Source of the DNA: an uncultured Gammaproteobacteria bacterium | GTDB lineage: Bacteria; Patescibacteriota; Microgenomatia; CAYSOG01 | NCBI GenBank assembly: GCA_964432675.1 | Contig: CAYSOG010000008.1 | Span: forward strand, 1-54,198 | Direction: 5' to 3' | Length of the DNA stretch: 54,198 nucleotides | Shown: positions 1 to 54,198 of the stretch, piece after piece | Layout of the letters: every line of letters starts with the position of its first letter | Numbering within the stretch: position 1 is the first letter of the stretch | The notes under the pieces: generated by a model | The model's database searches: none | What the model saw: the letters and a program-made list of their open reading frames with translations, nothing else | What the model was told of the DNA's origin: nothing | Position numbers and translations under genes: made by a program

Positions 1-735
1 TCCCAAAGGTGTTACTTTAGCTGGCGGTAACGTCACAATTCAAATGTAGTTGATGGAAATATTGATGCGGCGGTTGGACAACTCATATTAAGCCCAGGAG
101 CAAAAGTTGGCGGTAACGTACTATATGTTAGTAAAAACCAAGCCCAAATAATGAACGGCGCAACGGTGAGCGGCACTATTACGCAAAAGCAGCCTCCAGC
201 TTCATCAAACCCGCCACCCCAAGCAACTGCTTCTGTTATCGGCGCGATAACTGGTATAACGATTTTCTTTAAGATTATTGGCCTGCTTTCCTCGCTTGTT
301 GTTGGTTTCTTGTTATTGCGTTTTGTGCCGATATATTCTCAAAGGATAACGACAACAATTTTAGAAAAGTCATTGGTATCTGTAGGCATTGGTATCTTAG
401 CGGTTATTGTTTGGCCGGTTGCTATTATCGCCTTGTTGGTCACTATTATTGGTATACCATTGGCACTTATTGCGCTTTTCACACTACTCGTTTTTGTAAT
501 ACTAGCCCATATTGTTGTAGCAGCTGCAGTTGGGCAAAAAGTATTACAATGGCTTAACATTACCTCCAGTAGTTATCTTGCCTTTGTGGTTGGACTTTTA
601 TTAATCGCCATTTTAAGTCTTCTTCCGGTTTTGGGTGGGATTGTAAACTTCTTCGTATATGTAACCGGTATTGGGGCGCTGCTTATAGAAAAAAAGGCAC
701 TCTACATTCGACTTCGCCAAGCTAAGGAAATATAA
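1..735 (+). CDS. 5'-truncated membrane protein with bactofilin/polymer-forming-like repeats and a multi-TM C-terminus; apparent frameshift near nt 40-43
   Basis: Frame 2 reads PKGVTLAGGNVTI, then frame 1 continues NVVDGNIDAAVGQLILSPGAKVGGNV into ORF 151..735; the C-terminal half is hydrophobic. Confidence 0.65.
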
Positions 736-803
736 TCCGCCAATACACTCCTTACATGTCGTACAATCCAATATTAATCCTTCTATAGTTTATATTTTGC
801 TTA

Positions 804-843
804 TTAATTAAGACTTGACTTAATTAAGTAAATACTTTAATAT
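804..843 (+). promoter_or_regulatory. sigma70 promoter overlapped by tandem inverted-repeat operators (probable ArsR autoregulation)
   Basis: TTGACT(815)-17-TAATAT(838); TTAATTAAG-N6-CTTAATTAA (804-827) and TTAAG-N6-CTTTA (824-839). Confidence 0.7.
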
Positions 844-849
844 CAATGT

Positions 850-1188
850 ATGGATGTATTTTCAGCCTTGGCCGAACCAACACGCCGCGATATTGTCGAA
901 TTACTTGCCTTAAACGGGCAGTTGTCTGCGACAGACATCTCAAATAATTTCACTGTTAGCCCCCCGGCTATTTCACAACATCTTAAAGTACTTCGTGATA
1001 CTAAATTAGTTCAAGTAGAAAAACGGGCCCAACAACGGTTGTACCAGCTTAATCCTGCTAAAATTTCAGAGCTGGATTCGTGGGTCAAAAAAATGACCCA
1101 CCTTTGGGAAGTACGATTTGATACCCTGAATGAAGTTCTCAAGAAAGAAAATACGAAAAATAATAAATTGAAGTCCCGCCTTCGTTAA
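850..1188 (+). CDS. ArsR/SmtB family transcriptional regulator
   Basis: VFSALAEPTRRDI...SPPAISQHLKVLR...QRLY wHTH signature. Confidence 0.93.
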   Translation: MDVFSALAEPTRRDIVELLALNGQLSATDISNNFTVSPPAISQHLKVLRDTKLVQVEKRAQQRLYQLNPAKISELDSWVKKMTHLWEVRFDTLNEVLKKENTKNNKLKSRLR

Positions 1189-1220
1189 AACTACTGCGAG
1201 GTGAGAAAGGATAAAATAAT

Positions 1221-1721
1221 ATGGCCGATGACCAAAAAATAGTGTTTTCCCGTGTATTCGATGCTCCTAGAGAAAAAGTATGGGAAGCATGGACAGATCC
1301 AGAAATAGCCAAAAAATGGTGGGGGCCGAAGGACTTTACCGCGCCGTCGATGAAAATTGACTTAAAAGTTGGTGGAAAATATATCTACTGCATGCATGGC
1401 CCGGCGGGAACGGATTTTGATAAGGATATGTATAGTGCTGGAGAATTCAAGGAAATTGTTCCAAACGAAAAGCTTGTTGTGACAGACTATTTTTCTGATG
1501 AGAACGGCAATCTGGTTGATCCAACAACCTACGGCATGGGAGAGAATTTTCCAAAAGAAAGTATTGTTACGGTTACCTTTGAGGAAGTCGACGACAATAA
1601 GACAAAACTTTCCATCATCTATATGCCTGAATCCGAAGCCGCAGCCGAAGCCATGAAAAAGACCGGTATGGACGAGGGTTGGAACCAGACCTTAGACAAA
1701 CTTGCCGAGGTTCTGAGATAA
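1221..1721 (+). CDS. SRPBCC (AHSA1-like) domain protein
   Basis: RVFDAPREKVWEAWTDPE...WWGP...GW...LDKL. Confidence 0.92.
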   Translation: MADDQKIVFSRVFDAPREKVWEAWTDPEIAKKWWGPKDFTAPSMKIDLKVGGKYIYCMHGPAGTDFDKDMYSAGEFKEIVPNEKLVVTDYFSDENGNLVDPTTYGMGENFPKESIVTVTFEEVDDNKTKLSIIYMPESEAAAEAMKKTGMDEGWNQTLDKLAEVLR

Positions 1722-1787
1722 GCTATCCTACTCCCTTCTCTAAAGAAGAAAGAATAGGACTTTGGATATTAAATTGGAGGAAACTTT

Positions 1788-2267
1788 ATGCAAAAAATTA
1801 CCCCATGTTTATGGTTCGATAATGAGGCTGAAGAGGCGGCGAATTTCTATACATCGTTATTTGATGACGGAAAAATACTAAAAACCACACATTTCACTGC
1901 CGAAACACCTTCCAATAAGCCTATCGGCAGTGTTTTGACGGTTTCTTTTCAAATCGCCGGACAAGAATTCATGGCGCTAAACGGCGGCCCAGAATTTAAG
2001 TTCAACGAGTCGATCTCGTTTGTCATCAATTGCGAAACGCAGGCAGAAATTGACGAATTATGGCAAAAACTTTCAGCAGACCTGAATGCGGAAGCCTGTG
2101 GCTGGTTGAAGGATAAATACGGTATGTCTTGGCAAATTGTGCCGTCAATTATGGATGAATTAGTTGACGATGCCGACCGCGAAAAGTCGGCACGAGCCTT
2201 GAAAGCACTGTTAGAAATGAAGAAGCTTGACATTGCAAAATTAAAAGCTGCATACGAAGGAAAATAA
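1788..2267 (+). CDS. VOC family protein (3-demethylubiquinone-9 3-methyltransferase-like/PhnB)
   Basis: MQKITPCLWF...ALNGGP...CGWLKDKYGMSWQIVP. Confidence 0.92.
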   Translation: MQKITPCLWFDNEAEEAANFYTSLFDDGKILKTTHFTAETPSNKPIGSVLTVSFQIAGQEFMALNGGPEFKFNESISFVINCETQAEIDELWQKLSADLNAEACGWLKDKYGMSWQIVPSIMDELVDDADREKSARALKALLEMKKLDIAKLKAAYEGK

Positions 2268-2309
2268 TAAAAGACAAGTTGGTTGCAATTATAATGCTCA
2301 TGGCATAAG

Positions 2310-2699
2310 ATGCACCTAGTGAAAAGGCAAGGAATCCTTTGTTTCCTTAAACGTAATAACGAGGTATGTTTAGTGAAAGTTGATTATGGTAACGGCAAGC
2401 TAATTTGGAACGGAGTAAGCGGTTTTATTGAACCTGGTGAAACATCAGAAGAGGCAGTATTACGCGAAGTGGAAGAGGAAATTGGAGTTCGTATTGATTC
2501 CTCATCGCTACTTTTTAAGGGAACACAAGCTATTTCTAGCAACCTTGCATTGGATACATTTATTGCAACAAAATGGCAAGGGAATCCGAAGCCAAAAGAG
2601 GAAAGCATAAAAATGGTGAAATGGTTCGCCATCGAGAATATGCCTTTTCCAGAAATGTTTGCTAATAATCAAGCCTGGATTCCAAGTATAATAAAATAA
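2310..2699 (+). CDS. NUDIX hydrolase
   Basis: Nudix box GFIEPGETSEEAVLREVEEEIG. Confidence 0.9.
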   Translation: MHLVKRQGILCFLKRNNEVCLVKVDYGNGKLIWNGVSGFIEPGETSEEAVLREVEEEIGVRIDSSSLLFKGTQAISSNLALDTFIATKWQGNPKPKEESIKMVKWFAIENMPFPEMFANNQAWIPSIIK

Positions 2700-2714
2700 C
2701 AAAGGAGGTACTTC

Positions 2715-3104
2715 ATGTTTAATGCAAAAGCAGCATTTGCAGGATTTTCGGTTGATGATCTTGGAAAGGCTAAGCAATTTTATACAGAAACACTTGGGTT
2801 AAAGATCCACAGTGAAGAAATGGGTATCAGTTTTCAGCTGCCAGGCGGCGGCGGATTATTCGTCTATCCAAAGCCAAACCATGAGCCAGCAACGTATACG
2901 GTGTTAAATTTTGTTGTTGAGGATATTGATCAAGCTGTTGATGAACTAACGAGCCTTGGGGTACAGTTTGAGCATTACGACATGGGTGAAATTAAGACCG
3001 ACGATAAAGGTATCGCACGCAGTCCTTCTGCTGACAAAGGCCCTGATATTGCCTGGTTTAAAGACCCAGCCGGCAATATCCTTTCAGTGCTGCAAAATAA
3101 ATAA
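2715..3104 (+). CDS. VOC/glyoxalase family protein
   Basis: FSVDDL..AKQFY..TLGL...AWFKDPAGNILS; AAGGAGG SD. Confidence 0.92.
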   Translation: MFNAKAAFAGFSVDDLGKAKQFYTETLGLKIHSEEMGISFQLPGGGGLFVYPKPNHEPATYTVLNFVVEDIDQAVDELTSLGVQFEHYDMGEIKTDDKGIARSPSADKGPDIAWFKDPAGNILSVLQNK

Positions 3105-3110
3105 CATGTT

Positions 3111-3199
3111 TTCGTCCTTGCGAGGTACGAAGCAATCTTCTCCATTGTGGAGCATCCCGACCAAGATTGCCACCCTCGTCCCTCGCTTGCAATGACGAA
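3111..3199. repeat. REP/MITE-like palindromic intergenic element
   Basis: Termini TTCGTCCTTGC...GCAATGACGAA with inner GCAATCTT/AAGATTGC stem; related element at 44044. Confidence 0.65.
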
Positions 3200-3220
3200 C
3201 TATCTTAAGAAAGGAAAAAT

Positions 3221-3592
3221 ATGAAACTCAATTTCGCGTCGATTTTATTATTTAGTGAAAATTCGAAAGAACTTGGGGATTTTTACAAGAAAGTTTTTGA
3301 TAAGGATCCGGAATGGTCAGATGGTGGCTATTATGGGTTCTTGGTTGGTAATGGATTTTTCACTGTTGGGCCACATGATAAGGTCCACGGCAAGAATTCG
3401 GATCCAAACCGGATTTTGCTTAACTTCGAAACCGAAGAAGTTGAGGAAGAATTTAAACGCATCAAAGACCTCGGCGCAACAGTCGTGGCCGAGCCTTATC
3501 ACCCGATGGAAGACGAAAGCGTAATGATCGCAACGCTTGCCGATCCAGACGGCAACTACTTCCAAGTAATGACCCCTTGGAAAGGCGAATAG
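3221..3592 (+). CDS. VOC/glyoxalase family protein
   Basis: FYKKVF...LNFE...LGAT...TLADPDGNYFQ. Confidence 0.9.
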   Translation: MKLNFASILLFSENSKELGDFYKKVFDKDPEWSDGGYYGFLVGNGFFTVGPHDKVHGKNSDPNRILLNFETEEVEEEFKRIKDLGATVVAEPYHPMEDESVMIATLADPDGNYFQVMTPWKGE

Positions 3593-3627
3593 GTCAACGT
3601 TAATAAATTCAAAGGAGAAATAATGTT

Positions 3628-4035
3628 ATGGCTCAATTAAGCCCGTATTTAACATTTCAAAGTGAAACCGCCGAGGCGATGAAATTTTATCAGTCGATCT
3701 TTGGGGGCGAGTTAAAAATGCAGACTTTTGGTGAAAGTGGTATGCCGACGTCGGATGAAGACAAAGACAAAATCGTTCACGCCGATTTACGGGGTGATGT
3801 TGCGTTTATGGCCAGTGATGGGGGCAGCCAGCATGAAATCCACATGGGCGATAATATCAGCATGAGCATCTCAGGTGCAGAAGAAGACAAACTAAAAGGG
3901 TATTTTGAAAAGCTCTCAGAAGGCGGAAAAGTTACGATGCCACTTGCTAAGCAATTTTGGGGTGACATGTTCGGCATGGTAACCGATAAATTTGGTGTCC
4001 ACTGGATGGTTAACATTTCAGCACCAAAATCCTAA
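3628..4035 (+). CDS. VOC family, PhnB-like protein
   Basis: LSPYLTF...AMKFYQSIFGG...FWGDMFGMVTDKFGVHWMVN. Confidence 0.92.
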   Translation: MAQLSPYLTFQSETAEAMKFYQSIFGGELKMQTFGESGMPTSDEDKDKIVHADLRGDVAFMASDGGSQHEIHMGDNISMSISGAEEDKLKGYFEKLSEGGKVTMPLAKQFWGDMFGMVTDKFGVHWMVNISAPKS

Positions 4036-4152
4036 TCAGAAGTTCTAGTCCATCGCCATCCTTAGTGATACGCCATCAACTCACTGGTATATGCCGAGCC
4101 AGAGCGATGCCTTTTAAACTTAAGTAAAGGTATCTCCATCTATACCTACAAT

Positions 4153-4479
4153 ATGAATAATGTCATAATTGGCAAGGGAAATTTAGCGGGAAAAGGTGTA
4201 TATGCCAATAAGGATTTTAAGAAGGGTGAAGTTGTTATTCAGTATCACCTTAGACCATTATCCAAAGAGGAATACAAAAAGTTGCCAAAGAGTGAAAAAA
4301 TGTTTACCCACACTCATTGGGGGCAAATTAACCTCTATTCTGAACCTGAACGTTATGTGAACCACTCATTCAGTGGTAATGTCTACCAAGACTTAGTTAA
4401 GCAGTGCGACATCGCTCTGCGCGATATTAAAAAGGGTGAACCAATCACTGGTGATGCGACAAAAGATGATGTTTATTAA
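4153..4479 (+). CDS. small SET-domain protein
   Basis: GKGVYA..DFKKGEV, RYVNHS, IALRDIKKGEPIT. Confidence 0.85.
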   Translation: MNNVIIGKGNLAGKGVYANKDFKKGEVVIQYHLRPLSKEEYKKLPKSEKMFTHTHWGQINLYSEPERYVNHSFSGNVYQDLVKQCDIALRDIKKGEPITGDATKDDVY

Positions 4480-4487
4480 ATAGGTAT

Positions 4488-5069
4488 ATGAGAAAAATAT
4501 TCTTGTTTATGATGGTGAGTTTGGATGGGTTTTTTGAAGGGCCGGACCACGACCTAAGTTGGCATAATGTTGATGAGGAATTTAACGACTATGCGATTGC
4601 GCAAACGAAAAGTATTGATACACTGCTGTTTGGGCGACGGACGTATGAGTTGATGGCGGAATATTGGCCAAGTGAGGATGCGCGAAAGACCGATCCGATT
4701 GTTGCCGATCTTATGAATAATACCCCGAAAGTTGTCTTTTCAAAAACGCTTCACAATGTCCAAGAAACTAACTACTGGAAGAACGTCCGTCTTATCCATG
4801 ATAATATTGCTGAAGAGGTTAAAAAACTGAAAGAGCAACCTGGGAAAGATCTTGCAGTCTATGGCAGTAATAACTTTGCCGTTAGTCTTATCCAGATCGG
4901 CCTACTCGACGAAATTAGAGTGATGATAAATCCTGTTGTCATCGGCAAAGGTACACCACTGTTTGCTGGTATCCAAAATAAATTAAGTCTCAAGTGTATA
5001 AATACCAAAGCGTTCCATAATGGCAATGTTTTGCTGTATTATCAACCAATAAATACGCCCTCAAAGTAA
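4488..5069 (+). CDS. dihydrofolate reductase family protein (RibD C-terminal-like)
   Basis: MVSLDGFFEGP...LLFGRRTYE...GLLDE...PVVIGKGTPLF. Confidence 0.92.
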   Translation: MRKIFLFMMVSLDGFFEGPDHDLSWHNVDEEFNDYAIAQTKSIDTLLFGRRTYELMAEYWPSEDARKTDPIVADLMNNTPKVVFSKTLHNVQETNYWKNVRLIHDNIAEEVKKLKEQPGKDLAVYGSNNFAVSLIQIGLLDEIRVMINPVVIGKGTPLFAGIQNKLSLKCINTKAFHNGNVLLYYQPINTPSK

Positions 5070-5183
5070 ATAGAAGCATTATCCGGTTATACGTTGCCAC
5101 CTTCCTACCATATAAATGGTATATTGACAACAGATGTCTTGACATATAATTAGGCCATCGACTAAAGAAAGGGGGTGTTTTTG

Positions 5184-5432
5184 ATGCCATTATTTATGGG
5201 AAAACATAAACTGTTAGAAAACATGACCGAAGAAGACATAAAAGAAGGTTGGGAAAAATATAAAGTAGCCGCGACACAGCGGGGATTAAAGCCTCTTCAT
5301 GCTAACTTAAGTGTTGCAAACGGTTTTGCCTATTGTGAAACAGAAGCGCCAAATGCCCAGGCAGTTCGTGATGCCCACGAAGCTGCTGAAGTACCGGTTG
5401 AGGATGTTATTGAAATAACTGTTTTGGAATAA
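5184..5432 (+). CDS. DUF4242/SCO4226-like small protein
   Basis: MPLFM..H...AYCETEAPNAQAVRDAH; SD upstream of ATG 5184. Confidence 0.7.
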   Translation: MPLFMGKHKLLENMTEEDIKEGWEKYKVAATQRGLKPLHANLSVANGFAYCETEAPNAQAVRDAHEAAEVPVEDVIEITVLE

Positions 5433-5531
5433 TATACAACTTGCGCGCATTACTATTACCATGCTGCTTAAATCAGCCTTGCTAATAGCATGTTGCTGGT
5501 ATTGTGCTCTTGCTGTGGTATACTTTTGGCC

Positions 5532-6410
5532 ATGAAAACACCCGAGCTTGGTCGCAGTATATTGTTGGCGACGACACTGATAAGCGCAGGTGCATGTGCC
5601 TCGATTAAAGAACCGCATCCTACCATAAGACCGTCTCATGCTATATCTTGTCCATTACTGGTAGAACCCCCACATGCACCATTACGATTTGGCCGCATAG
5701 AAAGTTCAAGTATCTATGTTGATAAACCAATGCCGACAACAGATGAGTATAATTTCTTTGTAAGCCAAGCATTTGTTGCCCGCTACGTCCTTGAGAAAAC
5801 ATTTACAACTGATCAATACAGTGTTATGCATCCTGCAAATAGCACTTCCCCCACACCATTTTTCTTTGATTCATTCCCTGCTAGAAGCTTACAAGCACCA
5901 GACAACCCCTTTACGCTCCTTAGTAAGTATGCAATGGAAGCTCGCGCTTCAAACAGAGGCGCTGATGGCTATGCTATTCACCTTAATGATCTAGTAGTAA
6001 ACGATATAGTACCACCGCTTCCTGAGCTTCTAAAAAGTAATAACGCCAAGCTATTAATTTTGACTCACTATACCGACCCACAAGACAGATTGCGATTTTG
6101 TGCAATGCCAAACCAGTTCGAAGTGCAATTTGGGGCCCAGCTTAAACGACCATTAGCAAATGGCGAAGAAGCAGAACAATATGTAAGGGCATTTATCCGT
6201 GGTATACCGACGAATAGGGATGAAGTAGATAATGGCATAGCGAAACACATATATGCCCAGTACAAAAGTCCGCAAAAGGAAATTCCAAATTATATCAGCG
6301 ATACACCATTTATGATAACGTATGCACAGCAAGGGAAGTATGGAGAAGAAATAATTACTGTTTCAGTGACCGCACTTGGCATTATAAGTTACTCATTTAA
6401 ACCACGATAA
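5532..6410 (+). CDS. hypothetical exported protein, possible lipoprotein
   Basis: ATG 5532 lies 7 nt after TATACT; signal peptide ends LISAGA-C. Confidence 0.6.
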   Translation: MKTPELGRSILLATTLISAGACASIKEPHPTIRPSHAISCPLLVEPPHAPLRFGRIESSSIYVDKPMPTTDEYNFFVSQAFVARYVLEKTFTTDQYSVMHPANSTSPTPFFFDSFPARSLQAPDNPFTLLSKYAMEARASNRGADGYAIHLNDLVVNDIVPPLPELLKSNNAKLLILTHYTDPQDRLRFCAMPNQFEVQFGAQLKRPLANGEEAEQYVRAFIRGIPTNRDEVDNGIAKHIYAQYKSPQKEIPNYISDTPFMITYAQQGKYGEEIITVSVTALGIISYSFKPR

Positions 6411-6596
6411 AGCTAAAGGTTTTTATAAAAATTCGAGAAATTTTGGAAGAAGCCCAATATATTCCTCACAGACATAAAAAGACTACGTTTAGATTTTTAC
6501 ATCCCATAGTTGAAATTATTAGTTTGCATTAGGTATAATTACCCGAATACGCGGCTATTGTGGTTCGTGTACTTGTAGGGGAAGAGGAGTACGTTC

Positions 6597-7091
6597 ATGT
6601 TTGGCTTAGTAAATAAGGGTGATCTTGATGCGCTTGAAAGTCGGCTAAATTCGAGACAAGACAGAGCAGCGGCAGATGCACTTAAAAATGCAACACCTGA
6701 TATTATTCGTTCGGTCAAGCAACAACTAACACCATCAACTGTCTTGGAACTTAGTACAACCGAGCAAGTGACACTTGATGAGGTTATAACGCGGGTCTTG
6801 GCGCAGCTTGCTCCGATGGTACAACAACACCTTACGGAAGCGGTCGAGAATATTGATGTTGGGGCAATCGCTGATCGGCTCTACAATGATACGAGGATAG
6901 AAGAAATTGAGGATGGCATTGCTGACAAGCTAAGAGACCAAGTCTATGAGGCTCTCGACTTAAATAGAATAGCTGAAGTAATTGCCGAGAAGATCGTAGA
7001 TGATGATTACCTCAATATGAGCGAAGTAGAAGAACAAATTGCCAATACGGTGTCTGACCGTATGGTAATTAACTTACGGCCGCAAACCTAA
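6597..7091 (+). CDS. hypothetical acidic helical protein
   Basis: 164-aa ORF, GAGGAG SD, terminator downstream. Confidence 0.7.
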   Translation: MFGLVNKGDLDALESRLNSRQDRAAADALKNATPDIIRSVKQQLTPSTVLELSTTEQVTLDEVITRVLAQLAPMVQQHLTEAVENIDVGAIADRLYNDTRIEEIEDGIADKLRDQVYEALDLNRIAEVIAEKIVDDDYLNMSEVEEQIANTVSDRMVINLRPQT

Positions 7092-7137
7092 CTGCTAGAA
7101 CGAACCACTTTTTAAAGTTAAGCCCACTAACTTATTT

Positions 7138-7175
7138 GACGCTGTAGAAATAAATTCATCTGCAGCGTCTTTTTT
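7138..7175 (+). terminator. intrinsic terminator
   Basis: GACGCTGTAGA...TCTGCAGCGTC followed by T6. Confidence 0.75.
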
Positions 7176-7207
7176 ATTGCTAAAAATTTCCAAGTATCAT
7201 TTTCTTT

Positions 7208-7864
7208 CTATTTGCAACTTGGCCAAGAGCTTTGTTCGCCTTTTGAAATCATGTATGCCGCAGTTTTAATTGCTTCTTCTGGATCGTTTCGAAGTGAATC
7301 ATCAGTACTAAGCCCCATGAGCTGCCGTACCGTTGCCCATGACTGTGCCGCAAACTGGTACATGCCACGATAATAACCATTACCCCCGGATTTTGGGTTC
7401 ATTCCCGATTCACATTGGGCAATCCGTTTCAATAAATCCTTGTCAATGTGGTACTGGTCGCTATATTTGGTAAAGAGAGCTTCCAAATCTACTGGTGCTG
7501 TTGGCGAAGGCGTGGGTGTGACTGTTGGAGTTGCAGTTGGCGTTGCTGTTGACGTAACCGGTGTCGTAGTGGCTAGGGCGATAATTTTCGGCTTTGGTTT
7601 ACTACTTGGTTTTGGCGTGGGTGAAGGTGTGGGAGTTGCTGTGGGGGTGGGAGAAGGTGTTTCAGGTGGCGTTGGCAGAATAATTTCGGCTCGTACAGTT
7701 GCGACTTGTGGTTTGTCTATTTTGGTGACGCCAACCGACGACAATGCAGCGGACCAAAGAGCAACCGGTGGATAAAAGGGCAAGCGAATTAGTAAAGCAC
7801 ACGTTAAGGTAACAAGCCCAAGCAGCATGGCTATCATGATATTGGAAATACAAGTGGAAGTCAA
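7208..7864 (-). CDS. membrane-anchored lytic transglycosylase with Rpf-like domain on a Pro/Thr stalk
   Basis: IAQCESG...GNGYYRGMYQF...W...WPSC; PT-rich linker; N-terminal TM; exact start uncertain. Confidence 0.85.
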   Translation of the reverse strand: MTSTCISNIMIAMLLGLVTLTCALLIRLPFYPPVALWSAALSSVGVTKIDKPQVATVRAEIILPTPPETPSPTPTATPTPSPTPKPSSKPKPKIIALATTTPVTSTATPTATPTVTPTPSPTAPVDLEALFTKYSDQYHIDKDLLKRIAQCESGMNPKSGGNGYYRGMYQFAAQSWATVRQLMGLSTDDSLRNDPEEAIKTAAYMISKGEQSSWPSCK

Positions 7865-7954
7865 ATCGCTGCCTTTAAACTTCTGGTGTGATCATATTTT
7901 ATGCTCGAATACCCCCTCTAAGGGAAGGGAGTAGATCGTGCTATACTAAAAGCC

Positions 7955-9700
7955 ATGATTGTATTGCTCGTCTTTGCCTTTTTAGCAGGACTAGTTACTA
8001 TTTTATCTCCTTGTATCTGGCCCATTTTACCGATTGTTTTGTCGACTAGTATTACTGGACAAGGGCACAAGCGCCCCCTTGGTATAACGCTTGGTGTCAT
8101 TATTAGCTTTGCTGTTCTTACCTTGGCAATCTCTTCCCTTGTCAAACTATTCCATTTTGACCCTAATATTTTGCGGCTTATCGCTGTTATTGTCATTGCA
8201 TTCTTAGGGCTTTCGATGTTAATTCCGCAGTTGTCAAAGCTGATGGAACTTGCCTTTTCTCGACTTGCAGGTCTCTTTGGAAAAAGTAGTGAAGGGCATG
8301 GTAGAGGATTTTGGTCCGGCTTTTTTACCGGCCTAACACTTGGTGTTATTTGGTCACCTTGTGCTGGCCCAATTTTAGCGGCGATTGCCACACTGGCCGC
8401 AACTGGTCGAGTTACGTCTGAGGTTGTCTTTGTCACAGCAGCCTATGTTATTGGTATTGGAATACCATTATTTTTGTTTGCCTATGGTGGCCAACTTGTT
8501 TTTACGAAAACTAGGTTTATTTCAGCTTACACTGGTCGTATTCAACAAGTTTTTGGTGTTCTTATGCTGCTTGCGGCCGTTGCAATTTACATGAATTGGG
8601 ATATAGCGCTACAAGCTAAATTATTAAATGCCTTCCCCCAACTTAATAGCACCTTAAATAGCTTCGAGTCTAATTCCCAAGTTAAAAACCAACTTAACGC
8701 CCTCAAAGGCACGTCGCAATCTACGCTTTATTCTGTTGGCGGTGGGAATAGCCTCTTTAATACCAATGTACCTGCCCCTGGCTTTGATGGCGCGACGAAA
8801 TGGTTGAATACTGACAAACCATTATCGCTCAAAGATCTTAAAGGGAAAGTTGTGCTTGTCGATTTTTGGACATACACTTGCATCAATTGCATCCGCACGC
8901 TGCCCCATGTAACCGCCTGGTATGACAAATACAAAGACCAGGGATTTGTTGTTATTGGCGTCCACACGCCGGAATTTGCCTTTGAGCATGATACAAACAA
9001 TGTCCAAAATGCCATAAAACAATTTGGCATCCACTATCCGGTGCCGCAAGACAATAACTATGCTATTTGGAATAACTTTAATAACGAATACTGGCCGGCG
9101 GAATATTTAATCGATGCCAAGGGGAACGTCCGTCGCACCCATTTTGGTGAGGGTGAGTATGACCAAACTGAGCAGGCGATTCAAGCTTTATTGAAAGAGG
9201 CTGGACAAAACGTTACAGCATCGCTTGAAACTATGCCTGACCAAACGCCAAAAACGCAATTGTCACCAGAAACCTATCTTGGGGCTAAACGTATGGAATT
9301 CTATTATCCTGATGGTAATACGGGCATCGGTCAAAAGACATTTACGCAAGCTACGGGACTGCCAACGAATACCTTTGGTCTTTCTGGTGACTGGAATATC
9401 ACCGATGAAAATGCGATAACTGGCCGGAATGCTGTTTTAACGTATCACTTTTTTGCCGATAAAGTGTTCTTGGTTTTGCGCCCTGGATCGGCTGGTGCCA
9501 ATGCTAAGGTGAAAGTCTTAATCGATAATAAACCGGTGGACAATACGAATGCCGGCCAAGATGTCCAAAACGGTGTTGTGACAATCGATTCTGACAGACT
9601 TTACAATCTCATAGATCTCGAAGGCAAACCCGGCGACCACACACTCCGTCTCGAATTTCAGTCTCCAGGTACCGAAGTTTATGCGTTCACTTTTGGTTGA
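7955..9700 (+). CDS. dipZ: DipZ (CcdA/DsbD membrane domain + TlpA-like thioredoxin + C-terminal domain)
   Basis: LSPCIWPILP, WSPCAGP, DFWTYTCINC, GVHTPEF, terminal YAFTFG. Confidence 0.92.
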   Translation: MIVLLVFAFLAGLVTILSPCIWPILPIVLSTSITGQGHKRPLGITLGVIISFAVLTLAISSLVKLFHFDPNILRLIAVIVIAFLGLSMLIPQLSKLMELAFSRLAGLFGKSSEGHGRGFWSGFFTGLTLGVIWSPCAGPILAAIATLAATGRVTSEVVFVTAAYVIGIGIPLFLFAYGGQLVFTKTRFISAYTGRIQQVFGVLMLLAAVAIYMNWDIALQAKLLNAFPQLNSTLNSFESNSQVKNQLNALKGTSQSTLYSVGGGNSLFNTNVPAPGFDGATKWLNTDKPLSLKDLKGKVVLVDFWTYTCINCIRTLPHVTAWYDKYKDQGFVVIGVHTPEFAFEHDTNNVQNAIKQFGIHYPVPQDNNYAIWNNFNNEYWPAEYLIDAKGNVRRTHFGEGEYDQTEQAIQALLKEAGQNVTASLETMPDQTPKTQLSPETYLGAKRMEFYYPDGNTGIGQKTFTQATGLPTNTFGLSGDWNITDENAITGRNAVLTYHFFADKVFLVLRPGSAGANAKVKVLIDNKPVDNTNAGQDVQNGVVTIDSDRLYNLIDLEGKPGDHTLRLEFQSPGTEVYAFTFG

Positions 9701-9779
9701 TAGCGCAGGTATTGTTCTCCCTATTATTATAGGTTATAATATGCCTGTCTTTCCGATGCTTAGCTAGGTGGAGAGTATC

Positions 9780-10001
9780 ATGTTCAAGCTTATTGGAAGT
9801 CTAGGAGCACTCATACTTGATATTTTAGGTCTATCCTTCCTTATACCGTTTGCTTGGTTAACATTATTAGGAATAGACGAAATGAATCAAGCTAAGGTTG
9901 TGATATTTGGCATAGGTGCTATAGTAGCTGCATTATGCTTTATTGCAGGCGTATTACTACATATAGCAGTATCAGTAGAAGTTATTGAAAGGAAGCATTA
10001 G
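9780..10001 (+). CDS. small 2-TM hypothetical protein
   Basis: Hydrophobic ORF with GGAGAG SD. Confidence 0.55.
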   Translation: MFKLIGSLGALILDILGLSFLIPFAWLTLLGIDEMNQAKVVIFGIGAIVAALCFIAGVLLHIAVSVEVIERKH

Positions 10002-10012
10002 GAAAGTTATCG

Positions 10013-10041
10013 CCCCAGGTATTACACCTGGGGTTTATTTT
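10013..10041 (+). terminator. intrinsic terminator
   Basis: CCCCAGGT-attac-ACCTGGGG followed by T-rich tail. Confidence 0.7.
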
Positions 10042-10366
10042 ATGACCGTTCGCCCCATTCGGCCATTTTGATAAATATTTCACGCAGCGATTGCCCTTTG
10101 CGTGTCAGTGAGTATTCGACATGGAGTGGTACCTCTGCAAAAACTTTTTTATCGACGATACCGTCCTTTTCGAGGTCTTGTAGTCGTTGTGACAGCGTTT
10201 TTGGGCTGATACCTTCTAGCGCACGCTGTAATTCACCAAAACGTTTTTTACCGTCGAATAAATTATGAAGTAAGAGCATTGTCCATTTGCTGCCGATAAT
10301 CTTCAATGTCTTGTCGACGCCGCACTGGCCATGGCAATGGGCAAAATTATTTATTGTTTGTATCAT
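10040..10366 (-). CDS. HxlR/DUF24 (YodB/HypR-like) regulator with N-terminal cysteines
   Basis: CHGQCGVDKTLKIIGSKW...RFGEL...ISPKTLSQRL...VEYSLT. Confidence 0.92.
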   Translation of the reverse strand: MIQTINNFAHCHGQCGVDKTLKIIGSKWTMLLLHNLFDGKKRFGELQRALEGISPKTLSQRLQDLEKDGIVDKKVFAEVPLHVEYSLTRKGQSLREIFIKMAEWGERS

Positions 10367-10401
10367 GCCTCAGATTATACTAAAAATCTGCAAATAATAC
10401 T

Positions 10402-10418
10402 ATACTTTTTGTAAGTAC
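10402..10418. promoter_or_regulatory. YodB-type operator TACT-N7-AGTA between divergent genes
   Basis: ATACTTTTTGTAAGTAC in the intergenic region between the HxlR-family gene and the LUD gene. Confidence 0.65.
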
Positions 10419-10455
10419 TTTACAAAATGAAGTATTGAGAGTATGATCTATTAAT

Positions 10456-11076
10456 ATGACAAATAAATGGAACACAATCCCATCCGATGACATCATTGCA
10501 AAAACCTTCGCTTCTCTTAAAGCCAACAATATCAACGTCCATATTGTCGAAAATAAGGAAAGGGCAAGGAAACTGATTTTAGAGATAATTCCCGAAGGTG
10601 ATGAAGTTATGACTTACACCTCAAAAACGCTTGATGCGCTTGGTATTCCTGACATTATTAATAAATCAGGTAAATATAAATCAGTCCGGAACACCATTGA
10701 CGCACTCGATCGGGAAAAACAAGCACAAGAACGCAAACAATTAGGCAGTGCGCCTGAGTGGGCTATCGGCAGTGTTCAAGCCGTGACACAAGACGGTAAA
10801 GTGCTTATTGCTTCCGGTTCCGGCAGCCAGCTGCCAGCTTATGCATATGGTGCAAGCCATGTCGTTTGGGTAGTTGGTGCGCAAAAAATTGTTGCCAATA
10901 TCGAAGACGGTTTCAAAAGAATTTATGGACATTCCCTGCCGCTTGAATCGGCAAGAATAAACGAGGTCTATAATACGACTGTGGGGAGTAATCCGAGAAA
11001 AGTTCTCATCGTTAATAGCGAAGGGGTACCAAGCAGGATAACACTTATCTTTGTGAAGGAAGTATTAGGCTATTAA
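10456..11076 (+). CDS. LUD-domain (LutC/YkgG-like) protein
   Basis: GSVQAVTQDG...ASGSGSQL..YAYGA..VVWVVGAQKIV. Confidence 0.85.
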   Translation: MTNKWNTIPSDDIIAKTFASLKANNINVHIVENKERARKLILEIIPEGDEVMTYTSKTLDALGIPDIINKSGKYKSVRNTIDALDREKQAQERKQLGSAPEWAIGSVQAVTQDGKVLIASGSGSQLPAYAYGASHVVWVVGAQKIVANIEDGFKRIYGHSLPLESARINEVYNTTVGSNPRKVLIVNSEGVPSRITLIFVKEVLGY

Positions 11077-11080
11077 CTAT

Positions 11081-11113
11081 GAAAAAAGCCAGAAAATTTG
11101 TCCGGCTTTTTTC
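11081..11113. terminator. bidirectional terminator
   Basis: AAAAAAGCC...GGCTTTTTT between convergent genes. Confidence 0.75.
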
Positions 11114-11134
11114 ATAAGATGATACTTATAGATC

Positions 11135-11362
11135 TTATTCTATAGTTACCGTTTCGAGGCTTTTTCCAACTTCTTCCCGTAGTTCAGGAGTATCTTCATG
11201 GCTATGATGTTTAACGGCGTGGGCGACCGCGGCGTCGAGTAAATCTTCTTTCTGGTCTTGTGGTGCCATAATAACAAGTTTGCAGTTATTTTCGCTTGGC
11301 ATTTTAGCGCAGTTTGAAACGACATATTGTCCAGGCTCTAGTCCTAATTGCTTTGCATCCAT
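11135..11362 (-). CDS. DUF1059-like small metal-binding protein
   Basis: C..MPS...C...EDLLDAAVAHA..HH; GGAGGTG SD. Confidence 0.75.
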   Translation of the reverse strand: MDAKQLGLEPGQYVVSNCAKMPSENNCKLVIMAPQDQKEDLLDAAVAHAVKHHSHEDTPELREEVGKSLETVTIE

Positions 11363-11473
11363 GTACTATCACCTCCCTTTTTATGTAAGCTCCATTATAG
11401 TCCTGTTTAGCTGATATAGCATCCATCATTAATTATCTTGACATAACGATGCCGATTAATGTTTGATATATGT

Positions 11474-11671
11474 ATGGATACCCAACCAACCACCCAAGGT
11501 TCAGGCTACGGTAAACGGCCACTTTGGCAATGGATCGTAATTTATGTGGTTATTGGCATTGTCGTATATGGATTAATCTATTACTTTGTCCTTGCCAAAC
11601 GAAATGGCGGTTCAAACTATAGTTTGCCAGGAACACAAAACCAACAACAATCTAACCCCGTCGGCTATTAG
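11474..11671 (+). CDS. small single-TM hypothetical protein
   Basis: GYGKRPLWQWIVIY-TM. Confidence 0.7.
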   Translation: MDTQPTTQGSGYGKRPLWQWIVIYVVIGIVVYGLIYYFVLAKRNGGSNYSLPGTQNQQQSNPVGY

Positions 11672-11769
11672 GTAGTAAACTTTTACCTTTTAGTAGCTCA
11701 CGGAAACTGCACTACTTCTTAGCTTGACGTCTTTACTATATCGTAGTATCGTAATGGCAAGGAGTTATT

Positions 11770-12144
11770 ATGGAAAATCAATTGACATTGCGCCAGAAAC
11801 TTAACTTTTTTATCTGCTCGTTTATTGGTATCTTGGGTATATCATTAGTACCAGAAATATTGACCGAAGACGATAAGCTCGATAAGGTTGATGACATTTT
11901 AATGCTCGTGCTATCTTTCGTAGTCATTGCCTGGGCTCGCCGAAATAATAACATAAACTCCAGTTCCTCAATGCCCGTTTGGTTTTTGGTAATCGCCATC
12001 CTCATTAAAATAGGAGCAATTGCCATTGAGCATGCTGACAAGGAAGCAGTGGGTGATGATTTTGGGGTATTAGCGGCACTGATCATAGCCTTTATCTTCG
12101 TTGGCTGGATGCTCTACAAGAACAAGCAAACCTCTCGCTTATAA
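11770..12144 (+). CDS. 4-TM hypothetical membrane protein
   Basis: Four hydrophobic segments, GGAG SD. Confidence 0.75.
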   Translation: MENQLTLRQKLNFFICSFIGILGISLVPEILTEDDKLDKVDDILMLVLSFVVIAWARRNNNINSSSSMPVWFLVIAILIKIGAIAIEHADKEAVGDDFGVLAALIIAFIFVGWMLYKNKQTSRL

Positions 12145-12230
12145 GCGATCCGTAAATTCCTATTTGCTCGTATTTTTCCCTTCTTAAGGAATATTTAATA
12201 CTATTGTGCTATAATAACACTTCGGATCTT

Positions 12231-13388
12231 ATGAAGATTGCACAAATAGCACCCATTATTGAATCAATTCCTCCTCAAAAATACGGCGGTACAGAGCGGG
12301 TCGTATATTCGTTGACCGAAGAACTCGTTCGCCGCGGCCATGATGTTACTCTGTTTGCAAGTGGTGATTCCCTAACAACCGCAAAATTGTGTTCAGTTTA
12401 TCCTAGGGCGCTTCGTGTAACAAATATCCCTGATCTTTATGGTGATAATATTTGGAATGCGCTTCATATAGGCTTGGCTTACCAACAGCAAAACCAGTTT
12501 GATATTATCCACGACCATACTAGCCAGAATAGCCCTTCGAGCATTGCCTTGGCGCAATTGGCGCAGAAACCGGTTGTTGTAACCTTACACGGACCAATCG
12601 ATGAAGCCCATAAAGTAATTTTCGAAGTATTTCATAAGCCACACCTTGTCACAATTTCCCAGTCCCAAGCGAAGCCGGCACCAAATTTACATTATGCTGG
12701 CAACGTTTACAATGGGCTGAGTATGGCATCTTATCCATTTTCGGCTAAGGACGATGGGTATCTTTTATATGTTGGCAGAATATCACACGAAAAAGGCATC
12801 CATCATGCTATTGAGACAGCACAAGCCTTGCACCTACCCTTCATCATCGCTGCAAAATTAGATGATACGGACAGGCCATATTTTGAGAAATATATTAAAC
12901 CCCACTTAAATGACCAAATCCGTTGGATTGGTGAAGTGGACGAGACACAGCGTAACGAACTTATGAGTAAGGCCAAATGCTTCCTGCACCCAGTAACATG
13001 GCCTGAACCTTTTGGTTTAACACTCATCGAATCGATGGCGTGTGGTTGTCCTGTTGTAGCGTTTAACCAGGGTTCAATTCCTGAGGTTATTCAACATGGC
13101 AAAACGGGATTTGTCACCGAGAATGTGGAAGAAATGATTAATGCAGTACAACAAATCGGTACAATCGATCGGCAATATTGCCGTACTTATTCGTTAAAAA
13201 ACTTTAGTGCCAAACGTATGGCAGACGGATATGAGAAGATCTATCAAGATATGATAAATCAGCAGAGTTCGATAAAAGATAAAGTGCCACAAGTTTCTCC
13301 AATGCCGGGCTACTTCCAAGCTTCGTTACTACAAAAAAATAATGTCCAAGGAAGAATAACCCGATTACCAAATACGGACAATAGGTAA
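12231..13388 (+). CDS. glycosyltransferase family 4
   Basis: MKIAQIAP...PP..YGGTE, GRISHEKG, WPEPFGLTLIESMACGCPV. Confidence 0.93.
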   Translation: MKIAQIAPIIESIPPQKYGGTERVVYSLTEELVRRGHDVTLFASGDSLTTAKLCSVYPRALRVTNIPDLYGDNIWNALHIGLAYQQQNQFDIIHDHTSQNSPSSIALAQLAQKPVVVTLHGPIDEAHKVIFEVFHKPHLVTISQSQAKPAPNLHYAGNVYNGLSMASYPFSAKDDGYLLYVGRISHEKGIHHAIETAQALHLPFIIAAKLDDTDRPYFEKYIKPHLNDQIRWIGEVDETQRNELMSKAKCFLHPVTWPEPFGLTLIESMACGCPVVAFNQGSIPEVIQHGKTGFVTENVEEMINAVQQIGTIDRQYCRTYSLKNFSAKRMADGYEKIYQDMINQQSSIKDKVPQVSPMPGYFQASLLQKNNVQGRITRLPNTDNR

Positions 13389-13423
13389 ATAAGCCATCTA
13401 GTTCCATCAAATAAACCTAAACA

Positions 13424-13457
13424 GTAAAAATACCTCATAAGTAAGAGGTATTTTTAC
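13424..13457. terminator. bidirectional terminator
   Basis: GTAAAAATACCTC...GAGGTATTTTTAC. Confidence 0.7.
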
Positions 13458-13501
13458 CCTACATTATGCAGTAGGAAATGAAGCAGCATAGAGAGGCGCT
13501 G

Positions 13502-13924
13502 CTACATTTGCGTCGGTGGCGCTGCCATCGTTCCGCTACTGGTTTTCTTTCCCATAAAGCTTGCACCAAGCGCCCAGACGCCAACGACCAAGTGAAGAAT
13601 GTTGTCCAGTGGATTCTCTAAGTTTGATACGCCAACGTTTGGTGCCGGGTTACCACTATTGAGAAATCCGATTACTGCAACAGCGAGTGCTATAACGCCG
13701 ACAAGGATAACGAGCCACTTAACGAGCATGTCGTCCTTCAATAGCCAATATGCCAACAGTGCGACGATGCCCAACACGAGATGGGCCACGTTTTCAGCAT
13801 TATCAAGATAAAATGCAGCACCGAGTGCCGATTTATCAGCTGTTGGTCCTAAAACGACTAAGCCTAAAATGCCCAAAAGAACGAGAATAATACCACCGAT
13901 CAATAAAAATTGTCTTGGGTTCAT
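13502..13924 (-). CDS. DUF4383-like 4-TM membrane protein
   Basis: ENVAHLVLG and DNILHLVVG internal repeats; AGGAGGTG SD. Confidence 0.75.
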   Translation of the reverse strand: MNPRQFLLIGGIILVLLGILGLVVLGPTADKSALGAAFYLDNAENVAHLVLGIVALLAYWLLKDDMLVKWLVILVGVIALAVAVIGFLNSGNPAPNVGVSNLENPLDNILHLVVGVWALGASFMGKKTSSGTMAAPPTQM

Positions 13925-14150
13925 ATGTCACCTCCTTTCAAAAATCTCATCCATCTATTAGAAAGCACGAGTTTATTTTCTAGAAAGTTTCAAGCCCCGT
14001 GCCTTAAGAACTATTTTTACTATGCGCCAGCTGCGCTTAGCTTGTCAAATGGTCAAATCTAAATTCCAAATGTCATAGATTGATCTATATAAGCCATCTT
14101 GCAGAAAATAAATGAAGTTGGTAAAGTAAAACCGAGTTACTTAACAATTT

Positions 14151-14354
14151 GAACCTGGTGTAAGGGAAGTATGGTGATTTTGTCCATTGTTTGAACTAAG
14201 GGGCAAAAAATTCCATCACTGTGCCGCAACGGTAAAGTCCGATTACTTATGCTTATGGTTTATTCTCCCGAGCAGGAGCTGGTAGTTAAGATGTTGTCCA
14301 TTGTGACAGCCCACCATATCAGTTACTAACCTTCTCGGCAGAGGAGGTTTTTTC
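14151..14354 (+). ncRNA. cobalamin riboswitch (class II/AdoCbl-variant-like core) with expression platform
   Basis: AGGGAAG-TATGGTGA...AATTCCAT-CACTGTGCCGCAACGGTAAAGTCCG-ATTA; P3 GGTGTAAG/CTTATGCT; downstream hairpins, the last occluding GAGGAGG. Confidence 0.8.
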
Positions 14355-15590
14355 ATGGTTGAATCGGTTATCATTTCTTCGCCAGATACTGAATGTGGAA
14401 GTCAAGAACAAGTTAGGGCGTTTAATCCGCAATTTGACTATGATGCTGTGGTTGAAATCTTACCGCTTCGCACTAGCGACCCAATAAAATACCAGCAAGA
14501 ACTTGATCGTCGCCTTTCATGCACCGAAACAAATTGGCAGCGGTATCTTGCCGAACGTTATGGCCTTGCTGTCCACCGGTTCTCATATGATATTACGCCT
14601 AATGGTTTAGAGCACCAACAGCTTGGTAATATGCTGCAAGGTATGCAGCATGCAACCGAAGAAATGCGCCCGTCGCAACCAGCAGTTGTAGTTGCCCAAA
14701 ATGAGGCCTGGTGCAATAGTTTTGCCCAGGCGCAGGCTGCCTTGATAAATCCGGCTGCGCCCGACAATTTAGTAGTGGTTTTGCCTTCGCCCAAAGGGCC
14801 GGTTTACAAGGAAAACTTCTTCGACGTCCTTATTAAGCGGGGTAAAACTGTTGAAGCGACAAGGTTTCTTTCATCATTGCCAGTGGAAGTGATGGGCCAG
14901 CGCTGTAACGAATTAAGTGGCAAACTATTATTTCCACCAAATGCAGGTCACCTTGATCTTAAGCAAAGGGCTGTGATTTGTGATCCAGCAGAAGGGAATG
15001 AGCAGACTGAAGATACAATCAAACAAACATTAGGTGGTGGTGTTGCTCGCATCTCTGATGACCAATTTTATAATTATGTTATACCAACAGCAAATGACGA
15101 TATCCGTAACTACCTATTAGCCATGCGGAAAGTTCCACCAGTTGTGCGCGAACTACAAAGGCAATTTAATATTACAGTTGGTAAGGCCGATGATATCGCG
15201 TTTGGGACGCAACCGAGTTGGTTATCTAATACTTTTAAAACCGCAGAGACAATACCACTTTGGCAGATTGATGCCTATTACGCCAACAAATATGTCCGTG
15301 AGATCGCGAGTGCCTGTGGGTACGGCGGCGGCTTCGATTTGAACGATAGGGGTGGTGGATTTGGCTTCGCTGCACCTCGTATTTTTGACATCTTCGACCT
15401 TTACGCAGAGGATCAGCAAGCACCGGCGGAAAAAGACGAAGGTTTTGGTATTGATAACAAAGGCTCACGTAAAATTTATTGCTGCGAGTGTAAAAAAACC
15501 TATCAACGGCCACTTGATAAAACAATCCCCTTTTGCATTCTCACCCGTAACGGTAAAATCTGTGGTAATAAAAAAGGCATTGCTTGCTAA
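14355..15590 (+). CDS. hypothetical protein with C-terminal Cys cluster (putative Zn finger)
   Basis: 411-aa ORF, GAGGAGG SD; CCECKK...FC...ICG...C tail after a Gly-rich linker. Confidence 0.8.
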   Translation: MVESVIISSPDTECGSQEQVRAFNPQFDYDAVVEILPLRTSDPIKYQQELDRRLSCTETNWQRYLAERYGLAVHRFSYDITPNGLEHQQLGNMLQGMQHATEEMRPSQPAVVVAQNEAWCNSFAQAQAALINPAAPDNLVVVLPSPKGPVYKENFFDVLIKRGKTVEATRFLSSLPVEVMGQRCNELSGKLLFPPNAGHLDLKQRAVICDPAEGNEQTEDTIKQTLGGGVARISDDQFYNYVIPTANDDIRNYLLAMRKVPPVVRELQRQFNITVGKADDIAFGTQPSWLSNTFKTAETIPLWQIDAYYANKYVREIASACGYGGGFDLNDRGGGFGFAAPRIFDIFDLYAEDQQAPAEKDEGFGIDNKGSRKIYCCECKKTYQRPLDKTIPFCILTRNGKICGNKKGIAC

Positions 15591-15636
15591 ATTGTAATCC
15601 TCGACACGGTGTAGTGAACGGATGTATAAAGTAGTT

Positions 15637-16260
15637 ATGAAATATATTGATATTACTCTTCCTTTATCCAATGGCTTAGTGACATATCCTGGTAATGTGG
15701 TTTTTGAACGGCAACTATTAAAAACCATTGACAAGGATGATGCAGAACTGTCTAAACTTGTCATTGGAACACACGCTGGTACTCATGTTGATGCACCACG
15801 GCATTTTATCAAGGGTGGCAAGGGTATAGACCAAGTCGAGGTCCAAAAACTTATCGGTCCGTGTAAAGTTATTGACTGCACATACGTTGAGGAATTTTTA
15901 ACGGCGCGCGACTTTGAGGGTTCTAATATCAAAAAAGGAGATCGACTTCTTATTAAAACGAGAAATTCAGATTACATTACTGATGTAGAATTTGTTCCCA
16001 ACTTTGTTTCACTTTCACTTGAAGCAGCCCAGTTTCTGGCCAATAAAGAAATTAGCCTTGTTGGTATTGATTATTTAAGCATTGAAGCCAAGGGGTCACC
16101 TGGCCATCCGGTCCACAAAGCATTATTAAAACATGAAATTGTTGTTATTGAAGGACTTAATTTATCAGAAGTCGACCCTGGGGGCTATCAGCTTGTTTGC
16201 TTACCTCTTAAAATCCAAAATGGCGATGGTGCGCCTTGCCGCGTTTTATTGGGAATTTAG
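15637..16260 (+). CDS. cyclase family / kynurenine formamidase-like metallohydrolase
   Basis: HAGTHVDAPRH, GIDYLS, VH..LL, GDGAPCR. Confidence 0.92.
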   Translation: MKYIDITLPLSNGLVTYPGNVVFERQLLKTIDKDDAELSKLVIGTHAGTHVDAPRHFIKGGKGIDQVEVQKLIGPCKVIDCTYVEEFLTARDFEGSNIKKGDRLLIKTRNSDYITDVEFVPNFVSLSLEAAQFLANKEISLVGIDYLSIEAKGSPGHPVHKALLKHEIVVIEGLNLSEVDPGGYQLVCLPLKIQNGDGAPCRVLLGI

Positions 16261-16550
16261 TAAGCGAAATAATCATAAAATTTGGCAATATCTTTTTGGT
16301 CGACAACGCCATCATTATTTAAGTCAGCATCTTTGACATACTGGTGCATTGCGATAAGGGTTCTGAGTAAAGCCGCATCGTCGAGATTTACTTTACCATC
16401 ATGATTAACATCCCCAGGTAATATTTCTGCAGCATGTGAGCTTGTCGCTGTTGGTCTTTTTACCATTACTACAGCCAATGGCAATAACGCCAATATCATA
16501 AGTATGGCGCCAAACATGATAACCTGCTTTTTCCTTTGCCCTTCTTCCAT
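16257..16550 (-). CDS. TM-anchored dockerin type I/EF-hand repeat protein
   Basis: GDVNHDGKVNLDD...ADLNNDGVVDQKD. Confidence 0.85.
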   Translation of the reverse strand: MEEGQRKKQVIMFGAILMILALLPLAVVMVKRPTATSSHAAEILPGDVNHDGKVNLDDAALLRTLIAMHQYVKDADLNNDGVVDQKDIAKFYDYFAY

Positions 16551-17378
16551 CTATGGTGAGACCTCTTGCCAAGAGTAATTTGGAATAATCAGCACTTCCC
16601 TAATAAATTTATCAATTGGGTCTGCAGGGTTTAAGTTTTGGACAGTCACATAAAAGTCTGGCCGTTCAGTAAATAGTTCAGCTGGACCATTATTACCCGC
16701 AGCGGGTGCTCGGTAGAGTAAAACTCCACCTTTGGCGATGAAGTTGCCATTTAAAATGAGTTGGCCTGCAGATGAGGGGGGTGGAGTAGGTGGTGGGGTA
16801 GGAGGTGGAGTTCCTTGTGTTGTAATAACACAACTTCCAGCACTGCATACATATCCCGCAGAACAAGTATCAATTGTACATGCTTGCGTCCCTGCCGAAA
16901 CCTGGTTACAACTGCCCCCGCCGCTATACGCCGTAAATGTGCATGATGCTGCTCCGTTATTTGCGGAACAGGTATTTGCCGGTGCAGCGCATGCCCCGCA
17001 TGATAATCCGCTGTCACAGTTTGGCACTGCTGGTGGGGGTGTACTTCCACCACAAACAGGGCTTGGCCCTGTATCAGTAAAAGAATTATCTGTTTGAGCA
17101 CAATAACATTGACTCGGGTCACCACACTGAGCGCTTCCAAAGTTGGTGAAGTTCAAAGTGCAAATGCCACCGTCGCCGTTAGCTAAGCAAGCAAATTCTT
17201 GTTGGGAGGGGCAACCTTGATCACATGCATAACAGCCATCGGCGCCACTAGTACCGCACTGAAAATTACTTGCGTATATTGCTGAATAATGAAATACAAA
17301 AAATAACGCTACTATAGCAGCAAAAAATATACCAAGTCTTAGGAGCATAAATCGAGAATACAGTCCGATGATATTCAT
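16551..17378 (-). CDS. secreted Cys-rich protein with Pro linker and C-terminal ...PAELF..RPD...WQEVSP segment
   Basis: Signal peptide ending AIYA, many Cys, PPPT linker. Confidence 0.8.
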   Translation of the reverse strand: MNIIGLYSRFMLLRLGIFFAAIVALFFVFHYSAIYASNFQCGTSGADGCYACDQGCPSQQEFACLANGDGGICTLNFTNFGSAQCGDPSQCYCAQTDNSFTDTGPSPVCGGSTPPPAVPNCDSGLSCGACAAPANTCSANNGAASCTFTAYSGGGSCNQVSAGTQACTIDTCSAGYVCSAGSCVITTQGTPPPTPPPTPPPSSAGQLILNGNFIAKGGVLLYRAPAAGNNGPAELFTERPDFYVTVQNLNPADPIDKFIREVLIIPNYSWQEVSP

Positions 17379-17383
17379 GGTGC

Positions 17384-17986
17384 TTAAGAGTGCAAAGGTG
17401 TTGGGCTTGCAGTCGCTTTTTTCATGATGAGTATTTGAGTTGCACGCAAAGGTTTGTTTGCAGTTGATGAAAGGATAACCTGTATAGTGTCATTAACTTG
17501 AATATCTGAGAGGCCCATTGCCGTCGGCGAGGGTGTTGGTGTGGCTTTATTGTCAGCAGTTCCAACGGTAGGTGGTGGAAGAATTTTTACGGTAGTATCG
17601 ACAGAAAAACTAAGTGGCACTCCAGTTTCTGTCTTCATCGTGATCGTATTGCTTTGTATCTTTGTTACCTGGCCTAAAACATTTAAAGTAACTAATGAAG
17701 GCACATTGTTTGCAATGAGATTTTGTGCCGTAAAAGGTGTAGCGCTTGCTGAAGCACTGGCCGATTTAAACCCACCTACATTGGTTGCAGCGCGTTGTGT
17801 GTTACTTACCGTCTGGTGGTCTGATTGCCGTAAAAAGTTTCTGGAAGATAAATAGAAAACAATGCCGACAATAAGCAATAAGATTGCTATACTAATAATG
17901 ATAATAACTCGTTTTGAACCAGTTCGTGATGGACTAACTCCGACAAACCGTTCGTTGTCTTGGGGAACCATGTTAACGTTATCCAT
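17384..17986 (-). CDS. single-TM surface protein with OB-fold/DUF5666-like C-terminus (cassette anchor C)
   Basis: MDNVNMVPQDNERFV motif, TM, GQVTKI..NTIT...LSDIQVNDTI. Confidence 0.75.
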   Translation of the reverse strand: MDNVNMVPQDNERFVGVSPSRTGSKRVIIIISIAILLLIVGIVFYLSSRNFLRQSDHQTVSNTQRAATNVGGFKSASASASATPFTAQNLIANNVPSLVTLNVLGQVTKIQSNTITMKTETGVPLSFSVDTTVKILPPPTVGTADNKATPTPSPTAMGLSDIQVNDTIQVILSSTANKPLRATQILIMKKATASPTPLHS

Positions 17987-18023
17987 AGTTTGATACTACC
18001 GTTTGGTGGCTTAAAGTGTCAAT
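17936..18023 (-). repeat. copy C of a promoter + N-terminal-codon repeat
   Basis: TTGACA-18-TAGTAT-6-ATG; homologous to copies near 20011 and 22375. Confidence 0.8.
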
Positions 18024-18082
18024 GGGGCAAGTTTGATAAATGGTGAGGAGTAAGTGGTTTGCCTTACAAGGTATTAAATAAG

Positions 18083-18713
18083 ATTACGGCATTTTTGTCC
18101 CGTTGGCATCGCACGATGTACAGAGGGTACCATTACTAAAATACATACCATCGACATTGGTCGTGGTGGGGGTGATATTAATATTGCCGCCTACATAAAA
18201 TGCCAGGTAGCCACCTTTAGCCACAGTAATATTACTCCCAATATTTAAGTTGCCATCAACGAAAACAATGACATGGACAGAAGACGGTATAGTCCAGGCA
18301 CCAGCGACCGTAAAATTACCGGCTGTGCCGTAGATACCTGATGTATTTGGTGCAGCATTGGCATAAGGGCCAATATCGGCTTGGCTACCGCTAGTAGAGG
18401 TAGCCCGGCTCTTAAAGTAGGTATAGGTATATTTTCCCAAGCCAGAAGTCGCACTGTTGTTGAAGTTGGCATAATTTTCTACCACCTGGGCCGGTGTTGC
18501 GGAAGAAACCCGTGAGAGGTCGTGTGCTGGCGGTGCACTAGTGGTAATAAGGTTGAAGGCTGCGGTTATGGCGTTGGCTGCAGTTTCTAAGAAATTACCT
18601 GCTGGGACAGTGTCAACAATGCTGAACTGGCTTCCTGGCGGATTGGCTAAGCTTAGGACATTACCATTCACTTGAAACCAGCCCACTCCCTGTGGTGGTG
18701 GAGTCGGGGTCGG
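18083..18713. repeat. 631-bp direct repeat, copy 1
   Basis: Matches 20088..20718; one mismatch seen (18096 T vs 20101 C). Confidence 0.95.
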
Positions 18714-19478
18714 CGGAACTTGGCACGTATTTTGTCCGGCTCCGTTTGGTCTACAGGCCGAACACTGGCCGGCTTGGGAACAGTCAGCGTTGGTATTACA
18801 ACCCGAGCCACACACGGGCGGCGGGGGTGTTGCATTTATGCAGATCCCGTTAATACATTGGGAACCTGCGTTACAAGTATTTGTTGTACAGGGTTGAGTA
18901 AATGAGTTTGGCGTACATGCAATTCCAGCAGTATGCGAATAATATGTGCAATTTTGCGTGCCATTATTCAGTGAACAAGTATTGGCAGGTGCTGAGCACA
19001 TTGCATCGCAAATTGCCCCGGTATTGCAGCTTGGTGGTTGCGGTATGCCATTGGCGGCACAGTAGTATATGAAATAAGGTGGGCCATTATTGCAATATCC
19101 CGGATTGCCTGGTGGGGTTAGGCAAGCAAAAGAGGTATACATCTGCACACCTTTACAAAATGTACTTGCACCTGCGGCATGAACTGAGGCGTAACCTGCA
19201 TTGTAAGAGACCGATTCTTCACCCCCAAAGCCGTCTTGGCATGAAAGCGGGCTATTAGAATATGCATAGAGATGGGTGCTCGTGTCGCATGGCGCAAGAT
19301 TGCATTGGCTATCGTAGCAGAGCACAAAATTATACGGATGGTCTCGACATCCAACTGGGCCACACTCAGCATAAGCGGTCGAAGAAAAATGGGAACCTAA
19401 CAACAGAAAAAGACCTAGTAAAATACTACTCCAAAGGCCAATAAGTTTTTTATTTACATAAAACTTTAGTATTCTCAT
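18084..19478 (-). CDS. secreted Cys-rich mosaic protein with beta-rich C-terminal domain
   Basis: Signal peptide ending AYA, Cys modules, PTPTPPP linker, GWFQV...VFVDGNLNI...LAFYVGGNINI. Confidence 0.82.
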   Translation of the reverse strand: MRILKFYVNKKLIGLWSSILLGLFLLLGSHFSSTAYAECGPVGCRDHPYNFVLCYDSQCNLAPCDTSTHLYAYSNSPLSCQDGFGGEESVSYNAGYASVHAAGASTFCKGVQMYTSFACLTPPGNPGYCNNGPPYFIYYCAANGIPQPPSCNTGAICDAMCSAPANTCSLNNGTQNCTYYSHTAGIACTPNSFTQPCTTNTCNAGSQCINGICINATPPPPVCGSGCNTNADCSQAGQCSACRPNGAGQNTCQVPPTPTPPPQGVGWFQVNGNVLSLANPPGSQFSIVDTVPAGNFLETAANAITAAFNLITTSAPPAHDLSRVSSATPAQVVENYANFNNSATSGLGKYTYTYFKSRATSTSGSQADIGPYANAAPNTSGIYGTAGNFTVAGAWTIPSSVHVIVFVDGNLNIGSNITVAKGGYLAFYVGGNINITPTTTNVDGMYFSNGTLCTSCDANGTKMP

Positions 19479-20011
19479 TTGATCACCTGTACTATTGCTA
19501 CATGGATAGCCTTATTAGCATCTGTTGCAAGCGTGAGTTTGACTGTCGTTCCAATTTGCACTGATACCGGAGTAAATGCAGTAGAAATGGCGATTGCAGA
19601 ACCCGACGCTGTTGTAGATGTTGTTAGCATTCTTGTCTTATTGTCAGTAGTATACGATGTGCTTTTTCCATCCGCCATTAAAGTGATGCTCGTTGGTGAG
19701 GCCGTAGTGACCGTTCCTGTGACGACATTTGTGGTAGTTAGCTCGTTTGGTACCGGTGTCTTAATGCCCGAAGCTGTTGCGACTGATGGATGCTGGGTAT
19801 TTAAAGTAGAATTATTTGATTGTCCTGGCAATGTTTTTTGACTAATAAGTTGTCGCAAAGCGCTTCTAGTTTTTGGATACGCTAGTAAACCGATAATAGT
19901 CAGCAACACGATAATCCCAATAATTGACAAGGCCCGTTTTATACTATTATGTGATGGTGCCACGGCAACAAATCGTTCGTTGTCTTGATGCACTAAGTTA
20001 GCATCGTTCAT
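19475..20011 (-). CDS. single-TM surface protein (cassette anchor B), paralogue of 17384..17986
   Basis: MNDANLVHQDNERFV motif, TM, GTVT...SITL; stop overlaps the next start (ATGA). Confidence 0.75.
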   Translation of the reverse strand: MNDANLVHQDNERFVAVAPSHNSIKRALSIIGIIVLLTIIGLLAYPKTRSALRQLISQKTLPGQSNNSTLNTQHPSVATASGIKTPVPNELTTTNVVTGTVTTASPTSITLMADGKSTSYTTDNKTRMLTTSTTASGSAIAISTAFTPVSVQIGTTVKLTLATDANKAIHVAIVQVIK

Positions 20012-20058
20012 AGTCTAATACTACTGTCTGTAAGCTTGGAGTGTCAACGAAAGTTGGG
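19964..20058 (-). repeat. copy B of the promoter + N-terminal-codon repeat
   Basis: CCCAACTTTCGTTGACACTCC...CAGTAGTATTAGACTATG. Confidence 0.82.
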
Positions 20059-20087
20059 AGGAATTATTTTTGAGGCGTTACGCTTAC

Positions 20088-20718
20088 ATTACGGCATTTT
20101 CGTCCCGTTGGCATCGCACGATGTACAGAGGGTACCATTACTAAAATACATACCATCGACATTGGTCGTGGTGGGGGTGATATTAATATTGCCGCCTACA
20201 TAAAATGCCAGGTAGCCACCTTTAGCCACAGTAATATTACTCCCAATATTTAAGTTGCCATCAACGAAAACAATGACATGGACAGAAGACGGTATAGTCC
20301 AGGCACCAGCGACCGTAAAATTACCGGCTGTGCCGTAGATACCTGATGTATTTGGTGCAGCATTGGCATAAGGGCCAATATCGGCTTGGCTACCGCTAGT
20401 AGAGGTAGCCCGGCTCTTAAAGTAGGTATAGGTATATTTTCCCAAGCCAGAAGTCGCACTGTTGTTGAAGTTGGCATAATTTTCTACCACCTGGGCCGGT
20501 GTTGCGGAAGAAACCCGTGAGAGGTCGTGTGCTGGCGGTGCACTAGTGGTAATAAGGTTGAAGGCTGCGGTTATGGCGTTGGCTGCAGTTTCTAAGAAAT
20601 TACCTGCTGGGACAGTGTCAACAATGCTGAACTGGCTTCCTGGCGGATTGGCTAAGCTTAGGACATTACCATTCACTTGAAACCAGCCCACTCCCTGTGG
20701 TGGTGGAGTCGGGGTCGG
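20088..20718. repeat. 631-bp direct repeat, copy 2
   Basis: Matches 18083..18713. Confidence 0.95.
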
Positions 20719-20901
20719 TGTTGGAGTGATTGTGGGCGATGGGGTAGACAGGGAGCAATTGATAATATGTAAAATACACCAAATTTTAATACGCGAAGCT
20801 GGCGGAGCGCCCATGGCATAGGCTGCATTAGCCTCAGCAAGCGTTATAAGAAAAAAGCCGATGATTATTGTTGTTAAAATAAGAATTTTTTCTTTTATCA
20901 T
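20089..20901 (-). CDS. secreted protein with short N-terminus and the same C-terminal domain as 18084..19478
   Basis: Signal peptide ending AYA, C-x6-C, PT linker; last ~209 aa identical. Confidence 0.82.
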   Translation of the reverse strand: MIKEKILILTTIIIGFFLITLAEANAAYAMGAPPASRIKIWCILHIINCSLSTPSPTITPTPTPTPPPQGVGWFQVNGNVLSLANPPGSQFSIVDTVPAGNFLETAANAITAAFNLITTSAPPAHDLSRVSSATPAQVVENYANFNNSATSGLGKYTYTYFKSRATSTSGSQADIGPYANAAPNTSGIYGTAGNFTVAGAWTIPSSVHVIVFVDGNLNIGSNITVAKGGYLAFYVGGNINITPTTTNVDGMYFSNGTLCTSCDANGTKMP

Positions 20902-20924
20902 ATCTTTATCAGCCTTGGTATTAT

Positions 20925-21194
20925 CTACTGCCCTGCAGGTAGGTGATTTATTTCAAATGTATAATATTTTTGGTTGTGTTCGATTGCTACCGCAATTGCT
21001 GTAAACCGTTTGGCTTCTATGGTATTTGGTGGAAATTTTTTTGCCAATTGTCTGTAGTACTCAGCCCTACCGAATTTTGTTTGCAACCAGACGGCGCGAG
21101 TAATAACCGGTATTGTGACCAAGAGACAAACCAGGGGAACGATAAAAATATACTGATGTCTGATAAAAGAATTGGCGGTTTGCAAGTATCCCAT
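20925..21194 (-). CDS. small single-TM hypothetical protein
   Basis: 89-aa ORF co-oriented within the cassette. Confidence 0.5.
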   Translation of the reverse strand: MGYLQTANSFIRHQYIFIVPLVCLLVTIPVITRAVWLQTKFGRAEYYRQLAKKFPPNTIEAKRFTAIAVAIEHNQKYYTFEINHLPAGQ

Positions 21195-21213
21195 GCATTT
21201 TATAACTCCATTA

Positions 21214-21636
21214 TTATGGCGAACCGACCTGGCCGGTAACCGACCATTGGGTTACAGTGAAGGCACATGATACGCCGCTTTTAGTTTGATATCCTGCACA
21301 CGCGGTATAATTTCCAGGTATACCATTAATATAACTTACATCATATGTGTAGAAAGAGGTGCTTCCGCCATATATACCATTTGTTGCCGTCCAAGTCTCA
21401 GAATATCTATTGGTAACGGTTGTTTGAGCGCTGGCAGTATTACCCTTTTGCACTTGCTGGTAGCCTAGCATTGTCCCAACCCCCACCAGAATAATGGTCA
21501 GTAACAGTATAACCATTTGCAGAAAGCCGATCCGCAGCCAATGATGGGGCTCTTTTATATTTCTTTTCTCTATAACTTGCCTCATATTTGCCAATTCGGA
21601 CCGTAGTTGTAATATGTCGGTATCGGGATTTTCCAT
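21214..21636 (-). CDS. single-TM exported protein
   Basis: AGGAGG SD, short coil, TM, Cys pair. Confidence 0.7.
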   Translation of the reverse strand: MENPDTDILQLRSELANMRQVIEKRNIKEPHHWLRIGFLQMVILLLTIILVGVGTMLGYQQVQKGNTASAQTTVTNRYSETWTATNGIYGGSTSFYTYDVSYINGIPGNYTACAGYQTKSGVSCAFTVTQWSVTGQVGSP

Positions 21637-21646
21637 AGTACCTCCT

Positions 21647-22375
21647 TTAGTAGGTAAACGTATTTGATGCTATTTTTATCTTACCACTTTGGTCTGTGCC
21701 GGCTACCTCAATACTATATCGACGGCCCGACTTGAAAATAGTTTGCGGCGTTTGTGCTTGCTGGCCTTGTTGGTTTTTTGGTGTCGTATTGTAATACCCT
21801 TGAGGTACGTCTCCTATGGTATAAGGGTTTGGTAAGGCTGTAGCAGGTGTTGGTATTGGTGCCGGTGTTGTGCCTTGGGCAGGCGTTATGGTTGCGGCAG
21901 GATTAATAAAACTTAATGCAAAAACAATAAAGTGGTCAGTTAAAATATCTAACCTGCCAAGGTCATATACAGTGACAGATCCAGCTTGTATCTTATTGTC
22001 GTAACTTAAGCTAACAGTGTTATTATTTTTGGTAATTGTGGTAGAAAAATCGCCCATTGCACCGTCACGGAAATCAATTGCATCGCTTTTGACGTTAAAG
22101 TAGCGTGCTGCTGTATTGCTATTTGAGTTAATGGCTGGTAATGCCGGTTGCGCCGAAGCCGAAGCTTGTGCATAGGCCGGGATTGAAGTTTGCTTAGGTG
22201 AGGATATCGGAGTTTTAGTACTTTTACCGACGAATAAGGCAAATATACCGCCAACTATTGCAATAAGTAAAGTGATAATAAGTATGATAAGGAAAACAGA
22301 TCGTTTATTAGGGGATTGATGCGTTACGGCAACAAACCGTTCGCTGTCTTGGGGAGCCATATTGATGTTATCCAT
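21647..22375 (-). CDS. single-TM surface protein (cassette anchor A) with a different C-terminal domain
   Basis: MDNINMAPQDSERFV motif, TM; beta-rich tail (GRRYSIEVAG). Confidence 0.75.
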   Translation of the reverse strand: MDNINMAPQDSERFVAVTHQSPNKRSVFLIILIITLLIAIVGGIFALFVGKSTKTPISSPKQTSIPAYAQASASAQPALPAINSNSNTAARYFNVKSDAIDFRDGAMGDFSTTITKNNNTVSLSYDNKIQAGSVTVYDLGRLDILTDHFIVFALSFINPAATITPAQGTTPAPIPTPATALPNPYTIGDVPQGYYNTTPKNQQGQQAQTPQTIFKSGRRYSIEVAGTDQSGKIKIASNTFTY

Positions 22376-22422
22376 AGTCTAATACTACTGTTTGTAAGCG
22401 TGGAGTGTCAACGAAAGTTGGG
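22326..22422 (-). repeat. copy A of the promoter + N-terminal-codon repeat
   Basis: Upstream part nearly identical to copy B. Confidence 0.82.
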
Positions 22423-22428
22423 GGGGAG

Positions 22429-23352
22429 TTATTTTTGTAAGGCGGCGTCGATTTGTGGCTTGATTTGGTCGTAGGGCAAGGCACCTGGGATGATAGTTTT
22501 ACTCCCGTCGGCCGCAACTACAAACATCGTTGGCGTGCCCTGAACGCCTGCGGTTTGACCACCAGCCTCTTCGTCTTGGACCATTTTGGTGTACTTACCA
22601 CTGTCAAGACAACTTTGGAACTTTGTCTGGTCCACACCAATTTCAGCAGCGAGTGGCCCTAGTTGGTCTAAAGCAAAACCAGTGCCATTTGATGTGGTGC
22701 GTTCAAAAATTTTGTCGTTAAATTGCCAAAATGCATCATTGCCACCTTGCTCGGTAATGCACTCTGAAGCCTCTGCTTCCTTTTGGGCGTTTTGATGAAA
22801 TGGTAGGGGAAAATGTCGATAGACCAAGCGGACTTTGCCGTCATAGTCTTTCATAGTTTGTTGCAAGGTTGGTTGGAATTGTTTGCAGAAAGGACATTCA
22901 AAATCGGAATATTCTAAAAGTGTTACCTTAGCATTTTTGTCGCCGCGAATATGATCATCAGCCGTTACTGCCGCTAATGGCCCCGGTGTAGCGGTTGCGG
23001 CTGGTTGGCCCGCCGTATTTGTCGTTGCGCCTGCAACTTGAGAGGTAGGTTGGATACCTGCCCCATTTTTTAAGTAACTCACTTCTGTCCGCAAGCTGCC
23101 AATAAAATAGGCTGATACAATAAGCAAAACTACTAATACTGGTGTGAAATTAAAGGTACCAGAAAACACCGTATCTTTTAGCAATGTTGGTAAATTCCTT
23201 ACGCCAGCCGAAAATTGGGCAAGTGAAGCAAGAAAGCGTTCTTTAGCTTCCTGCGGGCTGTAAAAAATATCAGATGTTGTAAAAACAGCTGTTTTTCTAA
23301 TTGTCGTAGCGGAAGTTCTGCTTGCAGTTTTAGTAGTTGGTCTTTTAGCCAT
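22429..23352 (-). CDS. dsbA: membrane-anchored DsbA/BdbD-family thiol-disulfide oxidoreductase
   Basis: EYSDFECPFC, YRHFPL, GVQGTPT. Confidence 0.9.
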   Translation of the reverse strand: MAKRPTTKTASRTSATTIRKTAVFTTSDIFYSPQEAKERFLASLAQFSAGVRNLPTLLKDTVFSGTFNFTPVLVVLLIVSAYFIGSLRTEVSYLKNGAGIQPTSQVAGATTNTAGQPAATATPGPLAAVTADDHIRGDKNAKVTLLEYSDFECPFCKQFQPTLQQTMKDYDGKVRLVYRHFPLPFHQNAQKEAEASECITEQGGNDAFWQFNDKIFERTTSNGTGFALDQLGPLAAEIGVDQTKFQSCLDSGKYTKMVQDEEAGGQTAGVQGTPTMFVVAADGSKTIIPGALPYDQIKPQIDAALQK

Positions 23353-23451
23353 ACGTTAACAATGTCAATACAATCTAACAGCTTCCACTAAACCATGTCA
23401 AGCGTAAATTTATCGATCTGTTAAGTGGGTAATAAGCAACGCATGGATTGT

Positions 23452-24165
23452 CTATTGGATGGGGCAATGAGGCACTTTAATTTCAAAACACTGGTTCCCG
23501 CCTAGGATACAAGCGGTGCCAAACCAGCACTTTTCATGGCCCGGTGTAACGCAAAGCGTGCCTGTGGTATCGACTACCATTCCCGGCTTGCAGGCAAGAA
23601 TAGGTGGTAGTGAGGGAGACATAATGGGTGTCGGCTTTGGTGTATCGGGCATGCAAATACCACCAACGTCGCCTACTGGTAACTTATTGCCGAGGTTTGG
23701 ATCTGGCTCGCAGGTATATCCTTGTGGACACTCAGGTGCATTATTCATATTGCCACCACAATGCATGACAGGTGTAGGTTCAGGTGATTTAGTTACAGGC
23801 GATGGTTGAATCGATGGCGAGGGTACGGGTGGTATTACTTTGCACCAAATTCCAAAAAACTTGCAGAGTACCGGTAGCCGTTGTGGACCTACCCAGGGAG
23901 GCAAGCTCCCCTCTGGATTGGGCGTCGTATCTGGCGGGCACATATTCTTAGTAACAGGAATTTTACAGGCAGGTTGTGTATCCAAGCAAGCTGGCCTGGG
24001 GATGCAGTCCCGTTGGGCAACTTGCGCACTGCTTCGAACGTCGTTCGATTGGTTACGAACGGCAAAAAGGACAATCGGTATCGCCAAGGCAATGGCAATT
24101 ATTGGTATTAGGGCAACAATACCGTTTTGGTTTTTCAAGTGATAGCCGATTTCCTTGGCGTACAT
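23452..24165 (-). CDS. exported Cys/Pro-rich multi-module protein
   Basis: KNQNG-hydrophobic stretch-DVRSSA; several small Cys modules separated by Pro linkers. Confidence 0.75.
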   Translation of the reverse strand: MYAKEIGYHLKNQNGIVALIPIIAIALAIPIVLFAVRNQSNDVRSSAQVAQRDCIPRPACLDTQPACKIPVTKNMCPPDTTPNPEGSLPPWVGPQRLPVLCKFFGIWCKVIPPVPSPSIQPSPVTKSPEPTPVMHCGGNMNNAPECPQGYTCEPDPNLGNKLPVGDVGGICMPDTPKPTPIMSPSLPPILACKPGMVVDTTGTLCVTPGHEKCWFGTACILGGNQCFEIKVPHCPIQ

Positions 24166-24238
24166 GGTTTAACTATGGAATGCACTGGTCGAATTGTCAA
24201 TAGTTGCTCATTTCAACATTCTTGCTATACTTAATAGC

Positions 24239-25597
24239 GTGAAGCAAATCTCCTATGATTATTCATTCATGATGGCCGATTACGTTGGGGAGCATGGCGC
24301 ATCACAGCAGGAAATCGATGAGATCACGCCAAAGCTCCAAGCGATCAAGCAGCAATTTCTGGGTAATAAACCTTCGTTTACGAAACTGCCCTACGATAAT
24401 GAAACACTGCACAATATTCAATCCTTAGCAAAAAAGATTTCCTCCGATTTTGAAAACCTCATTGTTTTGGGCATTGGTGGATCCGATCTTGGCGCGCGAG
24501 CCGTTGTTTCGGCACTTTTAAGTCCATTTAATAATTTTTCTGATAATCGACCTGGCATGCGCGTTTTTTTCCTGGGTGGTAATACTGATCCACAAGAAAT
24601 TAACGACGTTTTGTCCTTTATCGATCTAAAAAAGACAGCAATTAATATCATTTCAAAATCGGGTGACACGATTGAACCCATGTCGGCATTTGTGTTTTTG
24701 CGTGATAAATTAATCCAAGTAGTTGGTGAAGAAAATCACGCCAAGCATATTATTGCGACAACCGATGCTTCAAAGGGCACGATGCGTGAAATTACCAACC
24801 AAAATGGTTATGCATCCTTAATTGTCCCCGATGACGTTGGCGGACGATTTTCTGTCCTTTCCACTGTTGGACTTTTTCCAGCAGCTTGTGCAGGTATCGA
24901 TATCGCATCCCTTTTAGTAGGTGGCCAAGATATGGATAAAGCTCTCTCAAGCGAAGGTGAGCCCTTAAATAGCGCACAGATCTATGCAGCTTTACAGTAT
25001 CTTGGTTATACAAAAAGAAGTCAGCATATTTCCGTTGTCATGCCATACGCTGAACATTTACGGCAATTTGGTTTCTGGTATCGACAATTGTGGGCGGAAA
25101 GTTTAGGTAAGGAAAATAAAGGTCCAACACCGATCGCGTCATTAGGTGCAACCGACCAACATTCCCAAATGCAATTATACAATGAAGGACCATTTGACAA
25201 ATTGATTAGTTTTATCCGCGTTGAGTCATTGCCCGAAAATTTCGAAATTCCGCATCCTTTAGAAGATTATGAAGGTGTCCAATACATGGCCGGACATGAT
25301 TTTGCAAAGATAATTAATACCGAAGCCCAAGCCTCAGCGCTAGCTTTGTCCCAAAACGGTCGGCCAAATGGTACACTCATCCTATCGGAATTATCAGTAA
25401 ATACTCTAGGTGCACTTTTTCTTTTCTTCGAATGGGCAACAGCCTACATGGGGGAACTTTTAGAAATTAACACCTACAATCAACCAGGTGTTGAAGCTGG
25501 CAAAACTGCCATGTACGCTCTCTTAGGCCGAAAGGGATATGAAGAACGAAAAAAGGAGTTAGAGCAGCATCTATCTGGGAAAAAGTACATAGTTTAA
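24239..25597 (+). CDS. pgi: glucose-6-phosphate isomerase
   Basis: GIGGSDLG, SKSGDTIE, VGGRFSV, QLWAESLGK, DQHS, QPGVEAGK; GTG start after TGnTATACT. Confidence 0.96.
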   Translation: MKQISYDYSFMMADYVGEHGASQQEIDEITPKLQAIKQQFLGNKPSFTKLPYDNETLHNIQSLAKKISSDFENLIVLGIGGSDLGARAVVSALLSPFNNFSDNRPGMRVFFLGGNTDPQEINDVLSFIDLKKTAINIISKSGDTIEPMSAFVFLRDKLIQVVGEENHAKHIIATTDASKGTMREITNQNGYASLIVPDDVGGRFSVLSTVGLFPAACAGIDIASLLVGGQDMDKALSSEGEPLNSAQIYAALQYLGYTKRSQHISVVMPYAEHLRQFGFWYRQLWAESLGKENKGPTPIASLGATDQHSQMQLYNEGPFDKLISFIRVESLPENFEIPHPLEDYEGVQYMAGHDFAKIINTEAQASALALSQNGRPNGTLILSELSVNTLGALFLFFEWATAYMGELLEINTYNQPGVEAGKTAMYALLGRKGYEERKKELEQHLSGKKYIV

Positions 25598-25662
25598 GTA
25601 TCCCGCCAATATCCCCCCCTCGTTCATTTGGTAGATTGCTTCGAGTACTCGCAATGACGATA

Positions 25663-27171
25663 TTAAATTGTATGTTTTTCGTGTATCGGACAGACGATTA
25701 AATGTTGGGCGAGCCATTTTCGGCCATCTTTTTCGATAAGGTCGTCGGCTTGTTGTGGACCCCAAGAACCGGGTTCATAGGTAATAACTTCTTGGCCATT
25801 TCTTGTCCATTCTTCAGAAATTGGCGTAACAAATTGCCAGGCAGCTTCGACTTCTTTGCTTGAGGTAAATAACGACTGGTCCCCAGCGATTACATCCAAC
25901 AGTAAGCGGGCGTACGCATCTTGGCCGACGCCACCAAACTTATCGCGATAACAAAAATCCATTTGTGACGGAACAATCTTATTACCAAATCCTGGCTCCT
26001 TGGTAAAAAAACGAACCGAAATACCTTCGTTCGGTTCTAGACGGAGGGTGATAGTATTGGGAAATGGTGATGGTTCCTCTAAACTAAAAAGCGGGTCCTT
26101 AACCGGTTTAAGTTGGAGCGTAATATCGGTCACTTTTTCGTGTAATTTTTTACCAGTCCGCAGGTAAAATGGTACATGCCGAAATTGGTCTATATCTAAG
26201 AAAATTTTTGCCGCGACGAACGTCTCGACCGTTGAATTCTGGCTGACGTTTTCTTCCTGCTGGTAGCCTTGATATTGTCCACGGATAGTTTGGGCTGCCA
26301 CATCTTCAATTGGTGAAAGTGCTTCTAAAATCCTTTCCCGCTGGCTTCTAATATCATCCGGGGTTAAACTAGCTGGCCGTTGCATTGTAACTGCGGTCAC
26401 TAATTGCAGTAAATGGTTTTGGAAAAAGTCTTGTAGCGCGCCGGTTTGCTCATAAAAATTACCCCGCGTACCAATGCCAATATCTTCTGCTGCAGTAATT
26501 TGGATGTGGTCAATATACTCAGCATTCCAGATTGGCTCAAATAAATTATTCGCGAACCGAAATGCCAGGATATTTTGAACAGTTTCCTTAGCGAGGTAAT
26601 GGTCGATACGGTAGATTTGGTTTTCAGAAAACACATCCAAGAACAGTTTATTAAGTTCTTTAGCGCTAGTCAGATCATGCCCGAATGGTTTTTCAATAAT
26701 AACTCGGGCGTTAGTGGCATTATGCTGTGCACAACCTCGCGCAAGATTTTGTGATTTAAGGCCTTGAATAATATTGCTAAAGTCCGACGCCGGGGTTGCG
26801 AAGTAGAAAAGCCGATTGAGACAGCTATTGGTTTCTTTTTCTTTTCCAGTAAGAAATTCATCCAACTGTTTATAGCCATCTGGGTTCTGGAATTCACCTT
26901 GGATATAAATAAGCGTTTTAGAAAACTTCTGCCAGACTTCATCGTCAATTTTTCTTCCCTCGTCTGTTATCGCTTGTCTTGCTTCTGCGACCAGTTGATT
27001 ATTATCCCAAGGTCGTCTGGCAAAGCCAACGATGTAAAAAGTTTCCGGCAGATAGCCTAAGCTGAATAAATCATATAACGACGGCAATAGTTTTTTATGT
27101 GCTAGGTCACCAGTGATGCCAAAGATAATAAGCGCGGTTGGGGAAAGTTTTGACTGTGTATTGTCGGCCAT
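25663..27171 (-). CDS. zwf: glucose-6-phosphate 1-dehydrogenase
   Basis: IFGITGDLA, IEKPFG, RIDHYLAKE, QNHLLQ. Confidence 0.96.
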   Translation of the reverse strand: MADNTQSKLSPTALIIFGITGDLAHKKLLPSLYDLFSLGYLPETFYIVGFARRPWDNNQLVAEARQAITDEGRKIDDEVWQKFSKTLIYIQGEFQNPDGYKQLDEFLTGKEKETNSCLNRLFYFATPASDFSNIIQGLKSQNLARGCAQHNATNARVIIEKPFGHDLTSAKELNKLFLDVFSENQIYRIDHYLAKETVQNILAFRFANNLFEPIWNAEYIDHIQITAAEDIGIGTRGNFYEQTGALQDFFQNHLLQLVTAVTMQRPASLTPDDIRSQRERILEALSPIEDVAAQTIRGQYQGYQQEENVSQNSTVETFVAAKIFLDIDQFRHVPFYLRTGKKLHEKVTDITLQLKPVKDPLFSLEEPSPFPNTITLRLEPNEGISVRFFTKEPGFGNKIVPSQMDFCYRDKFGGVGQDAYARLLLDVIAGDQSLFTSSKEVEAAWQFVTPISEEWTRNGQEVITYEPGSWGPQQADDLIEKDGRKWLAQHLIVCPIHEKHTI

Positions 27172-27311
27172 TGACTGTATTGTACTAAATCTGAAGGGAA
27201 GGGAAAAGCATCGGAAGCGAAGCTGGCTGTTTTAACGTTATTTTAACCGTGTTTTTATTAGACTATGGGTAGTTAATTGAGATGAAGGAAGGAGGAGGTG
27301 ATTTAAAAAAT

Positions 27312-27560
27312 ATGGACATTATTCTTTGGATCGTACTAGGAGGCTTGGCAGGATGGATCGCCTCACTTATTATGGGAACGCGCGAAGGCATTGTAATGGA
27401 TATTATTGTAGGTATCCTTGGCGCACTGGTAGGCGGTTTTCTGATGGGTTTTTTCGGACAGTCGGGAGTCAATGGCTTTAACGTTTACTCCCTGGTTGTT
27501 GCCGTAATCGGAGCCGTTGTACTGCTTGCGATCTATCGTGCACTTCGCCGAACCGCGTAG
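27312..27560 (+). CDS. GlsB/YeaQ/YmgE family membrane protein
   Basis: WIVLGGLAGWIAS...IVGILGALVGG; AGGAGGTG SD. Confidence 0.9.
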   Translation: MDIILWIVLGGLAGWIASLIMGTREGIVMDIIVGILGALVGGFLMGFFGQSGVNGFNVYSLVVAVIGAVVLLAIYRALRRTA

Positions 27561-27624
27561 TGTGTACTAGAAGATAACTTAATGAACCCTTTATTTCTTG
27601 TCAACGGATGTATACTATCTACAT

Positions 27625-28170
27625 ATGTCAAAGATGTATACCAGGGCAGGAGATAGGGGGTTCACTGCGTTGATTGGCGGAGAGCGTGTTAGTAAATCGA
27701 ACTTGCGTGTTTCCTGTTATGGGACATTAGACGAGCTTAATGCTGTAATCGGTGTCATACGGTCACAACGTAATTTAGATAAGGAAATTGATGATAATTT
27801 AGGGCAGATACAGCGGAACCTATTCGCTTTAGGGTCCATTCTGGCGAATCCTGGCAGTAAGCAAACAAACCGGGCTATCACATTTGATAGCCAAGCTGAA
27901 ATCGACCGTCTAGAAAAACTAATTGACACTCTTGATGCTACTCTTCCCGAGCTAACCCAATTTATTTTACCCGGCGGGACTAAGACCGCAAGTTTACTGC
28001 ATTTGGCAAGAACGGTCGCGCGCCGGGCAGAACGGCTACTGGTTGCGCTTTCCGAGTCCGAAACAGTCGACGAATTGCATATTGCCTACCTTAACCGCGT
28101 CTCGTCTGCACTTTTTGTTTTTGCCAGGCACACGAATTTCCACCATAATGTCCGCGAAGAGACCTGGTAG
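27625..28170 (+). CDS. pduO: PduO-type ATP:cob(I)alamin adenosyltransferase
   Basis: MYTRAGDRG, YGTLDELNA, FILPGG, ARTVARRAER, YLNRVS. Confidence 0.9.
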   Translation: MSKMYTRAGDRGFTALIGGERVSKSNLRVSCYGTLDELNAVIGVIRSQRNLDKEIDDNLGQIQRNLFALGSILANPGSKQTNRAITFDSQAEIDRLEKLIDTLDATLPELTQFILPGGTKTASLLHLARTVARRAERLLVALSESETVDELHIAYLNRVSSALFVFARHTNFHHNVREETW

Positions 28171-28300
28171 GTTAAAAAGCAAGAATTGAAGCGGAAAATG
28201 CAAAATAACAGGTTAAAATTCAAAATGTTTAAGCTTTCTATTCAGTTCTTTTTACATTTTGCATTGTCATCTTAATTTATGCATTTTAATTTTGAACATT
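28171..28300. repeat. AT-rich ~7-nt-periodic inverted element (family with 5 copies in window)
   Basis: GCAAAATAACAGGTTAAAATTCAAAAT and inverted arm TTTTGCATTGTCATCTTAA. Confidence 0.6.
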
Positions 28301-28379
28301 AGAGTATACCTTCTGGCTTGATTTTATTAGGTATACGTCCTATAATGCATCCAACACATCTTTCTGCCTTTCATTGCTT

Positions 28380-28880
28380 ATGGAATCACGATTACGAACC
28401 GTCTTACCTGTTGTTGGCATTTTGTTAGTTATCATTATTGCATTAGTAGCATTTTTTATTACAAGAAGGGTGAGTAATTCCAGTTCCGACCAGGCAAACC
28501 AAAATACACCTTCTGATACGTCACGAGACCTTATTTTGCCTTCTACTTCAGCCTCACCGCTGGCTTCGGCAACGGCTAAGCCAAACACTTTACAGACGGT
28601 ACGGACAATTCCAAGAACGGGTATTGTTACAAATCCCGTGTCGTCATATCAGACCGTTATTACCGACAGCGGCTTTGCTGATGCGAAAATTAGTGTTACC
28701 CGCGGTATAGCTGTCACTTGGAAAAATACTGGTTCTAAGCCGCAATCCTTAATGATAGAAGGGTTATCTTCAGGCCCAATTCAACCAGGACAACAGTTCT
28801 CATATTTATTCGATACAACCAATAATTACACGATTACTGCTAATCCTTCTTCTACTTCTGAAGTAATTTCTGTACAATAA
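28380..28880 (+). CDS. TM-anchored cupredoxin-like fold protein, no obvious Cu ligands
   Basis: ITDSGF...VTWKN...PGQQFSYLF. Confidence 0.7.
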   Translation: MESRLRTVLPVVGILLVIIIALVAFFITRRVSNSSSDQANQNTPSDTSRDLILPSTSASPLASATAKPNTLQTVRTIPRTGIVTNPVSSYQTVITDSGFADAKISVTRGIAVTWKNTGSKPQSLMIEGLSSGPIQPGQQFSYLFDTTNNYTITANPSSTSEVISVQ

Positions 28881-28970
28881 AGTAAGGTTAGAGTGTGTTA
28901 AAGTTGATAGGTGAGGTGGCATAGTACATCCAGCAAACCATCAAACCCAATAACCCTAGTACTGAATTCT

Positions 28971-29585
28971 ATGAATAATCCACAACTGCCATTACAGGAT
29001 TGGAACGCATTTTATCAATCGGTGCCGGCTGACGATATACCCTGGGAAATAGGTGGCCCCTCCACAGAACTTATTCATGCGGTTGAAGATGGATTTATCG
29101 TACCCCCCGCGCGGGTATTAGATATCGGCTGCGGCCTTGGTAGCCAATCAATTTACCTTGCTAAAAACGGGTTTGAAGTGATTGGTGTTGATATAGCCCC
29201 TTCGGCAATAGACAAAGCCCAAAAACTAGCCAGGTTTTCCGAGGCAAAGGTGCAATTTGCGGTAGGCGACGCTACTTCCATGGCCTATACTACCGACTCG
29301 TTTGATATTGTCTATGATCGAGCTTGCTTTCATCACCTTAAGCCACAAGAACAGGAACGGTATAAATGGGAAGTCATGCGGGTATTAACAGAAGGAGGCG
29401 TTTATATTGTAACCATGTTCGCAGTCGCAGCATCGGGCGCTGTTATTGAGCAATTTTTCATGCCGCTTTTTGATTTGGTTGACGAAGAGACCTTTACTGT
29501 AGCCGAAAAAGCATCAGGTAATATGGTGACACTCCGAACGCTCTTTTTCGAAAAACGTTCCTCATTATTTTTTGAAGCAAACTAA
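28971..29585 (+). CDS. class I SAM-dependent methyltransferase (TPMT-like)
   Basis: PWE, VLDIGCGLG, FDIVYDRACFHHL. Confidence 0.9.
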   Translation: MNNPQLPLQDWNAFYQSVPADDIPWEIGGPSTELIHAVEDGFIVPPARVLDIGCGLGSQSIYLAKNGFEVIGVDIAPSAIDKAQKLARFSEAKVQFAVGDATSMAYTTDSFDIVYDRACFHHLKPQEQERYKWEVMRVLTEGGVYIVTMFAVAASGAVIEQFFMPLFDLVDEETFTVAEKASGNMVTLRTLFFEKRSSLFFEAN

Positions 29586-29631
29586 AAAAGGTATCAGGTA
29601 TTAAGTATTTATACCTAATACTCATCTAAAA

Positions 29632-29838
29632 ATGGCTATTACGCAGAAAAAAACGCGCGCAAATCACACTAGTATGAAAATGAGCAGAGTAATTCGCCCG
29701 CAACTAATTACCAAAGATAAGGGTGCAGAGAGTTTACTGTTTACTCACTGTGCCCAATGTGGGTTTCGAGTGGATAGCATTAAAGGTGATAGCCATAATT
29801 ATTGCAAAAACTGTGGTTTCCGAGATTCCTGCTGCTAA
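29632..29838 (+). CDS. small zinc-ribbon protein
   Basis: CAQCG...CKNCGFRDSCC. Confidence 0.65.
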   Translation: MAITQKKTRANHTSMKMSRVIRPQLITKDKGAESLLFTHCAQCGFRVDSIKGDSHNYCKNCGFRDSCC

Positions 29839-29898
29839 AAAAGTGGAACGGGGAAAGGTTAATCATTTCTTCCCACTTCCCGCTTTCTGCTGGCAAGT

Positions 29899-30873
29899 AT
29901 GAACTATATCGACATCCTTATTATTGGTATTTTAGGATACACCATGTATCGGGGTTACCAGCATGGTTTTTTAGTTGGTGTATTAAGTTTGGTTTCCACG
30001 CTACTTTCCTTATATTTTGCTATTTTGCTCTTTGCACCGATAGCACATTTTATTAGTATCCAATTTTCGATAAACGAAAAGGTGACGCCTATTTTAACCT
30101 TTTTAGGCTTAATTTTATTATTCGAAACAATTGGCAATGCTTTTATCGCGCTTATTGACCAATACATTATTTTATCAATTTACCGTATACGCCCCTTAGC
30201 TCAACTGGACAAAATTCTTGGTATTGTACCAGCTTTTTTAACAACTGCGTTATTAATAACACTGGTTATGTTACTGCCTGTAACATTGCCAGTATCGGAA
30301 CAATTGCGAAGTGACACTGAACAATCGTGGTGGGGCAAGAATGTCTTACCCGTCGCTTATGCCAATTTACCGAAGATTGAGAAATTAGCAAATAATTTAC
30401 CCACCGAAAGCTTATTGTACTTAATTCCAACCTCGCCGGAATCAGAAGAAAATATTCCTTTGCACTTGCCGCAACAATTAAGTCTTTCGATTGATGCTAA
30501 TTCGGAACAGCAAATGCTAACGCTTTTAAACCAGGAAAGAACAAGCCGAGGACTTAAACCATTAGTGTTGAGTCCTGCACTAACCCAAGTTGCCAGAGCG
30601 CAAAGTAAGGATATGTTTGAACGCCATTATTTTAGTCACGTTAACCCCGACGGCAAGTCACCGTTTGACCGCATGGAAGCTGCGGGTATCAGCTTTACTG
30701 TAGCTGGAGAAAACTTGGCTTATGCACCCGACGTTACCATTGCCCACAAAGGTTTGATGAATTCCCCCGGCCACCGCGAAAACATTCTCCGCCCCGAATT
30801 CGGCCACGTTGGCATTGGCGTGATCGACGGCGGTATCTACGGCAAAATGTTCACCCAAGATTTTACAAACTAA
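29899..30873 (+). CDS. CvpA-family membrane domain fused to CAP/SCP domain
   Basis: IDILI...GYQHGF...DKILG; NQERT..GL, YFSH, AGENLA, MNSPGHRENIL. Confidence 0.88.
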   Translation: MNYIDILIIGILGYTMYRGYQHGFLVGVLSLVSTLLSLYFAILLFAPIAHFISIQFSINEKVTPILTFLGLILLFETIGNAFIALIDQYIILSIYRIRPLAQLDKILGIVPAFLTTALLITLVMLLPVTLPVSEQLRSDTEQSWWGKNVLPVAYANLPKIEKLANNLPTESLLYLIPTSPESEENIPLHLPQQLSLSIDANSEQQMLTLLNQERTSRGLKPLVLSPALTQVARAQSKDMFERHYFSHVNPDGKSPFDRMEAAGISFTVAGENLAYAPDVTIAHKGLMNSPGHRENILRPEFGHVGIGVIDGGIYGKMFTQDFTN

Positions 30874-30891
30874 TACTTATTAATAGGGATA

Positions 30892-30933
30892 TAAAAAGAA
30901 AGAGCAGCGAGGAATTTATTTAAACCTCGCTGC
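30892..30933 (-). terminator. intrinsic terminator between convergent genes
   Basis: GCAGCGAGG...CCTCGCTGC with A-rich left flank. Confidence 0.7.
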
Positions 30934-30946
30934 GTATGAATTTAAA

Positions 30947-31267
30947 CTATATTCTAAGTAAACGCCATATATTCTTTTGCCGACGTTTGATATCATTTAA
31001 CTGTTTTTGGATCTTATCAGACTCGGTGTCAATAATGGTAGATGCTTCTGACACAGCCTGGATATCAGTTGGGTCAATGACCGAAAGATTATTGATCCTT
31101 TCACGATTTGCTTTAATAGACTGTCCGACAGCTGCTATTTCTACACCAATGCCCCGAAGTCTGATCGCAACAATAACAAGATATACTAGAACTACCATGA
31201 GAGAAAAGATAGCGGCATCAGCAACGATGTTAAGCAACTTCAGTCTCCTGGGTTGAGATGATGCCAT
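30947..31267 (-). CDS. TM + coiled-coil hypothetical protein
   Basis: 106-aa ORF co-oriented with the helicase gene. Confidence 0.6.
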   Translation of the reverse strand: MASSQPRRLKLLNIVADAAIFSLMVVLVYLVIVAIRLRGIGVEIAAVGQSIKANRERINNLSVIDPTDIQAVSEASTIIDTESDKIQKQLNDIKRRQKNIWRLLRI

Positions 31268-31311
31268 TATAGATCAATCGTTCTGCTAGTCAATAGATTT
31301 TGCCGCAACTT

Positions 31312-34300
31312 TTATAATTTGGCGGCAGTGTAGGGGCAGATTGGGCTATATGGGCAGTAGGTGCATGCCATGTATTCGGGATTGGCGTCGAAGGAGTTTT
31401 CGCGGATACCTTTGGCAGCCAAATTAATGAATTCCTCGGCTTGCTGCATGGTTTTTAGTGTGGGTTCGAAAGAACCGAAAATGCCGTCCTCAACGAAATA
31501 CAACGACAATTTCTTCGGCAATTTCCCGGTTAGTTTGTAATAAATTAAAGCGTAACAGGCAAGTTGTTTGCTGTCCTTGGCGCGGCGCAAAGCTTTTTCT
31601 TCATCCATATTTTCGGTCGTTTTAAAGTCGATAATATGGACTGAATCGCCGAGGTTATCGATGCGATCCATACGACCAATAAGACGGATATGACCGTCGA
31701 ACATTATCTTAAATGGCTTTTCGATTGCGGCAGGCACTTGGGGATTTTTGGCTTCGCGTTCGAAAAACTTTTTGAGGACAAGTTTACCTTGATCAAACCG
31801 TTGCATTTCGTGCTCTTCAGATAAGAAGCCTTCATCTGTCCAATTATGCTCATATATTTCTAACATTGCGGCCAGCGGCAACGTTTTGCCCTGCATCTTG
31901 GCCTGGTAAAAATGTTCGATTGCTTTGTGAATTGCGGCCCCATAGACGAACAAGTGATGTCTTGTTAGCGGAATTCGTAAGATAGCAGAATATTTATACT
32001 TCAGCGGACACGTCAAATAGTCCTCTATTTGTCCTTGGTTCAGCGATAAAAGCCGCTCGTCTTCCAGGGCAAACGTCATCTGCGTGTCCTTAATAGGCGT
32101 TGGGTTGGACGGTTTCGATCCCCAAAAAAGGTCCAATTGCTCCAGTTTTTTAGAAGTGGATGGAGCAAGCATAGTTTGAGGGATGTTTGCTTCCCCTAAT
32201 GTCTCGATTGCAAAAGGTGAAACCTTACGTAATCGTTTGCCACCATAATCTCTTGCCCAGGTAATATACAAAAGGTCTGCTGCCCGTGTTACTGCAACGT
32301 AAAACAACCGCCGTTCCTCTTCCAAATGAAAATCGCCTTCTGGTAGGGTTTCTTTGATTAAAGCAGTTGGCAAGGGGATTGGTTCCGACCGATCTCTCGA
32401 TGGAAATCTGTCCGCAACGGCGTTGGCAATAAATACCGTTTTAAACTCTAAGCCCTTCGCTGCGTGCACTGTCATAACATTCACACCATCGTACTCGACA
32501 TCAATCGTCGCAGTGCCTGGATCATCGCCAGCCTCACGTAAAATTTGTAAATATTCTACAAACGCTTTGGCCGAAGGGTCATTTGTGAGCTTTGTAAATT
32601 CGGCAATTTTATCGAAAAACTTCGAAATATTAGCCGCTTGCGTAGCGGCTTCAGCAGAATCTTCATTTTGCAGCTTCGTTAGGATACCTTTGTCAGCCAA
32701 AAATTGGTATAACACTTGCCCGACATTTTGGGTTTTAGCCAGTTCGCCGTAGGTTGTAATATCATCTTTCAAAGTTCTTATTGCCGCCGTGTCGTTCTCG
32801 GCAATTTCTAGCGTGCTACCTAACTCAGAAAGATGGTCAATTACCCAATAGAGTGGTTTTGACTTTCTGCTTGCCAGATCCATGAGTTTAATGAGGTTTT
32901 CCATTGGAAAGTCATAAAACGGCGCAATACACAAATTATAGAGTTGTAGGTTGTCATAAAAGTTTGTGATGACTGTAAGGAATGAAATAATTGTCCGAAT
33001 TTCTGGGCGCTCATATAATCCCGTTGTTCCAGTGAATTTATAGGGAATGCCGTGGGCTTGTAAAGTTTGCAATATTGGTTCGGCTTGTGAGTTAGCGCGG
33101 ACTAAAATGGCGATATCGTTATAATTAAGCGGTTGGTCAAAAGTTGGTTGGTGAGTTGTCAGATTGTTGGGTCGTAAGGTGTTGGGCACTTTGTCCATTT
33201 TGCTATTTTGGATTGTTGAGGTAAGCCGCTCAATTGCAGAAGCGATTGCTTCAACTTCGTCGTTCACCGCCCCCGCTGCTATAGTTTGGATAGGGAAACC
33301 GGCGTTGCCTTTTACAGCTTCAAGCTTTTTGACGATATTATGCTTGGCTTCTAAGCGGTCTGGATTATTGTGTTGGATTAAGCGATATGCGCCATCCAAG
33401 ACTGGCTGGGTAGAGCGGTAATTCGTTGTCAGGACAACCTGTTTGGCATTAGCATATGTTTCCTTGAATTCTAAGATATTAGAAATAGCCGCACCGCGAA
33501 AACGGTAAATCGATTGGTCATCGTCGCCGACAACGCAAATGTTTTTATGTTTCTTAGCCAAAAGTTTCACCAGCTCATTTTGGGCGAAGTTAGTATCTTG
33601 AAATTCATCCACCAGAATGTAGCGATATTTATTTTGGTAGGATTTCAGTAGGTGCGGCTGGTCCTGCAGAAGTTTGAGTGACTTTATTATTAAATCGCCG
33701 AAATCTAAGACACCAGCCTCGTTTTTAAAATTTTCGTACTGCATGTATACGCGTGCTAATTCTTGCTGCTTTGCGACTTCGATCGGGTCAATTGTTTCGT
33801 CTTTTTTGGCCTGTTTGGCCAGATTGTCGGTGTAAGTTTGGTATTCTTGCGGCGTAATACATTCGTCTTTGGCCCGGGAGATTAAGGCAATAAGAGCTTG
33901 AATAAACTTTGTTGGCGTTGATAATGGGCGATAATGGTTGAGCTCAAACCGGAATAAATTCTGCTGGAAAAAGAGGACTTGCTGGGGGTTGGATAAGACG
34001 CGGAAGTCGGATGGCAGGCCAATATCCAGAGCGCATTCCCGCAATAGTCGTTCGCCGAAACTGTGAAAAGTTGCGATAGTGGTATCAAATGCCCCAAAAG
34101 GCAATAATTGGTCCACCCGTTCTTCCATCTCATTGGCGGCTTTGTCGGTAAAGGTTAATGCTAGGATTTCTGAAGGCTTGGCTAGTTTTTGCCCTATTAG
34201 ATAGGCAATTCTTCGGGCAATGACGGTGGTTTTACCAGTGCCGGCGCCAGCTATAACCAATACCGGACCATCGGTACAGGTAACAGCCTCGCTTTGCTCG

Positions 34301-34347
34301 GTATTTAACCCAGCTAACAATGGAGATTTCTTTCCGTTTACAGACAT
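31312..34347 (-). CDS. UvrD/PcrA-type SF1 helicase fused to a C-terminal PD-(D/E)XK nuclease with 4-Cys Fe-S motif
   Basis: AGAGTGKT, LVDEFQD, VGDDDQSIY, MTVHAAKGLEF, EERRLFYVAVTRA; YLTCP...GRMDRID...IIDFKT...CTYCPYSPIC. Confidence 0.93.
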   Translation of the reverse strand: MSVNGKKSPLLAGLNTEQSEAVTCTDGPVLVIAGAGTGKTTVIARRIAYLIGQKLAKPSEILALTFTDKAANEMEERVDQLLPFGAFDTTIATFHSFGERLLRECALDIGLPSDFRVLSNPQQVLFFQQNLFRFELNHYRPLSTPTKFIQALIALISRAKDECITPQEYQTYTDNLAKQAKKDETIDPIEVAKQQELARVYMQYENFKNEAGVLDFGDLIIKSLKLLQDQPHLLKSYQNKYRYILVDEFQDTNFAQNELVKLLAKKHKNICVVGDDDQSIYRFRGAAISNILEFKETYANAKQVVLTTNYRSTQPVLDGAYRLIQHNNPDRLEAKHNIVKKLEAVKGNAGFPIQTIAAGAVNDEVEAIASAIERLTSTIQNSKMDKVPNTLRPNNLTTHQPTFDQPLNYNDIAILVRANSQAEPILQTLQAHGIPYKFTGTTGLYERPEIRTIISFLTVITNFYDNLQLYNLCIAPFYDFPMENLIKLMDLASRKSKPLYWVIDHLSELGSTLEIAENDTAAIRTLKDDITTYGELAKTQNVGQVLYQFLADKGILTKLQNEDSAEAATQAANISKFFDKIAEFTKLTNDPSAKAFVEYLQILREAGDDPGTATIDVEYDGVNVMTVHAAKGLEFKTVFIANAVADRFPSRDRSEPIPLPTALIKETLPEGDFHLEEERRLFYVAVTRAADLLYITWARDYGGKRLRKVSPFAIETLGEANIPQTMLAPSTSKKLEQLDLFWGSKPSNPTPIKDTQMTFALEDERLLSLNQGQIEDYLTCPLKYKYSAILRIPLTRHHLFVYGAAIHKAIEHFYQAKMQGKTLPLAAMLEIYEHNWTDEGFLSEEHEMQRFDQGKLVLKKFFEREAKNPQVPAAIEKPFKIMFDGHIRLIGRMDRIDNLGDSVHIIDFKTTENMDEEKALRRAKDSKQLACYALIYYKLTGKLPKKLSLYFVEDGIFGSFEPTLKTMQQAEEFINLAAKGIRENSFDANPEYMACTYCPYSPICPYTAAKL

Positions 34348-34531
34348 ACTCTCACTTGAGAATTGTATTAAGTATCAGGTATTAATACGTAATCCTTTTT
34401 TGTGTTCCTATTGTAACATGGTAATGAAATATTTGCCGAAGTTTTTACGAAGCTTTAAAGAAAAAAATTGCCCGGGTACTGGATTTTTGGCCAGTGGACC
34501 CGGGCTTTTTGATACATTTACATAAAGAAGG

Positions 34532-35653
34532 TTACGTTATACGCCGGTTCTCCAACGATTGTGACAATTTTACAGCCTGTTCCATGACCAATTCCCGATC
34601 ATTGTCATCGGTCATCCCACGCAGTACCGAGAGGAGTTCATCTTCAGACTCAGACAATTGTGCTTGTGTGCCCCGTAGTGATGAAGCAAGCTGCAAGCAC
34701 TCTATCATAGTCTTTCCTGCAACCTGCAAAAGTTCTTCGAGCTTTTCGAGCTTTTCGTTGAAGGTATCAGGATATTCATCAATCACAACAGCACTATCAA
34801 CAGTTTCACCGTCACTGGATTGCAATAGAGCCCCGGCTAACCCTTCGCCGATATCAAGTGACCGCCCGTTTTGTTGATTGGCTTCGGCGGTTTGGCCAGG
34901 AACGTCGCTTGGCTTAATTGTTAGATCGTCTACTGATACTCCTAAGGTGTCAGCAATCTTCTTCCGGCTCTCCATCGATGGGCTAATTTCGTTCCGTACT
35001 ATGCGCGCCATTACTGGAATTGGTAAACCGGCTTCAACTGCTAAGTCTTTGGGTTCGGCAAAGCCCTTAACCCTCATCCAGGCAGCAATTGTGTCGCCAA
35101 TAAGGGCTGGGTTTGGTGATTGCCGTGGTTGGATCACTTGCGGGCCTTTCTCAAGCTCGGATACTGTAATGCCTAGCGCTTGGGCAAGCTTTTCCCGACT
35201 TTCCGGTTGTGGATTATAGCTGCCTCGGGCAAAACCGGCAACAGCGCCAGGTGGCAACCCGGCCAAGTGGGCTAGCTCCTTGGTCTCTTGAATGCCTCTG
35301 GCTGCCATCCAGGCGATAAGGCTGGTAGAAATCATTGGAGATTGAGCTGGTTGTTGTGTGCTTGTGTCCATCATCTTGCTTCTCCGTTTCGTCTCATTTC
35401 TGTACTCCTCGTCGATGTCTTCACCTTTAGGGAATGGGAATGTTAGGTCGGTATACTGCCAGTTTTTTCCTTGGATGATTTGTGCTATTTGCCGGTGCAG
35501 GGAACTATGCGACCGAAGTTTAAGCAGCTTAGTAAGCAGCGCGTTCCGTTCTTCGTCGGTTAAATCAGCGCCGCATTGTAAGCAACTGCAATTGTTATCA
35601 CGGTCGAAGAATAGGTCGCCGTGGCACCTGCGGCATCCTTGTAGGACAAGGAT
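34532..35653 (-). CDS. tandem XRE/Cro HTH regulator with an unannotated in-frame N-terminal zinc-ribbon extension (putative ATC start)
   Basis: Two HTH repeats in 34532..35374; the frame stays open 93 codons upstream, encoding CRRCHGDL...CLQCG. Confidence 0.65.
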   Translation of the reverse strand: MLVLQGCRRCHGDLFFDRDNNCSCLQCGADLTDEERNALLTKLLKLRSHSSLHRQIAQIIQGKNWQYTDLTFPFPKGEDIDEEYRNETKRRSKMMDTSTQQPAQSPMISTSLIAWMAARGIQETKELAHLAGLPPGAVAGFARGSYNPQPESREKLAQALGITVSELEKGPQVIQPRQSPNPALIGDTIAAWMRVKGFAEPKDLAVEAGLPIPVMARIVRNEISPSMESRKKIADTLGVSVDDLTIKPSDVPGQTAEANQQNGRSLDIGEGLAGALLQSSDGETVDSAVVIDEYPDTFNEKLEKLEELLQVAGKTMIECLQLASSLRGTQAQLSESEDELLSVLRGMTDDNDRELVMEQAVKLSQSLENRRIT

Positions 35654-35758
35654 TGTACGCCCCTTTCTTTCTCATGCAAATGTTAAGGTTCTGAGGTGAG
35701 AACTGGCATGATTGTAGCAAATTACAAGAGAATTAACAAGACTATAGGGCCTAAACTG

Positions 35759-36820
35759 TTATTGGGTGATGTGAAGAAGAGTATCGTCTTGGCCATCAGA
35801 ATCGATTGAGAGCTGTTTTACAGCGCTGCTATCAGCTGAAGTGGTATTAGTATCTGCCAAGAGCTGTGCCGTTTGCATTTTTGTCGCAATTTGCTCATGA
35901 CGTTTTAAGGCTTCATCGGCCGCGTTGGTCGTATTACGGGCGTGTTTTGAAACCAAAAGCAACGTTTCACCAAGCTTTTCATTTTCAATTTTCAAAGAAG
36001 AAAACAGGCGCATAATTTGCTTCGTCGCCGCTTCTATTTTTTGGCCCTGCAGGCCAAAGAGAATCAATTTAAGGAAATAGAGAAAGGTGTTGGGTGAGAC
36101 CGGCCAGATGCAGCGGTTATGGGCATATTGCATAAGCTTATCATCACAAACAATTTCTTGATAGATTGGTTCGGAAGGAATATACATGACAGCAAAGTCA
36201 GTTGTGCCTTCGTCAGGTAAAATATATTTCTTGGCGATATCATCGATATGCTTTTTAACATCGCGTTGGAAATCGCGCTTGGCTTCTTCGTGTGCAGCTT
36301 CAGATTTCGCATCTACCATTTTTTTGAAATTTTCGGTTGGAAACTTGGCATCAATAGCGATATAACCCTTGTCGATTTTAAGGCAAGCGTCAACAATCGC
36401 GCCGCTTTTAAACGGATACTGCATGTGGAAACTTTCTTTTGGCAAAGTTTGTTCCAAAAGATCTTGGAGAATAAATTCACCAACGCCACCACGTAGCTTC
36501 GGCGAGCGGAGAAATGCCTGGAAATCCTGCATTGAACGACCGATTTCGCTCATTTCACCGAGATTCCTTGAAACTTCTGAGATAACCTGAGCTGCTTTGT
36601 CGAGCCGCTCGTTGAACGTACCGATATTTTTGTCTAGGCTACCGCGCATTTGGCCCATTTGTCCGGAAATATCAAGCATGCGCTGGTTAAATTGTTCGGT
36701 TAAAAGTTGGAGTTTTTTATCGTCTGAAGCTGGAGTAGAGAGCTTTTTGAGCTGCCAATAGATAATACCACCCACGGCAGCAATAAATCCCACAATAATA
36801 AGCAGTTGTTCTGTTGTCAT
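35759..36820 (-). CDS. rmuC: DNA recombination protein RmuC
   Basis: PKLRGGVGE, AIDAKFP, KKYILP..GTTDFAVMYIPSE, VSPNT. Confidence 0.92.
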   Translation of the reverse strand: MTTEQLLIIVGFIAAVGGIIYWQLKKLSTPASDDKKLQLLTEQFNQRMLDISGQMGQMRGSLDKNIGTFNERLDKAAQVISEVSRNLGEMSEIGRSMQDFQAFLRSPKLRGGVGEFILQDLLEQTLPKESFHMQYPFKSGAIVDACLKIDKGYIAIDAKFPTENFKKMVDAKSEAAHEEAKRDFQRDVKKHIDDIAKKYILPDEGTTDFAVMYIPSEPIYQEIVCDDKLMQYAHNRCIWPVSPNTFLYFLKLILFGLQGQKIEAATKQIMRLFSSLKIENEKLGETLLLVSKHARNTTNAADEALKRHEQIATKMQTAQLLADTNTTSADSSAVKQLSIDSDGQDDTLLHITQ

Positions 36821-36863
36821 ACACTCTCACTAATTTGGACAGCATGATTATACCACGAGGAGG

Positions 36864-36954
36864 AAAAATCAAGAATTAAAATGAAAAAAGCAAAATTACG
36901 TAGCAAAATGTAACAATAACTTGTTTGTGAGTTGTATCAAACTTTTTGATTTTT
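36864..36954. repeat. AT-rich periodic element copy
   Basis: GCAAAATTACGTAGCAAAATGT core. Confidence 0.5.
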
Positions 36955-36967
36955 GTTATTATATGGT

Positions 36968-37336
36968 GTGGAACAGAAAATATTAGAAAAGAAGACAAAC
37001 TGGCAGGCGAAACTTATTCCTATTGGCTTTTGCTGGATTTTATTTATTGCTATCAATTCAACGATTAACCAAGCACCTTATGATAAAAGCCAGTTATCAG
37101 TAGAACAGGCGCTGCTTTTTTTCTTGCCTTTATTCGCCGCGTTTTATTTTAGTTTTGCATTTCTATTACGTTCTAAGCGGAGAGGTATTTTGGTAAGCTT
37201 GCTAGTTTCTGGCTTATTGCTATTGCGCTTATTCTCACTCACTTCACCTATAAATGTACTGCTATTAGGCACATTGCTAGTATTTATGGAATGGGTTTTC
37301 ACAAGACATTTGCCAAGAAGGTTGCCGAAAAAGTAA
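36968..37336 (+). CDS. 4-TM hypothetical membrane protein
   Basis: RSKRRGILVS...LLLLRLF...INVLL; start uncertain. Confidence 0.65.
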   Translation: MEQKILEKKTNWQAKLIPIGFCWILFIAINSTINQAPYDKSQLSVEQALLFFLPLFAAFYFSFAFLLRSKRRGILVSLLVSGLLLLRLFSLTSPINVLLLGTLLVFMEWVFTRHLPRRLPKK

Positions 37337-37348
37337 GCATCATAGAAT

Positions 37349-37388
37349 AAAAAAAGCCACGTTCATGTGTTTGTGCACTGAACGTGGC
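37349..37388 (-). terminator. intrinsic terminator
   Basis: A7-GCCACGTTCA...TGAACGTGGC. Confidence 0.75.
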
Positions 37389-37394
37389 AAATAA

Positions 37395-37811
37395 TTAACT
37401 AATTTGTGGACCCGGCAAGGTCGGCGCAGGCGGGTCAGGATCTTCTAGTACGCCAGAGTTGCTTTGAGTTCTCCTAGGGTGTTGTGCCCACTTTACTCTT
37501 AGCTCTTGTATCTTTATTGGCGCGTAGCCTACGAGCGTTAATAGTAAGGCAAGCACGAAATAAAGCAAGTAGATATGTAAGTCGGTAACCTTACTTCCGC
37601 CTGTTAAAGCCAAAATAAATCCCAAAAGTGCTGTCGGGCCAAACCCAGCAAAGCCGCAAAAACCAAAAAAGCAGTTTTTGTCGAGTTCTAACAAAAAGGT
37701 CAGCATTCTATAAAAGAAGAGTAACGCCAGTATCGCAAACGCTACCGCTGTCAAAAAGTAAAATGCCGTCAACATGTTAGGCATATTTTTATCACTCTTT
37801 GCATTCTTCAC
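37395..37811 (-). CDS. 3-TM hypothetical protein
   Basis: Hydrophobic ORF; true start may be a later ATG. Confidence 0.6.
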   Translation of the reverse strand: MKNAKSDKNMPNMLTAFYFLTAVAFAILALLFFYRMLTFLLELDKNCFFGFCGFAGFGPTALLGFILALTGGSKVTDLHIYLLYFVLALLLTLVGYAPIKIQELRVKWAQHPRRTQSNSGVLEDPDPPAPTLPGPQIS

Positions 37812-38061
37812 GGAGAATAGCTAGGGGAATGGTTATCGAGTTTGGTCCAAATTGCGGTCCTTCAAGCACCAGTTCAATCCTCTCAAAAGGCGGTCTAGAC
37901 AGTACTGCCATTTCAAGTTCGGAAATTGAACCGCAGATGACCCGCCGCCAAGGTAAGAGCGCTTCTGGTGTATGTTCAAGGCAGCCATATGTCCACCAGC
38001 CAGGATAAATTTGATTTCGCGCCTGCATAATGGTTTCTGGGCGGTATTTTGTAGCCAGCAT
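37792..38061 (-). CDS. hypothetical protein
   Basis: AAGGA SD, 89 aa, co-oriented. Confidence 0.55.
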   Translation of the reverse strand: MLATKYRPETIMQARNQIYPGWWTYGCLEHTPEALLPWRRVICGSISELEMAVLSRPPFERIELVLEGPQFGPNSITIPLAILREECKE

Positions 38062-38116
38062 TATTTTCCTTCTTTGCTTGCCTTAAGAGGTTAACACTTG
38101 CTGTGTTGGGTATAAC

Positions 38117-38428
38117 TTACAGTTGTGTAGCTTGTGGTCTGCTCCGGATAATTCTACTCGCAATATACGCTATGCCGGTATAAATAAGGGTGGAGGCGAT
38201 GACCCCAGCATACATGAACTTAAAGGAAACCTGAGTACTAGTCTCCAAATTGTTCCACCCAATAGAGGTAATCACTAAACTAATAGTTCCCGTAGCAAGC
38301 CAGTACATTCCTCCAATTGCCACGCCTAGGCCAGGGTCATTCTGGGGATTCGTGATTAGTTTGGATGCTAGAAAAATACCAATACCCAGGCTAAAGATAC
38401 CTATTAGAGCAAAGAAAAAACCAGGCAT
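38117..38428 (-). CDS. 3-TM hypothetical protein
   Basis: AAGGG SD, hydrophobic ORF. Confidence 0.65.
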   Translation of the reverse strand: MPGFFFALIGIFSLGIGIFLASKLITNPQNDPGLGVAIGGMYWLATGTISLVITSIGWNNLETSTQVSFKFMYAGVIASTLIYTGIAYIASRIIRSRPQATQL

Positions 38429-38601
38429 GTTCTACCCCTTTACTTTTTGCTGTGAACCTGTGCTTTCGACAAATTATTAAAGTTCAGCCAATTGGCCTTG
38501 CAAGCTAGCATTATATCAGGTTCAAATCGTGAATTCGACCTTTTTGTCTTTGCCCAAAGTATTCCTGGAAAAAACGGCGGTCAAATGCTAAAATTGTGCG
38601 T

Positions 38602-40059
38602 ATGAGCGATAAGAAATACTTTGTAACAACAGCCATAGATTATGTTAATGACGTTATCCATATCGGCCACGCATATGAAAAGATTTTAGCCGATTGCTAC
38701 GTTCGGCATTTACGCGGCTTATATGGTGAAGAAAAGATTTATTTTTTGACAGGCACAGATGAGCATGGCCAGAAGGTCCAAAAGGCTGCCGAAGCCAAAC
38801 ATCTAACACCACAGCAGTTTGCAGATGAAATTGCAAAGCAGGATGAAACGGAACTGAGAAGCCTTCATATCTCATTCGACCAAGTAAAAGATCACGGCCG
38901 CTTTTTCCGCACAACTGATGAAGACCATACGAAAGTTGTCGAAGCGTTTTGGAAAAAAGTGCAGGATGCTGGCTATATTTATGAAGGCGAGTTCACCGGC
39001 CTTTACTGTGAAGGCGACGAAGCCTTTCTAACCGAGTCTGATATTGTCGAAGGCAAGTGTCCAAACCATCCAAATATTGAACTCAAGACAGTTACCGAGA
39101 AAAACTATTTCTTCAAGTGGTCCGCTTTCCAGGATTACCTACAAGATTTACTTCACGACAATCCAGATTTTGTTCCACAGGAAAAGCGGCGCAATGAGAT
39201 GCTGGCATTTTTGGACCGTGGGCTGGAAGATATTACGATTTCACGCAGGAAGGACGCCGTTTCGTGGGGCATCGCTGTCCCGGGCGATCCGGATCAGGTA
39301 ATTTACGTTTGGTTTGATGCGCTTATTAATTATCTAACCTACGGCACAGAAAAGGATCTCTGGAACGATGAAACACAAATTGTCCATTTTGTTGGTAAAG
39401 ATATTTTACGCTGGCATGCGCTTTTGTGGCCAGCAATGCTAAAGGCTGCTGGATATAAACGTCCGAATATTATCGTGGCACATGGATTTTTAGGGCTAAA
39501 TGGCCAAAAAATCTCAAAATCCATTGGCAATGTTATTCGGCCCTCCGAATTAGTCGAAAAATATGGCGTTGATCCTGTCCGTTACTACCTCCTTCGTTAT
39601 ACGAGATTGGACGATGATGCAGATTTAGACCTTAAGCATTTTGAAGAAGTTTACAATGCTGATTTAGCGAACAAATTAGGGAATTTAGTCTCGCGGGTAG
39701 CGAAATTATGTGAATCCAGTGGGTATACAAGCAATCAGTTAGTGCCAACCTATGATGATTTAGCGAAAGATGCTTCGATTGAACATATCAATGCGTTTGC
39801 ATTTTCGTCTGCGCTTGAAGCAATCTGGTCCAAATACATTGATGAGGCCAATCAGTATATCGATGAGCATAAGCCGTGGGAGTTACAAAAGAGTGGAGAC
39901 ACCAAAAACTTAAGCTTTGTCCTAGAAAGATTAATAAATACTCTTCTCGAAATTAGTGTTCTATTATCGCCGTTTGTTCCTGAAACATCGAGCAAAATAA
40001 TCAAACAATTTAGCCAAAAACAAATAAAGGCTGAAGCACCGCTGTTTCCGAGAATTTAA
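38602..40059 (+). CDS. metG: methionine--tRNA ligase (short form)
   Basis: HIGH, FLTGTDEHGQK, YVWFDAL, GKDI, KISKS. Confidence 0.96.
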   Translation: MSDKKYFVTTAIDYVNDVIHIGHAYEKILADCYVRHLRGLYGEEKIYFLTGTDEHGQKVQKAAEAKHLTPQQFADEIAKQDETELRSLHISFDQVKDHGRFFRTTDEDHTKVVEAFWKKVQDAGYIYEGEFTGLYCEGDEAFLTESDIVEGKCPNHPNIELKTVTEKNYFFKWSAFQDYLQDLLHDNPDFVPQEKRRNEMLAFLDRGLEDITISRRKDAVSWGIAVPGDPDQVIYVWFDALINYLTYGTEKDLWNDETQIVHFVGKDILRWHALLWPAMLKAAGYKRPNIIVAHGFLGLNGQKISKSIGNVIRPSELVEKYGVDPVRYYLLRYTRLDDDADLDLKHFEEVYNADLANKLGNLVSRVAKLCESSGYTSNQLVPTYDDLAKDASIEHINAFAFSSALEAIWSKYIDEANQYIDEHKPWELQKSGDTKNLSFVLERLINTLLEISVLLSPFVPETSSKIIKQFSQKQIKAEAPLFPRI

Positions 40060-40120
40060 GTAGTCCCAGGTTTTCCCCTCTTTTTTTAGACGAGAGGACT
40101 GGTTACTAGATTTAATTTTT

Positions 40121-40921
40121 ATGCAAGTAATTGATAGTCACGCTCATTTGCAGGAAGACCTGTTCCCTGGCAAAATTGATTCTGTAGTCCAAAGCTCGAA
40201 GGAAGCGGGTGTTATTGCCATCGTCAATATCGGGACGTCACTAAGAGAAAGCCAGGAAATGGTTGATTTGGCAGTAAAATATCCAAACTATCTCTTCCCA
40301 ACAGTAGGCTTGCACCCTCATGACGCAGCTGACGACTTCAAGCAGTACAATCCGGTAGCATTAAAGCAGAAGCTTCTTGAACTTGGGCAAATACCAGGAG
40401 TAGTAGCAATTGGTGAATGCGGTTTGGATTATGGAAAAGCCGATACACCTGTGTCTGACTTGGAAAAGAAGCACCAACGAGAAATATTCGAGATGCAAGT
40501 AGCAGTAGCCCAAGAACTGAAACTACCTTTCGTGGTCCACTGCAGGAATGCGTGGGAGGATGTGTTTTCTTCCTTACTCCATTATCATTCATCGACGGTC
40601 ATCCTTCATTCCTTTACCGGAGATGAAGCAGTTGTAATAGAAGCAAACAAACGCGGCTATTTTATATCCTTTTCGGGCATCGTGACCTTTTCGAACGCTA
40701 AAGATATCCAAAAAGCTGCAACAATGGTGCCAATTGATAAAATACTTGTTGAAACCGATAGTCCCTACTTAGCACCGGTGCCGCTTCGAGGGCAGGGCAA
40801 CGAACCTAAAAATGTACTACACACATTGGCTTTCTTGGCTACCTTACGAAATGAAGACGAAAATCATCTAGCCGTAAAAACCGTAGAAAATACGAAGAAA
40901 ATCTATAATTTACCGCTCTAA
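40121..40921 (+). CDS. tatD: TatD family nuclease
   Basis: DSHAHL, GLHPH, AIGECGLD, VHCR, HSF, VETDSPYLAP. Confidence 0.95.
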   Translation: MQVIDSHAHLQEDLFPGKIDSVVQSSKEAGVIAIVNIGTSLRESQEMVDLAVKYPNYLFPTVGLHPHDAADDFKQYNPVALKQKLLELGQIPGVVAIGECGLDYGKADTPVSDLEKKHQREIFEMQVAVAQELKLPFVVHCRNAWEDVFSSLLHYHSSTVILHSFTGDEAVVIEANKRGYFISFSGIVTFSNAKDIQKAATMVPIDKILVETDSPYLAPVPLRGQGNEPKNVLHTLAFLATLRNEDENHLAVKTVENTKKIYNLPL

Positions 40922-40924
40922 GAC

Positions 40925-41159
40925 TTGACAGCCCTATAACTTTTCTGTTATACTACGCACGCTTCCACATTTTGTAGCGGAAGTATTTTTTTGGGTGACA
41001 CGACCTAACTGAAGGCCCTTAAAAGCGTTTGTTAGGCCGAATAACCCAATTTTCTTTTGGAATACTTTAGGTTTCGTTTAGGAACGGAGGCCTAAAAAGA
41101 CCTTGGGATTGCCAAAAAGTAAACCAAAAGATGCCCGTTGCCACGTTTGACGTGGCCCT
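40925..41159 (+). promoter_or_regulatory. sigma70 promoter and ~200-nt structured 5' leader of the M23 gene
   Basis: TTGACA-18-(TG)TATACT followed by four predicted stem domains. Confidence 0.55.
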
Positions 41160-41831
41160 ATGTTACAAAGAACAGCTAATCCGGTTTACCGGAAGAACGG
41201 TTTTTTAGCAACAAAACAATTCATCAACCATAAGCTAAACTCGTCCAAGTTGGCACTTGTTTACGCTCTGTTACCCGTAGGTGTTTTATCATCCTTTTCG
41301 CACACATTGCATACACCGCAGCTTTTTGGCGGCCAAAATGTACCATACGCTATGGTGTTACCAATAACTGGTGGCGAACCGGAAGCAAAAGACACGGCTT
41401 CAATTACGGCTGGTACCGCGCCTGTGGCGTTCCAGTTGCCTTTACATGGGTTTAATATTACAACTTACTTTTCTTACTGGCATCCTGGTGTCGACATGGC
41501 TATAGAACAAGGTACGCCGATTAAACCGGTTGCTAAGGGTGTGGTAACCGAAGCTACATACAATTACTTTGGCTATGGAAATACTGTGGTAGTCGACCAC
41601 GGTGACGGTACGTGGACACGATATGCCCATTTACTGCATATGTTCGTAAAAGTTGGCGATACGGTAACACCAGACATGGTCATTGGCCAAGTCGGTAATA
41701 CTGGCCATTCAACCGGCCCTCATTTGCATTTTGAGTTGCACGAAGGCGACCAAGCCATCGACCCATTGACGGTCTTACCGAAAGACGACCAAGCTTCTGG
41801 CGTGGCTGATTCCTCCGTACTTCCAAAATAA
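41160..41831 (+). CDS. M23 family peptidoglycan endopeptidase
   Basis: HPGVD, YGNTVVVDH, YAHL, GHSTGPHLHFE. Confidence 0.93.
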   Translation: MLQRTANPVYRKNGFLATKQFINHKLNSSKLALVYALLPVGVLSSFSHTLHTPQLFGGQNVPYAMVLPITGGEPEAKDTASITAGTAPVAFQLPLHGFNITTYFSYWHPGVDMAIEQGTPIKPVAKGVVTEATYNYFGYGNTVVVDHGDGTWTRYAHLLHMFVKVGDTVTPDMVIGQVGNTGHSTGPHLHFELHEGDQAIDPLTVLPKDDQASGVADSSVLPK

Positions 41832-41861
41832 CTGAGATGAGACGTTACCATGTCTAAGGTC

Positions 41862-41896
41862 AAAAAAAGCCTCGGGGTAAAATCCGAGGCTTTTTT
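41862..41896. terminator. bidirectional terminator
   Basis: AAAAAAAGCCTCGG...CCGAGGCTTTTTT. Confidence 0.85.
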
Positions 41897-41917
41897 ATTA
41901 TCTTTATTGAGTTGGAT

Positions 41918-43582
<1,665 letters not shown>

Positions 43583-43640
43583 TTATTAATATGGACAGGT
43601 ATAATGTGATCTATTGCCGTTTTTGGACAGCTTTAGACTT

Positions 43641-43724
43641 AAATCAAAGTTCAAAGTTAAAACAGCAAAGTTACAGATCAAAATTAAAAATAACAGAATT
43701 CTTGACTTTTTAATCTTTGCCTTT
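43641..43724. repeat. AT-rich periodic element copy
   Basis: GCAAAGTTACAGATCAAAATTAAAAAT core. Confidence 0.5.
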
Positions 43725-44013
43725 AGTCGGCGATTGCCATAATATCTTCGAATTTGACAAGTTTTAATTCCTTACCTTCGATCTTCAAATCTTCGCCGCC
43801 CCATTTTCGGTAGATCACTTGATCACCTTTTTTAACTGGCGGTTCGACTTTGGTACCATTGTCTTTTGTTGTTGCGCTACCAATTGCGATAACTTTGCCT
43901 AATTGTGGCTTGTCTTGCGTTGCGGTATCGGGTAAATAAATGCCGCCAGCTGTTTTGGTTTCAGCTTCAACGGGCTCGATTAATATAAAACCAGCAAGTG
44001 GTGTAACCTTCAT
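43723..44013 (-). CDS. groES: co-chaperonin GroES
   Basis: KTAGGIYLPD...KPQLGKVIAIG...VKKGD. Confidence 0.97.
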   Translation of the reverse strand: MKVTPLAGFILIEPVEAETKTAGGIYLPDTATQDKPQLGKVIAIGSATTKDNGTKVEPPVKKGDQVIYRKWGGEDLKIEGKELKLVKFEDIMAIAD

Positions 44014-44043
44014 AAATTGAATTCCTCCTTAATTTACTTTTTG

Positions 44044-44157
44044 TTCGTCCTGCTATTATGTCGGCTTGCTAGTCCGAAGCCTATGCGCAGGCTAGTTCTG
44101 AACCCTTCCGTGATCACGAAGAGATCCTGGACTCGACTTCGTCGCCAGGATGACGAA
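44044..44157. repeat. REP/MITE-like palindromic element in the groES leader
   Basis: TTCGTCCTG...CAGGATGACGAA termini with nested hairpins. Confidence 0.6.
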
Positions 44158-44242
44158 TAGGGCATAGTTTATACTTTTTGGAATTAAGAGCTTGTGAATT
44201 ATATTATCCTAAAGCTCATATCTTTGGACAGCTCTGCAAATA

Positions 44243-44269
44243 TTAGCAGACAAACCCTACGAGTGTCAA
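44243..44269. promoter_or_regulatory. CIRCE (HrcA operator) overlapping the groESL promoter
   Basis: TTAGCAGAC-N9-GAGTGTCAA vs consensus TTAGCACTC-N9-GAGTGCTAA; minus-strand TTGACA-18-TAATAT. Confidence 0.8.
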
Positions 44270-44339
44270 GAGTGAAGTTGCAACAGTTGTAATGCACATT
44301 TATAATGCGTTTATCTCACCTGCGGCAAGGAGAAGTATA

Positions 44340-44666
44340 GTGCCGAAGCCAACATGGCAGCTCTACAATGAAATGGCCAGGACTTTGCAGGAAAGGTTTG
44401 AAATCTATTCCATTGAACAACTTAAGGCTAATGCGAAGTCGGCAGGGTTGGCCTCAATATATTTTGCGATAGAAGAGCTGCTGCAAAGTTTACCCCCCGA
44501 AGACTATGAAGCGCTTATTGCACAAACACCTGACGGGCATATTATTGATATTGTGGATGGCGAACTTGTGATAGAAAAAGCCCCAACGTCAGATGAGGGT
44601 ATTAATAGCCGCATTGCCCAACAGGTTTTCTACACACTCTCTAGATTGCCAAAGATTGAAGGTTAG
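44340..44666 (+). CDS. hypothetical protein
   Basis: TTGCAA-17-TATAAT promoter, AAGGAG SD, GTG start. Confidence 0.65.
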   Translation: MPKPTWQLYNEMARTLQERFEIYSIEQLKANAKSAGLASIYFAIEELLQSLPPEDYEALIAQTPDGHIIDIVDGELVIEKAPTSDEGINSRIAQQVFYTLSRLPKIEG

Positions 44667-44677
44667 TGAGTAATGAT

Positions 44678-44714
44678 AGCCGGACTTATGCATGCTGCAA
44701 TAGTCCGGCTTTTT
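44678..44714 (+). terminator. intrinsic terminator
   Basis: AGCCGGACT...AGTCCGGCT followed by T4. Confidence 0.7.
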
Positions 44715-44751
44715 CTTGCTCTTTTTGCGGGAAATATGCGATGATTAATGC

Positions 44752-45840
44752 ATGGCGTTTAGCCCCAGGTTTACTATTACAAATAAAATTCTCATGAACG
44801 TTGGGAAGGTTGAGGCGGCGAAGGAAGTGGTCGAGAATGCAGCGCTTGTTCCCGCCTTTGAAGCAGAGTTCCAGAAGGAAGCGCTCGTCCGTGCTGTCCA
44901 TTATGGAACACACATTGAAGGCAATGAGCTAAATTTACAAGAAACGAAAGAAGTTCTGGACGGACGGGAAATCAGTGCACGTGACCGCGATATCCAAGAA
45001 GTTATTAACTATCGTAATGTTATCCATTACATCGATGAGTTGCGGCAACAGGAAAGTGATGCTACTTCCAACGCTTCCATCACCGAAGAAATCCTCTTAA
45101 AAGTTCACAAACTTGTGGTTGAAAAAGTACTTCCGCCAAACCAAGCTGGAAAATACCGAGAAGGGCAGGCCGTGGTTAAAAACTTTAAAACAAACCAGAT
45201 TACCTTTATAGCGCCGAAACAAGAAGAAGTACCTGTTCAAATTGAAGAATTTTTGGCATGGCTAAATTCTGATGCGTCACAGGTTGTTCATCCTGTCCTC
45301 AAAGCTGGTATTATCCATTACGAACTGGCTAGAATCCACCCATTTACGGATGGCAACGGCCGTACTGCTCGAGCTATCGCGACACTTAGCCTTTTTCTTG
45401 ATAACTACGATATTAAGCAGTTCTTTTCTTTGGAAGAGTATTTTGATAAAACAGCACCAGACTACTACATGGTCCTGCAGCTCGTTTCGAACCAACCGGT
45501 CGCATCAGAGTCCCAACGCGACTTAACGCCATGGCTTGAATACTTCACCCAAGGGCTAGCCCAGGAATTCGTCCGTATTAAAGAACGCGTACAACACATG
45601 AGCATGGATATTAAACTCAAGGGGAAAATGGGCCAAATGCAGCTTTCATATCGCCAGTCAAAGCTAGTCGAATACATGCAGGATTACACAACTGTTAATA
45701 ACCAGCAATGGCGAAGCTTGTTTCCCGAGATTAGCGATGATACAATTTTGCGAGACCTGCACGAATTAATTAAAAAGAAACTTGTAAAGAAAAAAGGTAA
45801 AACGAAAGCAGCAGTCTATTTCCTGTCCCCAAGCTCATAG
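44752..45840 (+). CDS. Fic family protein with C-terminal winged helix
   Basis: HPFTDGNGRTAR catalytic motif; GTHIEGN inhibitory-helix-like motif. Confidence 0.93.
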   Translation: MAFSPRFTITNKILMNVGKVEAAKEVVENAALVPAFEAEFQKEALVRAVHYGTHIEGNELNLQETKEVLDGREISARDRDIQEVINYRNVIHYIDELRQQESDATSNASITEEILLKVHKLVVEKVLPPNQAGKYREGQAVVKNFKTNQITFIAPKQEEVPVQIEEFLAWLNSDASQVVHPVLKAGIIHYELARIHPFTDGNGRTARAIATLSLFLDNYDIKQFFSLEEYFDKTAPDYYMVLQLVSNQPVASESQRDLTPWLEYFTQGLAQEFVRIKERVQHMSMDIKLKGKMGQMQLSYRQSKLVEYMQDYTTVNNQQWRSLFPEISDDTILRDLHELIKKKLVKKKGKTKAAVYFLSPSS

Positions 45841-45874
45841 GACTTATCTGACTTATAAGTCTTATGAGACCTAT

Positions 45875-47674
45875 ATGAAATTTTCAGAATTAGCAAAATA
45901 TTTTGAAAAAATGGAAGCAACCAGTAAGCGGAATGAGCTGGTTGAAATTTTGGCGGATTTATTTAACCATGCTGACGCGACTGAAATTGATAAGATTTGC
46001 TACCTTATCCAGGGCAGGATTGTACCGTTTTTTGAACCCATCGAAATTGGTATGGCTGAGAAAACGGTCGGTTTGGCAATCGCACTAGCGTATGGCCATA
46101 GTAAAGAAGACATTGTAGGGCAATATCGACGACTAGGCGATTTAGGTTTGGTTGCTGAAAAAGTCCATAACGGTAAAGACGGCCACCTCACCGTCGAAAA
46201 AGTCCACACAAGCCTAATGGAAATAGCCAAAACCACCGGTGCGGGGTCGCAAGAGAAGAAGCTGAAGGCTTTTTGCGACTTATTAAGTAAGGTTGATGCA
46301 ATTTCTGCAAAACATCTATGCCGCATACCGCTTGGGCGCACAAGGCTTGGTATCGGTGATCCTACGGTATTAGATGCCCTTTCCTTCGCAAAAAAGGGCG
46401 ATAAAGGCCTTAGAAGGCCCCTAGAAGAGGCCTATAATAAAACTTCCGACTTAGGGCAGGTCGCCAAGATTTTTTGGCAGCATGGGGCTTCAGGCGTCGA
46501 GAAGCTTAATGTGATCGTCGGCAAGCCAATTCGGTCTGAATTAACCGAGCGTATTCCTGACCCCGCTAAGGTAATAGACAAAATGGGACCGGTCAATGTC
46601 CAGCCAAAATATGATGGCTTCCGGGTCCAGTTTCACATGAGCAAGAAAAGACCTATCGGATTTATGAATATTAACGGCAAGCTAGAAGAAACAAAGGTAA
46701 AATTATTTTCAAGAAATTTAGAAGACATGACACACATGTTTCCTGAGTTGCGCAAAGCAGCGCTAGAAGAAGTAAAAGCTGATAGTGTTATTTTAGACTC
46801 TGAAGCATTAGCATATAATCCGGAATCTGATGAATTTTACCCGTTCCAAGAAACGACCAAGCGCCGTCGTAAGCACGGCGTTGAGGAGGCAGCCCAAAGT
46901 CTGCCGCTTAAAGCATTCGTATTCGACGTAATGTATATCGACGGTAAATCAGTCATGGACAAACCGCAGAAAGAACGCGTAGAAATAATCAAAAAAGTAA
47001 TTCCACATGGTGAAACATTACAAACTGCTCCAGGTGAGTTGGTAAGCGATCCAAAACACTTGATTGCTTTGTTCGATGACGCAATTTCCAAAGGACTTGA
47101 AGGCCTTGTCGTCAAAAAGCCTGATAGCCCATATGAAGCTGGTGCCAGAAACTTCAATTGGGTGAAGGTTAAACGACAGGCTTCGGGTGACCTTAACGAC
47201 ACAATTGACTGCGTCATTTTGGGCTATATTGCTGGTCGGGGCAAACGGGCGCAATTTGGTGCCGGCGCATTACTGGTGGGGCTTTATAATAACGAAACCG
47301 ATACTTTTGAGACTGTTACAAAGATTGGTACCGGATTATCAGATGAAGAATGGCGCGAAATTCACAAACGGGCCGATAAAATTCAGGTGCAACACAAGCC
47401 TGCCAGAGTTAATGCCATTATTGAACCGACGGTTTGGGTAGAGCCAAAGATTGTGATTGAAGTTTTTGCCGATGAAATAACCCGTAGTCCAATTCACACT
47501 GCTGGCACTTCAGCAGGCTCAGTATCCGGCGAAAAGGAACTAGGGTATGCGTTACGGTTTCCGCGCTTAATTAAGTTCCGCGAAGACGATAAAAAACCGG
47601 AAGATGCTACAACTGTTGCGGAAATCAAGAAGATGTTTGCTGCCCAATTTAATCACAAAAAATCATCAGGGTAA
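45875..47674 (+). CDS. lig: ATP-dependent DNA ligase (archaeal/eukaryotic-type architecture)
   Basis: N-terminal DNA-binding domain, KYDGFR, ILDSE, FVFD, EGLVVK, WVKVK, ALRFPR. Confidence 0.95.
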   Translation: MKFSELAKYFEKMEATSKRNELVEILADLFNHADATEIDKICYLIQGRIVPFFEPIEIGMAEKTVGLAIALAYGHSKEDIVGQYRRLGDLGLVAEKVHNGKDGHLTVEKVHTSLMEIAKTTGAGSQEKKLKAFCDLLSKVDAISAKHLCRIPLGRTRLGIGDPTVLDALSFAKKGDKGLRRPLEEAYNKTSDLGQVAKIFWQHGASGVEKLNVIVGKPIRSELTERIPDPAKVIDKMGPVNVQPKYDGFRVQFHMSKKRPIGFMNINGKLEETKVKLFSRNLEDMTHMFPELRKAALEEVKADSVILDSEALAYNPESDEFYPFQETTKRRRKHGVEEAAQSLPLKAFVFDVMYIDGKSVMDKPQKERVEIIKKVIPHGETLQTAPGELVSDPKHLIALFDDAISKGLEGLVVKKPDSPYEAGARNFNWVKVKRQASGDLNDTIDCVILGYIAGRGKRAQFGAGALLVGLYNNETDTFETVTKIGTGLSDEEWREIHKRADKIQVQHKPARVNAIIEPTVWVEPKIVIEVFADEITRSPIHTAGTSAGSVSGEKELGYALRFPRLIKFREDDKKPEDATTVAEIKKMFAAQFNHKKSSG

Positions 47675-47685
47675 CGGAAGGCAGT

Positions 47686-47949
47686 ATGAGATTAGAAGAA
47701 GAACCACATGTCATTCGAAAACAACGAGGGGCTGAGCCACAAGCGCCGTATGTGTGTAATATAACTTTTACTCATGAAGACCTGCCTGAACTTTTGGGCG
47801 AGGATGAATTATACACGGTCCAAACTGATTCTGGAAAACCGAGTTTATCGCCTGAGGAATACGATGACGTGCGCATTAGTCTTATCCCCCAAATTAGGCG
47901 TGCTATTGTCGATGAACGGATGCGGTTATGGAAGGAAGAAATAATCTAA
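47686..47949 (+). CDS. hypothetical protein
   Basis: 87-aa ORF filling the gap between co-oriented genes. Confidence 0.55.
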   Translation: MRLEEEPHVIRKQRGAEPQAPYVCNITFTHEDLPELLGEDELYTVQTDSGKPSLSPEEYDDVRISLIPQIRRAIVDERMRLWKEEII

Positions 47950-47962
47950 GCATTCCTTTTTT

Positions 47963-48550
47963 ATGGCTACACAAGAACCTGATTCGAACGAGATTAACGT
48001 AAAATCCCTTTTAACCTCATTCGGGATGATTGGTATTTCTAGCTTTGGTGGCGGTCGACAGGCTTACTTTCGTCACACCTTTATTCAAAAGAAAAAGTGG
48101 CTTGACGATAAGCAGTTTTTAGAAGGCTTAACGCTTTCGCAAATTCTACCTGGTCCGACCGTCGCAAATTTAAGCGTTTATTTAGGGCAACGGTTTTATG
48201 GTATATCAGGCGCGGTGGTTGCTGGTGCAGCCATGGTTTTACCTGGAGCTTTAATGATTTTAGTACTTGCAATTTTGTTTTTAAATCGTGGCAGTGTGCC
48301 GTATGTCAAACCTCTATTCCATGGCATTGGCGCTGCTGCTGTTGGGTTAGCGCTCGCTAACACAATCCAGGTTGGAAGAAGAGGTTTGGAAAGTTACCGT
48401 GATTTATTATTCACCGCCGCAACATTTGCAGCAATAATTTTTTTAAAGGTCCCCTTATTAGTTGCCGTCCTAGTCCTTGCACCCATTAGTATCGCACTCT
48501 ATTTGCCAGCTAACTTAATATCAAAAATTAAAAATCAAATAGCAAGATGA
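47963..48550 (+). CDS. short-chain chromate transporter, subunit 1
   Basis: SFGGG, SQILPGP. Confidence 0.9.
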   Translation: MATQEPDSNEINVKSLLTSFGMIGISSFGGGRQAYFRHTFIQKKKWLDDKQFLEGLTLSQILPGPTVANLSVYLGQRFYGISGAVVAGAAMVLPGALMILVLAILFLNRGSVPYVKPLFHGIGAAAVGLALANTIQVGRRGLESYRDLLFTAATFAAIIFLKVPLLVAVLVLAPISIALYLPANLISKIKNQIAR

Positions 48551-48618
48551 CAATGTAAAAACTAAAAACTTTGCTACTACTTATAAGCAAGTTATTTTAC
48601 ATTTTTATTTTTGACCTT
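48521..48618. repeat. AT-rich periodic element copy overlapping the transporter stop codon
   Basis: GCAAGATGACAATGTAAAAACTAAAAA core with inverted T-rich arm. Confidence 0.5.
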
Positions 48619-48623
48619 ACTAT

Positions 48624-49145
48624 ATGTTCACACTCTTACAACTTGCATTAACGTTCGGCTACTTGTCGCTTTTGGCGATTGGAGGGGGAATTTCGACACT
48701 TACAGAAATGCAGCGACTTTCGGTGGAACATTTCCATTGGCTTTCGGCTAGCCAATTTCGTGATGCGTACAGTTTAGGGCAAATTACCCCAGGTCCAGCC
48801 ATGCTTATGGTTACAGCCATTGGTTATCAAGCAGCAGGTATTCCCGGCGCTATAGTTGCAACAATAGCTATGTTTTTACCAACATCTATCCTTATTGCCT
48901 ATATTGGTAAGCATTGGGATAAGTTTGCTACTTCTCCTTGGCGGATTGCACTACAAAAGGGACTAGCCCCGGTTACCATCGGCCTTATGCTTGCCGGTAT
49001 TCTAACGCTTGCGCAATCGGCCGTTTTTAATACCGTAACCGCAATTATCGCAATGTTTGCCGCTGTTATCATCTTCCGCTTCAAAATAAGCCCAGCACTC
49101 GTAGTTCTCGCTGGTGGTATTATTGGGCTACTACTTCTCAATTAA
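48624..49145 (+). CDS. short-chain chromate transporter, subunit 2
   Basis: AIGGG, GQITPGP, AIGY. Confidence 0.9.
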   Translation: MFTLLQLALTFGYLSLLAIGGGISTLTEMQRLSVEHFHWLSASQFRDAYSLGQITPGPAMLMVTAIGYQAAGIPGAIVATIAMFLPTSILIAYIGKHWDKFATSPWRIALQKGLAPVTIGLMLAGILTLAQSAVFNTVTAIIAMFAAVIIFRFKISPALVVLAGGIIGLLLLN

Positions 49146-49158
49146 GGAAAAAGCGCAT

Positions 49159-49190
49159 AAAAAAGGACGGAGTAGTTTTGTACTCCGTCC
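49159..49190 (-). terminator. intrinsic terminator
   Basis: A6-GGACGGAGTA...TACTCCGTCC. Confidence 0.75.
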
Positions 49191-49222
49191 AAAAGGTTTG
49201 ATATATTGTGCTGACACTCGTG

Positions 49223-49435
49223 TTACCTATTCAATTGTTCTCGAGGGATACCAAGATGCACCAGCATGAGTAAGCCAGTAAATATAGCGAAGAACGAGGG
49301 GATAAATATCCAAAGCTCAACATATGCTATGGTATTCCATGTTTTTGGAACTCTAATCATGGCAATAAGCAGGCAAATACCCAGTGGAATCCACGTAAGT
49401 AGATGGGCAATTACTTTCTGGGTCTTTAAAGACAT
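49223..49435 (-). CDS. small 2-TM protein
   Basis: GAAGGA SD before ATG 49435; MSLKTQKVIAHLLTWIP. Confidence 0.55.
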   Translation of the reverse strand: MSLKTQKVIAHLLTWIPLGICLLIAMIRVPKTWNTIAYVELWIFIPSFFAIFTGLLMLVHLGIPREQLNR

Positions 49436-49504
49436 CTCAATTCCTTCTAGGCGATTAGTGTACCTTTGCTTGGTTCTGGTAGGCATGGCCAAATGGTCGT
49501 TATG

Positions 49505-49675
49505 TCAGATATTAAGGATTATTAAAAGCAATACAATTATGACAACTCCAATAGCGAGGACAGTAAGAGCTGACATTATTGTTCCTACAATAAATTGTAG
49601 GAGGAAGAGTACAATCACGAGCAGAATAAATGACGTTAATACTTTACGCAACAATTGTCGTGCTTTCTCGCTCAC
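49505..49675 (-). CDS. 56-aa 2-TM protein absent from the ORF track
   Basis: AAAGGAG SD, GTG start, MSEKARQLLRKVLTSFILLVIVLFLL. Confidence 0.6.
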   Translation of the reverse strand: MSEKARQLLRKVLTSFILLVIVLFLLQFIVGTIMSALTVLAIGVVIIVLLLIILNI

Positions 49676-49896
49676 GACATAACTCCTTTTGGCTTAGGGT
49701 GTTGATTAGCTGTAAAGGTACTAAGAGCAGCACTGGCAAAAACAGCAATTTATATATTGAGTATATCACTATAGGTTATTAATGTCAAAGTAAGACACGA
49801 CAGTCTGTTTAAAACTGTTATAATCGTGGATACACTCTTTACCTAGGGTAGCGCTGTGTTAGTAAACACGTCTCACCTACGGTATAATATAAGCAC

Positions 49897-50373
49897 ATGG
49901 ACCCAAACCAACTGCCCAGTGGGAATGCGACAAGTACTAACTCCCAATCAGGTAAAGAGCAACCAATATCACTCGGTCATCCGGAAGCGGAACGGTTCGC
50001 AGTTAAGAAAGCAGAGCGGGTTGGCCAAGTTGAACAGAAAAAGGTCGAGCAGCAAACAGTTAAAACCGTCGAGGCTAGTAATAACTTAGAATTGTCAAAG
50101 GAAATTTTGCCGGGTGTTGAGGAAAAGCACCACCCTTCAGAGCCGATTGTATTGCCATCTCAAATTCAACTGGCCGGCGTGAGTTCAACACCAATTCCAA
50201 TTGAATCAATGACATTTAAACCAGATCCGGTAGTTTTGCCTCTTACAGAAAGTGAAATAAAAAAGGGCTTGCATGTGTCGGTATGGTACTCAATTCGATG
50301 GCTTTCGGAATGGTGCGTCAAACAACTAAAAGAAGCCCACCTTTTATTTAAGCGGCAGGGAAAAGAAGCATAA
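49897..50373 (+). CDS. hypothetical protein upstream of the ATPase
   Basis: TATAAT 8 nt before ATG; LPLTESEI..GL...SIRWLSEWC.KQLK. Confidence 0.75.
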   Translation: MDPNQLPSGNATSTNSQSGKEQPISLGHPEAERFAVKKAERVGQVEQKKVEQQTVKTVEASNNLELSKEILPGVEEKHHPSEPIVLPSQIQLAGVSSTPIPIESMTFKPDPVVLPLTESEIKKGLHVSVWYSIRWLSEWCVKQLKEAHLLFKRQGKEA

Positions 50374-50420
50374 AGCAAAGTAGCAATCAAAATGTAAAAT
50401 TACAACTAGTAAATCAAATT
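50371..50420. repeat. AT-rich periodic element copy
   Basis: GTAAAATTACAACTAGTAAATCAAA core. Confidence 0.45.
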
Positions 50421-50528
50421 ATTATTCGAGTGATTAGCGACCCTTCTCTGTCGACTGACGGATTACTTGAAGAATAAGTGTGGGGACAGGTCTGATATAA
50501 AAAAGTTTCAAGATTTGAGTTAGTTATT

Positions 50529-52838
50529 ATGAGTTTTGGATCATCGACATTTCTGATAATTTTCCCAATTGTGTTGATTGGGCTTTTAACGCTTGCAGCG
50601 GGTGCTTTTGCCGCGCTTTATGCCGGTGTGAAATTCTACCAGTTCCGCAAGCGTGAAGAAGAAAGTTTAGACACCGTTGTCTTGCAGATCGCCGTACCTC
50701 GTGGTAATGAAATCAAAATCGATGCTGCCGAACAAATGTTTTCATCCCTTTCCGGATTACGGGCGCCGCATGGCTTTCTTAAGTTTATGCACATGCCAAA
50801 CCATATCTCATTAGAAATTATTGCCCGTCCTGAAGATATTCGTTTTTATATCGCCTGCTCAAAAAAATTAAAAGACATGGTCGAAAAGCAAGTGCATGCG
50901 GCATATCCTGGGGCTGAAGTAGTTGAAGTTAACGAGCAAAATATTTTTACGCCAGAAGGTAAAGTAGCGTTTGCCCAATTAAAACTGAGCGGTGCAAATT
51001 ATTTGCCGCTCAAAAGCTATAAAGAACTGCCAACCGATCCAATGGCCAGTTTAACATCAGTTTTGTCAAAAATGCAGGCTGGAGAAGGTGCCGCCATTCA
51101 AATTTTGTTAGCCGCAGCGCCACATGATTGGAAATCAGCAGGTAAAGCGTATGTAAAAAAGCAAAAAGACCCTGAAAAAGGCGGTGGTGATGCTAAGGAA
51201 ATAGAGGCCGTAGAAAACAAAATGAGCAAACCTGCCTTCTATGCGGTTATCCGAACTGTCACAACAGCAAAAACCGAAGAGGAAGCCAAAGTTCACTTAG
51301 ACAACATTATTGGCGCGTTTAGTCAGTATGCCTCACCTTTCACCAGTTTTAAGAAAGCCCGTATTTGGCAAAAGAGTTTGTTTATGCGTGATTTTATCTA
51401 CCGCTATTTGCCAATTTTCCAGGGGACAATTACCTTAAATGCTGAAGAACTGGCGACGTTATATCATTTTCCGAATAAAAGTGTTGAAACACCGTTTATT
51501 AATTGGCTTAACGCCAAGCGCGCGCCAGCACCCGCCCAAATTCCAATGTCTGGGCTTTACCTGGGAAAAAGTGTTTACGCCGGTTCGGTAAGGCCGATTT
51601 ACGTTTCAGATGATGACCGCAGACGCCATGTCTACACCGTCGGTAAAACCGGTACCGGTAAGTCAGAGTTCCTGAAAGCTTTAATGATCCAAGACATTCG
51701 AGCTGGTCGAGGGTTAGCGTTTTTAGATCCCCATGGTGACGCGGCGGAAGATTTGCTGGCAATGATCCCTCCAGAACGGGCTGAAGATGTTATCTACTTC
51801 GACCCTGGTGATTACGAGCGGCCGTTTGGTATGAATATGCTCGAAGCCAACGACGAACAGCAAAAGCATTTCGTGGTCAACTCGATTATTGGTTTAATGT
51901 ATAAGTTATTTGACCCGCACCAAACCGGCATTATTGGTCCGCGGTTTGAGCACGCCATTCGTAATGCCATGTTAACGGTAATGTCTGAGCCGGGGTCGAC
52001 TTTTGTCGAAGTAGTTCGTTGTTTAACCGATTCGGCATTTGTCCAAGAGCTGTTGCCGAAGGTTACTGATCCGGTTGTTCGCCGCTACTGGACTGACCAG
52101 ATCGCCCAAACGAATGATTTCCACAAGTCGGAAGTCCTGGATTATATTACTTCTAAATTCGGCCGGTTTGTGACGAATAAAATGATGCGCAATATTATTG
52201 GCCAGTCGCAATCGTCATTTAATATCCGTCAAATTATGGACAATAAGAAGATACTCATCGTTAATTTGTCTAAAGGTAAAATTGGTGAAGAAAACGCCGC
52301 CTTTCTAGGATTGGTATTGGTGCCAAAAATTCTAGTAGCTGCCATGAGCCGAACCGATATGCCACAGGAAAAACGGGTTGACTTCTATTTATATGTAGAC
52401 GAGTTTCAAAATTTTGCCACCGACACTTTTGCCGAGATCTTGTCTGAAGCCAGAAAGTACCGACTTAATTTAATAGTTGCCAACCAATTTATTGGTCAAA
52501 TGGAGGAAGAAATCAAGAATGCCATATTTGGTAATGTTGGCACGATTGTCTCATTCCGAGTTGGCGTGACCGATGCTAATTATTTGCAACATGAATTCCA
52601 ACCATATTTTTCAGAATCTGACCTTATCAACGTTGAGAGGTTTAACGCCTATGTCCGCACAATCGTCAATAACGAGCCTGTGCCGGCATTTTCCATGGAC
52701 ACAACCAAGGATATTGAGGCGGATAAAAAAATGAGTAATAAAGAAGTGGGTGAAGCAATACGGCAACTGTCACGGTTACGCTACGGCCGCGACCGTGAGG
52801 TTGTTGAAGCTGAAATTGCCCAGCGTGCTCGCCTATAA
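50529..52838 (+). CDS. VirD4/TrwB/HerA-like membrane-anchored ATPase (T4SS DNA-binding/TraM-type domain)
   Basis: N-terminal TM, RRRHVY..GKTGTGKS, DPHGD, LYVDEFQNF, SEARKY, ANQ. Confidence 0.9.
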   Translation: MSFGSSTFLIIFPIVLIGLLTLAAGAFAALYAGVKFYQFRKREEESLDTVVLQIAVPRGNEIKIDAAEQMFSSLSGLRAPHGFLKFMHMPNHISLEIIARPEDIRFYIACSKKLKDMVEKQVHAAYPGAEVVEVNEQNIFTPEGKVAFAQLKLSGANYLPLKSYKELPTDPMASLTSVLSKMQAGEGAAIQILLAAAPHDWKSAGKAYVKKQKDPEKGGGDAKEIEAVENKMSKPAFYAVIRTVTTAKTEEEAKVHLDNIIGAFSQYASPFTSFKKARIWQKSLFMRDFIYRYLPIFQGTITLNAEELATLYHFPNKSVETPFINWLNAKRAPAPAQIPMSGLYLGKSVYAGSVRPIYVSDDDRRRHVYTVGKTGTGKSEFLKALMIQDIRAGRGLAFLDPHGDAAEDLLAMIPPERAEDVIYFDPGDYERPFGMNMLEANDEQQKHFVVNSIIGLMYKLFDPHQTGIIGPRFEHAIRNAMLTVMSEPGSTFVEVVRCLTDSAFVQELLPKVTDPVVRRYWTDQIAQTNDFHKSEVLDYITSKFGRFVTNKMMRNIIGQSQSSFNIRQIMDNKKILIVNLSKGKIGEENAAFLGLVLVPKILVAAMSRTDMPQEKRVDFYLYVDEFQNFATDTFAEILSEARKYRLNLIVANQFIGQMEEEIKNAIFGNVGTIVSFRVGVTDANYLQHEFQPYFSESDLINVERFNAYVRTIVNNEPVPAFSMDTTKDIEADKKMSNKEVGEAIRQLSRLRYGRDREVVEAEIAQRARL

Positions 52839-52944
52839 TCCTATACCAGTCACCATTCCCTACCTTGTATTCTTCCCATTTTTAACCTATAATCCCAGTC
52901 GTACATTGACATACCCTAAGGTTACTAAAAGAAAGGGTAATTTA

Positions 52945-53778
52945 GTGGCTGAGGTAAAAGAGGAATACTTCGACTTACTTGTAAAAGCGTTTGAAAACCG
53001 CAGCGTTATCCCGCTCAAAAAACATCCTGCTGAAGCAATCCTAGAAGAAATGTTAGCCAAGTTTTCTGACAGCAAACAATGGCTATGGCATTTTTATACA
53101 GCCTATACCGAAAACAGTAACGATATGGTCGGCAACTTAATCGAATGTTTAGGCAGGTTACCGCAAGAACTAAGTGATCCGGTAGGTTTTCGGCTTGCAG
53201 AGTTAGGTATTGGTCACTCTGACGTTAACGTCCGTGAACATGCTGTTGCCGCTCTTGAAAATTGGGGTGGTGAACAGGCATTTCTTGTGCTGAAAAATCG
53301 AGCCAAAAATGAGCCTGTTGATTGGTTGAGGAACTATATCCGAGGAATCATAGCTGAGATCGAACGAAGCCAAAACCCAGAAAGCCAAAGGAGAGAATAC
53401 GTGTCAGAAGAGCCTACCAGGAAATCATTCCAACAGTGGGTAAGCGAGGGAAGGGAAGTATTTGCACAGGTTATCGATGAGGCCAGGACAAAGGCTGGCC
53501 AGTCAGCGAATGAAGTTACTGATCTGTTCGAAAGAGCTACCAGCGGATTCGAAGAACTCATCAGTGGCTTAGATGACCTATTTGTTCCGGCTGGGTCACA
53601 CATGCTATGCCCTAATTGTGACGTCAAAGATTTAGCAGATGATGCCAAGCGATGTTATAACTGTGGTGTCGAGTTAGAATGCCCAAACTGCCATCATCGA
53701 GACGTAAAGCGCCAAAAGCCATTGAAATTCTGTAGCGAGTGCGGCGCAGACCGCCGGCCTCCATCAGCACTGAACTGA
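52945..53778 (+). CDS. HEAT-repeat protein with C-terminal double zinc ribbon
   Basis: GAAAGGG SD, GTG start; DVNVREHAVAALENWGG; CPNC...CYNCG...CPNC...FCSECG. Confidence 0.75.
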   Translation: MAEVKEEYFDLLVKAFENRSVIPLKKHPAEAILEEMLAKFSDSKQWLWHFYTAYTENSNDMVGNLIECLGRLPQELSDPVGFRLAELGIGHSDVNVREHAVAALENWGGEQAFLVLKNRAKNEPVDWLRNYIRGIIAEIERSQNPESQRREYVSEEPTRKSFQQWVSEGREVFAQVIDEARTKAGQSANEVTDLFERATSGFEELISGLDDLFVPAGSHMLCPNCDVKDLADDAKRCYNCGVELECPNCHHRDVKRQKPLKFCSECGADRRPPSALN

Positions 53779-53793
53779 ATTTAGTTATTTCTT

Positions 53794-53823
53794 TGCCCCG
53801 GTACAATGTTACCGGGGCATTTT
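53794..53823 (+). terminator. intrinsic terminator
   Basis: TGCCCCGGTA...TACCGGGGCA followed by T-run. Confidence 0.75.
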
Positions 53824-53856
53824 AATACCTATCCATCTTGAGTAAATGAGAAAGGT

Positions 53857-54198
53857 ATGGAAATGGCCGAAAGCGCAGAGCCTCTTATTCGGCAGATTGA
53901 ATGGCTTTTGTGTAGAGAAGAAGTCGAAGATGCAGTGAGGCACCCTGCGGAAGTCGACTTGCAAAAACTTTTTGAAACGTGCCCCGAGGAAGCAAAAACT
54001 TGGGCCAAAACCTTCTATGAGCAAAATGTACGAGGCTCGATAGCTGCATGGGGGTTAATCCGATGCATTGGCAGATTGCCTGCCGAGCTGACCGACCCTA
54101 TTGGGTGGGAACTTGTCGAAATAGCGCTTACCGATGAAGATATTATACTTCGCGACGCTGCAGCAAGATCACTCGAACATTTGGGTGGTGAACGCGCA
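53857..54198 (+). CDS. 3'-truncated HEAT-repeat paralogue of the preceding gene
   Basis: Open to window end: HPAE...LIRCIGRLPAELTDPIG...LRDAAARSLEHLGGERA. Confidence 0.75.
   Translation, partial: MEMAESAEPLIRQIEWLLCREEVEDAVRHPAEVDLQKLFETCPEEAKTWAKTFYEQNVRGSIAAWGLIRCIGRLPAELTDPIGWELVEIALTDEDIILRDAAARSLEHLGGERA

Follow-up and report, generated by a model that had tools for sequence, protein, structure and literature searches.

The intergenic region 13925-14354 of the 54,198-nt stretch of DNA analysed here (the window), which lies upstream of an ORF of 411 aa (P0001), raises the question of whether it carries a cobalamin riboswitch, as proposed from the sequence alone, and, if so, why standard models overlook it and what the controlled gene might do. 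At the gathering score, Rfam returned no match anywhere in the 54 kb window. Under relaxed thresholds, RF00174 aligned to positions 14121-14300 with 15.2 bits (cut-off 31.5, E 0.15), treating 31 nt of L4 as an insertion, and RF01689 reached 14.6 bits (cut-off 36.5, E 0.32) when the 3' half of the riboswitch was scored alone. Because these scores are unconvincing by themselves, relatives were examined. RF00174 matched at E ≤ 1 in 15 of 40 genomes of the same class (0.7-1.8 Mb each), 7 of them above the cut-off, and 12 of the 15 loci exceeded a clan cut-off when rescored against all families; judged by sequence and structure, these loci are bona fide cobalamin switches. The expectation that such a riboswitch would be notable in a reduced genome was thus not borne out, since it is common among the relatives.

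A covariance model (R1) was built from an alignment (A3) of 12 compact relatives, which were picked for short spacing between the core and P13 and did not include the window. On the 54 kb window, R1 produced a single match, at 14138-14281 (57.4 bits, E 8.6e-16), which covers the aptamer and P13 and handles the L4 insert as one insertion. The genome to which the window belongs (1.47 Mb in 72 contigs, 91% complete, the sole member of its family) contains one real R1 match and no second real copy. The invariant core columns of A3 and of A4, an alignment of insert-bearing loci described below, are all kept in the window, helices P1, P3, P4, P6 and P13 are all intact, and the four-way-junction core and helices P3-P6 of the cobalamin clan CL00101 are present; the score stays below the Rfam gathering threshold of the clan, which is an operational rather than a structural criterion. 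We attribute the failure of Rfam to detect the aptamer at 14150-14278 to the L4 insert. The folding energy of the whole leader is unremarkable (z-score -0.77), so that the support comes from the comparison with relatives and not from thermodynamics. Based on this comparison, positions 14150-14278 are best described as a compact class-II-type cobalamin aptamer followed by a P13 regulatory hairpin, and we predict with high confidence that 14150-14354 as a whole is a cobalamin-sensing OFF riboswitch of the cobalamin clan with a split L4 T-loop. The sequence-only reading held in its main points: all the elements it listed were found base for base where it had placed them (Table 1), including the compact class-II-like core and the helix inserted into the L4 T-loop, and standard models do miss the riboswitch. 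A terminator scan additionally reported a minus-strand 'terminator' at 14213-14232, which was discarded as an artefact of the reverse-complemented riboswitch core and the L4 A-run.

Table 1. Features of the riboswitch, its expression platform and the associated genes. Coordinates refer to the window unless a contig is named.
Feature	Coordinates	Strand	Basis or remark
P1 5' strand, UGAACC	14150-14155	+	Pairs with 14257-14262; MFE folds of 14145-14268 and 14121-14360
P3 5' strand, GGTGTAAG (RNA GGUGUAAG)	14157-14164	+	Pairs with 14246-14253; sequence, folds
J3/4, GGAAGU, conserved GGAA junction	14165-14170	+	Aligned by RF00174 and R1 to consensus GGGAA
P4 5' strand, AUGG	14171-14174	+	Pairs with CCAU 14213-14216; RF00174, R1; co-varies in A4
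L4 T-loop positions 1-3, UGA	14175-14177	+	Comparison with the 7-nt L4 UGNAANU of 59 loci
Inserted hairpin ('P4a')	14178-14208	+	RF00174, R1, fold, relatives
L4 T-loop positions 4-7, AAUU	14209-14212	+	L4 comparison across loci
Core, CTGTGCCGCAAC (RNA CUGUGCCGCAAC)	14219-14230	+	Invariant in A3 and A4; unique in the window
P6, CGG/CCG, with 6-nt L6 UAAAGU	14230-14241	+	RF01689 and R1 alignments
J6/3, AUUA	14242-14245	+	Sequence compared with relatives
P3 3' strand, CTTATGCT (RNA CUUAUGCU)	14246-14253	+	Sequence, folds
P1 3' strand	14257-14262	+	Folds
P13/L13, CUCC-CGAGCA-GGAG	14265-14278	+	Conserved in relatives; within model R1
Linker hairpin, GUUGUC-CAUUGU-GACAGC	14293-14310	+	Fold; holds the second TTGTCCATTGT copy
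Terminator-like hairpin, AACCTTCTC-GGCA-GAGGAGGTT (RNA AACCUUCUC-GGCA-GAGGAGGUU)	14328-14349	+	Terminator scan; -12.5 kcal/mol
P0001, 411 aa	14355-15590	+	C-terminal zinc-ribbon-like CxxC...C...C part and terminal Cys
Next gene, putative cyclase/arylformamidase-like	15622-16260	+	PF04199, 94.4 bits
PduO-type ATP:cob(I)alamin adenosyltransferase	27634-28131	+	PF01923, 193 bits; in the same window as the riboswitch
NrdJ, 931 aa	G000:C1:76136-78931 (locus L175:1135-3930)		TSCPD domain and C-terminal CPxC zinc-ribbon-like motif

With class II cobalamin riboswitches (RF01689 AdoCbl-II of clan CL00101; env8-type, Cbl-IIb), the element shares the four-way junction of P3-P6, a short P6, the conserved GGAA of J3/4, an L4 with a T-loop sequence, L6, and the core CUGUGCCGCAAC-GGUAAAGUCCGA, the first part of which contains P5 (UGU/GCA) and L5 (GCC). 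P6 carries no extension, and the same 6-nt L6 is found in a relative (L011). As in the class II riboswitches described in the accessible parts of PMC6158498 and PMC7367189, the P13 loop complements L5 and the Shine-Dalgarno (SD) sequence is under structural control. By contrast, L4 is split by a 31-nt hairpin, the RF01689 score of the 3' half falls far below the cut-off for that family, and the SD sequence resides on a separate terminator-like hairpin rather than on P13, which carries it in relatives L003, L004, L011 and L014. On the 5' side, P1 and P3 are set apart by a single nucleotide (U14156), so that a J1/3 loop, 7 nt long in the RF01689 consensus, is absent and no J1/3 T-loop can exist. 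The latter difference also sets the element apart from Cbl-IIa (env8, selective for HyCbl/MeCbl), in which, according to the accessible parts of PMC6158498 and PMC7367189, a J1/3 T-loop between P1 and P3 contacts J6/3. J6/3 itself departs from class II and reads AUUA in the window versus AAGA, GAA or AAUA in relatives, so that ligand contact or selectivity could differ. RF00174, the class I consensus, is the best Rfam match and spans the full length, with the core and the L4 flanks aligned; the window differs from it in its low score and in having neither a P2 arm nor a long P6 extension, and in the alignment the P13 hairpin is mistaken for the 3' half of P6 and P3.

The hairpin with the CGAGCA loop, 35 nt 3' of the aptamer, is complementary to L5: L13 (CG-A-GC) pairs with GCCG of L5 if a single A is bulged out. 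A hairpin of this type follows the aptamer in all 14 relatives compared, with the exact loop in 10 and near variants in 4, and P13-like hairpins were found in 92 loci overall. In both true switches in which L5 reads ACC (L013 and L167), the matching L13 position is occupied by U; four further L5 ACC matches were excluded as coding sequence. The L5-L13 kissing loop is described as common to all cobalamin classes and as the regulatory switch, and L6 as docking into L4, in the accessible parts of PMC7367189 and PMC6158498. The conservation, the co-variation with L5 and the published role of the L5-L13 interaction identify 14265-14278 as P13 and as the predicted kissing partner of L5.

The 3' arm of the hairpin at 14328-14349 is the SD sequence (GGAGG at 14343-14347) and is followed by TTTTC and then by the ATG at 14355, the U-run at 14348-14353 being the spacer to the start codon; the sequence-only reading had likewise placed the SD sequence within this stem and Ts after it. 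The combination of terminator and SD hairpin recurs in 42 of the 92 loci. At the junction of arm and loop, a recurrent CUCGG(G)(A) is the complement of the P13 5' half; a complement of at least 5 nt is present in 22 of the 42 terminator loci and lacking in the other 20, and the one in the window is only 5 nt long and was equalled by 17 of 200 shuffled queries. Two folds of the platform are nearly isoenergetic, one with P13 and the terminator (-28.1 kcal/mol) and the other with the P13 5' half paired into the terminator (-28.0 kcal/mol); the second of these folds also keeps the SD sequence paired, with UUCUC of P13. The folds and the complement support an antiterminator model with moderate confidence. 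In the mechanism that we propose, bound cobalamin would be held by the aptamer on one side and P13 on the other, through kissing of L5 (GCCG) with L13 (CG-A-GC, with the A bulged). With P13 locked in this way, the hairpin at 14328-14349 would form, acting as an intrinsic terminator and burying the SD sequence 7 nt before the ATG, and the gene would be turned off. When the ligand is absent, the P13 5' half (CCGAG) would be free to pair with CUCGG at 14334-14338, where arm and loop meet, and break the terminator.

In the window, L4 measures 38 nt rather than the usual 7 and consists of UGA, the 31-nt hairpin and AAUU, so that all seven T-loop letters are present, with 31 nt between positions 3 and 4. 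The insert forms an 8-bp stem, in which TTTTGTCC (RNA UUUUGUCC) at 14178-14185 pairs with GGGCAAAA at 14201-14208, closed by a 15-nt loop, and L4 in its entirety has a folding energy of -7.9 kcal/mol. In the 14 relatives with a readable core, L4 never departs from 7 nt. Nevertheless, an insert at this position of the T-loop is found repeatedly in the class and also in further lineages of Patescibacteria, and is therefore no peculiarity of the genome under study. When 401 genomes of the class were searched with a pattern for a lengthened L4, 70 gave matches. Reading of the rows left 17, from 16 genomes besides that of the window, as true insertions at the same site; the others were either ordinary switches preceded by a fortuitous GGAA or stretches of coding sequence. 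In a scan of one genome per species, at least 118 stretches had a lengthened L4, and, among the matches listed, about 30 public records were convincing after requiring flanks that pair as P4. Also among the matches listed, 20 of these carry labels of Patescibacteria lineages (Saccharibacteria, Woesebacteria, Kaiserbacteria, Doudnabacteria and others), 7 are labelled 'uncultured Gammaproteobacteria' or 'Pseudomonadales', and 3 have other labels or are unnamed. One public record labelled 'uncultured Gammaproteobacteria' (L142) is identical to L029, a contig of a genome in the class of the window; the gammaproteobacterial labels on several insert-bearing records are therefore probably wrong. Contigs from three DNA runs of one soil study contained no insert variant, only unrelated riboswitch cores from other organisms.

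Among 107 loci with a recognisable P4, a set that the search patterns enriched for inserts, L4 is 7 nt long in 59 and longer in 48, a few of the latter being mis-registered. The prevailing form of L4 in the insert-bearing loci is U-G-N, hairpin, A-A-W-U, which places the helix between T-loop positions 3 and 4, and their modal L4 length is 38-39 nt. In alignment A4, which comprises 16 examples chosen because their L4 measures 37-40 nt, RNAalifold recovered P4 and a two-part inserted helix. Pairing was possible in 84.9% of the A4 cells versus 65.0% in shuffles, none of 500 shuffles reaching the observed value, and the covariation score was 0.634 versus 0.235; double changes occurred at all 7 pairs of the insert helix, and slid controls reached at most 60.5%. 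On these pairing counts, each copy of the insert in A4 is a hairpin. The same counts are silent on a shared origin, since any hairpin pairs with itself and hairpins acquired separately would yield equal counts. Between two genomes of one genus (loci L038 and L039), a C-G pair of the insert stem is replaced by A-U, a compensatory change which argues that the hairpin is kept tight once present. Of 9 insert-bearing relatives scored against Rfam, 3 were above the cut-off, 3 below it and 3 without a match.

We propose that the insert most likely arose as a small hairpin insertion of a kind common in these genomes and that it would have been kept as a tight stem pointing away from the loop apex, an orientation in which the T-loop could still dock with L6. 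L4 would accordingly represent a permissive site into which small hairpins have been inserted, probably on more than one occasion, and in our reading selection then keeps these hairpins as compact stems. In the genome of one relative (G365), the L4 hairpin type is present seven times, 2 copies being in the leader and 5 elsewhere (none in the reversed control), a dispersal that fits a selfish origin. No hairpin motif of the G365 type was found in the genome of the window, and a blastn-short search of its 1.47 Mb (91% complete) with the 31-nt insert recovered no second copy, only chance-level matches of up to 15 nt; the insert was thus rejected as a dispersed repeat of its own genome.

Several repeats were observed around the insert. 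An exact 11-nt direct repeat, TTGTCCATTGT, occurs at 14180-14190, where it comprises part of the 5' arm of the insert and the start of its loop, and at 14294-14304, in the hairpin of the linker that follows P13; both copies are possible pairing partners of the 3' arm of the insert. A repeat of this length appeared in 12 of 2000 shuffles of the 261-nt region. TTTGAAC at 14148-14154, which includes most of the P1 5' strand, was seen by eye again in the insert loop at 14190-14196, so that the loop could compete for the P1 3' strand; the recurrence may be due to chance in AT-rich sequence. Several contigs of the same genome also carry a perfect hairpin with GCGCCACGTTCA in its 5' arm, present about eight times and unrelated to the L4 insert.

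The L4 hairpin might instead be an adaptive module, a 'P4a' arm that defines a subclass and stabilises L4-L6 docking or makes a new tertiary contact. The fixed site between T-loop positions 3 and 4, the narrow size distribution (mode 38-39 nt), the occurrence in compact and P6-extended aptamers alike, the basal 2-bp stem, internal loop and distal stem common to many copies, and the compensatory change within one genus all speak for such a role. However, the insert is patchy within families, four of which (f30, f36, f28 and f10) hold both forms, its sequence is not conserved between lineages, the copy in the window has no internal loop, the hairpin type is dispersed in the G365 genome, and 59 of the 107 loci do without an insert even in an insert-enriched set. 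We therefore consider an adaptive arm unlikely and favour a permissive site entered by small hairpins. Much less likely still is that the riboswitch has decayed, the insertion, J6/3 or both having abolished binding and left a leader that is simply a constitutive terminator or SD hairpin. The sub-threshold Rfam score and the AUUA of J6/3 would fit decay, as would the position of the genome, which is alone in its family, with no other member for comparison. These features are set against the retention of all invariant core columns of A3 and A4, the intact P1, P3, P4, P6 and P13, the dependence of the genome on B12, and the scores of the insert-bearing L044 (40.6 bits) and L038 (40.5 bits), both well above the Rfam cut-offs.

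A functional aptamer could nevertheless sense an unusual corrinoid or have an altered selectivity, through J6/3 and the missing J1/3, and this we regard as possible, if rather doubtful. The J1/3 T-loop of the consensus is indeed absent, and in the accessible parts of PMC7367189 J1/3 of Cbl-IIa is described as adjoining the hydroxocobalamin pocket, with Cbl-I and Cbl-IIb taking adenosylcobalamin, the form that, to judge from PduO and NrdJ, the cell makes and uses. The sequence rules are, however, too unreliable for selectivity to be called. As to the kissing partner of L5, two candidates had been put forward in the sequence-only reading, and only the CGAGCA hairpin stood. The other, the hairpin at 14328-14349, could pair its CGGCA with UGCCG in a perfect 5-nt complement without any bulge, but its loop has only 4 nt, so that five pairs could form only by drawing on the closing base pair, and the equivalent loops of relatives are mutually unrelated (AAUUC, GGAUC, GUUUG and others), whereas both conservation and co-variation with L5 are seen for the CGAGCA hairpin. 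We thus rejected the 14328-14349 hairpin as the kissing partner, a role that seems extremely improbable for it, and retain it as the predicted terminator and SD hairpin.

The only ribonucleotide reductase found in the genome is the class II, B12-dependent NrdJ (NF006417, 980.9 bits, cut-off 961); NrdD and the B12-binding domain PF02310 were not found in the 91%-complete assembly. NrdJ scored above the cut-off in 30 of 41 genomes, and in 10 relatives (G004, G009, G010, G024, G026, G027, G028, G030, G032 and G034) nrdJ is followed on the same strand by the switch, at a distance of 0.8-2.2 kb. Members of the P0001 family are often located directly downstream of nrdJ, and one follows the switch in 21 of 37 loci of the class; the control by the switch and the position next to nrdJ tie the family to B12 and NrdJ. 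In five genomes (G001, G025, G027, G030 and G034), NrdJ matches fall into two blocks within single frames of 1155-1309 aa, which suggests a large insertion in the reductase, possibly an intein.

P0001 itself matched no family in Pfam or NCBIfam, and a word-based search for homologues retrieved only the protein itself. A profile from an alignment (A1) of 10 riboswitch-linked relatives matched at least 847 cluster representatives (50% identity) at E ≤ 0.001 and 514 at E ≤ 1e-10. Across 146 aligned members, C321, C376, C379, C394 and C403 are invariant and the last residue, C411, nearly so. The AlphaFold model is confident (pLDDT 85.7, pTM 0.74). Foldseek found no match to it in the PDB at E ≤ 0.001; a wide VIA-align comparison gave a best Z of 5.7, with a PAS/GAF-like similarity at residues 72-180 (Z ~5) too weak to name a fold, and the ESM Atlas contained nothing usable (best score 0.78). 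Comparison of the family with the NrdJ of the same genome by hhalign aligned only a 14-column CPxC stretch, at a probability of 8%. P0001 thus belongs to a large unnamed family; the protein is predicted to be part of the B12 economy of the cell. The downstream gene at 15622-16260, which may be co-transcribed with P0001, reached 149.5 bits against TIGR03035, below the cut-off of 223.

In the other 16 of the 37 loci, the switch is followed by a second group of proteins (8 loci), a related pair (L003 and L031), the product of L041 and a weakly similar one of L016, or unassigned genes (L006, L012, L028 and L042). The second group (L019, L021-L024, L026, L027 and L029, all from one family) replaces the P0001 family after the B12 switch; its proteins are mutually related, longer than 417 aa, open at the locus ends, and without a Pfam family. 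The switches of L041 and L016 are of the RF01482 type, and the protein of L041 (411-962) is a membrane-anchored DUF4430 protein (PF14478, 56.6 bits); DUF4430 is a cobalamin-linked domain.

In the literature searched, we found no description of an insertion in L4, of a split T-loop or of the P0001 protein family, older subscription papers and the Rfam seed alignments being outside the search. A 2003 paper on the B12 element is said to mention 'facultative stem-loops'. Searches for cobalamin riboswitches in Patescibacteria likewise returned nothing, and those for the candidate phyla radiation together with cobalamin riboswitches returned only work on TPP switches. The word 'insertion' is absent from the accessible part of PMC6158498, retrieved with T-loop and cobalamin riboswitch, and neither of two papers retrieved for Saccharibacteria and riboswitches (PMC10409787, PMC11665869) concerns natural cobalamin switches.

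Taken together, we tentatively suggest that Patescibacteria possess a viable 'split T-loop' form of the cobalamin switch whose main target is the P0001 family, with a B12-related function that is yet to be described. The first part of this suggestion would make the split T-loop a distinct form that current covariance models largely miss; under the second, the family might serve, for example, in the capture or processing of cobalamin or in a bypass for DNA precursors when B12 is scarce. A helix that is tolerated, or even exploited, between positions 3 and 4 of a T-loop would be a natural experiment on the robustness of this common tertiary motif within a ligand-sensing core. As the Rfam thresholds miss the window and 6 of 9 insert-bearing relatives, B12 regulons of Patescibacteria are likely under-called, and the missed switches would be recovered by a model in which a hairpin in L4 is optional. 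Unable to make B12, the hosts nonetheless rely on a ribonucleotide reductase that requires it, and the gene family controlled by the switch would be the most direct lead to how they acquire, process or economise on this cofactor.
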